This document shows, piece by piece, positions 1-64,000 of a stretch of 64,000 bases of DNA (positions within the stretch are counted from its first letter, which is position 1; every line of letters starts with the position of its first letter). Origin of the DNA: Pseudogymnoascus verrucosus (Eukaryota). The notes under the pieces are model-generated. The model was not told the origin of the DNA. It made no database searches and saw only the letters and a program-made list of their open reading frames with translations. The stretch is from NCBI GenBank assembly GCA_001662655.1, contig KV460234.1. The stretch is one strand, 5' to 3'. The translations under genes were made by a program, and so were the position numbers.

Positions 1-62
1 ATACAGCCGTCAGAGTATCTAAGGGCTGCCAAACGAATTAAAATATATCGAGAAATACGTAC

Positions 63-231
63 CATGCTTTCCTCTTGCTAGATCCTGATCGAAACCCAGC
101 AATTGCTGCAGTTGCCTCCCAGATTGAATTTCTTGCTGGGTATTCACTGTTTTTAGTCCATGGGACAATTTCTGGCGCTTCAGATAGGCATCATGCCCAT
201 CTCCGATGTCGACTGGTGCACGTTTTGACAT
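63..231 (-). CDS. URB1: First exon of a probable URB1/NPA1 ribosome-biogenesis protein (gene continues off the left edge)
   Basis: ATG at 231 gives MSKRAPVDIGDGHDAYLKRQK...QLQQLLGFDQD...KHG, then donor GTACGT at 62. Resembles filamentous-fungal Urb1 N-termini from memory; only 56 codons are visible. Confidence 0.55.
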
Positions 232-697
232 ACTTGCTGAGATTCCCACAAGGTTGTCGCATTTATTTCGCGCGCCAATTCGAGAAAATCATATCGATAG
301 CGGTTTTGGCTGGCAGAAAGCAAGCTTCTAGCCCGATATGGTGACTTATTATTCTGCCCGGTATCGCCGCTTATGCTAAATCAAATTTGGTTACAGTGGT
401 TCTGTGGGGACCCAGTCCCCGAAACTTGTACCATGGAACTGTTCGGATTATGTGGGATTAATTGTTGCAAGGGGAGGGAGAGAGGCACTGTGTCGTCTCG
501 ATACTCAAAACAAAACTCATGGATTGGCAATAATAAGGGTGCTTGTTACTCTAAAATAAAGACACTGCGCTCGTTAACTTGTTGAATACAGTTAAAACTA
601 CAAACCAGAACCCTGGAGTCAGCTGCTCCATCTCCAAACCTGAACGCCCAAGCCAAATTTCGCCCTCGTAGTATCGCCCGCGTAGAATATGCTGCTT

Positions 698-1475
698 TCA
701 GCCAATGCATTTCGACCATCCAGGCAGGCCGCATCCAAAGCCAACAAACAAATATATCAAGAAGATGGCTACCAACACAAGCAGCGCCATCAACTTGGCA
801 TTCTTCCACCACATCCTCCTCCTTAGTCCCTTACTTCTAACCCTGAAGTCGTGTGCGCTTCCCCCAAGCCTGTCGGTTTTATCAACCAAGAGATCAATTC
901 GCTCGCCTCTCTCCAGGACCCTCTCAATGTTCTCCGTCATGATGCCTCTCACATTCTCGATTTCGTTGTGCACGTTGCTTATCGCATCTTGCTTCCCACT
1001 CTGTGTCGTTCCATAGTCCACCATCAACTTCTTCAGCTCGCCATTGAAGCTCGCAGCTCCATAGTTCGGAAGGGAGGCGAAATCGGTTGCTGAGGGCTCG
1101 AACTGAGAGAGAAAGCGGTTCTTGATCTCCACGAGGAAGCCAAATGGGATGCGACGGCCAACAGATGAGTGTGCGACAACGAGGTAGGTAAGGCCACCTG
1201 CCGTGGGGCTATCTGGGTACTCTGATGGGGCCGAGGCTATATAGTGGACGAAGTTGTCGTTATGAGTGTAAGTCAATTTCTGTGGAGTTGCGTGTGATAT
1301 TTTCGGAAGAATAAGTGAGGCTAGAGATGAAGTTGAGGATGCGCCAGGTGTAGTGTGTTCTGAAAGGATGGTGGTGTTATGGGCAATACAGGCGCTGAAA
1401 CGGTTAGAACGTTCGACTTGGGGTTCAAGAGACTCACTACAAGAGAGGCGTCGGGGGGGTAGATGAAGATGCCAT
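698..1475 (-). CDS. Longin-domain R-SNARE (VAMP7/Nyv1-like synaptobrevin)
   Basis: Exon 1 1475-1438 (MASSSTPPTPLL), 43-nt intron 1437-1395 (GTGAGT..CTAAC..CAG), exon 2 to 698. Longin domain, synaptobrevin motif VRGIMTENIERVLERGERIDLLVDKT, C-terminal TM helix. Confidence 0.92.
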
Positions 1476-1745
1476 GGTTCCAACTCTGGCTTCCGCTATT
1501 TAACCATGCAATTCTTAGCTTGTAGATGTCTTGCCTTGTTATTCTGAACAGTGTTGTGATTAACCTAGTCTGGTTTCTGCCTGGTAGAGTAAGTCGATGC
1601 GAGGTTGCTCATGACGTCCATGCATGGAAATTAGTTATTCCGCCCGAACATTGACCTCCCTTGGTCCCTTAACTTTTTTACCACTCTGGCTTGCCTTTTG
1701 TCGTGGGAATAACATCTATTGTACTGAACGGAGAAGAACTGCCAG

Positions 1746-4454
1746 ATGGTACTGGCCACACAGAGAGGCGGGGCTTGCTTCTTCTGCACTTTTCGCTCTG
1801 CTGAGTTACGATTTATCAGGCCAGCCACAACCAATGTCAAGAGACACTTTTCGACTGGGCGCGTTCAATCGGGCATATTGGACGACTTATTGAGCCCCTC
1901 ACGAAACCCACCACCCGTCACTCGCACTGAGAAGAGAGACACTGAGCGAAGACTTAGGGGCAAGAGAAAGGGAGACCGTCACGCAATTTACGATGGTTCG
2001 AATTCACGGGGGTTTGCGCCTGCAAATAAGGAAAGAAAGAGAGAGCCGAAAAACGATCCTGTGACAAGAATTCCGGGCAGAGGAGCCCATTCTCTATTCC
2101 TCGGACCCGATGATGTTACACGTTCATCAGATAGGCGTCAGATCCCGATCCGCATTCCCCAAGCAGCATCGCACAGCATCTTCAGCGGTAGCTCACACCG
2201 TCGAGGTTATGCTTATATACCACTCGAAACTATCCACAAGCGCATCTTAGGAGAGTTTAAAGACTTGCGATATGAAATCTCACAGGCGTATGACCCGCAA
2301 GGTCCAGCGGGCTCGAATTCGGATGGATTTACTGGACTCGCAACCGTGGAGGAATTTAACAAAGTGGCGGATGATTTTGCTGCCTCTCTCACAAGAAGTT
2401 ATGTTGCTGCAGATCCAAAGAGTCAGCAGAATCCCAGGAAGAATCCTACAGGCAGAGACAAATTATCCAAGGCTAGTAACGCAGAAGGCAGTGGAGTCAA
2501 TAATTCCGATGAAGCATCATTGTTTAATGAGTTGCGGCAAGTACTTATTATTGACCCATATGACTTGCCCGGTCGACTTAAATATTTGTTTACAAAGTTT
2601 ATTTGTGACGCCAAAGTTTCGCCACAGACATTAAGACAACAACAAAAATTCGTGGATTTACGATACCCCATTGAATGGTTCCCTGCTACTCGAGCGTTGC
2701 AACGCAAAGTACATCTACACGTTGGGCCGACCAATTCCGGAAAGACCTATCACGCCCTTCAACGTTTAGAGCAAGCCGAGTCCGGCCTTTACGCCGGCCC
2801 TCTTCGACTTCTTGCTCACGAAGTTTATTCTCGCCTCAACGCAAAAGGGAAACCATGTTCCTTAATAACCGGCGAAGAACGGCGGTTTCCAGAAGGCCCG
2901 ACACCCACCATGAGTAGCTGCACGGTTGAAATGGTTCCACTGAACACCGAGGTTGAAGTCGCAGTGATAGACGAAATTCAAATGATTAGCGATGGGTATC
3001 GTGGATGGGCTTGGACGCAGGCCTTTCTTGGCGTCAGAGCTAGAGAAATCCACATTTGCGGTGAATTAAGGACGATTCCGTTGATACAGAACCTATGCAA
3101 GTTGATGGGGGATGAATTGACGGTACACCGCTACGAGCGTCTTACCCCCTTGGAGTGCATGGGGAAGAGTCTCCACGGGAAGCTAGACAAGCTTAAGAAG
3201 GGAGATTGCATCATTCTATTTTCAAGAGTTGCCATACACGCAATGAAAAAGGAAGTAGAGAGAGCCACCGGAAAACGATGTGCCGTTGTATATGGTTCTC
3301 TTCCTCCAGAAACCAGGGCACAGCAGGCTGCATTATTCAATGACCCGGACAACGAGTACGACTATCTCGTTGCCAGCGATGCTGTCGGCATGGGGCTGAA
3401 CTTAGCCATCAGGCGTGTCATTTTCGAGACGTTATCTAAATTCGATGGGAAATCCCACCGCAACATTCCTATTTCTGAAATCAAACAGATTGCTGGACGT
3501 GCTGGCAGATACAAGACTGCGGCAGAGGCTATTAAAAAGAAAGATGGCCCTGCTGGCGAGGTCTCTCGACAAGTGGAAAGGAATGTTGGCCTGGCTACGA
3601 CACTTGATGCCGTCGATCATTCTCTTCTAAAGTCAGCTATGGGCACCGACGTGGAGCCCCTCAAAACGGCAGGGATTTTCCCTCCATCAACGATACTTCA
3701 AAAATTCGCAGCTTACTTCCCAAAAGGCACGCCCTTAAGCTACATAATGTTGCGGCTGAACGAGTTCGCGACTCTTAACCCCATGTTTACCCTTTGTGAT
3801 TTCAATGAGCAGCTACTGCTTGCTGATATGATCGAACCGTTCAACCTGACACTCCAGGATCAGCTAGTTTTTATAGCAGCTCCTGCAAATGTTAAACGGA
3901 GAGAACAGAGACCGATTATAGAGGCACTGGCAGCTATTATCGCAAACCGGAGTGCCACAGACCTCCTTGAAATCCCTGCTCTGAATCTTGAACTCCTTGA
4001 CGAAACTCGGACAGAAGGGAAGGAGTACCTTTCCAAGTTAGAGGCACTTCACCAGGGCATCACACTCTATCTCTGGCTCAGCTACCGATTCGCTGGTGTT
4101 TTTAGGAGCCAGGCGCTGGCGTTCCACATCAAATCTCTGGTGGAAGAAAAGATTAATGAGTCTTTAGCCAACGTGCCATTCGAAGAGAATCGGAGGCGTA
4201 TGCTTCAAGCTCTTAAATTAAAGGCGCTTCAAAAGCAGGCTGAAAAGGAGGCCTTAATGGCACCAGCTGTGGAAACGGAAACTCCCACGCCCATGAGCTA
4301 TGAAGATGAGGATCGCCAAGAGCCGTTGATAGACGCGGCAGATGAAGAGGCGATTTCTGAAGAAGCAGTTGCCGACGAAGCAGAAGACGATGATGAATAT
4401 GTGGAGGAGCCATCGAATATACCCAACGCTGAAAAAACCGGAGGCGACAGCTAG
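1746..4454 (+). CDS. SUV3: Mitochondrial ATP-dependent RNA helicase Suv3
   Basis: Motifs HVGPTNSGKT, GPLRLLAHE, VIDEIQM, YGSLPPETR, ASDAVGMGLNL, KQIAGRAGR; Arg-rich N-terminus; acidic tail. Confidence 0.96.
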   Translation: MVLATQRGGACFFCTFRSAELRFIRPATTNVKRHFSTGRVQSGILDDLLSPSRNPPPVTRTEKRDTERRLRGKRKGDRHAIYDGSNSRGFAPANKERKREPKNDPVTRIPGRGAHSLFLGPDDVTRSSDRRQIPIRIPQAASHSIFSGSSHRRGYAYIPLETIHKRILGEFKDLRYEISQAYDPQGPAGSNSDGFTGLATVEEFNKVADDFAASLTRSYVAADPKSQQNPRKNPTGRDKLSKASNAEGSGVNNSDEASLFNELRQVLIIDPYDLPGRLKYLFTKFICDAKVSPQTLRQQQKFVDLRYPIEWFPATRALQRKVHLHVGPTNSGKTYHALQRLEQAESGLYAGPLRLLAHEVYSRLNAKGKPCSLITGEERRFPEGPTPTMSSCTVEMVPLNTEVEVAVIDEIQMISDGYRGWAWTQAFLGVRAREIHICGELRTIPLIQNLCKLMGDELTVHRYERLTPLECMGKSLHGKLDKLKKGDCIILFSRVAIHAMKKEVERATGKRCAVVYGSLPPETRAQQAALFNDPDNEYDYLVASDAVGMGLNLAIRRVIFETLSKFDGKSHRNIPISEIKQIAGRAGRYKTAAEAIKKKDGPAGEVSRQVERNVGLATTLDAVDHSLLKSAMGTDVEPLKTAGIFPPSTILQKFAAYFPKGTPLSYIMLRLNEFATLNPMFTLCDFNEQLLLADMIEPFNLTLQDQLVFIAAPANVKRREQRPIIEALAAIIANRSATDLLEIPALNLELLDETRTEGKEYLSKLEALHQGITLYLWLSYRFAGVFRSQALAFHIKSLVEEKINESLANVPFEENRRRMLQALKLKALQKQAEKEALMAPAVETETPTPMSYEDEDRQEPLIDAADEEAISEEAVADEAEDDDEYVEEPSNIPNAEKTGGDS

Positions 4455-5430
4455 ACGAAGGCAATACGCCTGGCCAAAGATCAAAGGTCCAGTGTTGGCT
4501 TTTATATTAGGTGTATGATAGTGAGTGTATATTACTGTATCTGTTGGATTATATAGCGGCATCTCCGGAAAAGGAGCAAAGGACATAGAATATAAGATAA
4601 GGATGGATAAAGGCTATGGGTAGCCATGTATTTCTGAAAGCGGACAAACTTCCCAATTATTATTAATCTACCTTACGCATTTTCAGCTTCTTCATAAGAT
4701 TCATTCAATGAATAATGGAATGTGAGTATAATTCATAATTTCCAATGTTACTATTCATCACAAATTTATCTCACTTCAGTAACCCACCGCTGCAGATTTC
4801 TCTTATTTAATAAATTGCTGTGTGGGAAAAATGGATACAAGTGGTGTTCACGTTCCAGTTAGTAGTATTCACGTTCCTGGGTTGTGTTCTTTGTTTGTGG
4901 ACACAACTTTACTCATAACCAGCTGTTACGGCTCTCTTCCACACCTCTACAACTTTACTCTCATCACCTGTAACAGATACTTCTTACACGTCTCATATAA
5001 CCTCAGCAACAGCCTTATTTATACAATGTTATGCTGCCATCAATAACATTATATCTACAACACAGGTACTACAGAGCATTCTGTCAGCACAAACCCTGAG
5101 CACCACCCACCCCCCTCAAACTTTTACTCAATTTCACTTAAAATGTGGCCAAGGTGCTAAAGCCGACTCCTACCACCTTCTACTGCGAGGATCAGAGCAG
5201 AGGTAGTGAGTAAGACGTTTACAGGCATATTATTATCCCACGCTGCATCAAGTGAAGTTGTACGCATACCCGTGTTCTTTCTTTGCAAATCAATCAAGGT
5301 GATATTGAACTAACTTGTCACAGCAGCCCAAAGTAAGTTCAGCGGGCTCCGCCAACATATTCGCTTTGATCAGTCCTAATTGATATTAAGCACAGTTCAA
5401 TACAGACTACACTTGCTTGATACTCACAAT

Positions 5431-8400
5431 ATGGCTGGGAGTACTATTTCAGGCGAACCTGGCAGCTCGCCCCAGTCGTCAAAGACTCCAGGAACAACAA
5501 ACAGCAACACAAAATCAGTCCAGGATGCAGAAGAAGAGGCAATGGAGAGGCGAAAAAAGGCAGCTGCAAAAGCTCTCGCTGAACAGTCCCGGTTGAGAGC
5601 AAAATCTTCACAGAAATCGACCTCTTTGGCGAAGAATTCGAAGCTTCCTGAAGACAGCCTAGAGCCTCGAAATATCAGCCCCACCAAATCTCCTCGCACA
5701 TCCCTCAGTGGATTCGATGCAGTACCTACAAGACCTGTCGATTTGCACGCCGCTCCCAGTTCGACTTCACAGCCGAGTATACTGCCTACAGCCTGCCAGG
5801 GCGATAGAGCCTTACTCGAAGGGACCAGCTCCACCAACAATTCTTCACAAGCAACACATACAGACCCTACAACAAACAGTGCAGAGTCTACTGTAACCGT
5901 AGCTACACCTGCACCTGAGCCGCAAGCAACAGATGTGCCTCCAAAGAAACTGTCGCCAAATAACTATGCAAAGAGAGATGCTCGATTCGAAGTTCAGGTT
6001 CTGTCAACGAAAGACGAAACGATAAAACGCGATGATCCCAGCTACACGTCAAAGCAGATGTTTCTTGAATGGGATGGCATCGATCGGGAAGCTTTAAAGG
6101 TTGTCAATGGCGACAGAGAGTGTATTTTGGTCGAATTCAGCACTATTCGGAGGATTTCGTACAACCCTATCGGCCAACGCCTTCAGCTCATATTCAACTC
6201 CACAGCACAAGATGAGGCGCAGACAGTTGTCATAGCTATGAATGCCCTTCCACGTGAAGAATGGGTACAACTTCAGCAACTATTCCGACAGGTGGAGAGA
6301 AAGTGGCGTGTTAGATGTGATCAGGAAGAGATGAGCTTCTTCGATGATGCAATAAAATCTATGAGAAAGAAGCCATACAGGAAGATGGAAACTCCTTACG
6401 TCGACAGATCAAATGCTTCTGGACAGAAAATTGCAGAAAAGCTCACACAAGCACCCCGACGGCAGTCAGTTCCCAAAGCATCCCGAAGGCAGTCAGTTGG
6501 ACCAACCCTTAGCACCGCTGCCAAAATAGCCAAGACTCCAAAAAATAGAGTTGAGCGGCCAAAAGCGCACTTATCAGTTGAAGTGAAAAACATCATGGCC
6601 GCCAAGGTTATTGATCAGCCGCTCCAGATACCCCGTTTGTCGACGCCCTCAAAGCCTCCTTCTGTCACAAGCAGTCTTTTATCCAGAACAAGCCAGTGTC
6701 CTCTAAAAGAAGGAGCCGAATCCCCAAGAAACATCTCTAGAGATTACGGCAACAGAGACTCACCAACAAAACACGGTACTGGGACCCAAAATAGAAGCCA
6801 AGTTCCACAGTCATCGGCAATTCTCAAGCGGGATATTAGCCCCCATGGCCTTTCCAGTCTGTTTGGTTCCGACGACAGCGAGCATGATTTTTCAGGTTTT
6901 GAGCAGCCTGACAGGACTCCTTCGCAGCGATTCAAGGATCGGATGAACGAAGCCAAAAAGATTTCTAGTAAGAATCCACCCCTTTTAAATCCAATTTACC
7001 TTAGACTCACCTCGGAATATAGGCAGGCAACCAAATGAGAGTCCAAAAATTAGCCCTGGCCTCTTTGCTCAATCGCCTGCTTCTACTCTGCGTGATGGGA
7101 GCACTCAGGAGCCAGAGAAGCCAGAACATGGATTCGAAGCGTTCATGGACAGTATTCAACGTTCTAACCAAATTGAGAATGTCTTGATCTCATCGTCTCC
7201 GAATATAAGGCACAAAAGGAATAGGTCGCCATCGTCACCAAAACTACCACAGCTATTGAATTCACCGCCTGTCAAGCTAGTAGCCAAGGGCCTGCAAAAC
7301 GCCGACAGCATGGCAGAGTCCGATCGCCCCCCAAAGAAACTCAAGGAGTCACATGTGGCGTCAGAAAATGAAACACGTTTTTATTACCAGTGCAAATCAG
7401 GTCAGGATTTCCTTCTTCCAGTTGCTGTTGATGATACAGTTATTCGTCTCCGAACGAAGAAAGAGATGGAGGAATCTGGAAAACAGTCAAAATACGACGT
7501 TTTCGATGGGCCTTGGAGGGTCCTTGGCATCTCAGAAACATCATTCCCTCTCAGCCCTGACTTCTTTGATCTTGAGGAGGAGGATTCTGATTCTACAGTA
7601 TCTCGACAAGCTAAGTGGGACAAAATGCTGACTACTCAGATAAAACTGAACTTCCCAGAGGGATCTGAGGCAAATCAATGGGTGGAGCTCTCAAGGCTTC
7701 TTCCAGCCATTGATCCAAGTTATATAGTGACTGGAACGCCCATTCCATCAAGTTTGGAAGTGTCCACACATGCGAGCTACCTTGGTCTTGTTGACAGACT
7801 CCGCATCCAACCTTTGGCGCCAGGCTCCCACAATTCGTTTGTGAAGAAGGTCTCAAGCGCAACAGTTGGCGAACTGCATGTTGTGGAAATCCGCAAAGGT
7901 AAATTTGCTGTATTTGTGGACATCGATCACAAAGCTATAGGTGATTCATATGAGGTTGCTAAGATCCGGCAGAAGCGCCTTAGATTATACACCAAGGCTG
8001 AAGCCAAGCAAATAGAGGCTACGCAATACGATGATGACAAGTGGGTAAAGAGGCTTTTGATGGTATGTATTCAGAACTCAAATACTGCAGCCCAAACACT
8101 AACCGTTGAGTAGCAACATGGCGATATTGCGCGAAACAAGATCATCGTTGACGAGTATTTGTGCAGTTGGGCTGGGTGGGCCGTGGAAGATCAGACTTGG
8201 GTTCCGAGGGGAAATTTCGGCAATGATGAGCTCTTAAGACTCTTCGACGATCAGAACGATCCATTCAGAGATATTCCTGGCGATATTGTCTTTCCTGTCG
8301 AAAACCTTGTCCACGAAGATGATTTAAAAAAGGCTCGAGCCTCACTGAGGAAGACTAAACCGCCTGGGAGTAGTTGTCAGTCATCCAGGGCCAGCGCTCG

Positions 8401-8446
8401 AAGAACGATTACGAAGCGTGGCACGGCAAGGCGAAGCACGAGATGA
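5431..8446 (+). CDS. Uncharacterised, largely low-complexity protein with C-terminal chromodomain-like module
   Basis: Three ORFs join in frame via introns 6968-7022 (GTAAGA..TAG) and 8063-8113 (GTATGT..CTAAC..TAG). Spliced C-terminus KWVKRLLMQHGD...EYLCSWAGWAVEDQTWVPRGNF matches the chromodomain pattern. Confidence 0.75.
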
Positions 8447-9182
8447 AATGCAACATTTATTACAGTCATGATCTGGTTATCGGGCGCAAAATCAGGAAGC
8501 AAAATGCAGTGTTGGCTATGAGTTGCTGGATTCGAGCGAAGGCTTCCTAGGCACCCACCCGCGACGGCGTTCGCAAGGTCTCGTAAAGCAGTAGCTATGA
8601 GGCGGAAATTATGACAGCTTGGAAGATACAGTTTAAGAGATATTCTGATCAGCTCATAGAATGGTATCTGGTAGTGGTTTTTTTTACTATGGGGAGCTGA
8701 TACCCGTTTGTTAGTTATATTGAGCATTGCAATTACACTGGGCCGTTTCTGAAATCCACCGACGAATTCTTCTTTATTGGGATCACGAACTGAGTATTAG
8801 GTCAAAAGAATACTCGGAGACCTAGTTCTTCAAATCATAATTTCTCGTGACAAATCAACAACTAGTAAAAGATTGGTGAATTTTTTTTTGTAATATACTG
8901 GAAGCTTCATTAAAAAAAAGTTTGTCATCTGTGTATGTGGGTGGCGTCGGGCATAGCCTTGTACCCAGCCTTGCAGCAATCTTGTGGTCGGGTGACGGGG
9001 TTGGGTAGCGGCCGAGATGGCCGAGACAATTTGATGATGTGAGCTGGTGTGATTACTATAGTTTTACAATCCTTACATCGTTCCTAGGAACTTCCTCGGT
9101 GTCGCAGTGAAAACGCTACATTTATAAATTGATTCTTTTCCAGCGTCCCCTTGTTTACTCCCAAATCAGCCTATCACTCGCA

Positions 9183-10626
9183 ATGTCGGAAGGCCCAGTT
9201 CACAGAGTCATTTCAGCCGCTGAGGTGTATAGTTTTCCTCAGGGGCACTTGGGGCATCTCAGTGACCTTGAGTCCCATGCTCTGGACGAGTTCAGAACGC
9301 TCTGCACTGAAAAGAATCTCTACAGTGGAACTAAGAAATATGATTTTGGTTCCCACGATGACACGACTCTGCTGTTTGTCATATCCTTTCCCGATCTCAG
9401 GGTTCAACAAACTAATCTTTTCAAAGGCGCTTCTTGAGAGCAAGACGTTTTAATGTCCAGGATGCTTTTGAGCAGTACAAGGATACCGAAGAATGGCGCG
9501 CCGCGAATCAACTAGAAACACTCTATGAAACCATTGATTTGCAACATTTTGAAGAGACACGGCGACTTGTAAGACAAAACCTTCTTAGCCTCCAGCATCC
9601 TATAATCCGTTGAATAACATACTAACAGCTGTTTCGTGACAGTACCCACAGTGGACCGGCCGACGGGACAAACGCGGAATCCCAGTGTATATATTCGAAG
9701 TGAAGCATCTAGATGCGAAGGCCATGGCAACGTATGAGAAGAGTGCAGCTCAGACGCACAGCAAGGCGAAAACAGATGGCAACACGCCACCGAAACTGCT
9801 CAGGCTATTCACTCTATATGAGAATCTGACACGCTACGTTCTACCATTATCGACAGCAATGACTGACCGTCCACACCCCACCACGCCGATCACACAGTCG
9901 AACAACATCGTTGACATTTCTGGTGTGGGATTGAAGCAATTCTGGAACCTCAGGGCGCACATGCAAAGTGCCAGCCAGTTGGCAACAGCACATTACCCTG
10001 AAACCCTCGATCGCATTTTCATCATCGGCGCACCCTACTTCTTCCCAACAGTATGGGGCTGGATTAAGCGCTGGTTCGATCCAATCACCACATCGAAGAT
10101 TTTTATCCTCTCGCCGAGCGATATGAAGTCAACGCTGGAATCATTTATTGAACCAGCTAATATCCCCAAGAAATATGGCGGCGAACTGGAGTTCAACTGG
10201 TGCGACCCACCTGTTTATGATCCGGCGCTAAACGATGTCATCACTTGGAAGAATGGCTATAAAACTCTCCCTACTGGTCCTATGTACTGGCGCGACAAAG
10301 GCGACCACATCGAGCTGGAAGCGGTTGGTGCCGCCGATGGCAAGCAACGACGAGATATTGTTGCGACAGTACGCAAAACCGCGGTAGTGGCCGAGACAGA
10401 GGAGGCGGACAAGACGACCGAGGAAGTGCTACAGACACTTCCAGCTGCAACGGCTGAAGCCATCAATGCAGCCTCTGCAGGCCAACCTAAGCCCGGCTCT
10501 TACGTCGTGGCCCCAGAAGGAATTGCAACGCTCTCGCTGCAAGACGATAAAAACTACACGGATGTCAATGAGAAGCAAGATGCTGCTCCAGATGCGTCAG
10601 CACCAGAGGAAGTGAACAAGGCTTAG
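9183..10626 (+). CDS. CRAL-TRIO/Sec14-family lipid-binding protein
   Basis: Introns 9374-9426 and 9569-9642 restore HDDTTLLRFLRAR and YPQWTGRRDKRGIP; motifs HYPETLDRIFIIGAP and IPKKYGGEL. Confidence 0.92.
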
Positions 10627-11261
10627 TGGTCGATCGCACGACCTATAGAAGCATTGAAGAGGCGCATATAGGAGAGAAGCGGCAATGAGGTGAGCAGCGA
10701 GGTGTCAGGCGGGAGGTATAGCCATAGAGGCTATATGGCGCATATATGGATGTTAGTATAATATACCCGATATCGTGCTGCAAGTAGAGCTGGAAAGACG
10801 GATATAAAGAGCAGTTGCGTGTCAAATGTGACTGATAAGCCAACCGTTGGTTTTATTTACTAGACTAGAAGATAAACTAAGAGCCTTTTTATTCCACTGT
10901 TGAGCTTCATATCACTCAATTCATTTTCAAGCCAAGCCAAGTTAGTGTGATGGATGTTATCGCCATAAGTGTGAAAGTAAACATGCTTTATAAGCAGAGA
11001 TTAAGTGGTTTGCATCGCACGTGACAGCGCGATGCGGGCGCGACATTTCGTGGATCCGAGAGGCGAGCGATGATGGGAACAAGGCATGAAATACTCGTAT
11101 TGCGATGACCGCCTGAGAGGCCGCTTTGGAGGCTTATTTTCTCGCAGGTTCCAGCACCAACATTGTTTATGAATAACCACTGCCTATGCTTAGGAGCAGA
11201 TTAATCTTGATGACAAATGTCCACCTCAAGGAACCAGATCAATTGAGTTGAGCGTGCAGTT

Positions 11262-14200
11262 ATGCCTCCGTTCCTCCCGCGCAAGCGCCTGAGGTCCGAC
11301 TCCCCCAATCGTGGACCAGAACTAGAGCTCAAGCCAGAGGCACCGAAACCGAAGCGCAGCCGAACAGGAAATAAGGACAGGACACAAACGAAAGAGGCAG
11401 GCGGGAAATCTAATGCTGCCATTGCGCCACCAAGGAAGAAGACTCTATTTGACGAATTAGATACGGGGACACAACGCTCATCGCCGCGAACGCCGAGCGA
11501 GTTGTTGAGGAGTTTGGGTGGAGGAGAAGAAGACGAGGAAGAGAGTGATAGCGAAGATATTGAATTCGAGGATGTCGTAGCTGGGAAGGAGGATGAGGAT
11601 GACGACGATAATGTCGAGTTTGAGGATATCCCGCAGGCCGGCCCCTCCAACGCCAACCGACCATCAATATCAGCTGCGCCTGCGGGGGAAGAAGACCTTG
11701 ACCTTACCCTTACAAGAGAAACGAGGATTAGCCTTGTGAATCCGCACAACAAGAAGCAAGGGCCAAGTAAGATTGAACGAGCTATTCGAGTCGCGACTCA
11801 TCAGATGCATGTGCAGTTCTTAATGTGGCATAATTCGGTTCGAAACCGATGGTGTTGTGACAAGGCGTTGCAGGAGATCTTAACGGGGGAGTTGATGAAG
11901 AGGACTTCGTTCGAGAAGGACCTCAAGAGGTGGAAAAGGGATAGCGGGTTGGGAGGAGATGAAGTTGAGGAAAATGAAAAACCGAAACGAAAGGGGAAGT
12001 CGAAAGAGGAGAACGATGAGAAGGAGAAGGTGAAAGGGGCCAAGGAGAGAAGTCAGGCCGATTGGAGTAGCTCTGCCCAGCGAGCGGAAGTTGGATCTGT
12101 CAATATGAGCCACGGCGATCCACTATTTGCTCTTCTAAACCGGCTGTCGTCGTATTGGAAGAAGAGGTTTACAATTACGGCCCCGGGATTAAAGAAGATT
12201 GGATATATGACGTTACAGCGCATAGACGAGGAGATCAAGAGCAATAGAGCTGAATACGACTTTGAGAGGCATGGTGAGAGAATTGAAACTAAAGACTCTT
12301 TCAAGGAGCTAGCGAAAGAACATGAGGGTAGCAGAGATGTAGGTGCTCAGCTATTCACGGCGCTTTTACGCGGCTTAGGTCTTGAGGCTCGGATGGTGGT
12401 TAGTCTGCAACCAGTGGGGTTTGGATGGAGTAAAAATGAGGAAGCTGTTGAGAGGAAGGAGAAGAAGATTGTCCCGGAAGAGCCAGCTCTTCAAAGCTCC
12501 GACGACTCTGATGATGAGGGATCGACGCCTACTTTGAAAGAAAAGGCCCCGGTTAAACCTAAACAGAAGGCATCTCGATCAAAAGAAGTCAGAGCCACAT
12601 CTCATATATCGAGCAATAGCACACGCCGAAAAGGAACGAGGGACCTCCCAATTGATATATCTGAAGCTGAGCAGAATGATGATCATGGCGAATCTAATGG
12701 GATTGCAGTCGATGCCTCTCCGAGCCGGCCACAACGCAAGCAACCATCAAAAGTCTACGAGAAAGACCTTGCGCCCAACTATTGGATTGAGGTTCTATCG
12801 CCGGTGACAAATATTTGGGTACCGGTTAACCCGTTTGCACCAAGCGACCCAGTAGCAACGAACCCAGAGCTTCTCCTCGGGTTTGAGCCTCGTGGCGCTA
12901 AGGCAGAGAAAGCAAAACAAGTCATGGCCTACGTTATTGGGTTTTCTTCAGATGGCACAGCCAAGGACGTTACCGTCCGATATCTGAAGCGACATACATG
13001 GCCGGGTAAAACCAAGGGTGTGAGAATGCCGGTTGATAAAGTGCCAGTATACAATCGTCATGGGAAGGTAAAACGCCATGAAGAATATGACTGGTTTAAG
13101 ACCGTCATGAGCGGATATGAACGGCGCGAACAACAACGCTCTATCATCGATGATCAGGAAGAAGCTACCGACTTGAAGGCTGTCAAGCCAGAGAAGAAGG
13201 AAGTTAAAGAGGGAGAGGAAACTCTACAATCCTATAAGCAATCTTCAGAGTTTGTGCTAGAACGGCATTTGCGTCGAGAGGAGGCCCTACTACCAACCGC
13301 CAAACACGTCAAGTTATTTACGGTTAAGGGCAAGGCCGATGCTCCAGCTACCCAGGAGAAAGTATACCTGCGAAAAGATGTTGTCAGCTGCAAGAGCGTG
13401 GAGACATGGCATAAAGAGGGCCGTGAGCCAAAAGTCGGAGAGCAACCATTAAAACGAGTGCCATTCCGCGCCGCGACTACTAATAGAAAACGAGAACTTG
13501 CTGAGGCAGAATTGGCGAGTGGAGGACAGAAGATGCTCCAGGGGCTATATAGCCTAGATCAGACGGATTGGATAATCCCTCCACCGATCGAGGACGGTAT
13601 TATCCCGAAGAACGGGTTTGGAAATATGGACTGTTACGTCCCGAGCATGGTGCCAAAAGGCGCTGTCCATATCCCGCTCCGTGGCACTACAAGAATCTGT
13701 AGGAAGCTAGGAATTGATTTTGCGGAAGCGGTGACTGGCTTCGAGTTTGGCGCGAGGATGGCGATACCAATTATTTCAGGCGTTGTTGTGGCGGAAGAGA
13801 ACGAAGAAATGGTTATCGAGCATTGGCGTGAGTATGAGGCAGAAAGGTTGCGGAAGGAGGATGACAAGAGGACAAAAGCTGCATTAGGGATGTGGAGGAA
13901 GTTTTTAATGGGGATGAGGATTATGAAAAGGGTTAGAGAGGAGTATGGGGAGCACGGTGGTGAAAACCCAGATGTGCTCAACCCTTGGACGAATAAGAAT
14001 ACGATGGATAATGTCAGAGCAAACGTCGAGGGGGATATGTCGAGGCAGCAAATGGAGCAGGCTGATGAAGACATGGCTGGTGGTTTCTTCCCCGAAGGCC
14101 ATGAGGAGGAGGAAGTACCCCAGAGCTTTTTCCCGACAAGGCATGAGGAAAGCGAAGATGAGGGCGGTGGCTTCGTTATTGAGCAGGAAGAGCCGGACAA

Positions 14201-14741
14201 GAAACCTATCAGAAATATTCCGAACACGTACCCGACTTCGCTCTCGATCCAGCACAATAGAGCTGGCGAAAGTACAATTGACGTTAGTGATGGAAGGGAG
14301 TCCTCTCCATCATCCAAGCCGGTTACACAAGTGGCACCGCCGATAAAGGGGGCTACAAAATCTACCACACGACCTTCGAACCGTATGGGCCCAGGCAACA
14401 CGAGAGATCCAGACTCTGACACCGACACCCAGCCCAAGCCAAACCAACGCAGCTCCGGCCGACATTCTCTTCGCCGAGGAGGACCGGGGAAACGCGTACC
14501 GCCTAGTGATGACGAGACAACTGTCCCAGGTCTAGAGAGTGACCACGAGGCACGCGATGTGCACATTCCGGAGGCAAAAACTCCTGCATCGAGAAGAAAG
14601 GGAAAGTCTACAAAACTACCAGCTGAGAGTCCGGCTACGAGAGCCATGCCAAAGAGGAAGGCTACGAGGAGAAGTACGGGAACTAAAAGTCGATACTTCG
14701 AGGCTGACGACGAAGACGACTTTGAGTACACAGATAGTTGA
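11262..14741 (+). CDS. RAD4: Rad4/XPC-family DNA damage recognition protein
   Basis: GSRDVGAQLFTALLRGLG, AKDVTVRY, FVLERHLRREE, IPKNGFGNMD, FAEAVTGFEF (transglutaminase-like plus BHD1-3). Which fungal paralog is not resolved. Confidence 0.92.
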   Translation: MPPFLPRKRLRSDSPNRGPELELKPEAPKPKRSRTGNKDRTQTKEAGGKSNAAIAPPRKKTLFDELDTGTQRSSPRTPSELLRSLGGGEEDEEESDSEDIEFEDVVAGKEDEDDDDNVEFEDIPQAGPSNANRPSISAAPAGEEDLDLTLTRETRISLVNPHNKKQGPSKIERAIRVATHQMHVQFLMWHNSVRNRWCCDKALQEILTGELMKRTSFEKDLKRWKRDSGLGGDEVEENEKPKRKGKSKEENDEKEKVKGAKERSQADWSSSAQRAEVGSVNMSHGDPLFALLNRLSSYWKKRFTITAPGLKKIGYMTLQRIDEEIKSNRAEYDFERHGERIETKDSFKELAKEHEGSRDVGAQLFTALLRGLGLEARMVVSLQPVGFGWSKNEEAVERKEKKIVPEEPALQSSDDSDDEGSTPTLKEKAPVKPKQKASRSKEVRATSHISSNSTRRKGTRDLPIDISEAEQNDDHGESNGIAVDASPSRPQRKQPSKVYEKDLAPNYWIEVLSPVTNIWVPVNPFAPSDPVATNPELLLGFEPRGAKAEKAKQVMAYVIGFSSDGTAKDVTVRYLKRHTWPGKTKGVRMPVDKVPVYNRHGKVKRHEEYDWFKTVMSGYERREQQRSIIDDQEEATDLKAVKPEKKEVKEGEETLQSYKQSSEFVLERHLRREEALLPTAKHVKLFTVKGKADAPATQEKVYLRKDVVSCKSVETWHKEGREPKVGEQPLKRVPFRAATTNRKRELAEAELASGGQKMLQGLYSLDQTDWIIPPPIEDGIIPKNGFGNMDCYVPSMVPKGAVHIPLRGTTRICRKLGIDFAEAVTGFEFGARMAIPIISGVVVAEENEEMVIEHWREYEAERLRKEDDKRTKAALGMWRKFLMGMRIMKRVREEYGEHGGENPDVLNPWTNKNTMDNVRANVEGDMSRQQMEQADEDMAGGFFPEGHEEEEVPQSFFPTRHEESEDEGGGFVIEQEEPDKKPIRNIPNTYPTSLSIQHNRAGESTIDVSDGRESSPSSKPVTQVAPPIKGATKSTTRPSNRMGPGNTRDPDSDTDTQPKPNQRSSGRHSLRRGGPGKRVPPSDDETTVPGLESDHEARDVHIPEAKTPASRRKGKSTKLPAESPATRAMPKRKATRRSTGTKSRYFEADDEDDFEYTDS

Positions 14742-14747
14742 TGTTCA

Positions 14748-14797
14748 AGGTTGGTAGGCATAGGTCGGGCGTAGGTTGGGCGTAGGTTGGGCGTAGG
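14748..14797 (+). repeat. Short imperfect tandem repeat, unit ~TAGGTTGGGCG
   Basis: aggttggtaggcataggtcgggcgtaggttgggcgtaggttgggcgtagg immediately 3' of the Rad4 stop codon. Confidence 0.75.
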
Positions 14798-15201
14798 GTC
14801 AAGAGCGAGGCAAGAAATACATAGCACCTGTTTCCTTGGATTAATAAGCTGCTGTTTTCAAGGCACATATCCGCCTCCGTTGTTACATTATACAGATTGT
14901 GCCATCTACAAGGCTGAGGAAATGATCATATATTCACGAGATTAGTGTACTGTGACCTCCTGTGGTGCTGTGTTGAGGCGCATGTCGCGCAGTTCAAAAA
15001 TCACGCGCACTACTGCAACTATCCCTGTGATGTGGAGATAGCCTGGACTCGGCAGTGGCTCAGCCGCAAAGGCTGGGATGGGCTAAAGAGGGTCAAAGGC
15101 ATCATCCTGTTCTTAATTCCACCTGGATATTTAAAATGTTATATGCTTTATTCTAGTTTGATTGTCTGATATGTGACTTGGTTCTGTTCAGCGTCGCCTA
15201 G

Positions 15202-18200
15202 ATGTCTAAAGAGAGACTTTCTGACTACCAGTGGCCATCACGTGCACCCCGACCAGATACGCGCCCAGTACGTTTTGATCTCGATTCGGAAAGAGAAAAC
15301 GACCGGCGACGAGCGGAACGGTCACTGAGGGGATCGAGAGATGCATCGGGCTTTGTGGACGAAAACTTTACCTTTGTTCCTGCGAGGAGCAGAATAGGTC
15401 GGGACAGGAACAAAGATAGGATCATCGAGGACCGAGAGAGGTCTCTGAGCCCGAAGTTCACTGAGGAACCCATCGCGAGTGATAACAGTGATATTATTAT
15501 CACGGCAGGCCCTGATTCAAATGATGATGAATATGGTGTCCACGCCCATTCATATCGGGGTCGCAGATCATCGAATTATAGCTTGTCGCGCTTCGATGAA
15601 AGGGAGAGCAGCCATTTTACGAGACCGCGGCATCGACGGCGCCTAAACCGTTTTTTGGGACAGAGGCGAGACAGTTTGGAAAGTTCAGCTTCGTGCTCCG
15701 CATCAGATTCAGACATCAGTGACGATGCTTACTCATTCACGTTAACGCGTCACAAGCGCACTATATCGGGAATTGAAATAATATCGGACGCTGCCTCCGA
15801 AGGTTCAGAAGGAGATGTCGGCGGCGTGGAACCCGAAAAAATTGTTACTCAGTCCCTCCTCGCTCCGAAGATACAAAATGTCTTCGATAGTAGGTATACA
15901 GGGGAGGGATCAGTAGGAGGTGTACAGAATGCGCGGATTACTGTGCTTCCTACCCCACCCCAAAGCCATGGCCAAAAAAAGAATCGCCCCCCATTATTCA
16001 AATGGATACATTTTGAAGACTCGGCTATGAACTTTGACGATTTTCAGAACGGGGTAGCAGCTGTGGCGGGACTCTCAGATATCGAACGTCAGGCCATCTC
16101 ACGTCTCCTAGCGCGTGTAGGGAAGCGGTTTGACAAGCCTTTTCAGACATCGAGCGGTATGAAAGCCAAATTTTTGATGCCGTCCTTGACCGCGGAAAAT
16201 ATTATCAACCAGACGGGATCCAAGACCTCGAAGCCGAGGGTAGTGACATGGATGAGTCTCCCGCATTTCACGTTACAAAAATATAAGGCTGGTCCCGCTA
16301 CGGCAAGGCCCGCAGACCATCCAATTCGCAGTCTCATGCAGGCGCGTTTCTCACTGGTCCAAAGGGGACGAGATATGCAACAGGCAGTTTGCCACTTGTT
16401 GGATACCCCGGACGATTATTGTTTCCATATTGCCCAGACATGGTATTTAATTCTTGATGACTGTAAGTTAACACGAAGTGCCATGGACAGAAGTAAATTA
16501 ATAGATACAGCTCTCCTCATCACCTGCGCCGGGATCCGCATGTCTTCTCTCCAAGGTGATGCGATTAAAATCGCCCCGGAACCTTCATCAAAGCATTGGC
16601 CTCCTTTTATCTTAGTTTCATCCGGGAGATGCCTCCTCTGGTGTTTCAAGGTGGATGAGTGCCAGACCTGGTTTGTAAGTGCTTCAACATATACCATTGT
16701 ATGAGCTGAGCTAATGTGACCTAGGACTTTGTCCTGCTCTTTGGGGAGTTCTGGCCTCGGAGACTGGAGTTCAAGCATAATGGCAAAACCATCAGGGCCG
16801 CTGACTGGCCGAGAATTATAGCCCTGGCGAAGAGGACAAATGTCAGACTTACGGTCGATCACAGGTATGATATCTCAGTGGACTCAGTATTATGTGAATA
16901 CTAAGTTGATCAGGGCTCCATTGAGGGACAAATTTGAGGCACCTGACAATTTCATACCAGTTATGCGGGATTATGGAAAGGCTACTTCGGCGTCAAAGCC
17001 GACTGTGACATTGAAAGAACAACCAGGCGCTAACACATCGTCAACCATTCCAGGCTTCGTCATTCATGAGTATGATAAGCCGCCCAAACAAAATATGACG
17101 GGTCCACCACCAGATAAGGGGCAACAGCAGACTGCTAAACCGGTCACTGCTGAAGATGCCCCTGAGAAATCCAGTGCCCCGTCGACAGAGGGCTATTTTG
17201 ATAAGCCGAAACCCAAGCCTGCAACAGCCGCCAGGCCAGAAAACAGTCTCAACTTACCAGCGGTTCAAAATTCTCCCCCTAAGCCTGACAATATTTTCGC
17301 TGGGTTTTATGTGTTTGCTTGGCTAAATTCGCATCCAACGACCATGTTATCTCCCCCCCTATTTGCTTCACCCTTAGAGCGATCTCAATCACGAAATCGC
17401 AGCTCTATTAGCCCAAGCGGTGTTCGTGAGGAAACTCCAACTCCAAAAGCCACTCCTGATATTCAGTGGAGAGTCGAGGAGCAAGATATAAGAGCTGACC
17501 TTGGGGAAGTCGACGATTTCCTGAAGGCTAGGTCGAGCGTTAGTGACCGCATCGTCTATCAGGAATGTCCTCTTAGCTCACGAAACTCTATTGTGGAGCA
17601 ATTGACGAGAGTAAAGACGAAGCTTATGAGTTCAGAGAAGGTAAATCCAGAGAAAGTCAAGATTCTGGGGACGAAAGAAGCAATAGCTGCAGCAGCGGAT
17701 CAGATTTTCCAGTTCTTCCTACCTGTTACATTTGAGGGACCTACAGTACAGAAATACTGGGGCGCTATCGACAGCTTAATTTTGGTAACAATATCCAACC
17801 AGAAATATATGATGCAATGGCTAATCTACTCAATAGCCCGATAAATCACAGAAGGTTAAAGCACAAGAGAAAACTTCTCAGTATTACCAGGGTCGGCAGT
17901 ACTGGCCAAAAGAAAGGAGAAAGAGAAATTTCGGTTGTCGTAATGAAGATGTCCCATACATCGCCGAGTTTCTCGGTCAAATTGCCAGGCAGGTTCAGCC
18001 ATTCAAAGAATTCTACGCGGAGGCACGCCCCGCGGATAGACTAAATATTCACCTACCAGAAGAGTTCCCAAAGGCTTGGCTATATCTTTTGATATCTGTG
18101 GCCTCGACCACGAAAGACATGGCGGTTTTTGAGGACCAGAATTCTGTAGTTCATGATTTGCTCGATAGGGGGATGCGGAAGGTGGTACAAGAGACGTCGA

Positions 18201-19307
18201 AGAAAAGCTTACTCGACAGCCTCGTTTTCACACCGTTTGAGCTCGCAACTCTTATCAACTTTCAACTCCTAGAGGGCGTAACTCCTTACTCCCAGGATAT
18301 AATCGAGCCATATTGGCAATATCTTCGGAGCCTGGTACGTTGGATATGCGCCAGCGAAAACTTACCTATACTAATTCACATCTTAGGAAGCCGATATTGC
18401 CGCAAATCCTGTCGACCGCAACCACCAAGACCGTATTGCGCTATTCAAGCAAGAGATATATGTCATTAACGATACACTAAACCAGCAGCGACGCCTACTC
18501 ATGCTTGCTTCTCCCTCTGCAAGTTTCAGGAATAGCGCCGCCGCCTTCCAGAACACTCATCTCAACAAGATAGCAAACGATGACTACCGTTCAGTGGTAC
18601 CTAATGTCTATACCCAACAGCCAACAATGCACGCTTTTAATAACGCTACCAACCATACACGCTACGAAGCCGCAAATATCGAGCCCTTTGACGTGCCAAT
18701 CGTCGTGGACAACCAAGGCCGCTCGCGTACAAGTCAGCTCTCACCCACCCACCCGAACGGCGTCCTCGGGATTTTGATCTACGACGCGATCTCCCTGGTA
18801 GACCACAAACTACGCGACATACGGGAGATGCACGACTGGGTATCGCATCTTCAGGCCAGCAACCTGCAGAAGATCGACACGAACAAGGACCGGCAGGAGG
18901 CCGCCATCTACGCCTTCACCATCGTGACCATTGTGTTCTTGCCGCTCTCGACCGTCGCGGGGATAATGGGCATGAACACGGTCGACATTCGTGATATGGA
19001 GTTTGGCCAATGGGTATTTTGGGCTTCTGCCATACCCCTCATGATTATCGTCATAACTTTATGTCTAATTTGGGCGGGTGAGCTGGGGAATTTCTGGAAG
19101 GGCTTCAGGGACTTGTGGAGGAGGAGGGAAAGCGCGGGGAGGAAGAAGGTAAGGAAGGCGGCAGTCAACTTTGCGCCTACCATGGCGTATACCCCGATGG
19201 ATAGGTCGAGTATGTATAACACTGGAGCGTCACCAGAGCGTGACTTCGACCGTCACTCTGTGGTTATAAGAGAGCGCAACCGACCCGAATATCTCCGCGG
19301 GCTTTAA
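15202..19307 (+). CDS. Large fungal CorA-like Mg2+ transporter-domain protein
   Basis: Six exons; introns 16463-16510, 16675-16724, 16865-16913, 17785-17836 and 18335-18386 all keep frame. C-terminal AIYAFTIVTIVFLPLSTVAGIMGMN (GMN motif) plus a second TM helix. Confidence 0.85.
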
Positions 19308-19546
19308 AAAGGTGGTATTTATGGATATATGTCACAATATTTTATATAGTCGATACCCGTTACATTTTGGATTTGTTCTCAACGAAATAAAAGACTTCAT
19401 TCTTGCGCTAGTGTATTTCCCATGCTCAAAAGTAGGGAGGAAACGGCAGTGATATATAATAATGCTTGATCATCGCTCCCAGAACGCCTTGTATATGCAA
19501 AATCCCTGGAGTTCAAGCTAACTGCAACAGATGTCCATGGTCATCT

Positions 19547-20491
19547 TCATACCTCGATCAAATTCGGGATCGCAGGTCCGACACCCCGTAACAAAACAAT
19601 CGTGTTCCCACTAACCAAAGCACCGCCAACCTTCTCTCCGAACTCGAGAAGTCGGCCACCTTCCACATGGAAAACCCGTAGTTTCTCCCTTTCATCCTCG
19701 CTCTGGTTATTAACGTTCTGCACCTGCAGGCTCTTCGCCGCCGCATCCAGAACCCGTCCTATAACCCAATCTTTGCTGTAGAAGAACTCGCCCTTCGGAA
19801 ATTTCGCTTTCGTGGTCGCCGCCTCCGCCTCAACATATATATACACCCTCTTCTCCGGCGCTAACTTCTCGTCCCCCTTCGCGGTTTTCTTCAGCGTATT
19901 CACCGCCACCAGCCTTGCCGCCGTACTCGACGGCTTCGGCTTAGGCAGCACCCTCGTCGTCGCCTTCTCCGCCTCGATCTTCCTTGCCGAGCCCCACGCC
20001 TTCAGTCGCCCAAATGCCAGCTTCGCTTTCTCAGTGGTCGCCGTCGTGTCGAAGCGCGCAGGCCGCGCCCCAATCGGCACAAGGTTCTTGCAGTCGTGGT
20101 CCTCCTTCAGCCGATGCTTCAGGCAGTATGTGCGATTGCACCCGGAGCAGTGCACGCCCGGATTACGACCCGCGGCGCTCGTGACGGTCTTGCAAACCGG
20201 GCTGGCGCAGGGTTTCGGTGTGTCAACGGCGAGGGTGGTGTGGCCGTTGCTTGTAGACGAGGCTGCAGTGGCGGCTGCGCGACGCCGCGCCCAGTCTCCA
20301 GCCTTGGGGCATTTGTGGGCAGTTTCGGAGCGGTGGTCGAGGCAGAATGTGCCGAAGCAGGATTCGCACCGGAAAGGGAGGAAGTCGAGTTGGTTGCAGT
20401 AGGGGTCCTGGCAGTGGGAGCCGATGAGGGTTGGGTCTGATGTGTCCATTGTGGAGTAGGAGTCGTTCGGTGGGGTTTTGGAGTCGGCCAT
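19547..20491 (-). CDS. AN1-type zinc finger protein with C-terminal ubiquitin-like domain (Cuz1/ZFAND1-like)
   Basis: ATG at 20491 (MADSKTPP). Two AN1 fingers (HCQDPYCNQLDFLPFRCESC..CLDHRSETAHKC; C..C..YCLKHRLKEDHDC); UBL-like KDWVIGRVLDAAA. Confidence 0.9.
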   Translation of the reverse strand: MADSKTPPNDSYSTMDTSDPTLIGSHCQDPYCNQLDFLPFRCESCFGTFCLDHRSETAHKCPKAGDWARRRAAATAASSTSNGHTTLAVDTPKPCASPVCKTVTSAAGRNPGVHCSGCNRTYCLKHRLKEDHDCKNLVPIGARPARFDTTATTEKAKLAFGRLKAWGSARKIEAEKATTRVLPKPKPSSTAARLVAVNTLKKTAKGDEKLAPEKRVYIYVEAEAATTKAKFPKGEFFYSKDWVIGRVLDAAAKSLQVQNVNNQSEDEREKLRVFHVEGGRLLEFGEKVGGALVSGNTIVLLRGVGPAIPNLIEV

Positions 20492-21259
20492 GGCGGCGGT
20501 GGCGGGGCGAGGTCTTAATATATACGCTGGTGGGGTAGAATAATAGATCGGGGGATAGACTAAGGCAGGGGCAAAGCTGACGACGCAGGGCCGAGGGCTG
20601 GAGAGAGACGCTGTGATCGAGAGATGCTGACTTGAGGTCTTCGAGAAGGGTGTAGAAGGTAGCCTTGGCGACTGATGGGGCTTAGCGGCGGTTTGGGGCG
20701 AGGCTGACAAAGTTACGAATCGCGTGGCCTGACGCTAATATGGCGGGGAGTTAGTAAGCGGCAGGGGCTTTTAAAGGTCACGTGGTAATTCGATATCAAT
20801 TCTGTAAAACGAATCTGGACTTGATAATCAAGTGCCGGAAGAAGGGAAAATATTAAAAATCGCGTAAGTAATTATCTTTCTTGATTTAAATCTTTTCTAC
20901 TTATACTAGAATGAAATATCGAGTGTTGTGGCAGACAAACATCGCCGTGAGGTTCTCACTCTCACAACTCTCTGAGAGCCCTCCTGGACATTGTGCTTCG
21001 AGGAGCAAATACTGGAGGTATTGGAGGGCCATTTAACAATGTGGAGTAGATGATAGTAGGATATCATCCTGAATTAACATGCTGAACCAAACTATCACTG
21101 AACCATACGATTATTCTTACGGGGTAAATATCAATTTCATTCATATATTGTTATAATAAATTCATTCCTTTTTATTTCATTATATACAATTTTCACCTGT
21201 CATAAGGTCCGTCAAGTGTCTCCTCCCGCATCCATTTCATCCATCGTCCAGCTCCTCCC

Positions 21260-21999
21260 CTACAACTGCAATACCTTATTCCCATCATCCATCGACCACA
21301 AATCCCACTCATCATCCCCCTCCGCAATCTTCCCCGACAACTTCATCCTCAAGATCTCCTTCTTCAACGCCGCCCTAATCAGCTGACACGCCTCAATCGA
21401 CTTCTCATCCTGCATCTTCGACGACAACGCCTCCTCCAGGTTATCCCGCCTCTTCTCATACGACAACATCTCGCTCGGATCCCGCGTCTCCCCATACACA
21501 GACTTCATCTCCGGGCGCGGCCGCGGGATGATATGGAAGTGCACATGCTTGATTGTCTGCCCTGCCATCTTGCCTATCCGCCACGACATCAGCATGCATC
21601 CCTGGCACCACAACTCGACCAGGGGCTGAGGAATCGGGGGGACTCACCATTCGCCTGCAAGATATTCCAACTCTCATCATGATCCCTCCACTTCGCTCCA
21701 AACAACCCCGCCATCACCCCTCTACTAACAATCGGCAACCAGAACCCCAGCACCGCGCTCTCCCCCGACGAGAGATCACTGATCTTGCCCGCGTGCTCGC
21801 GCGGCAGCAGCACGATGTGGCCGCGGCTCATAGGCGCCACCTCGAGGAAGCCCACGACGCTGTGCGTCGCGAGGACGAGGTAGGCGGAGGCGAGAGGGCT
21901 GGCGGCGATGGTGGGGTTGGGGGTGGGCTTTGCGGTTTTGCCGATGACGCAGAAGTGGCATTCGGGGTCGTAGGTGTCCTCCACCTCCTCTTCGGGCAT
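21260..21999 (-). CDS. HIT-family nucleotide hydrolase (Hint-like)
   Basis: Intron 21647-21574 joins CHFC...GHIVLLPREH...QANG to GKMAGQTIKHVHFHIIPR (HxHxHxx triad). Confidence 0.9.
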
Positions 22000-22102
22000 G
22001 GTGAGGTGGCGGGGGGGGGAGGGAAGTAATAGGGGTATGGAAGGAGAGGTATGGTAGGTGCTTCGGATGAGCAGATGGAGCCAGGCGGGAGGGTGCGCGG
22101 AG

Positions 22103-22204
22103 ATATTAAAACCTGGGGAAATGCTTTGGTATCTGTTCCCTTGGGGGGTTAGATTGTTATATTGAAACCTGGGGAAGTTGCTTTGTTATGCTGCTCCCTT
22201 GGGG
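22103..22204 (+). repeat. Two imperfect direct copies of a ~45-bp unit upstream of the HIT gene
   Basis: atattaaaacctggggaaatgctttggtatctgttcccttgggg (22103-22146) versus atattgaaacctggggaagttgctttgttatgctgctcccttgggg (22159-22204). Confidence 0.85.
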
Positions 22205-22573
22205 TATCAAATACGTCAGCGTGATCTAGGACCCTTAGATATTGACCAGTCGTCATAGACATCACCAAAAGCGCGGGAAAGCACGTGAACACTAAGTTAT
22301 AAACCCATCATCAACAGAATCCCATCTCTCTCGCAGACGCCCAGTGCAAATCAAGACACATATCGATTGTCACTCCTATTCTGTCGACTGCGTATAGATT
22401 GCGGGAAATGTATGTCACACCATCACCACCTCTAGCGCGAGGAGAGATTCACGGAAATATTGTAGACACCCTTCTATGCATTCATGAATACAGCTTATAT
22501 GTACACATCGATTGGTTCCAGTCGTCGGACGCATCGTCGGGCCGTAACATCCTCTTTCCAATCCACCACCCGT

Positions 22574-23024
22574 CTAAGCCTTCTGTCCCTTCTTCTCCGA
22601 GGAATCGATATCGGCTAAGAAGTCCCTAGAAACAACCATCAGTATAAACTCCACTAGAACCCCTCCTTCGTATTCGAAGTATCGCCGCAGCAGTATAGGA
22701 CTCACTTGATGAACTTCTCCTCATCATTGTTCTTCGCGTTGAGCGGGGGAGTAGTGGTCTTCTCGGCCTTCTTTCCGCCCATAGCGAGGGCAGCACCGCC
22801 AAAGGTGATCGAAAGCGTGGCGATCGAGAGCTGTACATCAAAAACCTCGTCAGCACAATCCTTCAATTGCCCCTCTGCACTCCAATTCCCGCAATCCTCC
22901 CCTTCGTAGCCAATTGAAGAAATTTGCCCTCCCTCGGCATCCCTATTTTCCTCCACCCCCAAACGGGATCACCTACCCAGTGAGACGCGATCTGGCGACC
23001 GGCGATATTGTACATAACAACCAT
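22574..23024 (-). CDS. ATP19: Mitochondrial ATP synthase subunit k
   Basis: Exons 23024-22977, 22830-22706 and 22625-22574 give MVVMYNIAGRQIASHWLSIATLSITFGGAALAMGGKK...PPLNAKNNDEEKFIKDFL... Confidence 0.9.
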
Positions 23025-23520
23025 CTTGACGGTATTTGCTTGAATTGACTTGGAGAGAGGTGAGGTTGATGCGTTTGCGGTTGCGGTAAGTTGACGATGT
23101 GCTGGGCCGACGTTGGCTTTCCGAGCCCACTGCACAGCTTCAATATGCTTAGCGCCTTGGCAGTATTTTTGGTCGGTCGCTCGCTGTTGCTGCTGGGCTT
23201 ACCCGGGACTTTTCGCGATTTCGTTTCCCCGAACGGGTCCGCGGCCGTCCGGTGGTTCCGTGCTGGGCGTGTAATCCAATGATATGCAAGTATCATAAAG
23301 TCATTGCACATGTCCTACGTAGATAGTATAGATTACTTTCTGAAACTGGTAATTGTAGGCTGCTGCTATCTCTCGCGCGCATCCAAACTGTCTTCCTCTC
23401 TTGTCACTGTCACTGTCACTGTCAAAATACCATTTCTCTATCTCATATACCTCATACGATTCTCAGATTTACCTCTCTTTCCACTCAACCCCATCGTTCG
23501 AGTGAAATAACCACCTTATC

Positions 23521-24549
23521 ATGGCCACCACAGGCCCATCCAAACCCGACAATGACGTTGTGAAAATCAACCCCAACCCCCCTCCCCCCGCCAAAAAGCT
23601 CCCCAAAGACCTCCAGCGCCTCGTCGACCGCGCCGACAGAGACGAGACCATCTACGACGAAGTCCGGAGCGGAACGTGAGCTCTCCCCCATCTCCCCTTC
23701 CCTCTGCCCTCTCCTCCCCCTCCCCGCCTCTATTATCTCTCCCTTCCACCAAGCCCGAACCGCAGAACCCCCCAACTGGAGACAAACCTATCCTAACACC
23801 CCCCCAGCGCCCCCGAATCAACCGAATCCTCCATCCGCTACGCCGCCTACGCAACCCGCATCCGCACCGCCCTCCTCTCCGCCCAACGCTACGTAGCCTA
23901 CACCTCGGACGTCGGTGAATCCTTCCGCCCCGTCGCGCACCCCAACCTCGTGCGCGCCGCCTACGGCATCTCATGGGCCTATCTAGCGGGAGACGTCGCG
24001 CACGAGGGGTATAAAGCTTATTGTGCTAATCAGCGCACTTTGCATCCTGAGGGCGTGCTGTTGGGGGGGGGTGTGAGGGCGGATTCCGGGGAGGGGTTGG
24101 GGGTTGCTGCTGCTGCGGCGGAGGGGGGGAAAGAGGGGGTGAAGACGGGGGGGGGATTGGTGACGCGGGGTGTGGTGACGCCGTTAGAGGATTACCGCAC
24201 CGTCATCGTGCAACGCGCTCTCTTCCAAGGGATAGCATCCATGGGTCTCCCGATGCTAACAATCCACTCCATCGTGCGCTACGCCGGACGCGCGATGAAA
24301 GACGTCAAGAACCCGCGCCTGCGCATGTGGGGACCCGTCGGGCTGGGGTTGAGCGTCGTGCCGGTGTTGCCGTATTTGTTTGATAAGCCTGTGGAGGGGG
24401 CGGTGGAGTTTTTGTTTCATGAGGGGTTTAAGGCGATTGGAGGGCAGGAGGCGGTGGGAGATGCGCCGGTGGTGGGGAGGGAGAAGAGGTTGGAGGAGGC
24501 GGGGGGGAGGGGGAGGGGGAAGGGGGGGAAGGGGGATAAGGAGTTGTAG
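23521..24549 (+). CDS. Mitochondrial fission process protein 1 (MTP18/MTFP1 family)
   Basis: Intron 23676-23807; RYAAYATRIRT..RYVAYTSDVGESFRPVAHP..RAAYGISWAYL and FQGIASMGLP..TIH. Confidence 0.88.
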
Positions 24550-25024
24550 AGGGGGGAGAAGGGGGGGGGGGGTGGAGAGTTGTTGGGGAGGGGGGTGTTG
24601 TGTATAGAATGAGGGCTGTGTGTATACTGTATATCTAAATCTCTAAATCTCGACCTCAATATAGACGTCTCAACTTCTACTTCCATGGTATTGGTGGCAT
24701 GAGGAAGTAACAACGTGATGGAAGGTATAAAACCAAAGAAAAGGAGGTCGCAGCGCCAAGACAGGAAACAGCACAGGGTATGAAAAAGCATATCTAATCT
24801 TTCTATAACCTCACAAACAGCACTAGCACCAGCAGTAAGCACGCATGCAATGCACCTCCAAGCACCAGAGCATGTTGAAAACATCTTTTTGATCTCCCCA
24901 TTCCCCACCAGTCGCCTTCTCTTCAAGCCAAACCCCCCCTTCCATCATCTACGAACTCCAAGTGTGTTTCAGCGTCCTAGCAATTCCATCTTCTTCATAG
25001 CATCTTAGATATCATCCTCCTCCT

Positions 25025-25047
25025 NNNNNNNNNNNNNNNNNNNNNNN
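25025..25047. other. Assembly gap (23 N)
   Basis: Run of n. Confidence 1.
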
Positions 25048-25268
25048 CCGGGAAACGCCCCCTCCGTCTCCTATCCCCTATCCCCGTAACCCTAGCCGCG
25101 TCCCCAGTAGAAGAAGTAAAATAGCCCCGAGTATATATCCCCGCAATATGCCACAGAAAAAAATGGGATATATCGTCGAGAAGACGCAATACATCGCGCC
25201 CCACACACGGGGGTAGATTTTTGTTGTCTGCGCTCCCGTTTCGCCGTCGGTGGGTATCGAGGGAGTAT

Positions 25269-25358
25269 NNNNNNNNNNNNNNNNNNNNNNNNNNNNNNNN
25301 NNNNNNNNNNNNNNNNNNNNNNNNNNNNNNNNNNNNNNNNNNNNNNNNNNNNNNNNNN
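25269..25358. other. Assembly gap (90 N) covering the BEM1 stop codon
   Basis: Run of n. Confidence 1.
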
Positions 25359-27385
25359 AACCACCAGCTTCCCCCCACCCCTCGCCAACGCCTCCCCAAG
25401 ATCCGCCTCACTCTCCAGCGCCGCCCTCCCCCCACCTTCCTGCCACATCATCGCGATCTCCTCTCCGCCCGGAATCTTCAAGCGTTCCCTAATCTTCTCA
25501 TGCAGCGCCACATAGCTAATCGCGGCTGGAACTCTGATCGCAAACAGATCATCCCCAAAATAGATCTTCACCTTCATCGCTCCCCCACCCGCTGCTTGCA
25601 GCGAGGCTTGAGATTGCTGCTGTCCCACCTCTCGCCCACCCCCCTGTGCCGGGAACCCCCCAGGAGGCCCCTGTTGACGCGGCGGCGCGGCCGTAAGACC
25701 ACCATACCCGGAGCCATTGAGATCAGCTTTACTCCCACCCCTATCATCCGCTGGCGTACCCGTCGAACTCTGTTGACTCCCCGCCGAATCCCTGTACCCA
25801 TCCGGTGCCTCGGGATCGATTTCGAAATCCCCCTCCCTCGGCGCGAAGAACTGCTTCACCAACGTGCAGCGGCTGATATAAGGCGGTTGTGTGAGGAGGT
25901 TCTTCACATACGCGTCGAGATTGTGGCGGCGCCCATCGGTAATCTGGTCCGTGACGTAATTTACGGGTCCGGGCATGTAAGGGAGTGATCGCTTCTGGGT
26001 TCCCGTGTTGCCGGCCTCGGCGGGGAATTCGGTCAGGAGGGCGATCTGGAAGTCGTAGAAGTCCTCGTAGTAGCGCTGGAGCTCCCAGTGGCGGCCATCC
26101 TCGAGGGCGGCTTCGATCACGAACCAGTACTTGTCTTCGCTGAACCAGTAGCGGGGGATGTGCGCGGAGACGGGGGAGAAGAGTTGGGAGGTTGCGGCGG
26201 CTTGTTGTTGTTGTTGCTGGGCGGCGTATTGCTGGTTTTGTTGTTGTTGCGATTTGGCTTGTTGAGATTGGCGGAGTTGTTGTTGCTAGGAGGTGTTAGC
26301 CACATACATCTGTCATACGTCTATACCCAGCTCTGGATAAACTCACATATTGGCCATTCCCCGCCTGCTGGCTCTGCCGCTGCTGCGCCTGCTGCAAGCT
26401 CATCCGTCCCATATCCTGCTCCATGCCCTGCTGCTGCTGCTGCTGATTCGCGGCCTCAAACTTGCCGAGCGTAATACTACTATTCTTATAATCCGCCGCC
26501 ATCTTCTTCCACTCTTCCACCTTTGGCACCCCCGCCCTCTGCACCGCCTCCTGCGAATCCGGCACCGCCTGTCCCGTCGTCATATCCCTTATCTCAATAA
26601 AGCTGACAGGAATCAACCCCGGGCCTCCTAGCCGCCCAATCGGCTTCGCAACAAACCACTCCGGGTTGCTCTGCGCAATCACAATAATTGCCTCCCCCGC
26701 CTTCGCCTCGAGCTCATCCGGTCGCTCGGCCGCAAAATCGTACATGACGATTCCATACACCATCGCTCCGCTCCCCTTCCCCAGCTTCGACAAGCGCTGC
26801 GGATTCGGCCCCGGCGCCGGCCCTGTATTGGTGTCCGAGTACCCCGAGTCGTGATCCGGAGCCTTCGCGCTCCCCGCCGACCCCGTGCTCTGCCCGCTGT
26901 CGCGCTCCGTCTTTCCGAGCGCCTGGAAGAAGTTCACGGGTACGAGGCCGCGCGCGTCCGGCACGGCGGGGTTGCACGCCTCGTACCAGTCGGTGTCGTT
27001 CTCGCGCGCGATGACGTGGAAGAAGTCGCCTTTCTGGAAGCTGAGCTCTTGCGCGTTCTGCGCTTCGTAGTCGTATAGTGCGCGAATTACCTGGAGGTGG
27101 CGCGAGGCACATGATCAGTCTTCTGTGTGGGATGGGGGATTGGAGTGGCTCGTGAAAGAGGGGGAGGGGATGGAGACGTACCTTTTTCGGAGGGACGATG
27201 GCGACGGCGGACTTGGGAGTCACAGAGATGTGTTGCAGTTTTGAGTCATTCTTGTCGCCTTTGATAGAGCGGCGAAGGGCCTGTGTGTGGTGGTGTCAGT
27301 TTTCCTTTGTCCTCGACATTCTCCCCCTCACTCATCGCATAGTGAGAGAGGAGTGTATGACGCGCAGCAATTGACGGACCTTCAT
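25359..27385 (-). CDS. BEM1: Polarity scaffold Bem1/Scd2 (SH3-SH3-PX-PB1); 3' end lost in the gap
   Basis: Exon 1 ATGAAG (27385-27380), exon 2 ALRRSIKGDK..PPKK, exon 3 (two SH3: VIRALYDYEA, MYDFAAERPDEL), intron 26346-26286, exon 4 PX (RYYEDFYDFQIALL) and PB1 (MKVKIYFGDDLFAIRVP). Confidence 0.95.
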
Positions 27386-27886
27386 CGTGACCTAAGTTTC
27401 CTTTCCTTTCCTTTCCAGAGACGCGCAAATGTGACAAGAAGTTTCGCGAGTTGATGCTTTCACAGCAGGTTGTATGGTATCGTAGAGTTGGGAATGCGGG
27501 CGCTACTGTAGGATGTAGGAGTTGTATCTCTCTCTCGGTGACGTTTTTTCTCAACGGGTCTCGGCGGGCGTGCAGCGTGCGTCTGCGCGTTTATAGACTG
27601 GCGTCCCCTGGGAGTCTGGCGGCAGCTGTTGTCATGAACCTAGAAGTCGCAGAAACTGTACATACAGTATCGCGATAGCGGGCGCGGGAAGTCGGAGGGG
27701 AGAGAGAGAGAGGGGGGGTCGTTTGGAACGGGGCCGTGTCTTAGATGCGGGGTGGGATGGGATAGGAAGAGGTCGAGATTGTGGGATTTGGTGTATATAT
27801 ATATGTATGAGAGAGAGAGCGTGTGTATATATATTTATTAGGAGGGGATTTTGGGGTGGAAGAGATAAAATGCCAGGATATTTGAG

Positions 27887-27914
27887 GGTAGGTAGGTAGG
27901 TAGGTAGGTAGGTA
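27887..27914 (+). repeat. (GGTA)n microsatellite
   Basis: ggtaggtaggtaggtaggtaggtaggta, about 7 units. Confidence 0.9.
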
Positions 27915-28279
27915 TAGAAGGGTTTAGTCAGATAGAGAGAGTTATAGTGTGTGCAGTGAGTAGTGTGTAGTGTGCAGTAGAGTGGAAGTGGGATTGGAAG
28001 TAGAAGTAAGTACTGTTGTGGGTGTACTTTGGTGAAGAAGGGACTTTCCGGAGATTTGTGTGGGAAGGGATGGGAATAGGGAGGGAGAATTGACAAGGAG
28101 GGGAGGAGAGGGAGTGGAGGGGGAGGGGAGGGGAGAGAGAAGGGGCTGTGGGTTGTTGTGGTATGTAGATGGTAAGGAAGGTGGTGGTGTAGGTGGGTTG
28201 TGGGAAGGCTGGGAAGGCTGTAAATGTGGGTTTTTGTATGTTATGGGTGTGTCAATGGGGGGTGTCTTATGGGTGATTT

Positions 28280-28680
28280 GTGGTGACTGTGGGTGATGTA
28301 TCTGAGTGACTGTGGTGTCTGTGGTGTCTGTGGTGTCTATGATCTATGGCTGTCTGTATCTCTGGACTGTCTATGGATGCATCTCTATTGTCTATAGTTA
28401 TGGCTGTATCTCTGGTGTCTATGGATGCCTGTGGGTGTATGTATGCATGAGTGTGTCTTTGGGTTGTCTATGGTGACTGTGACTGTGTGTATCTTGGGTG
28501 TGACTGTGACTGTGGGTGAATCTGTGGATGTCTGTGGGTGTATCTCTGTGGGTGTTTCTCTGTGTCCATGGTGTCTGTGGGTTGTATTTACTATGGATAG
28601 TGTCAATGGGTGTATCTACTATGGCTGGTGTCTATGGGCTGGGCTGTATCTCTTGTCTATGGCTATAGCTGCCCATGTGG
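28280..28680 (+). repeat. Degenerate 6-9-bp low-complexity array (GTGTCT/GTGACT/CTATGG units)
   Basis: Recurring gtgtctgtg, gtgtctatg, gtgactgtg and ctgtatctc over about 400 bp. Confidence 0.75.
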
Positions 28681-30839
28681 GTGATGATAATACTCCCTCT
28701 CCCCTTGGGCTCAAAGTACCCTCCCATACAATCTTATATGTAACAATACATCACATCACATCAAATCAGGTTGGGCGTTGGTGGATGTCTGCTAGTGCCG
28801 TGCGTTCTACAAAGGGGGGGGCCTACAGTAAGTACGGAGTAGGTCAAGGCCGTGTCAATTTGCTTGCTTTGCCTCTAACGTACGCTTCTGTGGCTTATTA
28901 TGCTCTTATTCTGGTCTAACTGTGGTCTAGCTGTGCTCTACTGGTGCTCTCCTCGAGCCTACTACTCCCAATCCCGCTGCTCTACTGTACGCTTCAGCAC
29001 ACCCAGTGCGCGTACTCCCCTCATCGCATAGGGTGGATGGACCCTGTGACGGACGGACGACGGGGGGCTGGGACCGCCGTTGGGATAATGTGGGCACAAT
29101 GCGGTCCTGGCAGTACCATTGCGGGATTAGAGGTCCAATCCAACTTGCCCATCCCAATATCCCCCCCAAGAGGTTTTCCCACTGGACCAGCTCTAGAGCA
29201 CAAGTGATCGGCGGGAGTGATTTACCGACGGACTGGCAGGATGAGCTGGATGGGACGGAGGAGCTGGTGTGATCCTACGAACCGCTGGACGGCTGGAGGA
29301 GCTGTGATGTCCTGCGAACTACTCTGCAGGATAGGTACAGTGCAGATAGGACCTGTATGGCCGGCGGAGGGAGATAGCATTCTCCATCCAGCCCTACACC
29401 ACCACCATAATCAGCCACCCACCCATCAGCCGCGTCAAAGCGACCTCCTTTGCACATGCATGTTCGTCCATATATCACTCACTCAGCCATCCTCTGCCGC
29501 GCGCCCGCCCATCGTCAACCTCACCACCACCACCACCACCACCTCTATCTCCTCGGCATATCTCCCCCCCTCCCCAGCCCCGCGTCCCATAATGCGGATC
29601 CCCCTCCTCCCGTCTTGGAGGGAAGTAAAAAAAAAGCCACGCCATGCGATGCGATGCGATACCATGCCACATAGCCATGCCATCCACATGGCACCCATAC
29701 CCCCACCCTACCCCCCTAGTAACCCCGAAGATATGAAACGTCCATCGCCACTACAACCATGCCTTCTGGGCGTCGCTTCCCCAGTAGACCAGCAGAGCAG
29801 GGGCCCCCAGGGACAAGAAAAATAGAAGAATCTCGAACACTGTGGGACTAGGACCTGGGACGGCCGGGACGGACGGACGGGGGATATGGGCACATGGGCA
29901 ACATGGAACATGGGTTCATCACATCTACGGCATTTCATGGGAATTAGGGATTGATAAAAATTCGACTTTTTCTATTACTTGCGCTTCTTTTCTAGAGTAA
30001 AAACTCCTTTCTCTATCCCAATTGCGCCAGATCATAAAAAAATGAAGCAAAAACGCCACTGTCTGCCACCGCCGCCGCTGACGACGGACGACGACGACTT
30101 GGATGCCTGCCTGGTATATAGCTCAACCCCCACAAAATAAACTCCTACTGCGCCGAGTGCGTGGGTGATGGTCGATGGTCGGTCGGGGAATCGAAAATCC
30201 TCAAAAAGTGAACCACATGCTAACCCCCCTGATCCCCTCTGACCATGCATGCATGCTGCCGCTACCCCGCGTCGCGTCGTAAGAGATGCTCATGCGAATC
30301 CCCATCCGATTATGCACAGAAAGTCTCCCCAACATCCCACGATCAATCTGTCCGAACTATGGTATTTATATCTCTTTTGCTGCCCCCTGCAACCCCCAAA
30401 CGGCGGAACGGCGAAAATAACATACCCCTCATTTTGCTGTTAGAGTATACATCTAAGCTAGGCGAAACGACGGATAGGAAATGTAGAGAGGGAGAAGTAG
30501 TAGGATCCAGGGTTCGTCCTGGAAGCTTGTGACTTTGTGACAGAAATAGGTTAGGTGAATTGAGGTATGCCGACGAGGTGCTTGCAAATAAATTAAAAAA
30601 AGGCTGGAGTGCTGGACAAATGACGCTGACGTGGACTTGTGATGCGGACTGACGGACGAGGACGAATGTGAAGACACTTGTGGTCGCTATTCACCTTTCT
30701 AGGAAGGTCCAAGGAATGGCCACATATTCGAGCCAGAGTCGGCAGCATAGCAATGATTGCCTGGGTATATGCCACCGGTTCATATCGTACTCTCGGAAGG
30801 GTCCTGTGGGACAATAAAACAGAAATCGAACACCGGGGT

Positions 30840-32510
30840 TTAGATCTGGCCCTTGATGTCAATCTTTTTGAACGCCGCATTCTTGGCCACGTCGAACATG
30901 CCGCCGGTCTTGCCGGTAAGTAGTAGGATGCCATCTTCTCGCTCTTCAAGTAACGCTCGGCCGCCTTCGTAAGTACAGATAAACTGTGCCGCCTCGGCGT
31001 CCGATTCAAAGCCAAGCTCTTCAGTAATAAAACGCAGTTTCACATGTGGTTTGTATCTATCAAGATGTTAGCCATGAACATATCCATACCACAGGGTGGG
31101 GGTGACTTACGCTCTGCAAATGTTAGACAGCGCAGCCAGACGCTCTCTTTCGACAAACATATCCATGAGATATGCGCCCATGTTCGGGGTGTCGAGGTAT
31201 AATCTGAAAAATCTGTGGTAGTTTCCTAAAGCGAGCGCCGAACGGACGCCGAGCGCATGCTTGATCGCCAACTCGTCCTTTTCTGCTATGGTTAGATCCG
31301 CCAACACGTCGTTCAGGGCCGTCCGGTTGCATGTGTGAATAAAATAAAGTATACGGTACGCCTTGAATTCGATCGGGTTTCCGCCGAGCTTCTGCGCGTA
31401 CAGAGCGCGCAACTGTGTTTGGCACTGGTTATACTCACCGAGGTCCCCCTTCTCCAGAGCAATCCGGGCATGAATCTCGTAGACTTCTACGGTAAACTTG
31501 TTCCGGATGTGCTGCACGGTAAGATCTTGACGGAGAGATTTGAACTGGTCGCAGATGTATGAATAATTGCTCTCCTTCCTCCACTTCTTCTTCAGGAAAT
31601 CCAGTGTTTGTTTCAAGATAGGCTCTGGGCGGACATGATCGGGGTTTGGAGCAGATGTAAGACGGAAGTATCTCTTTTCGAGAGTCTGGCAACGGCCAAC
31701 AACAGGTCCGGAACTGGCGTCCAGAACGGGCGACTCCTTGTAGGTAGATTTATAGCCGCCATCAAATCGTCGTTGTCGCTTCTCAAGGTTCTTCTGGGAC
31801 TTACTTGCCTTGGTCGATAGGCCATCCGGGAGAGGCTTGGTCGCTACATTGAGAGGGCCACCATTCGGTGCAAATGTTATTCGGTCTTCAAAACCGGTGT
31901 GTGTGTTAGTTGTACGCCATGGAGGATTTGAAGACACATCTTGCTCGTCTTTTCCATCCAATACCTGCGATTTCCGCTTTTTCGACTCGGGGCTCGAGAT
32001 GAAACGCCCATTAACCCAACGGGGAGATGGTTCTGCTAGAGCAGCTCGTTCAGTTCGCACCATATCCTGAGGCAAAGGTAGGTTATCCCAGTCTACACTC
32101 GTAAGGGTATCCGTTTCAGTGGCGGACGAGATGGTCGCCTTGAGTTTCGCCTCCATATCCGCTCTCGGGACATCGGGATACAGGTTACTCGGATCGAACG
32201 CCCTCTGTACATAGCTGCGCACTGATGTTGGCCATTCGATTCTCTTTTTTGTCGGCGGCTTCGCGGGGGCGGCCACGGGAGGAAGTTGGGGGTATTGGGC
32301 TACATGTACGAATTGTGGAGCTTGGGTTGGAGGATAGTTGAATGACTGTCGAACTTGCACTGGTGTATATGCTGTAGTGCCTTGAATGATGTTAGGTCTT
32401 TCCTCGAGTGATGCCTTTCGGATGGACTCACTTGCGGCCATGGCTGCGTATGATGGCTGGGTGCCAGGCGGCGGCGGTAAGGGCGCCCACGAGTTGTGCG
32501 ACATCGACAT
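30840..32510 (-). CDS. THP3: SAC3/GANP-family protein, Thp3/LENG8-like
   Basis: Introns 32431-32381 (probable, in frame) and 31110-31057. LEKRYFRLTSAP, YICDQFKSLRQDLTVQH, YEIHARIALEKGDLGEYNQCQ, C-terminal IDIKGQI. Confidence 0.9.
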
Positions 32511-32754
32511 CTGGCGCGGTGTCGCGATGGCGACTTTTCCGAAAGTGCTTTATATGTTAGTAGAAGTGTGAGCGGATCAAGTAGAGCTCAGAGTTGATAA
32601 TGTCATGGGAGAGTAGACAAGTGAAAGAGTTGAAGTCTGGATGAGTGAAGGACGGTGAAGTAGGCTGAGGATAAAGTTGCTGGAGGAAGGCGCTGTCCAT
32701 GCCCAAACCCTCGCCTAAAAGTATAAGGTCACGTGGATTGACCTTGGGGTTTCT

Positions 32755-32802
32755 CATCCTTATCGGCCATCTTGTGTGTTGACGAGATGGCCGATAAGGA
32801 TG
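32755..32802. promoter_or_regulatory. 18-bp perfect inverted repeat containing CCGATAAG in the THP3/VPS36 divergent promoter
   Basis: CATCCTTATCGGCCATCT-N12-AGATGGCCGATAAGGATG; GTCACGTG lies just before it at 32728-32735. Confidence 0.7.
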
Positions 32803-32896
32803 CCATCATCGGCGTCTTCACCCAGTTGCCTTTTCTTACACCTTCCACGCTTCCACACACAACTCCACTAGCGCATGGATATCCTGGATATCCCGA

Positions 32897-34887
32897 ATGT
32901 CCCTCAAGCAGATTGACCTCACTACTGCGCTGAGGCCATCTCTACTTCCAGACGAAGTCCTCCTATTTGTCCAGGACAGTGTTGGGCTCTATGAGGGGTA
33001 ATTAAGAACCACATGCGACCCCAAACTTTTTGAACCATGGACACTTATTCTCTGTTCCAGGAAGTATAAAATACCAAACCACCAGGATGGGCATGTCTAC
33101 TTGACGTCCCATCGGATCTACTATGTGGACAATGAAGAACCGCGAAAGAACTCCGTAGGAATCGACTTGAAGGAGGTTGAGCGATTTGAATTCTATGTAG
33201 GCCGCGCAAGTCACTGTAGAAGACCCCAAGCAGCGGCTGACTTCCTGAATAGGCAGGCTTTCTAAAATCTTCGCCGAAGATTACCCTCGTTCCTAAACCT
33301 TCCAAGAGATTATCCACCCAGAACAGGGTCACCGCGCTGAACTCGCCCTCTCGAAGCGCTACATCCTCACCAACAACCCGTACAGACAGCCCCTTTCACC
33401 TACCACCTGCTGAGCCAACTGCAGCAAGCAATGCCACTTGGATTTGCCCTATATGCACATTTTCGAACCCTGTACCGTCAAACTTCGATCCTTCTACGGC
33501 CACAATACACACACCGCTGCCGCCATGCTTAGCCTGTGGCATAAAGCCACCTTTGGCTCATGTGCTCAAAGCCGCCATAGTCAGTGCAGCGAATCGCCCA
33601 GCGGCTCCTACGAATATTTTGCGTACTCCAGTACCAATACGAAGTCGAGATGAGGGTGCACGACCACTTTCAGAGGCACGTCTCCCAGAACAGGGGCGTC
33701 TCCCCCAGGGATCGGTTGAAAGTAGCAGTGACGCGGCTTCATTTCAGTGTCCCAGGTGTACATTCCTCAATCACCCGTCATTGCTCTCCTGTGAACTCTG
33801 TGGTGCTCCTCTGATATCTAACGAAGCCCCAAAAGGCTTCAAGCAGCCGCAGGAGTTCCGACCCGAATCACCAGGCCCGACCCTTCAAGGCTTTAGTGCG
33901 TCCGCGGTCAGGACACCAGAAAATCTTAAAATCTCTTTCCGAGCTGGAGGAGAGAAGATATTCCACGAGCGTCTAAAAGGGGCAATGATTCAACGGAAGT
34001 GGCTTCTACATGGTGCACCGCCAGTGCCAAAGCCGAGCCCGTCGGGGGAACCCTTACCAACTGATAGAATAAAAACTGTCGGCATTGCTGGGCTCGAACA
34101 GCGGCGTTTAGATATGCGCAGAAACAACGAAGTGGTTATCGGCAACGCTTTTGAGGACCTCGAAGCCCTTATGGCGTCGGCAAAGGAGATAGTCGCCCTC
34201 GCCGAAACGTTCGCCCGTCAGACCAACAGCGGCAGCGAAACCGGCTCTGAGGAGAGCACACTTCTCGCCCAGTCCGCCACCGCTCTCGGCCTTGTGACTA
34301 CAAAAGACATGCTCGGCGGCGGCAGCAGCTCTGAGACTCTCTATCTAAGCGAGCTGTCGCGCAACCTTGCAGAGTTCCTCACTGACGACGCCACTGGCGT
34401 TCTCCGCAAAACAGGCGGTATCATCAGCCTCGTCGATCTGTGGGCGCTGTTCAACCGCGCACGAAATGGCATCGAGCTAGTCTCACCCCGTGACCTTGAG
34501 CGGGCTGCTCGACTCTGGGAGTCGCTGAAGCTGCCTGTGCGACTTCGCGAGTTCAAGAGCGGGGTGCTTGTCGTACAAGGCACGGATAGGACAGATGAGA
34601 AGACTGTAAGGGCGATTCTTGCCTGGATGCTTGAACAGCACACTGTGCCACCCGAGAAGGATGTTGCATGGGACTGGCGCACGTTTGGAGTCGGTATCTC
34701 GGCACGGGACGTCGCAGCACAGTTTGGGTGGAGCATTGGCGTGGCGGTGGAAGAGCTAGAGATGGCGGAGGAGAGAGGAGCGCTATGCAGGGCTGAGAGC
34801 ATAGAGGGAGTCACGTTCTGGGAAAATAAGCTTGTAGATGATGATATTCCTGATGGACTGGCACGGAGCAGCGGGGTCGCCGTGTGA
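32897..34887 (+). CDS. VPS36: ESCRT-II subunit Vps36
   Basis: ATG 32897 (MSLKQIDLTTALRPSLLPDEVLLFVQDSVGLYEG); introns 32998-33060 and 33197-33252. Split GLUE with two NZF fingers (WICPIC; CPRCTFLNHP..CELC); AFEDLEALMASAKE; winged-helix C-terminus. Confidence 0.95.
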
Positions 34888-35625
34888 GACCATGAGGGAT
34901 ATTCGCATTGGGTGGTATGAATATTCACTCAGGAATGGATCTCCATATAACTCATGTTTCGCGGTCCTTACATAAATATTGCAAAATGTAATCGAGGTTC
35001 ACCGCACCTTGGCTATCAAACAGACCGAATCCAGCCCCTTGCTTCGTTCCTGCCCGAGTTGTCATCACAATGTTTCCTCCCAATCACAAAAGGCATGTTA
35101 TCACATATGACATATCATTCGTTCCACCCGGTCCGAAACCATAATCTCACAGGAAACAAATAGCCTACGCGTATATAGTGGGGTAGCTTCCCGATCAACA
35201 TATCAGTTGTCACAATGGGTAGTACATGTATCACAATGGCTTAGTTCGGTGTGCCAAAATGATGTGTCGGCGTATATGGGGGCCGAAACATCTACATATC
35301 CTCACCTACCACTGGTCCAACCAGCACAAGTGAATCTATAGCCCCTTGCATCTGAGGTGCAGCTACATCAACCAGCACCGATATGCATACACAAAGTCAG
35401 GTTCGAATGCTGATAAAGTCTCGAAGGTAATTAGGCAGTAAAAATACATTTTCTTATATAGTCTCATGCCTCCCGGCTGTTACCAATGTAATCTATATGC
35501 ACATCCCAGATCCTTCCAACGGGGTGACAAGAACGTCGTTTAACTCAACCCATTGAAGCTCACGTTCTATACCGTATAACGCACTCATCTCACGTTATAT
35601 ATAAACTGTACAACACCCCACCTCA

Positions 35626-36354
35626 ATGTCCCGTCCCATCCCTCCTTACCTCTTCTCCCGCATCGCCACGCTCAACATGGCGGCCCCCAGCAGCGCCAAG
35701 CACATCTCACCAACGCTCTACGCGCGCCTTGCGTCGTTTCAACTCATCCGGAAAGCTCTGGTCCTCGCGCCGCCGCTGCTTGTGTTTCTCCTCTCGCTCT
35801 ATTTCAGAAGGCAATTCCAGTTGTGGCGCGGGAAGATCGGTCTCGAGATCGGGGTGTGGGGGTGATGTGATGCGTCTTTGAGTGTCCTTGCGTCGAGCGG
35901 ATACACGTGGATGGAGTTAACGGCGGCCTGCCTACTGTTTCAAAACGTGCTGTTGGGATTCGTGTTTATGGGAATTGTTCTTGGCCTGGCGTTCTGGACT
36001 GATCGATTGGGAACGAGAAGTTGCTCAGATGCTACGGATGCTCTATAGAAAAAAGACAGGCTGTGACAACGGGAGTAGGCTATTCTCCTGGTACAGGCAA
36101 GACTATTTTGGGGATGTAGTACCGGAGGGGGCCATGATGGCGCCAAGATAATGAAGTTCAGAGAGGGAAGGGGGTATTGGCGGTGATGGAATGGCTACAG
36201 GAGGCGTTTACAGGAGGGCAACTTTGTTGCTGGAATGATCATCACATCGAAAGCTAGCATCTATCTGGAGGAGATCGGACTGTTGATGACTGGATGCACA
36301 GGAGGGCCCGAGGTTTTGGGAAGGGGTACAGTTGACGAGAAGTGGCGCCGATGA
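35626..36354 (+). pseudogene. Probably disrupted membrane-protein gene
   Basis: TATA-like element near 35596, then a 79-aa ORF with a hydrophobic helix. After TGA (35863) the same frame stays open for 60 more codons including a second hydrophobic segment (LLFQNVLLGFVFMGIVLGLAFW). Further coding-like fragments follow in shifted frames. Confidence 0.45.
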
Positions 36355-36530
36355 GATGGATTATTCTTTGGCTCACGTTCACAAAGAATGGTAGATAAAG
36401 TCAGAGATATGGTGGTGGTCAATATGACATTGATTCTCAGTTCATCTGCCTTAGTCCCGAGTGCGACGAAAACTTCCTCCGCCCATTAACCCTTCTCGAT
36501 TTGCACATGGACGTCCATCTTCATTTCTGC

Positions 36531-36891
36531 TCAGCGTTGGAGGGATTGGCGGCCGTTAACCTCGCCTGTAATGTACGAGCCGTCGGTGGAGGCACCCGCG
36601 TTCGCGAGCTCAGTGCCGTTACCTTCCTCGGTGTAGTACCTATAAAGTTAGCATCAGCCACATTTGGTGGGCGAAGAATACTGTACATTGAAGCAGGGGC
36701 TTGGAACTGGTAAACGTTAGATCTCAAGCATATGATGATTGTTTTGTGCGAGGAGCAACAAAGATTCACGGGTGGAGTGCAGTAATACATACGTGCGATC
36801 TGAAATAACAGAACAAACTGAACATCGTCACAACCCCAACTGCGAGGAAAATGCCAATAACCAGACCCACAGTATCGGCGGCTTGTGCCAT
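36531..36891 (-). CDS. Small 75-aa single-pass membrane protein (3 exons; not in the ORF track as such)
   Basis: Exons 36891-36793, 36706-36687 and 36639-36531 give MAQAADTVGLVIGIFLAVGVVTMFSLFCYFRSHFQAPASMYYTEEGNGTELANAGASTDGSYITGEVNGRQSLQR. Both introns have CTAAC branch points; the second donor (GTACAG) is weak. TATATAAA at 37093-37086. Confidence 0.6.
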
Positions 36892-37134
36892 TGCTTCAGG
36901 CTTGCTTTGATTGTTCAGGAAGATGAATTGTTCTTGTGGATTTGCTTGAGAATGGTTGATTTGGTGAGTGAGGATTGATGGTGATGCTTCTTTGTGGTTG
37001 TGGAAGGTGGTGAAGGCTCTGTCTTGGATGGTCGAAGATGGTGAAGAGTTGGAGGAAAGAAAGAGGAAATTGTCTCTCGCCCTCCTTTATATAGGAGCGG
37101 GGCATTGTTATGCCCCGCAGGCGAGAGCGTGTCG

Positions 37135-37227
37135 ACCTCACCGTCGCCATCGGCGCGGCGACGGTGAGGTTGCGTCCCACGTCTCCCCTGAGCCACCTGT
37201 GGGTGGCTCAGGGGCGACGTGGGATGC
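37135..37227. repeat. Two abutting inverted repeats (14-bp and 26-bp stems)
   Basis: ACCTCACCGTCGCC-N8-GGCGACGGTGAGGT (37135-37170); GCGTCCCACGTCTCCCCTGAGCCACC-TGTG-GGTGGCTCAGGGGCGACGTGGGATGC (37172-37227, two mismatches). Confidence 0.9.
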
Positions 37228-37575
37228 GGAGAACGAAAGAAAAGAAAGGAAAGGAAAACGACAACAGCAACAAAAGATAACCTACAAATTCGATTGGTAT
37301 AATCATTCAAACTCAAGATATATAAGTATTATAATATAAATTGCAGATATAGATCTTTTATAACTTCAAATTCTGATATGGTTGTATGCCAGATTCATGG
37401 GAGCGGGTGGCTCAGGTGAGAAGCGAAAAAAACAAAACGAAAGGGAACAACAACAACATTTGATAGCCTGCAAATACAATTAGTATATTCCTTAAACTTA
37501 AGATATGAAAGTATTGCAATATACATTACAATTATTGGACTCTACTCTTCAAATTCTGATATAGTTGTATGCAGG
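37201..37575 (+). repeat. Diverged tandem duplication of a ~185-205-bp unit
   Basis: Both copies (37201, 37405) begin GGGTGGCTCAGG, pass through an A-rich/CAA tract, GATA(A/G)CCT(A/G)CAAAT and AAACT(C/T)AAGATAT, and end CTTCAAATTCTGATAT(G/A)GTTGTATGC. Confidence 0.88.
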
Positions 37576-38186
37576 ATCTGGAATGTCTGTTGCCATATTT
37601 GTCACATCCCGCTTGATTTCGGGCCTATAACCCCAGTTTGAAAACAGCCGCTTCTTATGGGAAGTGGTGTAATTCGCCTGCATTATCTGGCAAGGACAAC
37701 ACCGGCCTGAGGTATGGCAGCGTGTTGGACTTTCCCATGGGTGAGCTGGACGTACGTCGGCCTGAGGACTGGAAGTTTTGAGATCTCTTTAATGTGAGTG
37801 GAGTGGTATTTATAACCCCCATCCTTCTCTCTCTTCTTCTTTCTTTCTCTCAATCCACCAACTTCAACAACTCATCGAGAGGTAAGATAAACTCCTTTAT
37901 CAGCGTCGTTTGTCATCAGAACATGAGCCCACAAACAACTCCTATCTTTCAATCTTGATCTAACGTCGTCGTTAAGTTTGGCCCTTCGATCTGAACAACA
38001 ACCCTTTCAACAACTCTACCAGAGCACCTCTTTGGCAAGACTTCTTGGTGAGCCAAGCCATAACGACCTCACATTCAAACATCAGCTAACAATCCAAGAT
38101 TCAACCTCGACTTTAATCTTCCGTGAATCAAGTCAGTCTCATCACCAACCATCCACCCCCTCCAAACTAACCACCCCCACCCCAGA

Positions 38187-38632
38187 ATGAAGTTCCACCT
38201 CCTCCTCGTCTTCCTCGCGGCACTCCTCCCAATCGCCAATGCCTGCCTCTCCATCGCGGTCGAATGGAACCCCGACACCGGTAGAGTGCAAGGTATGGCC
38301 AGAGACAACGGCGTGGTCCGCTGCACCATGGACCAACGCAAGTACGAGAAGCAGCTCTGGTTCGACTGCCAGCCCGGCTTCGCCGCCTACATCACCCGCG
38401 ACTTCAAGCTCTTTGCCTGGCACGCCCACGATGCGGACTACCGTATCGACGCCTACCACGGTGTCGATCTCGCTGGTATTGAGCTTCGCTGGGCCAATTC
38501 CTTTGGCTGCACTTGTGGCGGCTGGAAGTGTGAGTGCTTCTTTTTGTTTTGGGGTGGAGAGAAGAGATGAAGCTAATTATCTTTGTTTATATAGGTCTGT
38601 ACAACAAGGCGGACGACAAGAGTGATAGTTAG
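38187..38632 (+). CDS. Small secreted cysteine-rich protein (126 aa, 6 Cys), effector/toxin-like
   Basis: Signal peptide MKFHLLLVFLAALLPIANA; intron 38530-38594 (GTGAGT..CTAAT..TAG) gives ending FGCTCGGWKCLYNKADDKSDS; strongly C-ending codons. Confidence 0.85.
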
Positions 38633-39072
38633 GGGTCTGCTTTGGACTGCCGAGATCAGATCGCTGGTTTCAACGGCAAACACTATGAGCGCACACTATG
38701 AAATAGGAAATGGATTTTGAGACTTGAGAAGCGTAGGATAGGCACACTGGCGCTTAATCAAACTACTTACTGGGGAATATTCTGTGGTGTGTGATGTGAT
38801 ACAGATGCTGTGATTTGATTGTTGTGACATCTCGTCTGGAACCCTAACTTGTGTCTCTGTTGCGCAGAGTTGCCAGGCGCCAAAATGCACAGTTTCGGCC
38901 AACTTTGGCCGACATAAGGTTAAATATAATCTATTGTAGGTATCTCTGAATCGAGAGGAGAAAATACTCCAATGTGCTAATAAATCAAAGGTCTAGCCTC
39001 GGTGATTACTTTCCTTCATCACCGCTCATAACCACCCCTTCTAGCCAAATCCAACTCCGTCACACCCCGTCA

Positions 39073-40196
39073 TTAAACACTCATCTTCATCGCAATCCCC
39101 TTGTGCGGCTTATACCCCACGACCTCAAAGTCCTCCAGCGTCCACCCATCCACATCACCCCCCTTCTCCCGCTTAATCTCCAACCCCGGAAACTCCCTCG
39201 GCTGCCTCTCCAACTGCACCTCCAGCGCCTCCACATGATCAAGATACACATGCGCGTCGCCCATCGTATGCGTGAACGTCCCTGGCACGAGGTCACACAC
39301 ATGCGCCAGCATATGCGTCAGCAGCGCATAACTGGCAATATTAAACGGCACTCCCAAGCCCATATCGCAACTGCGCTGGTACAGCTGGCAATGCAGATGA
39401 CCCTTTGGCTTCTCTCCCTCCTGGCCCTTCTTCGCGCGTGGATAACTGACGTAGAACTGCGCGAACATGTGACACGGCGGCAGAGCCATGATCTTCAGAT
39501 CCGCGGGGTTCCATGCACTCAGGATAATTCGGCGGTCATACGGCGTATGGCGCAGCTTGTGAATCACCTCCGCCAGCTGATCAACACCCTGTCCCGTGTA
39601 GTCCGTCTGGGCGTCCACGTACTTGGCCCCAAAGTGCCGCCACTGGAATCCGTAGACAGGGCCGAGATCACCCTCCACGCGCTCTGTGAGCCCGATGCTA
39701 TCGAGGTAGGCGCGCGATCCATTGCCATCCCAGATTTTGATGCCGGCTTCTGAAAGGGGGAGGGAGGAGGTGGAGCCGCTGATGAACCAGAGGAGCTCGG
39801 CGAGGACGGCGCGGAGGAAGACGCGCTTGGTTGTGAGGAGGGGAAGGAGGGGGGAGCCGCTGGGGGAGGTGAGGCTGAATTTTAGGGGAGTGGGCGCGAA
39901 GATAGAGAGGGTGCCTGTGCCGGTCCTGAGGGGGTGTTAGAGGTCTCTTGGAGTAGGGGATGAGATGGGACATACCTGTCGGGCCTGTGTTCGCCGTTGT
40001 CGAGGATGTCGCGGATAAGCTTGAGGTATTGGAATTCTTCATGATTTGGGTCCGCCGGAGGTTCAACTGGCTCAGAGATGCTGCTTGTAGTCGCAGCGTT
40101 ATATGCCAGCGCGTTGTCTATTGCCGCCGCCTTATCACTCGCATTCGTGTTCGCCACGTCTACCGGCGGCATTGACTCTACTGCTGCGGAAGCCAT
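39073..40196 (-). CDS. CDC21: Thymidylate synthase
   Basis: Intron 39975-39926 joins HEEFQYL..RPDR to TGTGT. Motifs [41 protein letters not shown]-terminal MKMSV. Confidence 0.98.
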
Positions 40197-40355
40197 TATT
40201 CAATGTGTTCTCTCGCAATTGAGGCACCTATTCTGTTTATTTATCAGAATTTTACTTCTGTTGTCCCAGCCTTGTCAAACGAGGAAGTTGCGCTGCTTAA
40301 TATCGACTTTTATTATTTTGTCCTTGATGCATTGGAGGGGTGGCCCAGGTCGACC

Positions 40356-40392
40356 CCGCGACGCGTTAAGTGCAATTTCTAGCGCGTCGCGG
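40356..40392. promoter_or_regulatory. MCB (MluI cell-cycle box) pair upstream of thymidylate synthase
   Basis: ACGCGT at 40361-40366 within inverted CCGCGACGCG...CGCGTCGCGG, about 165 bp upstream of the ATG. Confidence 0.65.
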
Positions 40393-41024
40393 CCGCAAGT
40401 CCACAAATGTGCTCAGCCTCGTGGCGCCGATACAGGACAAGGCTGTGAATCCCGAACCCCAACTTTCCCCAATTTACCTTGGTGGGACCCTGGTGTGGAT
40501 CATCAATGCATCCGAGTCCATACATTGTGATGGGATTAATAAATATTGATATACCTTGATGGCTTTGATGGAAAGATGGAAGGATGAAGATATTACGAAC
40601 TGAAAACAGAAACACCCATAGCCTTGTACTACCGTGCCGCTCTCTTCTCCATTGTATGCATACGGTATCGATTCTGGTGATGTGGTCCATTGACAGTCCC
40701 CAATATCTTGTACCCAGGGCCTCACTAATTGGGAGAAGCAGAAGTTTTAGAGGAGGGTGGTAAGTATTATATATTTCTGTTTCCGTCTCATTCGTTGTCT
40801 CCGGATCTTGTAGGAGACCCTATCTAATGGTCCCCTATTCGTGTCAAACTAGCCTCTACAACGCTATATACTACGCTATATGCTATGCTCTGTGTGAACT
40901 CCATCTATGCCCATGCTGCACCAGACCGCTCATTAATAATCATACACTCTGCTGAAGCAGTCCCAAACGCCCTCAACGCCTCGCCAAGCATTACAAGTCC
41001 AAGTACCCAATGAACCCCTTTTCA

Positions 41025-42080
41025 TCACGCCCACATCGCCATTCCCTTACTCCGCACGTTCTTATTGATCACGCCGCCAACCCCAAACGCCGGCACAATC
41101 CGACACACTCGCGCCGCAGCACTGATTCCCCAATTCTTCCAGATGATGGAGGCCCTACTCCTCCACCCCTCGCCATGCGGTCTGTTGTAGAGGTCCAGGC
41201 CGAGCAAATGCATCGGTGTGCTGACCAGCTGGATCGCTGCGGGCGCCGCAAACTGCGCGATTGTCTGTGCGCTAATTGTCTCTTCCAGCTCGCCCATGTG
41301 TCGCGACATTGACGGGCCTATTAGTGGTGGGATGTTAAACGATGCGAAGATAGTCATGCAGTCACGCATGGCGAAGAGTATCATGGTGGGCATCGGGACC
41401 GGGCGAGGAGGTCCACTCGGACCGAAGAGCTGTGCGAACTTGCGGTCTTTGATGAGGCAGAGGCCAATGTTGGCGGTGGAGGAGGCAGCGAATTTTAAGG
41501 GGCCAGAAGTAACGAGCGTCGCGTCCTGGGCGGTCACGGTGGATGTGATGGTGTCGAGGGTGTTTGCTGTTAGGTAGGTGCCGCCGTAGAGCATGCATAT
41601 TAGGCCGAAGGGTTTCGAGAAGAACATCGATTTCGGGGATAGTATTAAGGAGCGAAAGGATGCCCTGAGGGACTCTTTTATCGGGGCACGGCCTGATGCG
41701 TTTTCCATAATGGCTCTGTGGGGGAATGAGTCAGTGAAAGTCTTCATTCGGTCAACGAGGAAGGGGTGACCGTGGTCTGGGTCAGGCTCAGATAGGATTT
41801 AGTAAGACAGCTTTCTGCTGATTCTTGAGGTAATGGCAGGCAACATAGCTTCGTAGCCTTTGAAGTTAGGCAGCTGGAGGTTACACCTTGAGGATTCTGT
41901 TTATACGTACTTATCTATGATTGTGATGAGAGGTGCAACTGTGACGGCGGATGCGAACGCGGCAGTAGCATCCGTGGCCAGTCGTGGAATTAGGTTCTTG
42001 GTGTTCCATTTTGCGTTGGAAGGAGCCACCTGCGAAGACTTCTCGTCGTTCATTTTGACGTCCATTATCTTTGAATCCAT
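41025..42080 (-). CDS. Conserved uncharacterised membrane protein (S. pombe C365.16-like, probably mitochondrial)
   Basis: Intron 41910-41716 joins APLITIIDK to AIMENASG; motifs LYGGTYLTAN, RDCMTIFASFN, STPMHLLGLDLYNR, RIVPAFGVGGV. Family assignment is from memory. Confidence 0.7.
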
Positions 42081-42309
42081 CGTCGTCGATTGTGCAACGA
42101 TATATGGAATGCATTGCACCGAGTACGGCGGCTTTCATCGGACTTTAACTCGCTTATTTATTTTGTCGGAGTATCATCGGAGTTTGGCTCGCCCAACAAG
42201 AATTTGTATGTTCCGGATGCAACGGAGAAGCAGTTTCGCCGAAATCTCATAACGAAAGTCAATCCCCAAGGTCACCCACCATAAGCTCCAACGAGCGCAT
42301 CACTGAAAC

Positions 42310-42804
42310 ATGACGGAACTCAACGACCTTATAGACACAGTCTTGGGCTACTTGTCCCAAGGCTTCGAGAATCTCAAGCACAATGCCGAACACTATGCAT
42401 CCATGTCTCTCAAGGAATGGGTCCGCATCGTAACCATCGTGGGCGCCTACCTCCTCCTCCGTCCGTACCTAAGCCAATGGGCCGCCAAACTACAATCCGC
42501 GGAGCACGACAAGGAAATCGACGCCGATGAGTTGGCCACCCCGGCCACCGGGCCCAAAGCAGCCATCAGCGCCAACTCCCTGCGCGGACAAGTCGAGGTG
42601 CCCGAGGATAGCGAGAGCGACGAGGACACGGGCGAGGCTGTGGAGGCGACGGCGCAGACGACCAGTGCAAACTGGGGCAAGAAGGCGAGGAAGCGCCAAC
42701 GGGCGATGATCAAGCGGATTATTGAGGCGGATGAGAAGTTGAGGGCCGAGACGGAGGCGTATGATGATGAGGAGGATAAGGACATCGAGCAGTACCTGAC
42801 GTAA
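42310..42804 (+). CDS. PGA2: Protein-trafficking factor Pga2-like
   Basis: WVRIVTIVGAYLLLRPY TM motif, WGKKARKRQR, acidic C-terminal EDKDIEQYL. Confidence 0.8.
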   Translation: MTELNDLIDTVLGYLSQGFENLKHNAEHYASMSLKEWVRIVTIVGAYLLLRPYLSQWAAKLQSAEHDKEIDADELATPATGPKAAISANSLRGQVEVPEDSESDEDTGEAVEATAQTTSANWGKKARKRQRAMIKRIIEADEKLRAETEAYDDEEDKDIEQYLT

Positions 42805-43618
42805 GGGCGGGGGCTACAGTGTAGGAGGATATATGACTACGGAGACTGGCATCATGGCTTTACGGGGGATGTTGGAATAGCGAAGGAGGCGTTTGGGAAT
42901 GGGGAATGGGAGTATAGAAATGAGGCATAAGAATTATTAATAATTATACATTGCAAACCGCCCTACTCATAAGTATTGTACAGTCGAAAGGCGGAATATG
43001 GGCGGCAAAAAGTAGATATGATGATCGTTCATATCCAGGCACTGATAGCCATCCATTCGTTGTTGGTCTCGCCCCCCGCAGAAGTGCTTATGCGCCACTT
43101 CATCCTTCGCTGTCATGGTAGCCTCGCAGCGCATCAAGTCGTACAGTCTAGTGGACTGCTGTCCTAGAAGACTAGTTACAACATTGCCCAGTTGACGCCA
43201 CCGCCTGCAGGACGCCAAATCTAGTCACTTGCCGGTGAAAACGTACGGCGGCAACTCTTAAAAATGACCTCGAAAAGGCGGCTTCACAAACCACTATAGC
43301 CCATCGAGCAGCTAGGAAACAAAAGAGCCTACCCCAGGCGTCTCGCTGCCACCGCTTGAGCTCTAGACTCGCCTTCGTTGCGCCGAGCTACTGCATGTAA
43401 CGCTCAGCCTCACGGCCTTGTCCGCAAAACAAGGGCATGCATGCATCATCATGCATACAAAGAGGTCCACCTAGAACTCAACACTCTACAGCCACAGTGC
43501 AAAATCCAGAACTTTGCGCAATACACTGAATCATTCTCAATGACTTGACTTTACGATCTGCTTTTTGCTTTCTGCTTGTTATCGTAGCGACGGCGTTGAG
43601 CTTATCGACGCGGGCATT

Positions 43619-46361
43619 ATGGCCCCCCCACCAAGATCGACCTTGGATGCGGACGACTTGCTGTTGAATGGCTTCTTCAAGACGTCGAGAAGCCGGCAAA
43701 CTGCCCCGTCTCCGTGAGTTCACTACGCCAGGTCTAGTGAACTAAACTAACCAGTACAGGCCTCCCATCTACGGTTCACTGCCAGTTAACCTCCAAGCAC
43801 CCTCTTTCTACGACACCACTCAACCCTCGAGACCTCGGCAGCCCCCAAGAAAGGGCTGGCCGCCGAAACCACACTGCGAAGATGAGAGAGACTCATTGGT
43901 GAGGGAATATGGGGAGGCACACGCGAAGGCTTTCTACGACCCGCCCTCCAAAGGTGTGATAGATCAGCTACCTATCCTCTACGACTCTGAGCTCTCTGTC
44001 TCCGATTCTATGAAACCCGAACCCACAAAGCCAGAGCCACCATGCCGGAAAGATGACAACGGCGAGCGACGTTTCGTGCTTGTACCCAAGCCGGATACCC
44101 CCTCCTCGTCTGAGAACGACACTGCAGGGAAATCCAAGAAGGTGCCTGTCAAACCAGTCGTCGTCCAAGAACAAGTGAAACCAAGGCACCATAGAGAGGG
44201 TCGAAATTCTCCCCCAGAACAAGTGAGACCGAGGCATCGAAAGGAGAGTCGAGATTCCCCTCCGCCCATAACTCGAAGGAGAAGTCGGCAGGATCTGCCT
44301 GCTCTGACCACGAATCTCGAGCCTCACCCCCCACCATTCCGCCGTTCGACTTCGGCATACGCTTACAATCCGAGGCATGATGATCCTGGCCGCACGGTTA
44401 GAAGCCCGTCAGTGATTCCGTCAGCGAATGCATTCTTATCTCCTGAGTCGTCTGCGGGAAATGGAGGCCTGTTTGATATCGCTGCCCACTCACTACCAAG
44501 GAAGTATGGCGGCTCATCCCCAAAGCCTAGCTCACCGATGACCGAGAGGAAACCAACCTTGAGTGGATCGTTGCAGCCGCATATGCTAGGTCATGATAAT
44601 AGCCGTGGGAGTGTGGACAGCAGACCTAGATCCAGAGGAGATCCAGCAGAGAGACCGCCACGGCCCCTGCCGTTGGGTGATGATAGTAGCTCGCGCCGCC
44701 CAGAACGACCAAGTTCGCGGCTCAATCAGCATGACAGCTCTGATCGTCGCCACTCACGGCAGTCCTCAACCCAGTCAACCAGGAGAGGATACGTCAGCAG
44801 TGACCTAGATGATAGCGACTCGTCAAACTCCGACAGGCGACGTCGGCGCCACCATCGTCACCCATCTCGCCACGGGGACAGTCTGTATCCTGAAGTCGAA
44901 CCTTCGCGACATCGCCGGACCGGTTCCAATCAATCAAATCTTGATTTCGGTACTCCCAAGAAAACATACTCCATGCCACTCCCCAGCCCACGAACAGGGG
45001 GAGCAGGGCCGCTTGCAGCAGTTGGCCTCGCTGCGGGGCTGTTAGATAGCCAGAGAAAGGACACATACCCACCTGTATTTGAGAATACAGCGGGATCGAG
45101 GCCTGTCTCTCCGTTTTCTCCATATGGTTCAACCCCGCAGACGCCTTATACCGCTCCAGGTAGACAAAGGGACCTGAGTCCTGTCGACATCGACCCGTTA
45201 TCTAAAGACCCCAATGCTACGCTACCGATGCCTATCCCAATGAGTGGGAGAGGACGTGGCGATGTACAATTTCCCAGTCCCTATGGCCAAGGTAGCTATC
45301 AATCTGGCACGCCTCCCACGCAAAAGGATTACTGGCAACCGCCTCCCTTCCAACCTCCAGTCGAATCTCCCCACCTCGAGGTCCCGAACATGGGCTACGT
45401 CCGCCGATTCTCCGAAGACATGGGCGGCGACGGCAGCATCGCTCCGCTCCTACCCTGTCCCCGCACCTCCCCCGTCCGCGGCAAAGTCGACTGGCTCACC
45501 CTCCCCAAATGCCGCGGCTTCAACATCTGCCCCTCCTGCTACCAATCAGCCATCGAACAAACTCCCTTCCACACCTTCTTCGTCCCCGCGCCCTTCCGCT
45601 CCCTCGACGACGAGGTAAGCTGCGACTTCGGCACCCAGCCTTGGTACCGCATCGCGTGGCTCCTCCTCAAGAAGAACCGCGCGAAGGACCTTGCTCTCCT
45701 CCACCAAATCGCACATATCTCCGCCACCACGCCACCCTGTCTCGGCGGCCACGAGGCAACACGGAAATGGCACTCGGTGCGCGACCCCGACTCAGGACGC
45801 CTCGTTCACAACTTTGGCGTCTGCCACGCCTGCTCGCAGGTCGTCGAGGCCCTGCTCCCGGCTACCCGCGGCCTCTTCGTGCCTACCCACCCTGAAGGTG
45901 CGCCGGCGCCAAAACGCACCTGCGATCTCCGCTTTGATAGCCCGCGCTTCTTGCACTACTTTGACTCGCTGGAACTGCTCGCTGACCGGGCTGGTGCCTC
46001 GGGACGCGCACTGGACTCACGCCCGTTCGTGGGGTTGGCGAAGCGCTTCGTTACTACGCAGCCGTGTAGGGGGGATAAGGATGTGTTTGATTCGCGGTGG
46101 TATTCTATCGCGCAGTTGCCTGAGCTGTCTGTGTGCGCTGAGTGTTTCGAGGAGGTTGTGCGGCCAGAGGCGGAGCGGCGGCGTGCTATTGCGGCGATGT
46201 TTGCGCTGGGGAGGGAGGTGCCGGTTGGGAATTGTGGGATGCATTCGCGGAGAATGAGGGAGGTGTTTAGGGAGGCTGTTAGGAAGGATGATTATGTGTT
46301 GTTGGCGAGGGCGGCGAGGGAGAGGAGGGAGAAGGAGGTTAATAGATTGAGAAGGGAGTAG
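43619..46361 (+). CDS. Uncharacterised Ser/Arg/Pro-rich protein with C-terminal repeated CxxC modules
   Basis: ATG 43619; intron 43714-43759 joins MAPPPRST...SP to PPIYGSLP in frame with the 821-aa ORF. Three W...(F/L)x(I/V)CxxC units near the C-terminus. Confidence 0.75.
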
Positions 46362-47213
46362 GGAGGGTGGGAATAGGTGGGATGAGAAATGAGTTACGAA
46401 TATATGAATACGACAGAGCTAGACTAGATGAATACGAAACATTATATACACCATATATTAAATATTCTCTGAAGCAATGGGTGTCAATTGAACCATTGAA
46501 GGAAGCATTTACCTGTCGGCCATTTTTTCATGAATAAGTGATATTAGACAATCTATTTGCGCATTACCACCCTCACTCGTAATGAGCCTTGTTTCTGACG
46601 TCCCTGCTCCTCGCGACTCTACAGACAATAGGCCACAAGGCAGCCTCGCCGGCCTTAAACCATAACGGTGGTGAAGACAATGATTGCTCGGGTTTGTACA
46701 GATTCTACGGGCCGGGCAGGAGGATCAGATGAACCAATTGACAAGTCTGTATAAGGCGTGACCATATACATCTCCAGTAAACAGCGCGTGGTGAAGGTTC
46801 TCATTTTTTGAGGCTGCGGATCTCAACCACATCGAGAATCACTCATCACAACTGAGCTTAACCAACTCAGCTGTTCACCCTGCCTTATCACGGCATTCCC
46901 TACTTGGAAAGGCCAACAGTTACATCGTGTCAAGTGAAAACCCGATTTATGCCGATTTTTTAAACATAATTTTGAAGAAAACAGGCGTATTTGAGAGTGA
47001 AACATACACCATAGACACTGCCACAACATGGGCTTATCGCGAATTATCGACGCCACTAGCCTTCAACCTGCCAAACAAAAGGCTGCATTTAGCAAGGGTA
47101 CCGGCAATTCAACCATATTAAAGTATTTAGAACGGGGAAATATACAATATATATATATATAAATTATATAAAATACCTCGGCTTACTGCATTGCGAGTTA
47201 TAGAGAAAGCCGA

Positions 47214-47326
47214 CTTATCTCCACTTATCGCCACTGTGCTCCTTCCCTCTACCAAACTCTATCTCTCCAATCTTCTCTTTATCTTATCACACAGGTTTCC
47301 CCGCAAAATGTTATAAGCCCGCGGAG
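47214..47326. promoter_or_regulatory. Cluster of GATA sites plus NirA-type CTCCGCGG upstream of flavohemoglobin
   Basis: CTTATC at 47214 and 47224, TTATCTTATC at about 47279-47288, CCGCGGAG at 47319-47326 (reverse complement fits CTCCGHGG). Confidence 0.5.
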
Positions 47327-47463
47327 ATGCTCTTCTCAGGATTCACGTCTACTATCTCGAATTTTTCTGTTTCACTCTGTTTTCCCTCTCCCTTCTCTGC
47401 TTTCTCTACTCATTATCCTCACAATTCTCATTATCCTCTCTGTACAAACAATTCCTCGCAAAA

Positions 47464-48881
47464 ATGTATTTAACATCCCTCAGACGCCCCCCAATGTGAG
47501 TCCTCAATCCATCAGTCATCCTCCTCAAACTTCTAAGACAGTCATCAAATCTGCATCCCGAACACCCTGCACCCCAGTCAACTAAAACATTTTTAGGCGC
47601 CTCCCACAACATCTCACCATGCTCCTTCGGACCACCCCCGCCCCAATCCGTCACACCTCCGCCCTCCACACCTCCGCACCCCCGCCCCTCACCCCAGAGC
47701 AAACCGCCATCGTGAAATCCACCGCCCCGGTCCTAGAGCAGCACGGCACCGCCATCACCTCCCACTTCTACAAGCGCATCCTCGCCGCCGTCCCGGAGCT
47801 GCGCAATGTCTTCAACGCCGCCCACCAGGAGTCAGGTGAGCAGCAGTCCGCGCTTGCCCGCGCAGTCTGGGGTTACGCTGCCCACATCGACGATCTGGAT
47901 AAGCTCTCCTCGACCGTCTCGCGCATTGGGCACAAGCATGCCGGACTCGGCGTAGCGCCAGAGCACTACCCCATCGTAGGCGAGCACCTCCTAGCCTCAA
48001 TCCAAGAAGTCCTCGGTGACGGCGTCAATGCCACTGTTATGGAGGCCTGGGCAGCTGCCTACGCGCAGCTTGCCGCAATCTTCATCGGTTTTGAGAAGGG
48101 TCTCTATGACGCCGCTGCCGCCACCCCAGGAGGTTGGAACGGCTGGCGCTCTTTCGTGGTCGAGCAGAAGACCCCAGAGAGCGGGGAAATCACTTCGTTC
48201 CACCTCGCGCCTCAAGACGGGCTTGCCCTCCCCCCTTTCCGTCCGGGACAGTTCGTAACAATTCGCTGTTTCGTGCCAGGCCTGAACCTCTTCCAGCCGC
48301 GCCAGTACTCCCTCTCTGCGCCTCCTGGATCCTCTCGGTTCCGTATCTCGGTCAAGCGCGAGGGGGGTGCTGATAGGCCTGCGGGTCATATCTCGAACTT
48401 GTTGCATGACGGGACGCCTGAGGGCGCGGTGCTGGATTTGAGTATGCCGTATGGAGATTTCACGCTCGATGCTGAGGCGACTACGCCTGTAGTCCTACTC
48501 AGTGGCGGCGTGGGACTGACACCCATGTTATCGATGCTGCAGACCATCACATCTGGTCCGTCAGAGCGGAAAGTTCATTTCGTGCATGCAGCGCGAAACC
48601 GCCATGTGCACGCTATGCGCGACGAGCTAGCGGCGGCGGTAGAGAAAAATGGGAACGTGTCGAGGGCGGTGTACTATGACGAGGTGGGGAAGGAGGATGT
48701 GAAGGGCGTGGATTATGATTTCCAGGGCCGCGTAGAGTTTGCGAGGACGGAGGCGCTGGTGGAGGGCGCGGATTATTATATTTGTGGCCCGGTGCCGTTT
48801 ATGGCGAAGCAGAGGGCGGATTTGGAGAGGTTGGGCGTGGAGCCTGGGAGGATTCATTCGGAGGTGTTTGGGGCTGCGTAG
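47464..48881 (+). CDS. YHB1: Flavohemoglobin (NO dioxygenase) with predicted mitochondrial presequence
   Basis: Exon 1 47464-47495, intron 47496-47596. Globin (IGHKH..PEHYPIVGEHLL), FAD domain (RQYSLS, ISVKRE), NAD domain (SGGVGLTPM, YICGP, HSEVFG). Confidence 0.95.
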
Positions 48882-49432
48882 ATATGGGACGGGAAGGAGG
48901 TGTAGGATATGGGTACTGTAGATGGTTTTGGTTTTGGTGTTGTCTTTTTGGCGTATGGGGTCGCGTTGGGATACACTCACTCTCCCCTTAATGATAGCGG
49001 ATATGTGGAATTGCCATAAAAGTAGAGGTTACGGTACTGATATATGGATATAGAGATAGAGATAGAAAAGTCCACCCTTATTAGATGAAGGCATTGGCAC
49101 TGTATATAATTTAGACCGCTTCCTAATACATTTACTCTCACGTTCTTCGTCCTTGGCTTTTACTTTGTGAGCTCAGCATCGCGATAACCAACCTCGACAG
49201 CAACTCCAATGTGTGGAACGCACCCGTACGTATTGATGTCAAACAACAGAAGACTAAAGATGCTATGTTCATGATTCTTATAGTGCTATGCTATATACGT
49301 TACTGGTATAATGTGTCCTATTTACGCTAGGCTTCGAACAACCTCCTTCCACCTCCACAACAAAGAGCAACAAGCAAAATGCCTCCCACAACAACTCAAC
49401 ATAGTCCAGCCAACTCAGCCAACAAACTCCAC

Positions 49433-52421
49433 TCAAGCTAAAGTCGGGGTCGTCGTCCCCTTCCCACTCGACATGCTATACGGCGCCTGGGACTCATTAG
49501 CTTCACTCAGAAAAGAAAGGGTTGGATCAAACTCACCAGCACCTTCCGCGCATTACAAATTCTCCACGCCAAATTCCTCACATTCCCATCCGCCAACACC
49601 ACTCCCGGCGCAAACTCAACACCAAATACTTCCTTAACCGCAAACACCACGCGGCGCGCGTACTTGCTCTCGCGCTCGACCAACTCTCCGAAGCCATCCT
49701 CCACTCCATCGGGCGCCACCTCCGGGTCGCGATCGAAGCAGTTGCGTACCACAGGGAGCAACGCCTCTTCAATAGCAACACGCACGGGTCCCGTCGTGTC
49801 CTCCTCGTCAAAGCGTGCAAGGCGCACGGTGAACGGCCGCGAGATAGCCATGACGTTGTGCTTGCCATCATGGTGGTACCGGAACTCGAACACGCCGTGC
49901 GTCCAGAACAGTTTGTCGCCACCGAAGACCATCTCGCCCTGCACGAGGTCGCTCTCGCCGTCGCCACCTTTGTACGGCTTGTTCGACGAGAGGATACCGG
50001 TGTCAGCGATGGAGGAGTCGTATTCGTCGCGCGAGGTGGGAATCCAGCGCCCAACGGAGGCGATGCGGGTGACGTCTCGCGAGGCGTTGTCAGCGACCAT
50101 GTAGAGACCGATCCAGTCCTTGTGGCTGTGGTTGGCAGGGGCGGTCCACTTCACGCGGATGGGGGCACCGTATTCGAAGGTTCGGGATTTGAAGGGGCTG
50201 CTTGTGGTGGTAGAGGAGTCTTCGATGTTGATGGAGTAGTCCTTGGGGTTGTAGCCTGCGAGGTCGGGTGCCAGGCGAGTGATAGTCAGTCGTGCAGGGT
50301 ACTGCTGGAAGAGTGCCGTGGTGTCGCGGACAAAGGTGGAAACACCAGTCGCGAGCTTGGGACGAGCAGCATCGAGGAAGTCCTCGACAAAGTGACCGGT
50401 ATCTCCCAGGACCTTGTCGACGCTGCCGTGCCATGACTTGAAGTGTGGTGGCAGGGAGTTGCGGAAAGTCTTTGTCAGCCCAGCCTCTTTGCGGAGGCTC
50501 TGTCCGTAAAGCTTCTGCATGTGAGGCTTCTCAACGAATTGGATGAAGCCGAGAGCGAGCATGTGGCTAAGTAAGGCCAGGAAGAACACGGCCTTGCTAT
50601 TCGTAATGAATACTGCTCCCCAGACACCCGCGAGGCCGATGATGCGCTCCGGGTTGTTCAGGTATCTGTAGATGCCGCTGTATGTCAGTTTTGGTGCATG
50701 GTCGAAGAAGAAATCGCCGTAGAACCATCCAAACTCGCTGAGAGACTCGTAGATGCTCACAGCAGTCCAGAGCTGCAGAGCCACAAGGGCGAATCCAAGA
50801 ACATGTCTTAAGAGGACTAGTCCGTAGTCCCAGTCTGGCGGAGACGAATACGATTTCCATGCTGCTGCAACGAAACTGATCCAAGCCATTGACATGCTGA
50901 GGTGATACATGCCCTTCCATTGACGCCATGCCTCCTCTGCGCTCTCTCCGTACTTGACAAAGTGGCGGGTCCACAGCTTCATGTTAGATTGTTGATCGAG
51001 GATTATTCCCAATCCAAGGCTGTACCATAATCGCCACGCGGTAGCATGGAGGACAAATAATGCCTGCCAAATTGGTGTGCTAGGCGTAAAGAAGGTCAAC
51101 AGCGCGGTGTACATCACCAGGAGGAGTACAGACACGTCCGTGATCCGATATGGGTCAATATTGTCAAATCCCATGACATTGTGGAGGTTAGACGGCAGGG
51201 CAGGTGTCACTGGAGACCTGGGTCTGATGGGTTCCAAGACAGGTTCCTCTGGCACTCCCTCAGCAACAGCTGCTTCGTGGCTTGCTTCCTCAACTTCGGC
51301 ATGGGTAGGGTTCGTATCTCTTCTGGTTCTTGGCGCGGGGGGGTTGTAGATCTTCTCAATATGAGGGTTCTCAACCAAGACAAGGAATGCGAATTGGGCG
51401 GCGTGTGCAATAATGGAGATGAAAAGCACCGAGTAGCTGGAGGCCATCATAGAGATGCCATAGTATCCGGCGTATCCGACGGAGTACATGGGATGAGGCG
51501 CCATCTCAAAAACGCCGTCGAATGTCAACTCTTGGTCGATAAGGTAGAAAAAGTCACCCCAGTACCATGCATAATCTTTGACAACACGATGGGCATCAAG
51601 CTTGACCCAGACATTAAAACCGAAGAGGATAAGGCCAGTGACCCAGCGGGCCGCGAACATCAGATAGCTCTCATTCACTGGTTGGCTTCCACATGCAATC
51701 GCGAATAGGCAGTACGTTGAGAAATCGCACATGAGAATGAGATCTACGACACGTCGGAAGACAAGCCAGGTGTTATACTCGATCGGCGCCTTCTCAAAAC
51801 TGTAATCTTCCGGAATCTTTGCCTCCAGCTCGCGCTTCAGAAGGTCATACAACCAAGGTCTTGGATTCTTTCCCGATTCTGGCTTCTCGAAGAGCTTCCA
51901 TTGCTTCGCCCAAGTCTCCATCTGTCTGTGGTTGGATTGTACGCGTAGGAGGTAGCCAATCCCCACATTGTAGCAAGCTCTCCAGAACAGAAATACGACA
52001 GCAAATAGAGGGACCCGGAGAAATCGTGGGAGGATGTAGAGGAGCAGGATGTGGCCAGCCATGACGGCCAAAACGGCCACATCAGAAAAGTTCTTTGGCT
52101 GTCGAGGGTCGAGGAGCTGCGAGACCATGTCGTGTGTGTGGGGAACTGTGAAGACTACGCGGGGTAAGAGTTAGTCGGGTTCTTGCTTTTTACTCATTAT
52201 TTCCCAACGGCAGCTCCAGATGCACTGAGCTCTGCAGCGCGGGACAAAAACTTACTGGTTCCGTCTGGGGTTCGCCCAAACGTCTTCTTCTCCTTCTCCA
52301 GCTCCTCCACATCGGCGGCATCGCCCGCATTAATGACGTTTGGCGTGTTTTTCTCATCAGAAAGTCCATGCCTCTCTCTCAGGCCCTCCGCCCTGGTGGG
52401 CGGCTCATGGGATGTGCTCAT
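49433..52421 (-). CDS. CHO2: Phosphatidylethanolamine N-methyltransferase
   Basis: Introns 52255-52155 and 49536-49487. [54 protein letters not shown]. Confidence 0.96.
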
Positions 52422-53447
52422 GTTTGTCGCGCTCGCAAATGTAGAAAAAGAAAACTCGCTAAGCACAAGAGCACAGAATAAATGGTTTGCAGTTATCACA
52501 AGACCGTGGGCGACGTTGACAGATTGAGCCCGCTCTCGGATAAGCTCCAGAGAGGGTCTGGTCCACTTTTTAACGGGGGGAGCTGAGCTGTTGCTTCGAT
52601 AGAGTTCCAACGAAAGCCAAAGCTTTTTATTATGGTCTTATCGGCGGGTTTCTATGTAGATTTTGGTTGGATTTGGTTGGATTTCCGAGTCTGGTGTCTG
52701 TTGTTTGTCCTTATATAGCCGGGAATCGGGAGAGTGAGGGTATATTCAGATGATCTACTTGAGTTACAGTGTACTCTTGGACTGTGTTCTGCAGTGTGTT
52801 CTGTATTCTGTATTCTGTGTACTTGTTGGCATGAGTTCAACGGCGTCTGTATGGTGCAGATCTATGCACAGTATGCAGAGTATAGTAGAGTACATTAACA
52901 AGGAAAGCACAAACCGTGCCTTGTTGGAGAGACAAATAAACGAAAGTCACCGCCCACCAACACCACCGCCCCAGCGGTCAGGAAGGGCAAAATGACATGG
53001 TAATTGAACCGCGTGTGGCCGAGAGAGACACATTAAAGACAGCAGAGCTATCCACCAATTTATCCACCAGTTATCAGATATAATATATAGTTTATTAATG
53101 TATTTATACTTATATTTCAACGTCAAAACAGAAAAAAAGCCCAATAATGACGAAATATAAAAAGAAAACAATAATAAATGCAATACAACTCTAATTGGGA
53201 TCCTTGACACGTGAAAATTGGGTAGCAGCACACGAGCAGCCAATCCGGGCGTAGCTCCATCTGTCCTTACGCTTTGCCTTATTTTGACTTCCCGTGGTTG
53301 ACCGCCTCCCGATTAAATTCATTCTGCCAACGTGCTTATCAATTTCCGAGGAGTTTCCCAAATATATACCCCGCCACCAGCATCTCTCACCAACTTCACC
53401 TCGTCAACAACACGCATGTTGGGCGATTTCGACTCCTCAAATCCATC

Positions 53448-54482
53448 ATGTCTCCCTCACTAGAAGAACCGACCGCCAGCGATGTCCTCGATGTCATCAA
53501 AAACCCGCTCAAAGCCCCGCCACAGCTGGTCGCCCCAGAGCCAGAACACTGTGTAGGTCCAGAGTCCGAACAAGCCGGCACCGCAGATTCCTGCCAAGGT
53601 TGCCCTAACCAAGCCATCTGCGCTTCCGCACCGAAGGGTCCTGATCCCGATATACCACTCATTACGGCACGCCTTGCATCCATCTCTCATAAGATCCTCG
53701 TCCTCAGTGGCAAGGGCGGCGTGGGCAAGTCCACCTTCACCACCCTCCTAGCGCACGCCTTCGCCCGCAACCCCGCCTCCACAGTCGGCATTATGGACAC
53801 AGATATCTGCGGGCCCTCGATCCCCAAGATGATGGGTGTGGAAACCGAGACCATCCACGTCAGCGCCTCGGGCTGGAGTCCCGTCTGGGTTGCCGACAAC
53901 CTCGCCGTTATGTCCGTCCAGTTCATGCTTCCTTCCCGCGACGATGCTGTTATCTGGCGCGGCGCAAAGAAGAACGGATTAATCAAGCAATTCCTCAAAG
54001 ACGTCGAGTGGGGGCCCATGGACTTCCTACTTGTGGATACTCCGCCAGGAACATCCGATGAGCATCTCAGCGTCAATGCATTCCTCAAGGAGAGTGGCGT
54101 TGATGGTGCAGTTGTGGTCACCACGCCGCAGGAAGTTGCGCTCCTGGATGTGCGTAAGGAGATCGATTTCTGTCGTAAGGCAGGCATCAAGGTCTTAGGG
54201 CTCGTAGAGAACATGTCAGGGTTCGTGTGTCCGAAGTGCACGCACGAGAGTCAGATCTTCCAGGCGACGACTGGAGGAGGGCTCGCGCTGGCAAAGGAAA
54301 TGGGCATTCCATTCCTTGGGTCCGTGCCACTGGATCCGCGAATCGGAATGAGCTGTGATTATGGAGAGAGCTTCTTCGATGCCTATCCAGATAGCCCGGC
54401 TTGTGCGGCCTTGAAGGATGTTGTCAGGAGGGTGGGAAAAGAGGTCGGATTAGATGCAAAGGATGTCTTGCCTGAGGATTGA
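53448..54482 (+). CDS. NBP35: Cytosolic Fe-S cluster assembly factor Nbp35
   Basis: N-terminal C-x13-CxxC-x5-C cluster, [29 protein letters not shown]. Confidence 0.96.
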
Positions 54483-55073
54483 AAGGTGAACATGTTAGCC
54501 AGCGGCCGATGAGGCTGCCGTCAGGGACCTCACAACGACGTCAACGCGTCGCTCACTATCAAGACAAGGGCAGAGGAATAGCCAATCCGCCATACTGGTC
54601 AGGCTTAAAGGATAGAATTCTCCAAGCCAAGTCAAGTTGAGCCGCAATATACCCCATAGGTGCCATATACACGTTCGTAGAACTAGGTAATGCACCAGTT
54701 GCTGCAAAGCATCAGTTAGTCAAGAATCAAGAAATAATCCAATAGTATCAGTATCCATATGTCAGATGTAATGCTGTGTCGCTCTCGCCGTCTGCTCTCG
54801 CCGTCTATTTCCATCGTTTAGCGGACATGCAGCCCCTTTGTCTCCAGGGGAATCCCCAATCCTCATCCCCATTACCAGAACCTCAGGCCAACACCCCCCC
54901 TCCCACAGGCGAAGCACCCCCTTATAACCCAACTTAACTCACTCTCCTTTCAAGCGGCACAGTAGCGCAGTGGAAGTACCACTGTCTGGACAATCTGGCC
55001 AGGGCTTGGAAATGAATAAAAAAGGGCACCAATTCGACTCCCAGCAATCGACGACAATAAAAAAACAAGTTCA

Positions 55074-55130
55074 ACTTCGAGCAACCGACAAGAAATAAAC
55101 GATGACTTCGAGCAACCAACAAGAATAAAC
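55074..55130 (+). repeat. Two-copy ~27-bp direct repeat
   Basis: acttcgagcaaccgacaagaaataaac / acttcgagcaaccaacaagaataaac. Confidence 0.8.
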
Positions 55131-56180
55131 AACGAATACATAACATAACATCAAAAAGTAAAATCAAGTGATTTTCTCCTCATCAAATCTCAAGACGCTG
55201 AGATTTGATGAGCCTTTTGCACTTTTGACCTTTAATTAAGTCTTTTTCTTCAGGTTATCTTTACTTTTGTTATTCTCGGATTTTAAAGCTGTTTGTGAGA
55301 CGCAGTGATCGGAGGTCAGTCTTCATACAAACAACCACCTCCAAATATTCAGTACTCCTCTCCAAATCCACCCGCACAATATAATAATCTTCTCCTTCCG
55401 TCTTCTCCCTCAGGCTCTTCAACGAAGCTTCCAAGATTCTCTCGTTATCTCTGTAGGTCAACGGGGGCTGCATGCGGAAATGTCAACCCACGTGATGGGG
55501 TTCAACAACAAAGCATCCTCGCCGTCTTCTCCAGATGCATACTGTTTACCGTGGAGAGCGCCTCAAAATATCTAAATCTTACAAATACGTGACAAGATAA
55601 ATGACTATGCATATGAGCATCTGGTTTATTTGGTTGTGGAAGAAGTTATTGAGTTCGAAGATTTACCCCTTTATATTTATCATATCAAATATATAAAACC
55701 ACTCACACATAATCGCACCTAATAACCTACATATGTGCCGTCTGAATATCCAAATATTGATGCCATATAACCTTCCCACATGTGGCTCCCTCGCAACCCA
55801 AACCTGATTCCGAAAAGTAGACAAGATGTTTGTTAGATCAGCCCTTTCCCTCGAGTCGGCCACGCTCACGACAAAGAAGATCCGCAAGCATCATCCCCTT
55901 TATTCCTCGTCCTCAAGATCTTTTGTCCTCACCTCGCATCATCTTTATTCACACACCCGTCCTTGTCTTCCCTCGCCGTCCTCGCCCATCAAAGGACCCC
56001 TCTCCCAAACAAAGCACTTTCGTATACTCATCCACCCCTTAAAATGCCCATCCCTATAGGCCCCCTCGAATATTTGTTTTACTTCTCAATCCATCGATCG
56101 ACAACAATTCACTCCTCCCCAACGCGACTAAGCACACAATTAAACCCACAAACCACCGCTCGAACAAGAGCTAGGCCGCC

Positions 56181-59060
56181 ATGCCTCCCAAAAAAGGAGT
56201 CTCGCAAGGAGGGCTAGGAAGCCGCACCGGGCTACGAAGCCAAGGGGGCACCAACACCAACCCGCCAGAACCCAGCGCAGGCGCAGGCGCCCCCGCGTTC
56301 GACCCAAACAACCCATACGCCCCCGGCGCCCTACCACCTCGCTCCTTCTACGGTCCAGGATTCCAGGGACCCACACCCACCCCATCCCTGTCCACTCCCT
56401 CGCAACTCCAGCCCCGGCCCGGCGAGGATCCCGCGGCGTTCGAGCGGCGCCGCGAAACGCGGAATCGACTCAACGCCATGCAGAGAGAGAGGCGGGCTCG
56501 GAGTCGCGCGGCTGCCTTGGCTGCCTTGGCTGCCGAGGATGGTGGGGATGGTGGGGATGATGGGGATGATGGGGATGGTGGGGAGGCGGCGGCGGAACCG
56601 CGGAAGAGGAAAGGGCCTAGGAAGTTGCTGGTGGATAGGATAAATGAGGCGGCGACGAGGGTGACGAGGAGTGCGGTCGAGAGGGACGAGGAGCTCGGAA
56701 ACTGCCTTCATTGCTCCAGGGGCCCGACGTGGCCGCTGAAGTGCCATGGTGGCGATGAGTGTATTGAGTGCGAGGTGAGAGGGATTGCGTGCAATAGGGG
56801 GAATAAAAGGCACTTCGACGTAAACCGGAGAAGACAGCTGGAGGGAGTGGAGCCCTGGCGCCCGGATGTTGATCAATGCCAACAATGCAAGAGTAGGGGC
56901 AGTAAGTGTTTTATGCCCAATATGCTGCTGCCGGGGCCGTGCGACATGTGCCGGCTGAGTGGTCTGGAGTGCAGTATAGAGCCTCTTCCGGTGAGGCGAT
57001 GTCCGAATTGTCACTGGGAGCACAAATGTGTTGAGTGCGCCAGAAACCACCTACGCTGCGATGGAAAAATCCCCTGCTTGGTGTGCGTCCGCAGAAATAT
57101 CGAGTGTGTTGGCCTTAAACCCGATGGATCTTGTCCGGATATACCTATATCAACATATGGCACGGGTCTGCCACCCCCTCCGCAGCGTATGAAGGTTAGG
57201 CCCACTGTTGATATGAGGAATTGGCCGCCACCGAGTGGTCGACTTGAAATTTCAGGCAATGTGGCCATTCCAGGCGCTCCTAGAGAGTATCAAGTCTTAA
57301 ACGTTGGAGCAGGGTATCCCGGTGTTGCAGGACCAGCTCCAGGAGCATATGTAAGTCCATACGCAGGACCAGGACCAGCGGCAGAACCAGCTGCAGGGCC
57401 AACTGTCGGAATATTTCCACCACCAGTCGCAGGACCATCTTTGGGACCATCTCCAGGACCCGTCCCAGGACCATCTTCAGGTCCATTTGTAGTTGCAGGT
57501 CAACTTTCAGATCCATTTGTAGGACCGACCCAGTCCCCACCCGTCGCGGCAGGTCCAAGTTCCCAGCCGCCCGGGCAAAATCCTGGATCCAACCCCAATA
57601 ACTTCCGCAACAGCCTCTACAACCCCTTCGACGACGACAAGCCACCATGCAGCCACTGCAGAGCGGATCCCCAGCACCGCATTTGCGACCAGGACACCCC
57701 CTGCTGGGAATGCTCTCAACGAGGCATCCTAGAGCCAGAAGACTGCCGGACCTCCCGACCATGCGAGCTCTGCTTCATGAACGAGCTGCCATGCGACGCC
57801 GGTTCTCCCTGCCAGAACTGCATGTTCCTCGGATTCGGCGTTGATGAGTGCCGTCCCGAAGGTCTCGGTCCCCAACAATACTTCCCGGATAACCCAGAAG
57901 AATCCGATGACGAGCCGTACATTCGCCTCCCAGGACAGCCGGAATTCGACTACAGCTGTGCCTTCTGCGTCGCGTATGGGTTCCAGGGGTGCGATCCGCG
58001 GGATCGGCCGTGTTTGCCGTGCATCCAGCACGGACGGACGGCGTTGCAGTGTCGCTTTGAAGAACGCTGTGCTAGGTGCATAGAGCTGGATGTGCCCTGT
58101 GATGGCAAAATGCCTTGCTCCTTGTGCGCCAACGCGGATGGGTTGACTAGTATGACGTGCCTCGGCCGCGGGGACACAACGATGCCGGGGACCTTCATCA
58201 ACGAGCCCCCTCAGGAGGGAGACGACATCCCGATGGGCGAGGGAGGTGACTACCCACCTCCCGATGGATTTGGGTATCAGTTCCCCCCACAAGGCGGGAA
58301 TGACCCCTTTGCTCCACCTGGAGTACCACAAGAGTATGTCGACCCTGCCGCTTTAGTTGCTCAAGGAATCCCAGGACAATCAATCCTTCCACAGGAAGAG
58401 GTCCCTCGAGTACCACCCGGAGGCTTCTTCTTCCCGCCGGCACACGTCCGAGAGACACTTCTCCCCCACTACCGCATCCGCACAGATGTATACGGCAACG
58501 GGCAATTCGATCCTCAACCAGGAGCCCATGTCAACTGGCGGCCGTGGAATGAAAACTTCAGGTGCAAAGAGACCCTTGCAAGTGGGTATGTTTGCAACGT
58601 CCTCCCAACCATGGACTGTGACGGCGGCGAAGAGCACGGAGACGAGGTATGGGGCGTTTGCGGGGCGTGCCGCGTACGTGCGGAGGAAAGCACGGCTCAA
58701 CTCCTGGAAGAGATTGAGGAGAAGAAGAACCTGTTTTGCTGCTTCACATGCTCACAGGCACAGATGAATAAGTTCCTCAGCGGCACTGGATTCGAGAATA
58801 GTGAGACATTGGTGGATAATCACTGTGATTGCGACACTCAGATGCGGGCTTGGCTGTGCTATGCGTGTAAGACTAAGGTGATCTATGCTGTGGGCAACCG
58901 GATGATAACGACGAGGGAAAAGCTGACGCGAGATTCTGATAACGCTATACTCTGTCCAAGATGTGGAGTTGAACCTGGGAATAAGGAGGCGGCGTATACT
59001 TTGGCTAATGGGGTCGCGAGGTGTTCGAGCTGCTGGGTTTGGATTAACTATGCGAAGTGA
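56181..59060 (+). CDS. Intronless 959-aa protein with seven Zn(II)2Cys6-like modules and a Cys-rich C-terminal domain
   Basis: Single long ORF; seven CxxC-x6-9-C-x5-10-CxxC-x6-10-C units; basic NLS-like PRKRKGPRK; Pro/Gly linkers. Confidence 0.85.
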   Translation: MPPKKGVSQGGLGSRTGLRSQGGTNTNPPEPSAGAGAPAFDPNNPYAPGALPPRSFYGPGFQGPTPTPSLSTPSQLQPRPGEDPAAFERRRETRNRLNAMQRERRARSRAAALAALAAEDGGDGGDDGDDGDGGEAAAEPRKRKGPRKLLVDRINEAATRVTRSAVERDEELGNCLHCSRGPTWPLKCHGGDECIECEVRGIACNRGNKRHFDVNRRRQLEGVEPWRPDVDQCQQCKSRGSKCFMPNMLLPGPCDMCRLSGLECSIEPLPVRRCPNCHWEHKCVECARNHLRCDGKIPCLVCVRRNIECVGLKPDGSCPDIPISTYGTGLPPPPQRMKVRPTVDMRNWPPPSGRLEISGNVAIPGAPREYQVLNVGAGYPGVAGPAPGAYVSPYAGPGPAAEPAAGPTVGIFPPPVAGPSLGPSPGPVPGPSSGPFVVAGQLSDPFVGPTQSPPVAAGPSSQPPGQNPGSNPNNFRNSLYNPFDDDKPPCSHCRADPQHRICDQDTPCWECSQRGILEPEDCRTSRPCELCFMNELPCDAGSPCQNCMFLGFGVDECRPEGLGPQQYFPDNPEESDDEPYIRLPGQPEFDYSCAFCVAYGFQGCDPRDRPCLPCIQHGRTALQCRFEERCARCIELDVPCDGKMPCSLCANADGLTSMTCLGRGDTTMPGTFINEPPQEGDDIPMGEGGDYPPPDGFGYQFPPQGGNDPFAPPGVPQEYVDPAALVAQGIPGQSILPQEEVPRVPPGGFFFPPAHVRETLLPHYRIRTDVYGNGQFDPQPGAHVNWRPWNENFRCKETLASGYVCNVLPTMDCDGGEEHGDEVWGVCGACRVRAEESTAQLLEEIEEKKNLFCCFTCSQAQMNKFLSGTGFENSETLVDNHCDCDTQMRAWLCYACKTKVIYAVGNRMITTREKLTRDSDNAILCPRCGVEPGNKEAAYTLANGVARCSSCWVWINYAK

Positions 59061-59886
59061 GGCGTGATACTAGAAGCATAGGAGAAGGAGGCGTTGGATA
59101 TTTGGCGGCGTTTGGGTTGGGTTGTTTGTCGTTGTTTCGGCTTAGTTTAATCCTACTGTTTAGATCAAAAAACGAGATATCTGCATCACCATATAGTTTT
59201 GTCAGTCCCTGTGTGATAATTGTAGTTACTTACCTCCTTCGATTCAGAGCTCTGTATCTGCGCTGTAGGAACCCAGAACACTGCGTTGTGTTGCTGGAAT
59301 AGATCAGCTCGCGTCGTTTGACTAGAATTCAACGACGGGCATGATTGCGAAAGCATAGTAGGCGATGAAGAATGATGAATATAATTGGCCTCAGGCCTGA
59401 TGCCTATCGACGAGGCAAACCATCTTGCAACCTGCATGATCTGCTTCGCCCTCTCCATCCCTATCTCATCCTACCATTCACCACCCGGCGTCACCCACTG
59501 CCGCTCCCACAAACCGACAAGCCAAACTCGCCATAAGATAAATCGGAGAGCATCATACAAACAAGGATATCCAGCTGAACAGAAATACGACACACAAACT
59601 GGGGGATTCCCCATGAAATTAAATATGGTAAAAAAAACTCCTAGTAAAAAGACTTTGACAAAATTAAAAACGGGAAATGGTTGGGAGGGTAACTCGGTCC
59701 CTGATGTCACATCCCGTTGACCTCCATGTCTATACCTTCGTTCATCCTCCATCCGCTAGAATGGAAACCCCCTCCAACTCCACCAACCCCGGTCCCACGC
59801 ACGCTCTCGCGCATTTCCCCTTTTCCAGTCGCCCATTGTAATCCACGCTGACGTATCGCTCCCTCCCCTTCAACCACATCAACACC

Positions 59887-60865
<979 letters not shown>

Positions 60866-62044
60866 TGTATAGGAAGTCGCGATGACTCTTGGGGATCGTA
60901 GAGGTGAGGTCCTGATGTTGAGAGGTGAGGTCGGTGGAATCTTATGCTGGCTCGGCGGTTGGTTGGGGTAGGTAGCGGATTGGAGGTGTTGAGGTTCTGT
61001 GCGTTCGAGACGGGACGGGGGTCTGGGGAAGCGAAAGCGACGTCAATTGCGAGCGACTCAGCAAGGTCGGACGTGGTGATATAGAGGAATAATTTGCCTC
61101 TTTTTATTTTTTGCTTCTCGCGAGGAAGATGTTTGGTGATATTGGGTTGATAAGTTTAGATGTGGATGGGGGGGAGGGATTAAACAGCGACTGAAGGCGG
61201 TGGTAGCGGGCACGGAAGAAAGAAAGAGAGACGGGTCCGTCCCAGCAACGTCGAGTTGAGTAGGGGGTTCGCGGGCGGTGATTGTGTGGGTTGTCACGTG
61301 CGGATTCGGACCTTTCAACCATTGAATTGAAGCGCTATCAAGCGCCCAGATATATACTATAACCATACTGTAACATCCTAATAACACCATAAATGCTGCC
61401 AGCACAGTGCTAGTAAGGTGAAGGCTGTAAAATGTCGAAGATCATTACTTCTTTACAGCTATCGCTCTCTCGATGGATGTCCCGATCTGGCACGACCGGG
61501 AGCTTTAGAGGCCCGATAAATAGGGGTCTCATAGAGAAGTATATATAAGTATATATCAATCAACTTTTTTACGGGTTCCATACGCCTCAATCCACAAACT
61601 AACCAACTGAACCAACTAAACCACGTCTATCCACGACTGTAGCCGACCTAACTCTTCGTCCTCATCACCCCCTCATTACCCTCATCACCCCCCTCACGAC
61701 CCATCCCCCCCCCCTTTACCCTTCTAGACCACATTTTCTAAGATAATGGGCAGTCGATACTTCAAATTAAGTTCCAATAGAACCATTTTTTGCGGGGGAG
61801 CTACTTTATTATAGGTCACTAGTTCCGATGTCACTTCCTTCTAGCGTGAACATGAAACGCCCATCGAACTAAGGGTACCAGCGTACCATTGTATCCATGT
61901 ATCGTCTCTCCTTTCCTTTCCCAATCTTTTTCTCTTCATCTCAAGCTCAGATGTCAGAAGAATCTCTCACACGGCTGTGACAGGCAGGCATGGCAGGTGG
62001 CAGGCGGCAGGCGCGACACGCGTGACAAGGCTGGTCTTTCTTGC

Positions 62045-62071
62045 CAAATCTCAAATCTCAAATCTCAAATC
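62045..62071 (+). repeat. (CAAATCT)n heptamer, about 4 copies
   Basis: caaatctcaaatctcaaatctcaaatc running into CACGTG. Confidence 0.8.
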
Positions 62072-62145
62072 ACGTGGGCTAGCTAGACAAGGCTTTCTCT
62101 TTCGTAATCACATCCTCCCCCCCTTCCAGATAGATACCCGTATAC

Positions 62146-63350
62146 TCACTGGCTACCCTGCTCAACTACCCCCTCGACATCGTCTTCCCCCTCCACCAAC
62201 ACCCTCTTTCCTTCTACATTCTTCTCTACCTCATCCACCAAGCTCTCCAGAAACGCCTTGTCCCTAAACAAGCACCATTAGCCACATGCACCACTCCCAC
62301 TATGCACTGCCAACACTTACCTCCCAACCAGCGTCACTGTATTCGACCCCTTCCCGAACCTCGGGTAGCTCCCAACCTTCACCCCCTTCTCCTCCACCCT
62401 CGCCTGTAGCTTCTCCAAGTACGGCGCCACAGCACTCTCACTCATCGGCGTACTAATCATCACCCTCCTTATCTCCTCCCCCAACCTCTCCCCATACAAC
62501 TCCCCCAGACCCAACAGCAACTTCTCAAACAACCTCGGCACCCCAGGAAGAACATGCACATTCCCCCCCACACACACAACCGGCACCCACAGCTCCTCAA
62601 CCGGGAACAGCACCTGGTCCTTCCACTCCTTCCCCTCCCCCCCATCCCCAGCCAGCGGCAACAGCACCATCCGTTCCTTGGCCCGACGCGCCTCGCTGTC
62701 TACAGTCCAATCGAAGTTCGGCTGCGACTTGTGCGGTTTCGCCAGCCGGCGCATGCGCGCATAGGCGACCTCGTGCAGCACGAGCGGGACACCGAATGCT
62801 GTTGCTAATGAGGAGTACGTGATATCATCGTGGGTAGGTCCGATGCCGCCGCTCGTGATGACGAAGTCGTATGCGGCGCTCAGGCGTTTCGCGGACTCGG
62901 CGATCGTGTCGGCGTCGTCGGGGATGGTCTCGATGCGCTGGAGGGCCTGGATGGGGGGGTTAGCTTATGCATAGATGCGGGAGGGGCGTAGGGTAGGGAA
63001 AACGCACGACGCCGTGGGAGAAACACCATTTGGCCATGAATGCCGAGTTTGTCTGTGCGTGTGTCAGCACGCATGCTCGCTCTAGCCGTCGATCGATCGC
63101 CAATTAGACTGTGCGCGGGCCGAGATTTCTCACATCTACTGTCTGAGCATCATTAGCTTGTTACTTCATCCCAGCTGGCTGTTCTAGAACCACATACCTT
63201 CCCCCCCAGCACCTCGTCCCCGATAATCAGGCACGCGGCCGTACGGATCATTCTAGTCCCCGACATGCCGCCCGCAGCTGCAGACGTATGTGCGTAGTTT
63301 GGTAGTGAGCGCGAGAAGTGGCGCGCGATGTGTGAGACGCGGGAGAACAT
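62146..63350 (-). CDS. Molybdopterin-binding (CinA/MoCF) domain protein, FAD diphosphatase Fpy1-like
   Basis: Exons 63350-63198, 63142-63134, 63052-63008, 62946-62321 and 62263-62146. ACLIIGDEVLGGKTVDTNS, TSGGIGPTHDDITY, VLPGVPRLF, VKVGSYP. Confidence 0.9.
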
Positions 63351-63645
63351 GCGGATCTATTTGTATGCAACGTAGGGATTCGGTGAGGTTGGTGGAGGCG
63401 CGCGGATATATTTTTGGTATGCAGGTGTGGAGGGGACCTGTTGGTGCGGGGTCGGCGAGTGCGGCTACGCTGTTGGCGAGCGGGAAGCCCCGCATGACGC
63501 TGAGGGGCTGAGGGGCAGTTTAACTTCCACGGATTGTGTGCTGTTACGTAGCCGCGACAGACGTCGAGAATACCCCCAGCCTCATCGATTGCTATATCGG
63601 AAATACCTCTTATTATTCTTATACCTCTTCTCCCATACCCATAAA

Positions 63646-64000
63646 ATGGTGCGATGAATCGTCCCCTACTCCCAAGACCCACACCTAACCATGCCCACAG
63701 GCTTCAGAGTCCCGCCTTTACACGGTATCGACGCCGACAAAAGAGCATCTCCGCAAATTCAGACTCTCTACAAGCCGTTCCGATAAACCTCAAGCTGTGA
63801 TATGTATGTCGCTTGCCGCCTCCTGTCACACACTTCACAGCCCTCTCTCATTCTCCATTTCCTCAGCCATTCCGTCATCCCACGCTGCACAATTCAGCTC
63901 GAAGCCCAGCTAACACAACCGCAAAGACCTAATCGACAAAGTCACCCTCGAAATCCGCCTCGACGACGAGGGAATCGTATACCATGACCTCGAAGAGCTA
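63646..64000 (+). CDS. AIM7: Glia maturation factor (ADF-H family, Aim7/Gmf1); runs off the right edge
   Basis: ATG-only first coding exon; introns 63649-63700 and 63804-63926 give MASESRLYTVSTPTKEHLRKFRLSTSRSDKPQAVIYLIDK..DLEEL. Confidence 0.88.

What the first reader, a model, noticed from the sequence alone, without database searches (positions are those of the whole stretch)
56181..59060. Protein with seven Zn(II)2Cys6-like clusters in a 3+2+2 array
Seen: modules at about 56703-56792, 56877-56972, 57027-57107, 57648-57746, 57762-57851, 57957-58052 and 58068-58160. Modules 2 and 3 have canonical Gal4-type spacing (e.g. CVECARNHLRCDGKIPCLVCVRRNIEC). Modules 4/5 and 6/7 are head-to-tail pairs, each joined by a 5-aa linker. 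Modules 5-7 lack the basic residues of the recognition segment (FMNELP, VAYGFQG, IELDVP). I see no fungal TF middle-homology region and no intron. Established: Gal4-family factors nearly always carry one cluster and bind CGG half-sites, often as dimers. Inference: an atypical polydactyl zinc-cluster protein that may read a long or repeated DNA target as a monomer, with the acidic modules repurposed for protein binding. This is my best candidate for an undescribed system in the window.
Basis: partly seen in the sequence, partly recalled or inferred. Interest (0 to 1): 0.8.

Follow-up and report, generated by a model that had tools for sequence, protein, structure and literature searches.

The report
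Fungal protein with seven zinc clusters
A Pseudogymnoascus soil fungus has a conserved, unstudied gene whose protein strings together seven Gal4-type zinc-cluster modules and a new cysteine-rich tail, although regulators of this family normally carry a single cluster.

Summary
Window 56181..59060 (+) is an intronless 959-aa ORF. None of 2000 shuffles gave two or more modules.

Pfam Zn_clus passes its cutoff for the whole protein (29.9 bits) and for module 3 alone (33.1). Modules 2, 4, 7 and 1 score below cutoff, and modules 5 and 6 score nothing. A profile of modules 4-7 alone still retrieves almost only solved Zn2Cys6 domains (13 of 14 rows).

All 61 cysteines are conserved across 11 aligned relatives. 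All named relatives are Pseudogymnoascus. An exhaustive search of 1.84 billion representatives found one distant multi-module relative, with 13 modules, the same A-B pairs and the same tail.

Most likely this is a nuclear zinc-cluster regulator: the basic N-terminal half binds DNA, and the acidic paired modules and tail bind partners. Function is inferred, because both structure models failed. I rate it a new variant of a known kind.

The parts
56181..59060 (+). Complete intronless CDS, 959 aa (P0001), stop codon included
   Evidence: ORF listing and translation. The N-terminus MPP.. and the C-terminus ..WINYA. are shared with orthologues.
56430..56540 (+). Basic, Arg-rich predicted helix (aa 84-120, net +5)
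   Evidence: AF2 places helix 84-119 here; it is the best-scored part of the whole-protein model (block pLDDT 57-64, still low). Charge.
56537..56584 (+). 9-nt tandem repeat encoding an acidic D/G run, expanded only in the window's closest relatives
   Evidence: TRF period 9, 5.3 copies. The alignment shows the run only in P0001-P0003.
56601..56624 (+). RKRKGPRK (aa 141-148), an NLS-like basic stretch. A K/R-R-K core is kept in 6 of 6 full-length relatives.
   Evidence: The NLS reading is inference from the motif type (recalled).
56703..56792 (+). Module 1, spacing 2-9-5-2-6, atypical
   Evidence: Pfam Zn_clus 12.2 bits, E 0.21, below cutoff. Mean identity 0.77 among 6 full-length proteins.
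56877..56972 (+). Module 2, canonical spacing 2-6-10-2-6, basic recognition segment KSRGSK
   Evidence: Zn_clus 19.0 bits, E 0.0016, just below the 21-bit cutoff.
57000..57023 (+). Extra CxxCHxxH motif (aa 274-281) abutting module 3, conserved wherever the region is present
   Evidence: Alignment. Role unknown.
57027..57107 (+). Module 3, canonical spacing 2-6-5-2-6 with the CD...PC hallmark
   Evidence: Zn_clus 33.1 bits, E 5.9e-8, above cutoff. Best PDB sequence matches are Put3, Cep3 and Pho7.
57108..57260 (+). Conserved post-cluster segment (aa 310-360) with invariant YGTGLPP and WPPPSGRL motifs
   Evidence: Invariant columns in A1/A2. Mean identity 0.73.
57261..57611 (+). Variable Pro/Gly-rich linker (aa 361-477) with 12-nt coding repeats
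   Evidence: Mean identity 0.26. GC3 0.325 for aa 321-477. Repeats.
57648..57746 (+). Module 4 (A-type), spacing 2-8-5-2-10, net charge -4
   Evidence: Zn_clus 15.6 bits.
57762..57851 (+). Module 5 (B-type), spacing 2-6-5-2-9, net charge -5, no basic recognition residues
   Evidence: No Pfam hit alone. hhalign to the canonical modules 88.9%. Mean identity 0.84.
57852..57956 (+). Conserved acidic inter-pair linker (aa 558-592, net -7) with invariant aromatic residues
57957..58052 (+). Module 6 (A-type), spacing 2-7-6-2-9
   Evidence: No Pfam hit alone. hhalign to the canonical modules only 36.3%.
58068..58160 (+). Module 7 (B-type), spacing 2-6-5-2-10; the most conserved module
   Evidence: Mean identity 0.89. 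Zn_clus 14.1 bits. hhalign 93.4%.
58161..58415 (+). Acidic Pro/Gly/Gln-rich linker (aa 661-745)
   Evidence: Net charges -6 and -5 for its two halves.
58416..59057 (+). C-terminal conserved domain (aa 746-959): an HVR..L..YRIR motif followed by 16 conserved Cys (C, C, C, CxxC, CCxxC, CxC and 3 more CxxC). No known family.
   Evidence: 34% identity, E 9e-27, to the 297-aa protein P0016. 26% identity, E 0.002, to the tail of P0015. No Pfam family passes and no PDB sequence relative.

Best explanation
This is a genuine, selectively maintained, single-exon Pseudogymnoascus gene. It encodes a zinc-scaffolded nuclear regulator built from seven Zn(II)2Cys6-type modules, which would hold 14 Zn if each binds two, plus a new C-terminal domain with 16 cysteines. 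I propose a division of labour. The net-basic N-terminal half (Arg-rich helix, KRK stretch, and modules 1-3, of which 2 and 3 are canonical Gal4-type) would target the protein to the nucleus and contact DNA. The two strongly acidic, near-invariant head-to-tail A-B double modules (4/5 and 6/7) and the C-terminal domain would be zinc-stabilised surfaces for partner proteins or for control of activity. Shown here: the architecture, its conservation, its homology to Zn2Cys6 domains, its charge polarity and its very narrow distribution. Inferred: zinc binding, nuclear location, DNA binding and the role of the acidic modules.
For: There are seven modules at the stated coordinates, and 0 of 2000 shuffles gave two or more.

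Homology to Zn2Cys6 domains:
- Pfam Zn_clus scores 29.9 bits for the whole protein and 33.1 for module 3, against a cutoff of 21.
- A profile of modules 4-7 alone hits 13 Zn2Cys6 proteins among 14 PDB rows. The best is Cep3 at E 0.0017.
- In-box hhalign gives A-type vs B-type 95.7%, B-type vs canonical modules 93.3% and A-type vs canonical 84.5%.
- The CD...PC hallmark is present in modules 3-7. The hallmark positions come from PMC7295025 (passages).

Conservation and selection:
- All 61 Cys columns hold no non-Cys residue among 11 aligned relatives.
- Modules are 0.67-0.89 identical and the tail 0.75, against 0.26-0.33 for the linkers. This is purifying selection on the modules.

Charge polarity:
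- The N-terminal half is net positive. Modules 4 and 5 and the 558-592 linker carry -4, -5 and -7.
- The Cys2-Cys3 segments of modules 1-4 hold 2-3 K/R/H each; those of modules 5-7 hold none.

The distant relative P0015:
- Its five N-terminal modules sit in linkers of +10, +3, +3 and +3, including an RGRP core. They are followed by four pairs and the same tail.
- HMMs built only from Pseudogymnoascus-type modules recover the A-then-B order in 3 of its 4 pairs.

Native-gene features:
- GC3 of the structured parts (0.62-0.70) matches neighbouring housekeeping genes (0.63-0.70).
- The gene has no flanking repeats.
Against: Six of the seven modules fail the Pfam cutoff individually, and modules 5 and 6 give no Pfam hit at all. 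The modules 5-7 profile reaches only E 0.057 against PDB, and 5 of its 13 rows are unrelated Cys-rich proteins. hhalign support is weak for module 4 (50%, 15 columns) and module 6 (36.3%), and the module 1 match is out of register (13 columns). Profile scores on short Cys-rich segments are poorly calibrated. Both AlphaFold models are unreliable (mean pLDDT 31.9 and 39.1), and Foldseek found nothing, so no binuclear cluster has been modelled. There is no middle-homology domain and no coiled coil next to a cluster, so the usual Gal4 dimer mechanism has no visible support. I obtained no evidence of expression, localisation, DNA binding or zinc content. The whole protein is net acidic (-23).
Confidence: 0.5

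Rival explanations
1. The protein is a zinc-scaffolded adaptor that does not bind DNA specifically. All seven modules and the tail would be small zinc-stabilised interaction knobs for proteins or RNA, strung on disordered linkers. The Gal4-type fold would have been co-opted wholesale.
For: The most conserved modules are the acidic ones that lack recognition residues: module 7 at 0.89 and module 5 at 0.84. The whole protein is net -23. There is no dimerisation element and no middle-homology domain. Conserved proline motifs (YGTGLPP, WPPPSGRL) look like peptide-ligand sites (inference).
Against: Modules 2 and 3 keep canonical spacing and basic recognition segments, and module 3 scores 33.1 bits against Zn_clus. 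The N-terminal half is basic with a KRK stretch. The relative P0015 embeds its N-terminal modules in very basic linkers with an RGRP core.
Confidence: 0.22
2. The protein is a zinc- or redox-responsive switch or a metal buffer. The paired clusters inside the acidic region would bind zinc labilely, or oxidise, so that metal or redox state masks or unmasks an activation surface. This is analogous to the zinc-sensing finger pair in yeast Zap1 (recalled, not checked here).
For: All 61 Cys are conserved. Paired modules are embedded in an acidic, aromatic-rich region typical of activation domains. Spacings in modules 4-7 are non-canonical, which could alter metal affinity.
Against: There is no direct evidence. 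The neighbours are housekeeping genes with no metal-homeostasis link: flavohaemoglobin, PEMT, a NUBPL-type ATPase, Ras and FAD synthase. The gene is restricted to one genus, which is odd for a core homeostasis function.
Confidence: 0.1
3. The gene is a domesticated or still selfish mobile-element gene, and its zinc modules derive from a transposon-borne DNA-binding array.
For: The gene is intronless and has a patchy distribution: one genus plus singleton relatives P0015 and P0016 from unnamed records. An earlier scan note reports a retrotransposon carrying a Zn2Cys6-like bi-module (e1-7551949; unchecked).
Against: No transposase, integrase or RT family appears at E<=10. There are no inverted repeats, and only one weak 21-nt flanking direct repeat (81% identity, 4230 nt apart), within 53500-61500. 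There is no RIP signature. Each named strain gives one hit. The composition is native.
Confidence: 0.06
4. The ORF is a non-functional or decaying sequence whose cysteine pattern is a relic.
For: Public gene models of the orthologues range from 551 to 957 aa. Several lack modules, and the P. destructans model looks frame-shifted.
Against: The frame is open for 959 codons. All 61 Cys are conserved in 11 relatives, at overall pairwise identities of only 0.54-0.75 among the six full-length ones, and there is a sharp contrast between module and linker conservation.
Confidence: 0.02

Closest known systems
Gal4/Put3/Pho7/Cep3-type Zn(II)2Cys6 binuclear cluster DNA-binding domain (Pfam PF00172)
   Same: The six-Cys CxxC..C..CxxC..C motif. 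Modules 2 and 3 have canonical spacing. Modules 3-7 carry the CD...PC hallmark. Module 3 scores 33.1 bits, and the best PDB sequence matches are Put3, Cep3, Pho7, Gal4, Hap1 and Ppr1.
   Different: There are seven modules instead of one. Five modules have off-canonical spacers. Three have no basic recognition residues and two are strongly acidic. No linker or coiled-coil dimerisation element is visible.
CeGAL family (Zn2C6 cluster plus middle-homology/Fungal_trans domain; bioRxiv 10.1101/2022.06.15.496365, passages read)
   Same: A fungal Zn2C6-containing protein with its clusters towards the N-terminus.
   Different: No Fungal_trans or Fungal_trans_2 match even at E<=10. The defining domain pair is absent, so this is not a member.
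Two-cluster regulators: Bhr1 of Dichomitus squalens / PoZCP55 of Pleurotus ostreatus (PMC13532241; PMC7295025; passages only)
   Same: More than one PF00172 domain in one polypeptide. Bhr1 is a proven transcriptional activator.
   Different: Those proteins have two clusters near the C-terminus fused to septin-like NTPase parts. Here there are seven clusters, no septin domain, a different tail and no detectable sequence kinship.
P0015, an unnamed 1422-aa hypothetical protein (JGI record)
   Same: The only distant multi-module relative found. It has a basic N-terminal array of canonical-type modules, then A-B head-to-tail pairs with 5-7-aa linkers, then a homologous Cys-rich tail.
   Different: It has 13 modules (5+2+2+2+2) instead of 7. 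It is a singleton of unknown organism.
Polydactyl C2H2 zinc-finger proteins and the Zap1 zinc-sensing finger pair (both recalled, analogy only)
   Same: The principle of tandem zinc modules on one chain, with some modules diverted from DNA binding.
   Different: The fold is unrelated. No test was made here.

Membership tests
Zn(II)2Cys6 binuclear cluster domain (PF00172) | Pfam score at or above the gathering cutoff (21 bits) | tested here: met
   The whole protein scores 29.9 bits. Scanned singly, only module 3 passes (33.1). Modules 2, 4, 7 and 1 score 19.0, 15.6, 14.1 and 12.2, and modules 5 and 6 score nothing. The feature is met for the protein and for 1 of 7 modules.
Zn(II)2Cys6 binuclear cluster domain (PF00172) | Motif CX2CX6CX5-12CX2CX6-8C (as quoted in PMC7295025) | tested here: inconclusive
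   The motif is exact in 2 of 7 modules (2 and 3). The other five keep six Cys and both CxxC pairs but deviate in one or two spacers (x7-x9 for x6; x9-x10 for x6-8). An x9 last spacer is also listed among P. ostreatus family members.
Zn(II)2Cys6 binuclear cluster domain (PF00172) | Asp after Cys3 and Pro before Cys4 | tested here: met
   Both are present in modules 3-7 (5 of 7). Module 2 has the Pro only and module 1 has neither. Positions 12 and 16 are described as conserved in PMC7295025.
Zn(II)2Cys6 binuclear cluster domain (PF00172) | Basic residues in the Cys2-Cys3 recognition segment | tested here: not met
   Modules 1-4 have 2-3 K/R/H each. Modules 5-7 have none. The feature is met by 4 of 7 modules.
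Zn(II)2Cys6 binuclear cluster domain (PF00172) | Two Zn(II) bound by six Cys in a two-helix fold | tested here: inconclusive
   The AF2 models are unreliable (pLDDT 31.9 and 39.1). In the fragment model a short helix starts at each of the eight CxxC pairs of modules 4-7, as expected for the fold, but at low confidence. Foldseek gave 0 matches. Zinc content is not testable here.
Zn(II)2Cys6 binuclear cluster domain (PF00172) | Sequence-specific binding to CGG-type triplets | not testable with these tools
   This needs DAP-seq, PBM or EMSA.
CeGAL (Zn2C6 + middle-homology domain) | Fungal_trans / MHD downstream of the cluster | tested here: not met
   Only Zn_clus, plus a chance K_channel_TID row, is reported at E<=10.
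Septin-Zn2Cys6 activators (Bhr1/PoZCP55) | Septin-like P-loop parts (PF00735) with two C-terminal clusters | tested here: not met
   No PF00735 match. The clusters are N-terminal and central.
New family defined here (Pseudogymnoascus orthologues + P0015) | A-B head-to-tail double module plus the Cys-rich tail | tested here: met
   There are two pairs in P0001 and its full-length relatives. The A-then-B order is recovered in 3 of 4 pairs of P0015 by HMMs trained without it; the fourth pair is ambiguous. Tail homology is shown.

The most novel reading that the evidence does not exclude
The A-B head-to-tail double zinc cluster is a new autonomous module that no longer reads DNA. Copies of it (two here, four in the 13-module relative) would sit inside acidic, aromatic-rich regions, and together with the 16-Cys tail they would form a zinc- or redox-gated activation and partner-binding platform. 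The protein would then be a metal/redox-sensing regulator of a kind not described for the Gal4 superfamily. The alternative bold reading is a true polydactyl reader in which all 7 to 13 clusters contact an extended DNA array.
Probability: 0.12. Interest if true: 0.8.

Novelty: new variant of a known kind. Interest (0 to 1): 0.55.

Why it matters
Zn2Cys6 proteins are the largest family of fungal transcription factors. Textbook members use one cluster per chain and dimerise. In the one family survey I read, only 1 of 66 members was described with two clusters (PMC7295025, passages).

A conserved protein with seven clusters, and a relative with thirteen, shows that the fold can be arrayed like C2H2 fingers. 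It also shows that the fold can lose its basic DNA-reading face while staying under strong selection. That would give a natural test case for non-DNA roles of the Gal4 fold, and two new candidate domains: the A-B double cluster and the 16-Cys tail.

The gene is apparently confined to Pseudogymnoascus, the genus that includes the bat white-nose pathogen. The P. destructans gene model looks disrupted, which may be of interest for comparative biology of that genus. The practical impact is modest until a function is shown.

Tried and rejected
- Whole-protein AlphaFold2 with a 10-sequence alignment: mean pLDDT 31.9, unusable.
- AlphaFold2 of aa 478-668 with a 13-row alignment: mean pLDDT 39.1. Foldseek against PDB with that model gave 0 matches.
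- Complex prediction, two copies of aa 746-959: no verdict, score 0.00. This is not evidence either way.
- ESM Atlas look-ups: the tail gave no hit of 0.8 or more and only TM<0.4 rows. For modules 4-7 there was no feature hit, and the five structure rows (four with Zn_clus among the cluster's families, the fourth named a putative Zn(II)2Cys6 factor) had TM<=0.30. These are leads only.
- PDB sequence searches for the tail: 0 rows. The full-length profile gave only 4 weak rows.
- Searches for relatives of P0015 and P0016 returned only the queries themselves. Two metagenome-contig scans found no relative. As a result the organisms of P0015 and P0016, orthologue DNA, dN/dS and synteny could not be obtained.
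- No whole genome is held for the window, so paralogues could not be counted.
There is therefore no expression evidence.
- A bZIP reading of the basic helix is rejected: no bZIP family appears at E<=10.
- A secreted disulphide-repeat reading is rejected: the N-terminus is polar and basic with no hydrophobic leader, and the only LDL-receptor row was E 0.56.
- A biosynthetic-cluster regulator reading is rejected: the neighbours are housekeeping genes.
- Literature: five full-text searches for multi-cluster Zn2Cys6 architectures surfaced only two-cluster cases. A search for six orthologue locus tags found 0 papers. One recalled review id was not held.
Full report
**Where we are.** The window is fungal. 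Nine of the 12 relatives of the ORF product returned by the word-indexed search carry names of Pseudogymnoascus strains, and the other three are unnamed. Pseudogymnoascus belongs to Leotiomycetes, Thelebolales. The closest named relatives are 96% and 90% identical (VKM F-4519 and 24MN13).

The neighbours are ordinary housekeeping genes: a flavohaemoglobin (47586-48878 +), a phospholipid methyltransferase (49510-52170 -), a NUBPL/ParA-type ATPase (53226-54479 +), an intron-split Ras (about 60236-60734 -) and an FAD-synthase-like gene (62320-62964 -). This is not a biosynthetic gene cluster.

**Observation.** 56181..59060 (+) is an uninterrupted 959-codon frame. It starts two codons after an in-frame stop, in the context GCCGCCATG.

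The spacings are 2-9-5-2-6, 2-6-10-2-6, 2-6-5-2-6, 2-8-5-2-10, 2-6-5-2-9, 2-7-6-2-9 and 2-6-5-2-10. The linkers inside pairs 4/5 and 6/7 are 5 aa long. Of 2000 shuffles of the protein, 0 gave two or more modules and 35 gave one. The Cys2-Cys3 segments of modules 5-7 contain no K, R or H, while modules 1-4 have 2-3 each. No middle-homology family appears even at E<=10.

**Are the modules Zn2Cys6 domains?**
- The whole protein passes Pfam Zn_clus (29.9 bits against a cutoff of 21).
- Scanned one by one, module 3 passes clearly (33.1 bits, E 5.9e-8) and module 2 narrowly fails (19.0). Modules 4, 7 and 1 are weak (15.6, 14.1, 12.2). Modules 5 and 6 give nothing.
- A 4-sequence profile made only from modules 4-7 retrieves 14 PDB rows at E<=10. 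Thirteen are Zn2Cys6 proteins (Cep3, Pho7, Ppr1, Hap1, Put3), with a best E of 0.0017.
- A profile of the three non-basic modules 5-7 is weaker: best E 0.057, and 8 of 13 rows are Zn2Cys6 proteins.
- In-box profile-profile comparison over six full-length relatives plus P0015 gives: A-type (4, 6) vs B-type (5, 7) 95.7%; B-type vs canonical modules 93.3%; A-type vs canonical 84.5%. Individually, module 7 scores 93.4, module 5 88.9, module 1 73.5 (out of register), module 4 50 and module 6 36.3. Such scores on short Cys-rich segments are not well calibrated.
- Modules 3-7 all carry Asp after Cys3 and Pro before Cys4. These positions are described as conserved in a family survey (PMC7295025, passages).

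Structure prediction did not help. The whole-protein model had mean pLDDT 31.9 and the aa 478-668 model 39.1. In the fragment model a short helix begins at each of the eight CxxC pairs, as the fold would require, but at low confidence. Foldseek found nothing. By sequence, I judge five to seven modules to be diverged Zn2Cys6 units.

**Conservation.** All 61 cysteines of the protein sit in columns with no non-Cys residue among 11 aligned relatives. Of these, 42 lie in the modules, 2 in an extra CxxC, 1 at position 318 and 16 in the tail.

Among six full-length proteins that are only 0.54-0.75 identical overall, conservation by region is as follows:

| Region | Mean pairwise identity |
|---|---|
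| Modules | 0.67-0.89 (module 7 0.89, module 5 0.84) |
| 5-aa intra-pair linkers | 0.93 |
| C-terminal tail | 0.75 |
| N-terminus | 0.33 |
| Pro/Gly-rich linker | 0.26 |

This contrast is the signature of purifying selection on the zinc modules, and above all on the acidic ones. GC3 of the structured blocks (0.62-0.70) matches that of the neighbouring genes (0.63-0.70). There is no RIP signature, no inverted repeat around the gene, and only one weak 21-nt direct repeat flanking it (81% identity, 4230 nt apart).

1. A C-terminal domain (aa 746-959) holds an HVR..L..YRIR motif and 16 conserved Cys. It is 34% identical (E 9e-27) to an unnamed 297-aa protein, P0016, that has no zinc-cluster modules. 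It is weakly similar to the tail of P0015 (26%, E 0.002). It has no passing Pfam family and no PDB sequence relative.
2. A conserved CxxCHxxH motif abuts module 3.
3. An Arg-rich predicted helix (aa 84-119) and an RKRKGPRK stretch precede module 1.
4. Invariant YGTGLPP and WPPPSGRL motifs follow module 3.

**Distribution.** An exhaustive HMMER search with the orthologue profile, over 1.84 billion representatives, found 7 proteins at E<=0.001:
- two orthologue representatives;
- two fragments (P0014, whose cluster mate P0019 is a 969-aa full-length relative, and the 82-aa P0017);
- P0016, which has the tail only;
- P0018, a 626-aa protein with two modules and a different tail (E 3.5e-4);
- P0015, a 1422-aa hypothetical protein.

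P0015 has 13 modules in a 5+2+2+2+2 array with 5-7-aa intra-pair linkers, followed by the tail. HMMs trained only on the Pseudogymnoascus-type A and B modules score its pairs in the order A then B for three of four pairs:

| P0015 module | A-HMM score (bits) | B-HMM score (bits) |
|---|---|---|
| 6 | 41.1 | 11.3 |
| 7 | 6.7 | 38.2 |
| 8 | 19.8 | 12.9 |
| 9 | 21.8 | 37.2 |
| 10 | 29.2 | 13.7 |
| 11 | 21.5 | 40.1 |

The last pair is ambiguous. The head-to-tail pair is therefore an evolutionary unit, not a coincidence of this gene. P0015 and P0016 are singletons of unknown organism.

**Mechanism.** The protein is polarised. The N-terminal half is net positive, with basic recognition segments in modules 1-3 (and in module 4, which opens the acidic block). 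The block from aa 478 to 745 is strongly acidic: modules 4 and 5 carry -4 and -5, the inter-pair linker -7, and the following linkers -6 and -5. P0015 repeats this logic. Its five N-terminal modules lie in linkers of +10, +3, +3 and +3, including an RGRP core, and its pairs are separated by linkers of -16, -5 and -16.

My best reading (confidence 0.5) is a nuclear regulator that uses the basic N-terminal array for DNA, and uses the acidic double modules and the tail as zinc-stabilised partner or regulatory surfaces. Zinc binding, localisation, DNA binding and partners are all inferred.

Rivals are a non-DNA-binding adaptor (0.22), a zinc or redox switch (0.10), a mobile-element derivative (0.06) and a relic ORF (0.02).

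**Comparison with the known.**
- It contains PF00172 domains, but it is not a CeGAL protein: the middle-homology domain was tested for and is absent (family definition from bioRxiv 10.1101/2022.06.15.496365, passages).
- Proteins with two clusters are in print. Bhr1 and PoZCP55 combine septin parts with two clusters (PMC13532241, passages; PMC7295025, passages). A two-domain factor of Alternaria is mentioned in the introduction of PMC10305253. An earlier scan note says two-cluster proteins are already catalogued (e1-7518582; unchecked).
- I found nothing in print on arrays of three or more clusters and no paper naming six of the orthologue locus tags. These searches cover only the held open-access library. 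Domain-architecture databases such as InterPro could not be queried, so catalogued but unpublished multi-cluster architectures may exist.

**Verdict.** This is a real, conserved and uncharacterised gene. It is a new variant of a known kind: a seven-fold array of the Zn2Cys6 fold with a recurring double module and a new Cys-rich tail. It is confined, as far as can be seen, to one genus plus one 13-module relative (P0015) and two partial ones (P0016 with the tail only, P0018 with two modules), all unnamed. Interest is moderate to good (0.55). The architecture is surprising for this family, but no function is shown, and structural confirmation failed for lack of sequence depth.

Noticed in passing
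orthologue proteins P0002, P0003, P0005, P0010, P0011, P0012, P0013: Public gene models of the orthologues range from 551 to 957 aa. Several skip modules 1-3 or start after them, and one (P0002) changes frame in the tail. These look like annotation errors (false introns or starts) in an intronless gene. I could not check this without their DNA.
   Followed up: partly
P0011 (P. destructans model, 551 aa): The bat-pathogen orthologue model lacks module 3. It reads a differently framed stretch where the others have LKPDGSCPDIP, and it ends inside module 6. This may be real decay of the gene in that species, or a sequence or annotation error.
   Followed up: no
window 56537-56584: A 9-nt tandem repeat (5.3 copies) encodes a D/G run present only in the window's protein and its two closest relatives. 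It is a recent coding microsatellite expansion.
   Followed up: partly
window 57328-57522: 12-nt periodic coding repeats (Pro-Gly-Pro-x) build the variable linker. GC3 there is 0.325, against 0.62-0.70 in the structured blocks.
   Followed up: partly
window 43746-46358 (+): An 871-codon open frame with no Pfam family at E<=0.001. Its GC profile resembles that of the zinc-cluster gene. Not examined further.
   Followed up: no
P0018 (626 aa, unnamed): A weak relative (E 3.5e-4) with two long-loop six-Cys modules and a different Cys/His-rich C-terminal region. It has no Pfam family.
   Followed up: partly
window 60233-60734 (-): A Ras-family GTPase gene split by a short intron. It appears as two overlapping ORF pieces on the minus strand.
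   Followed up: no
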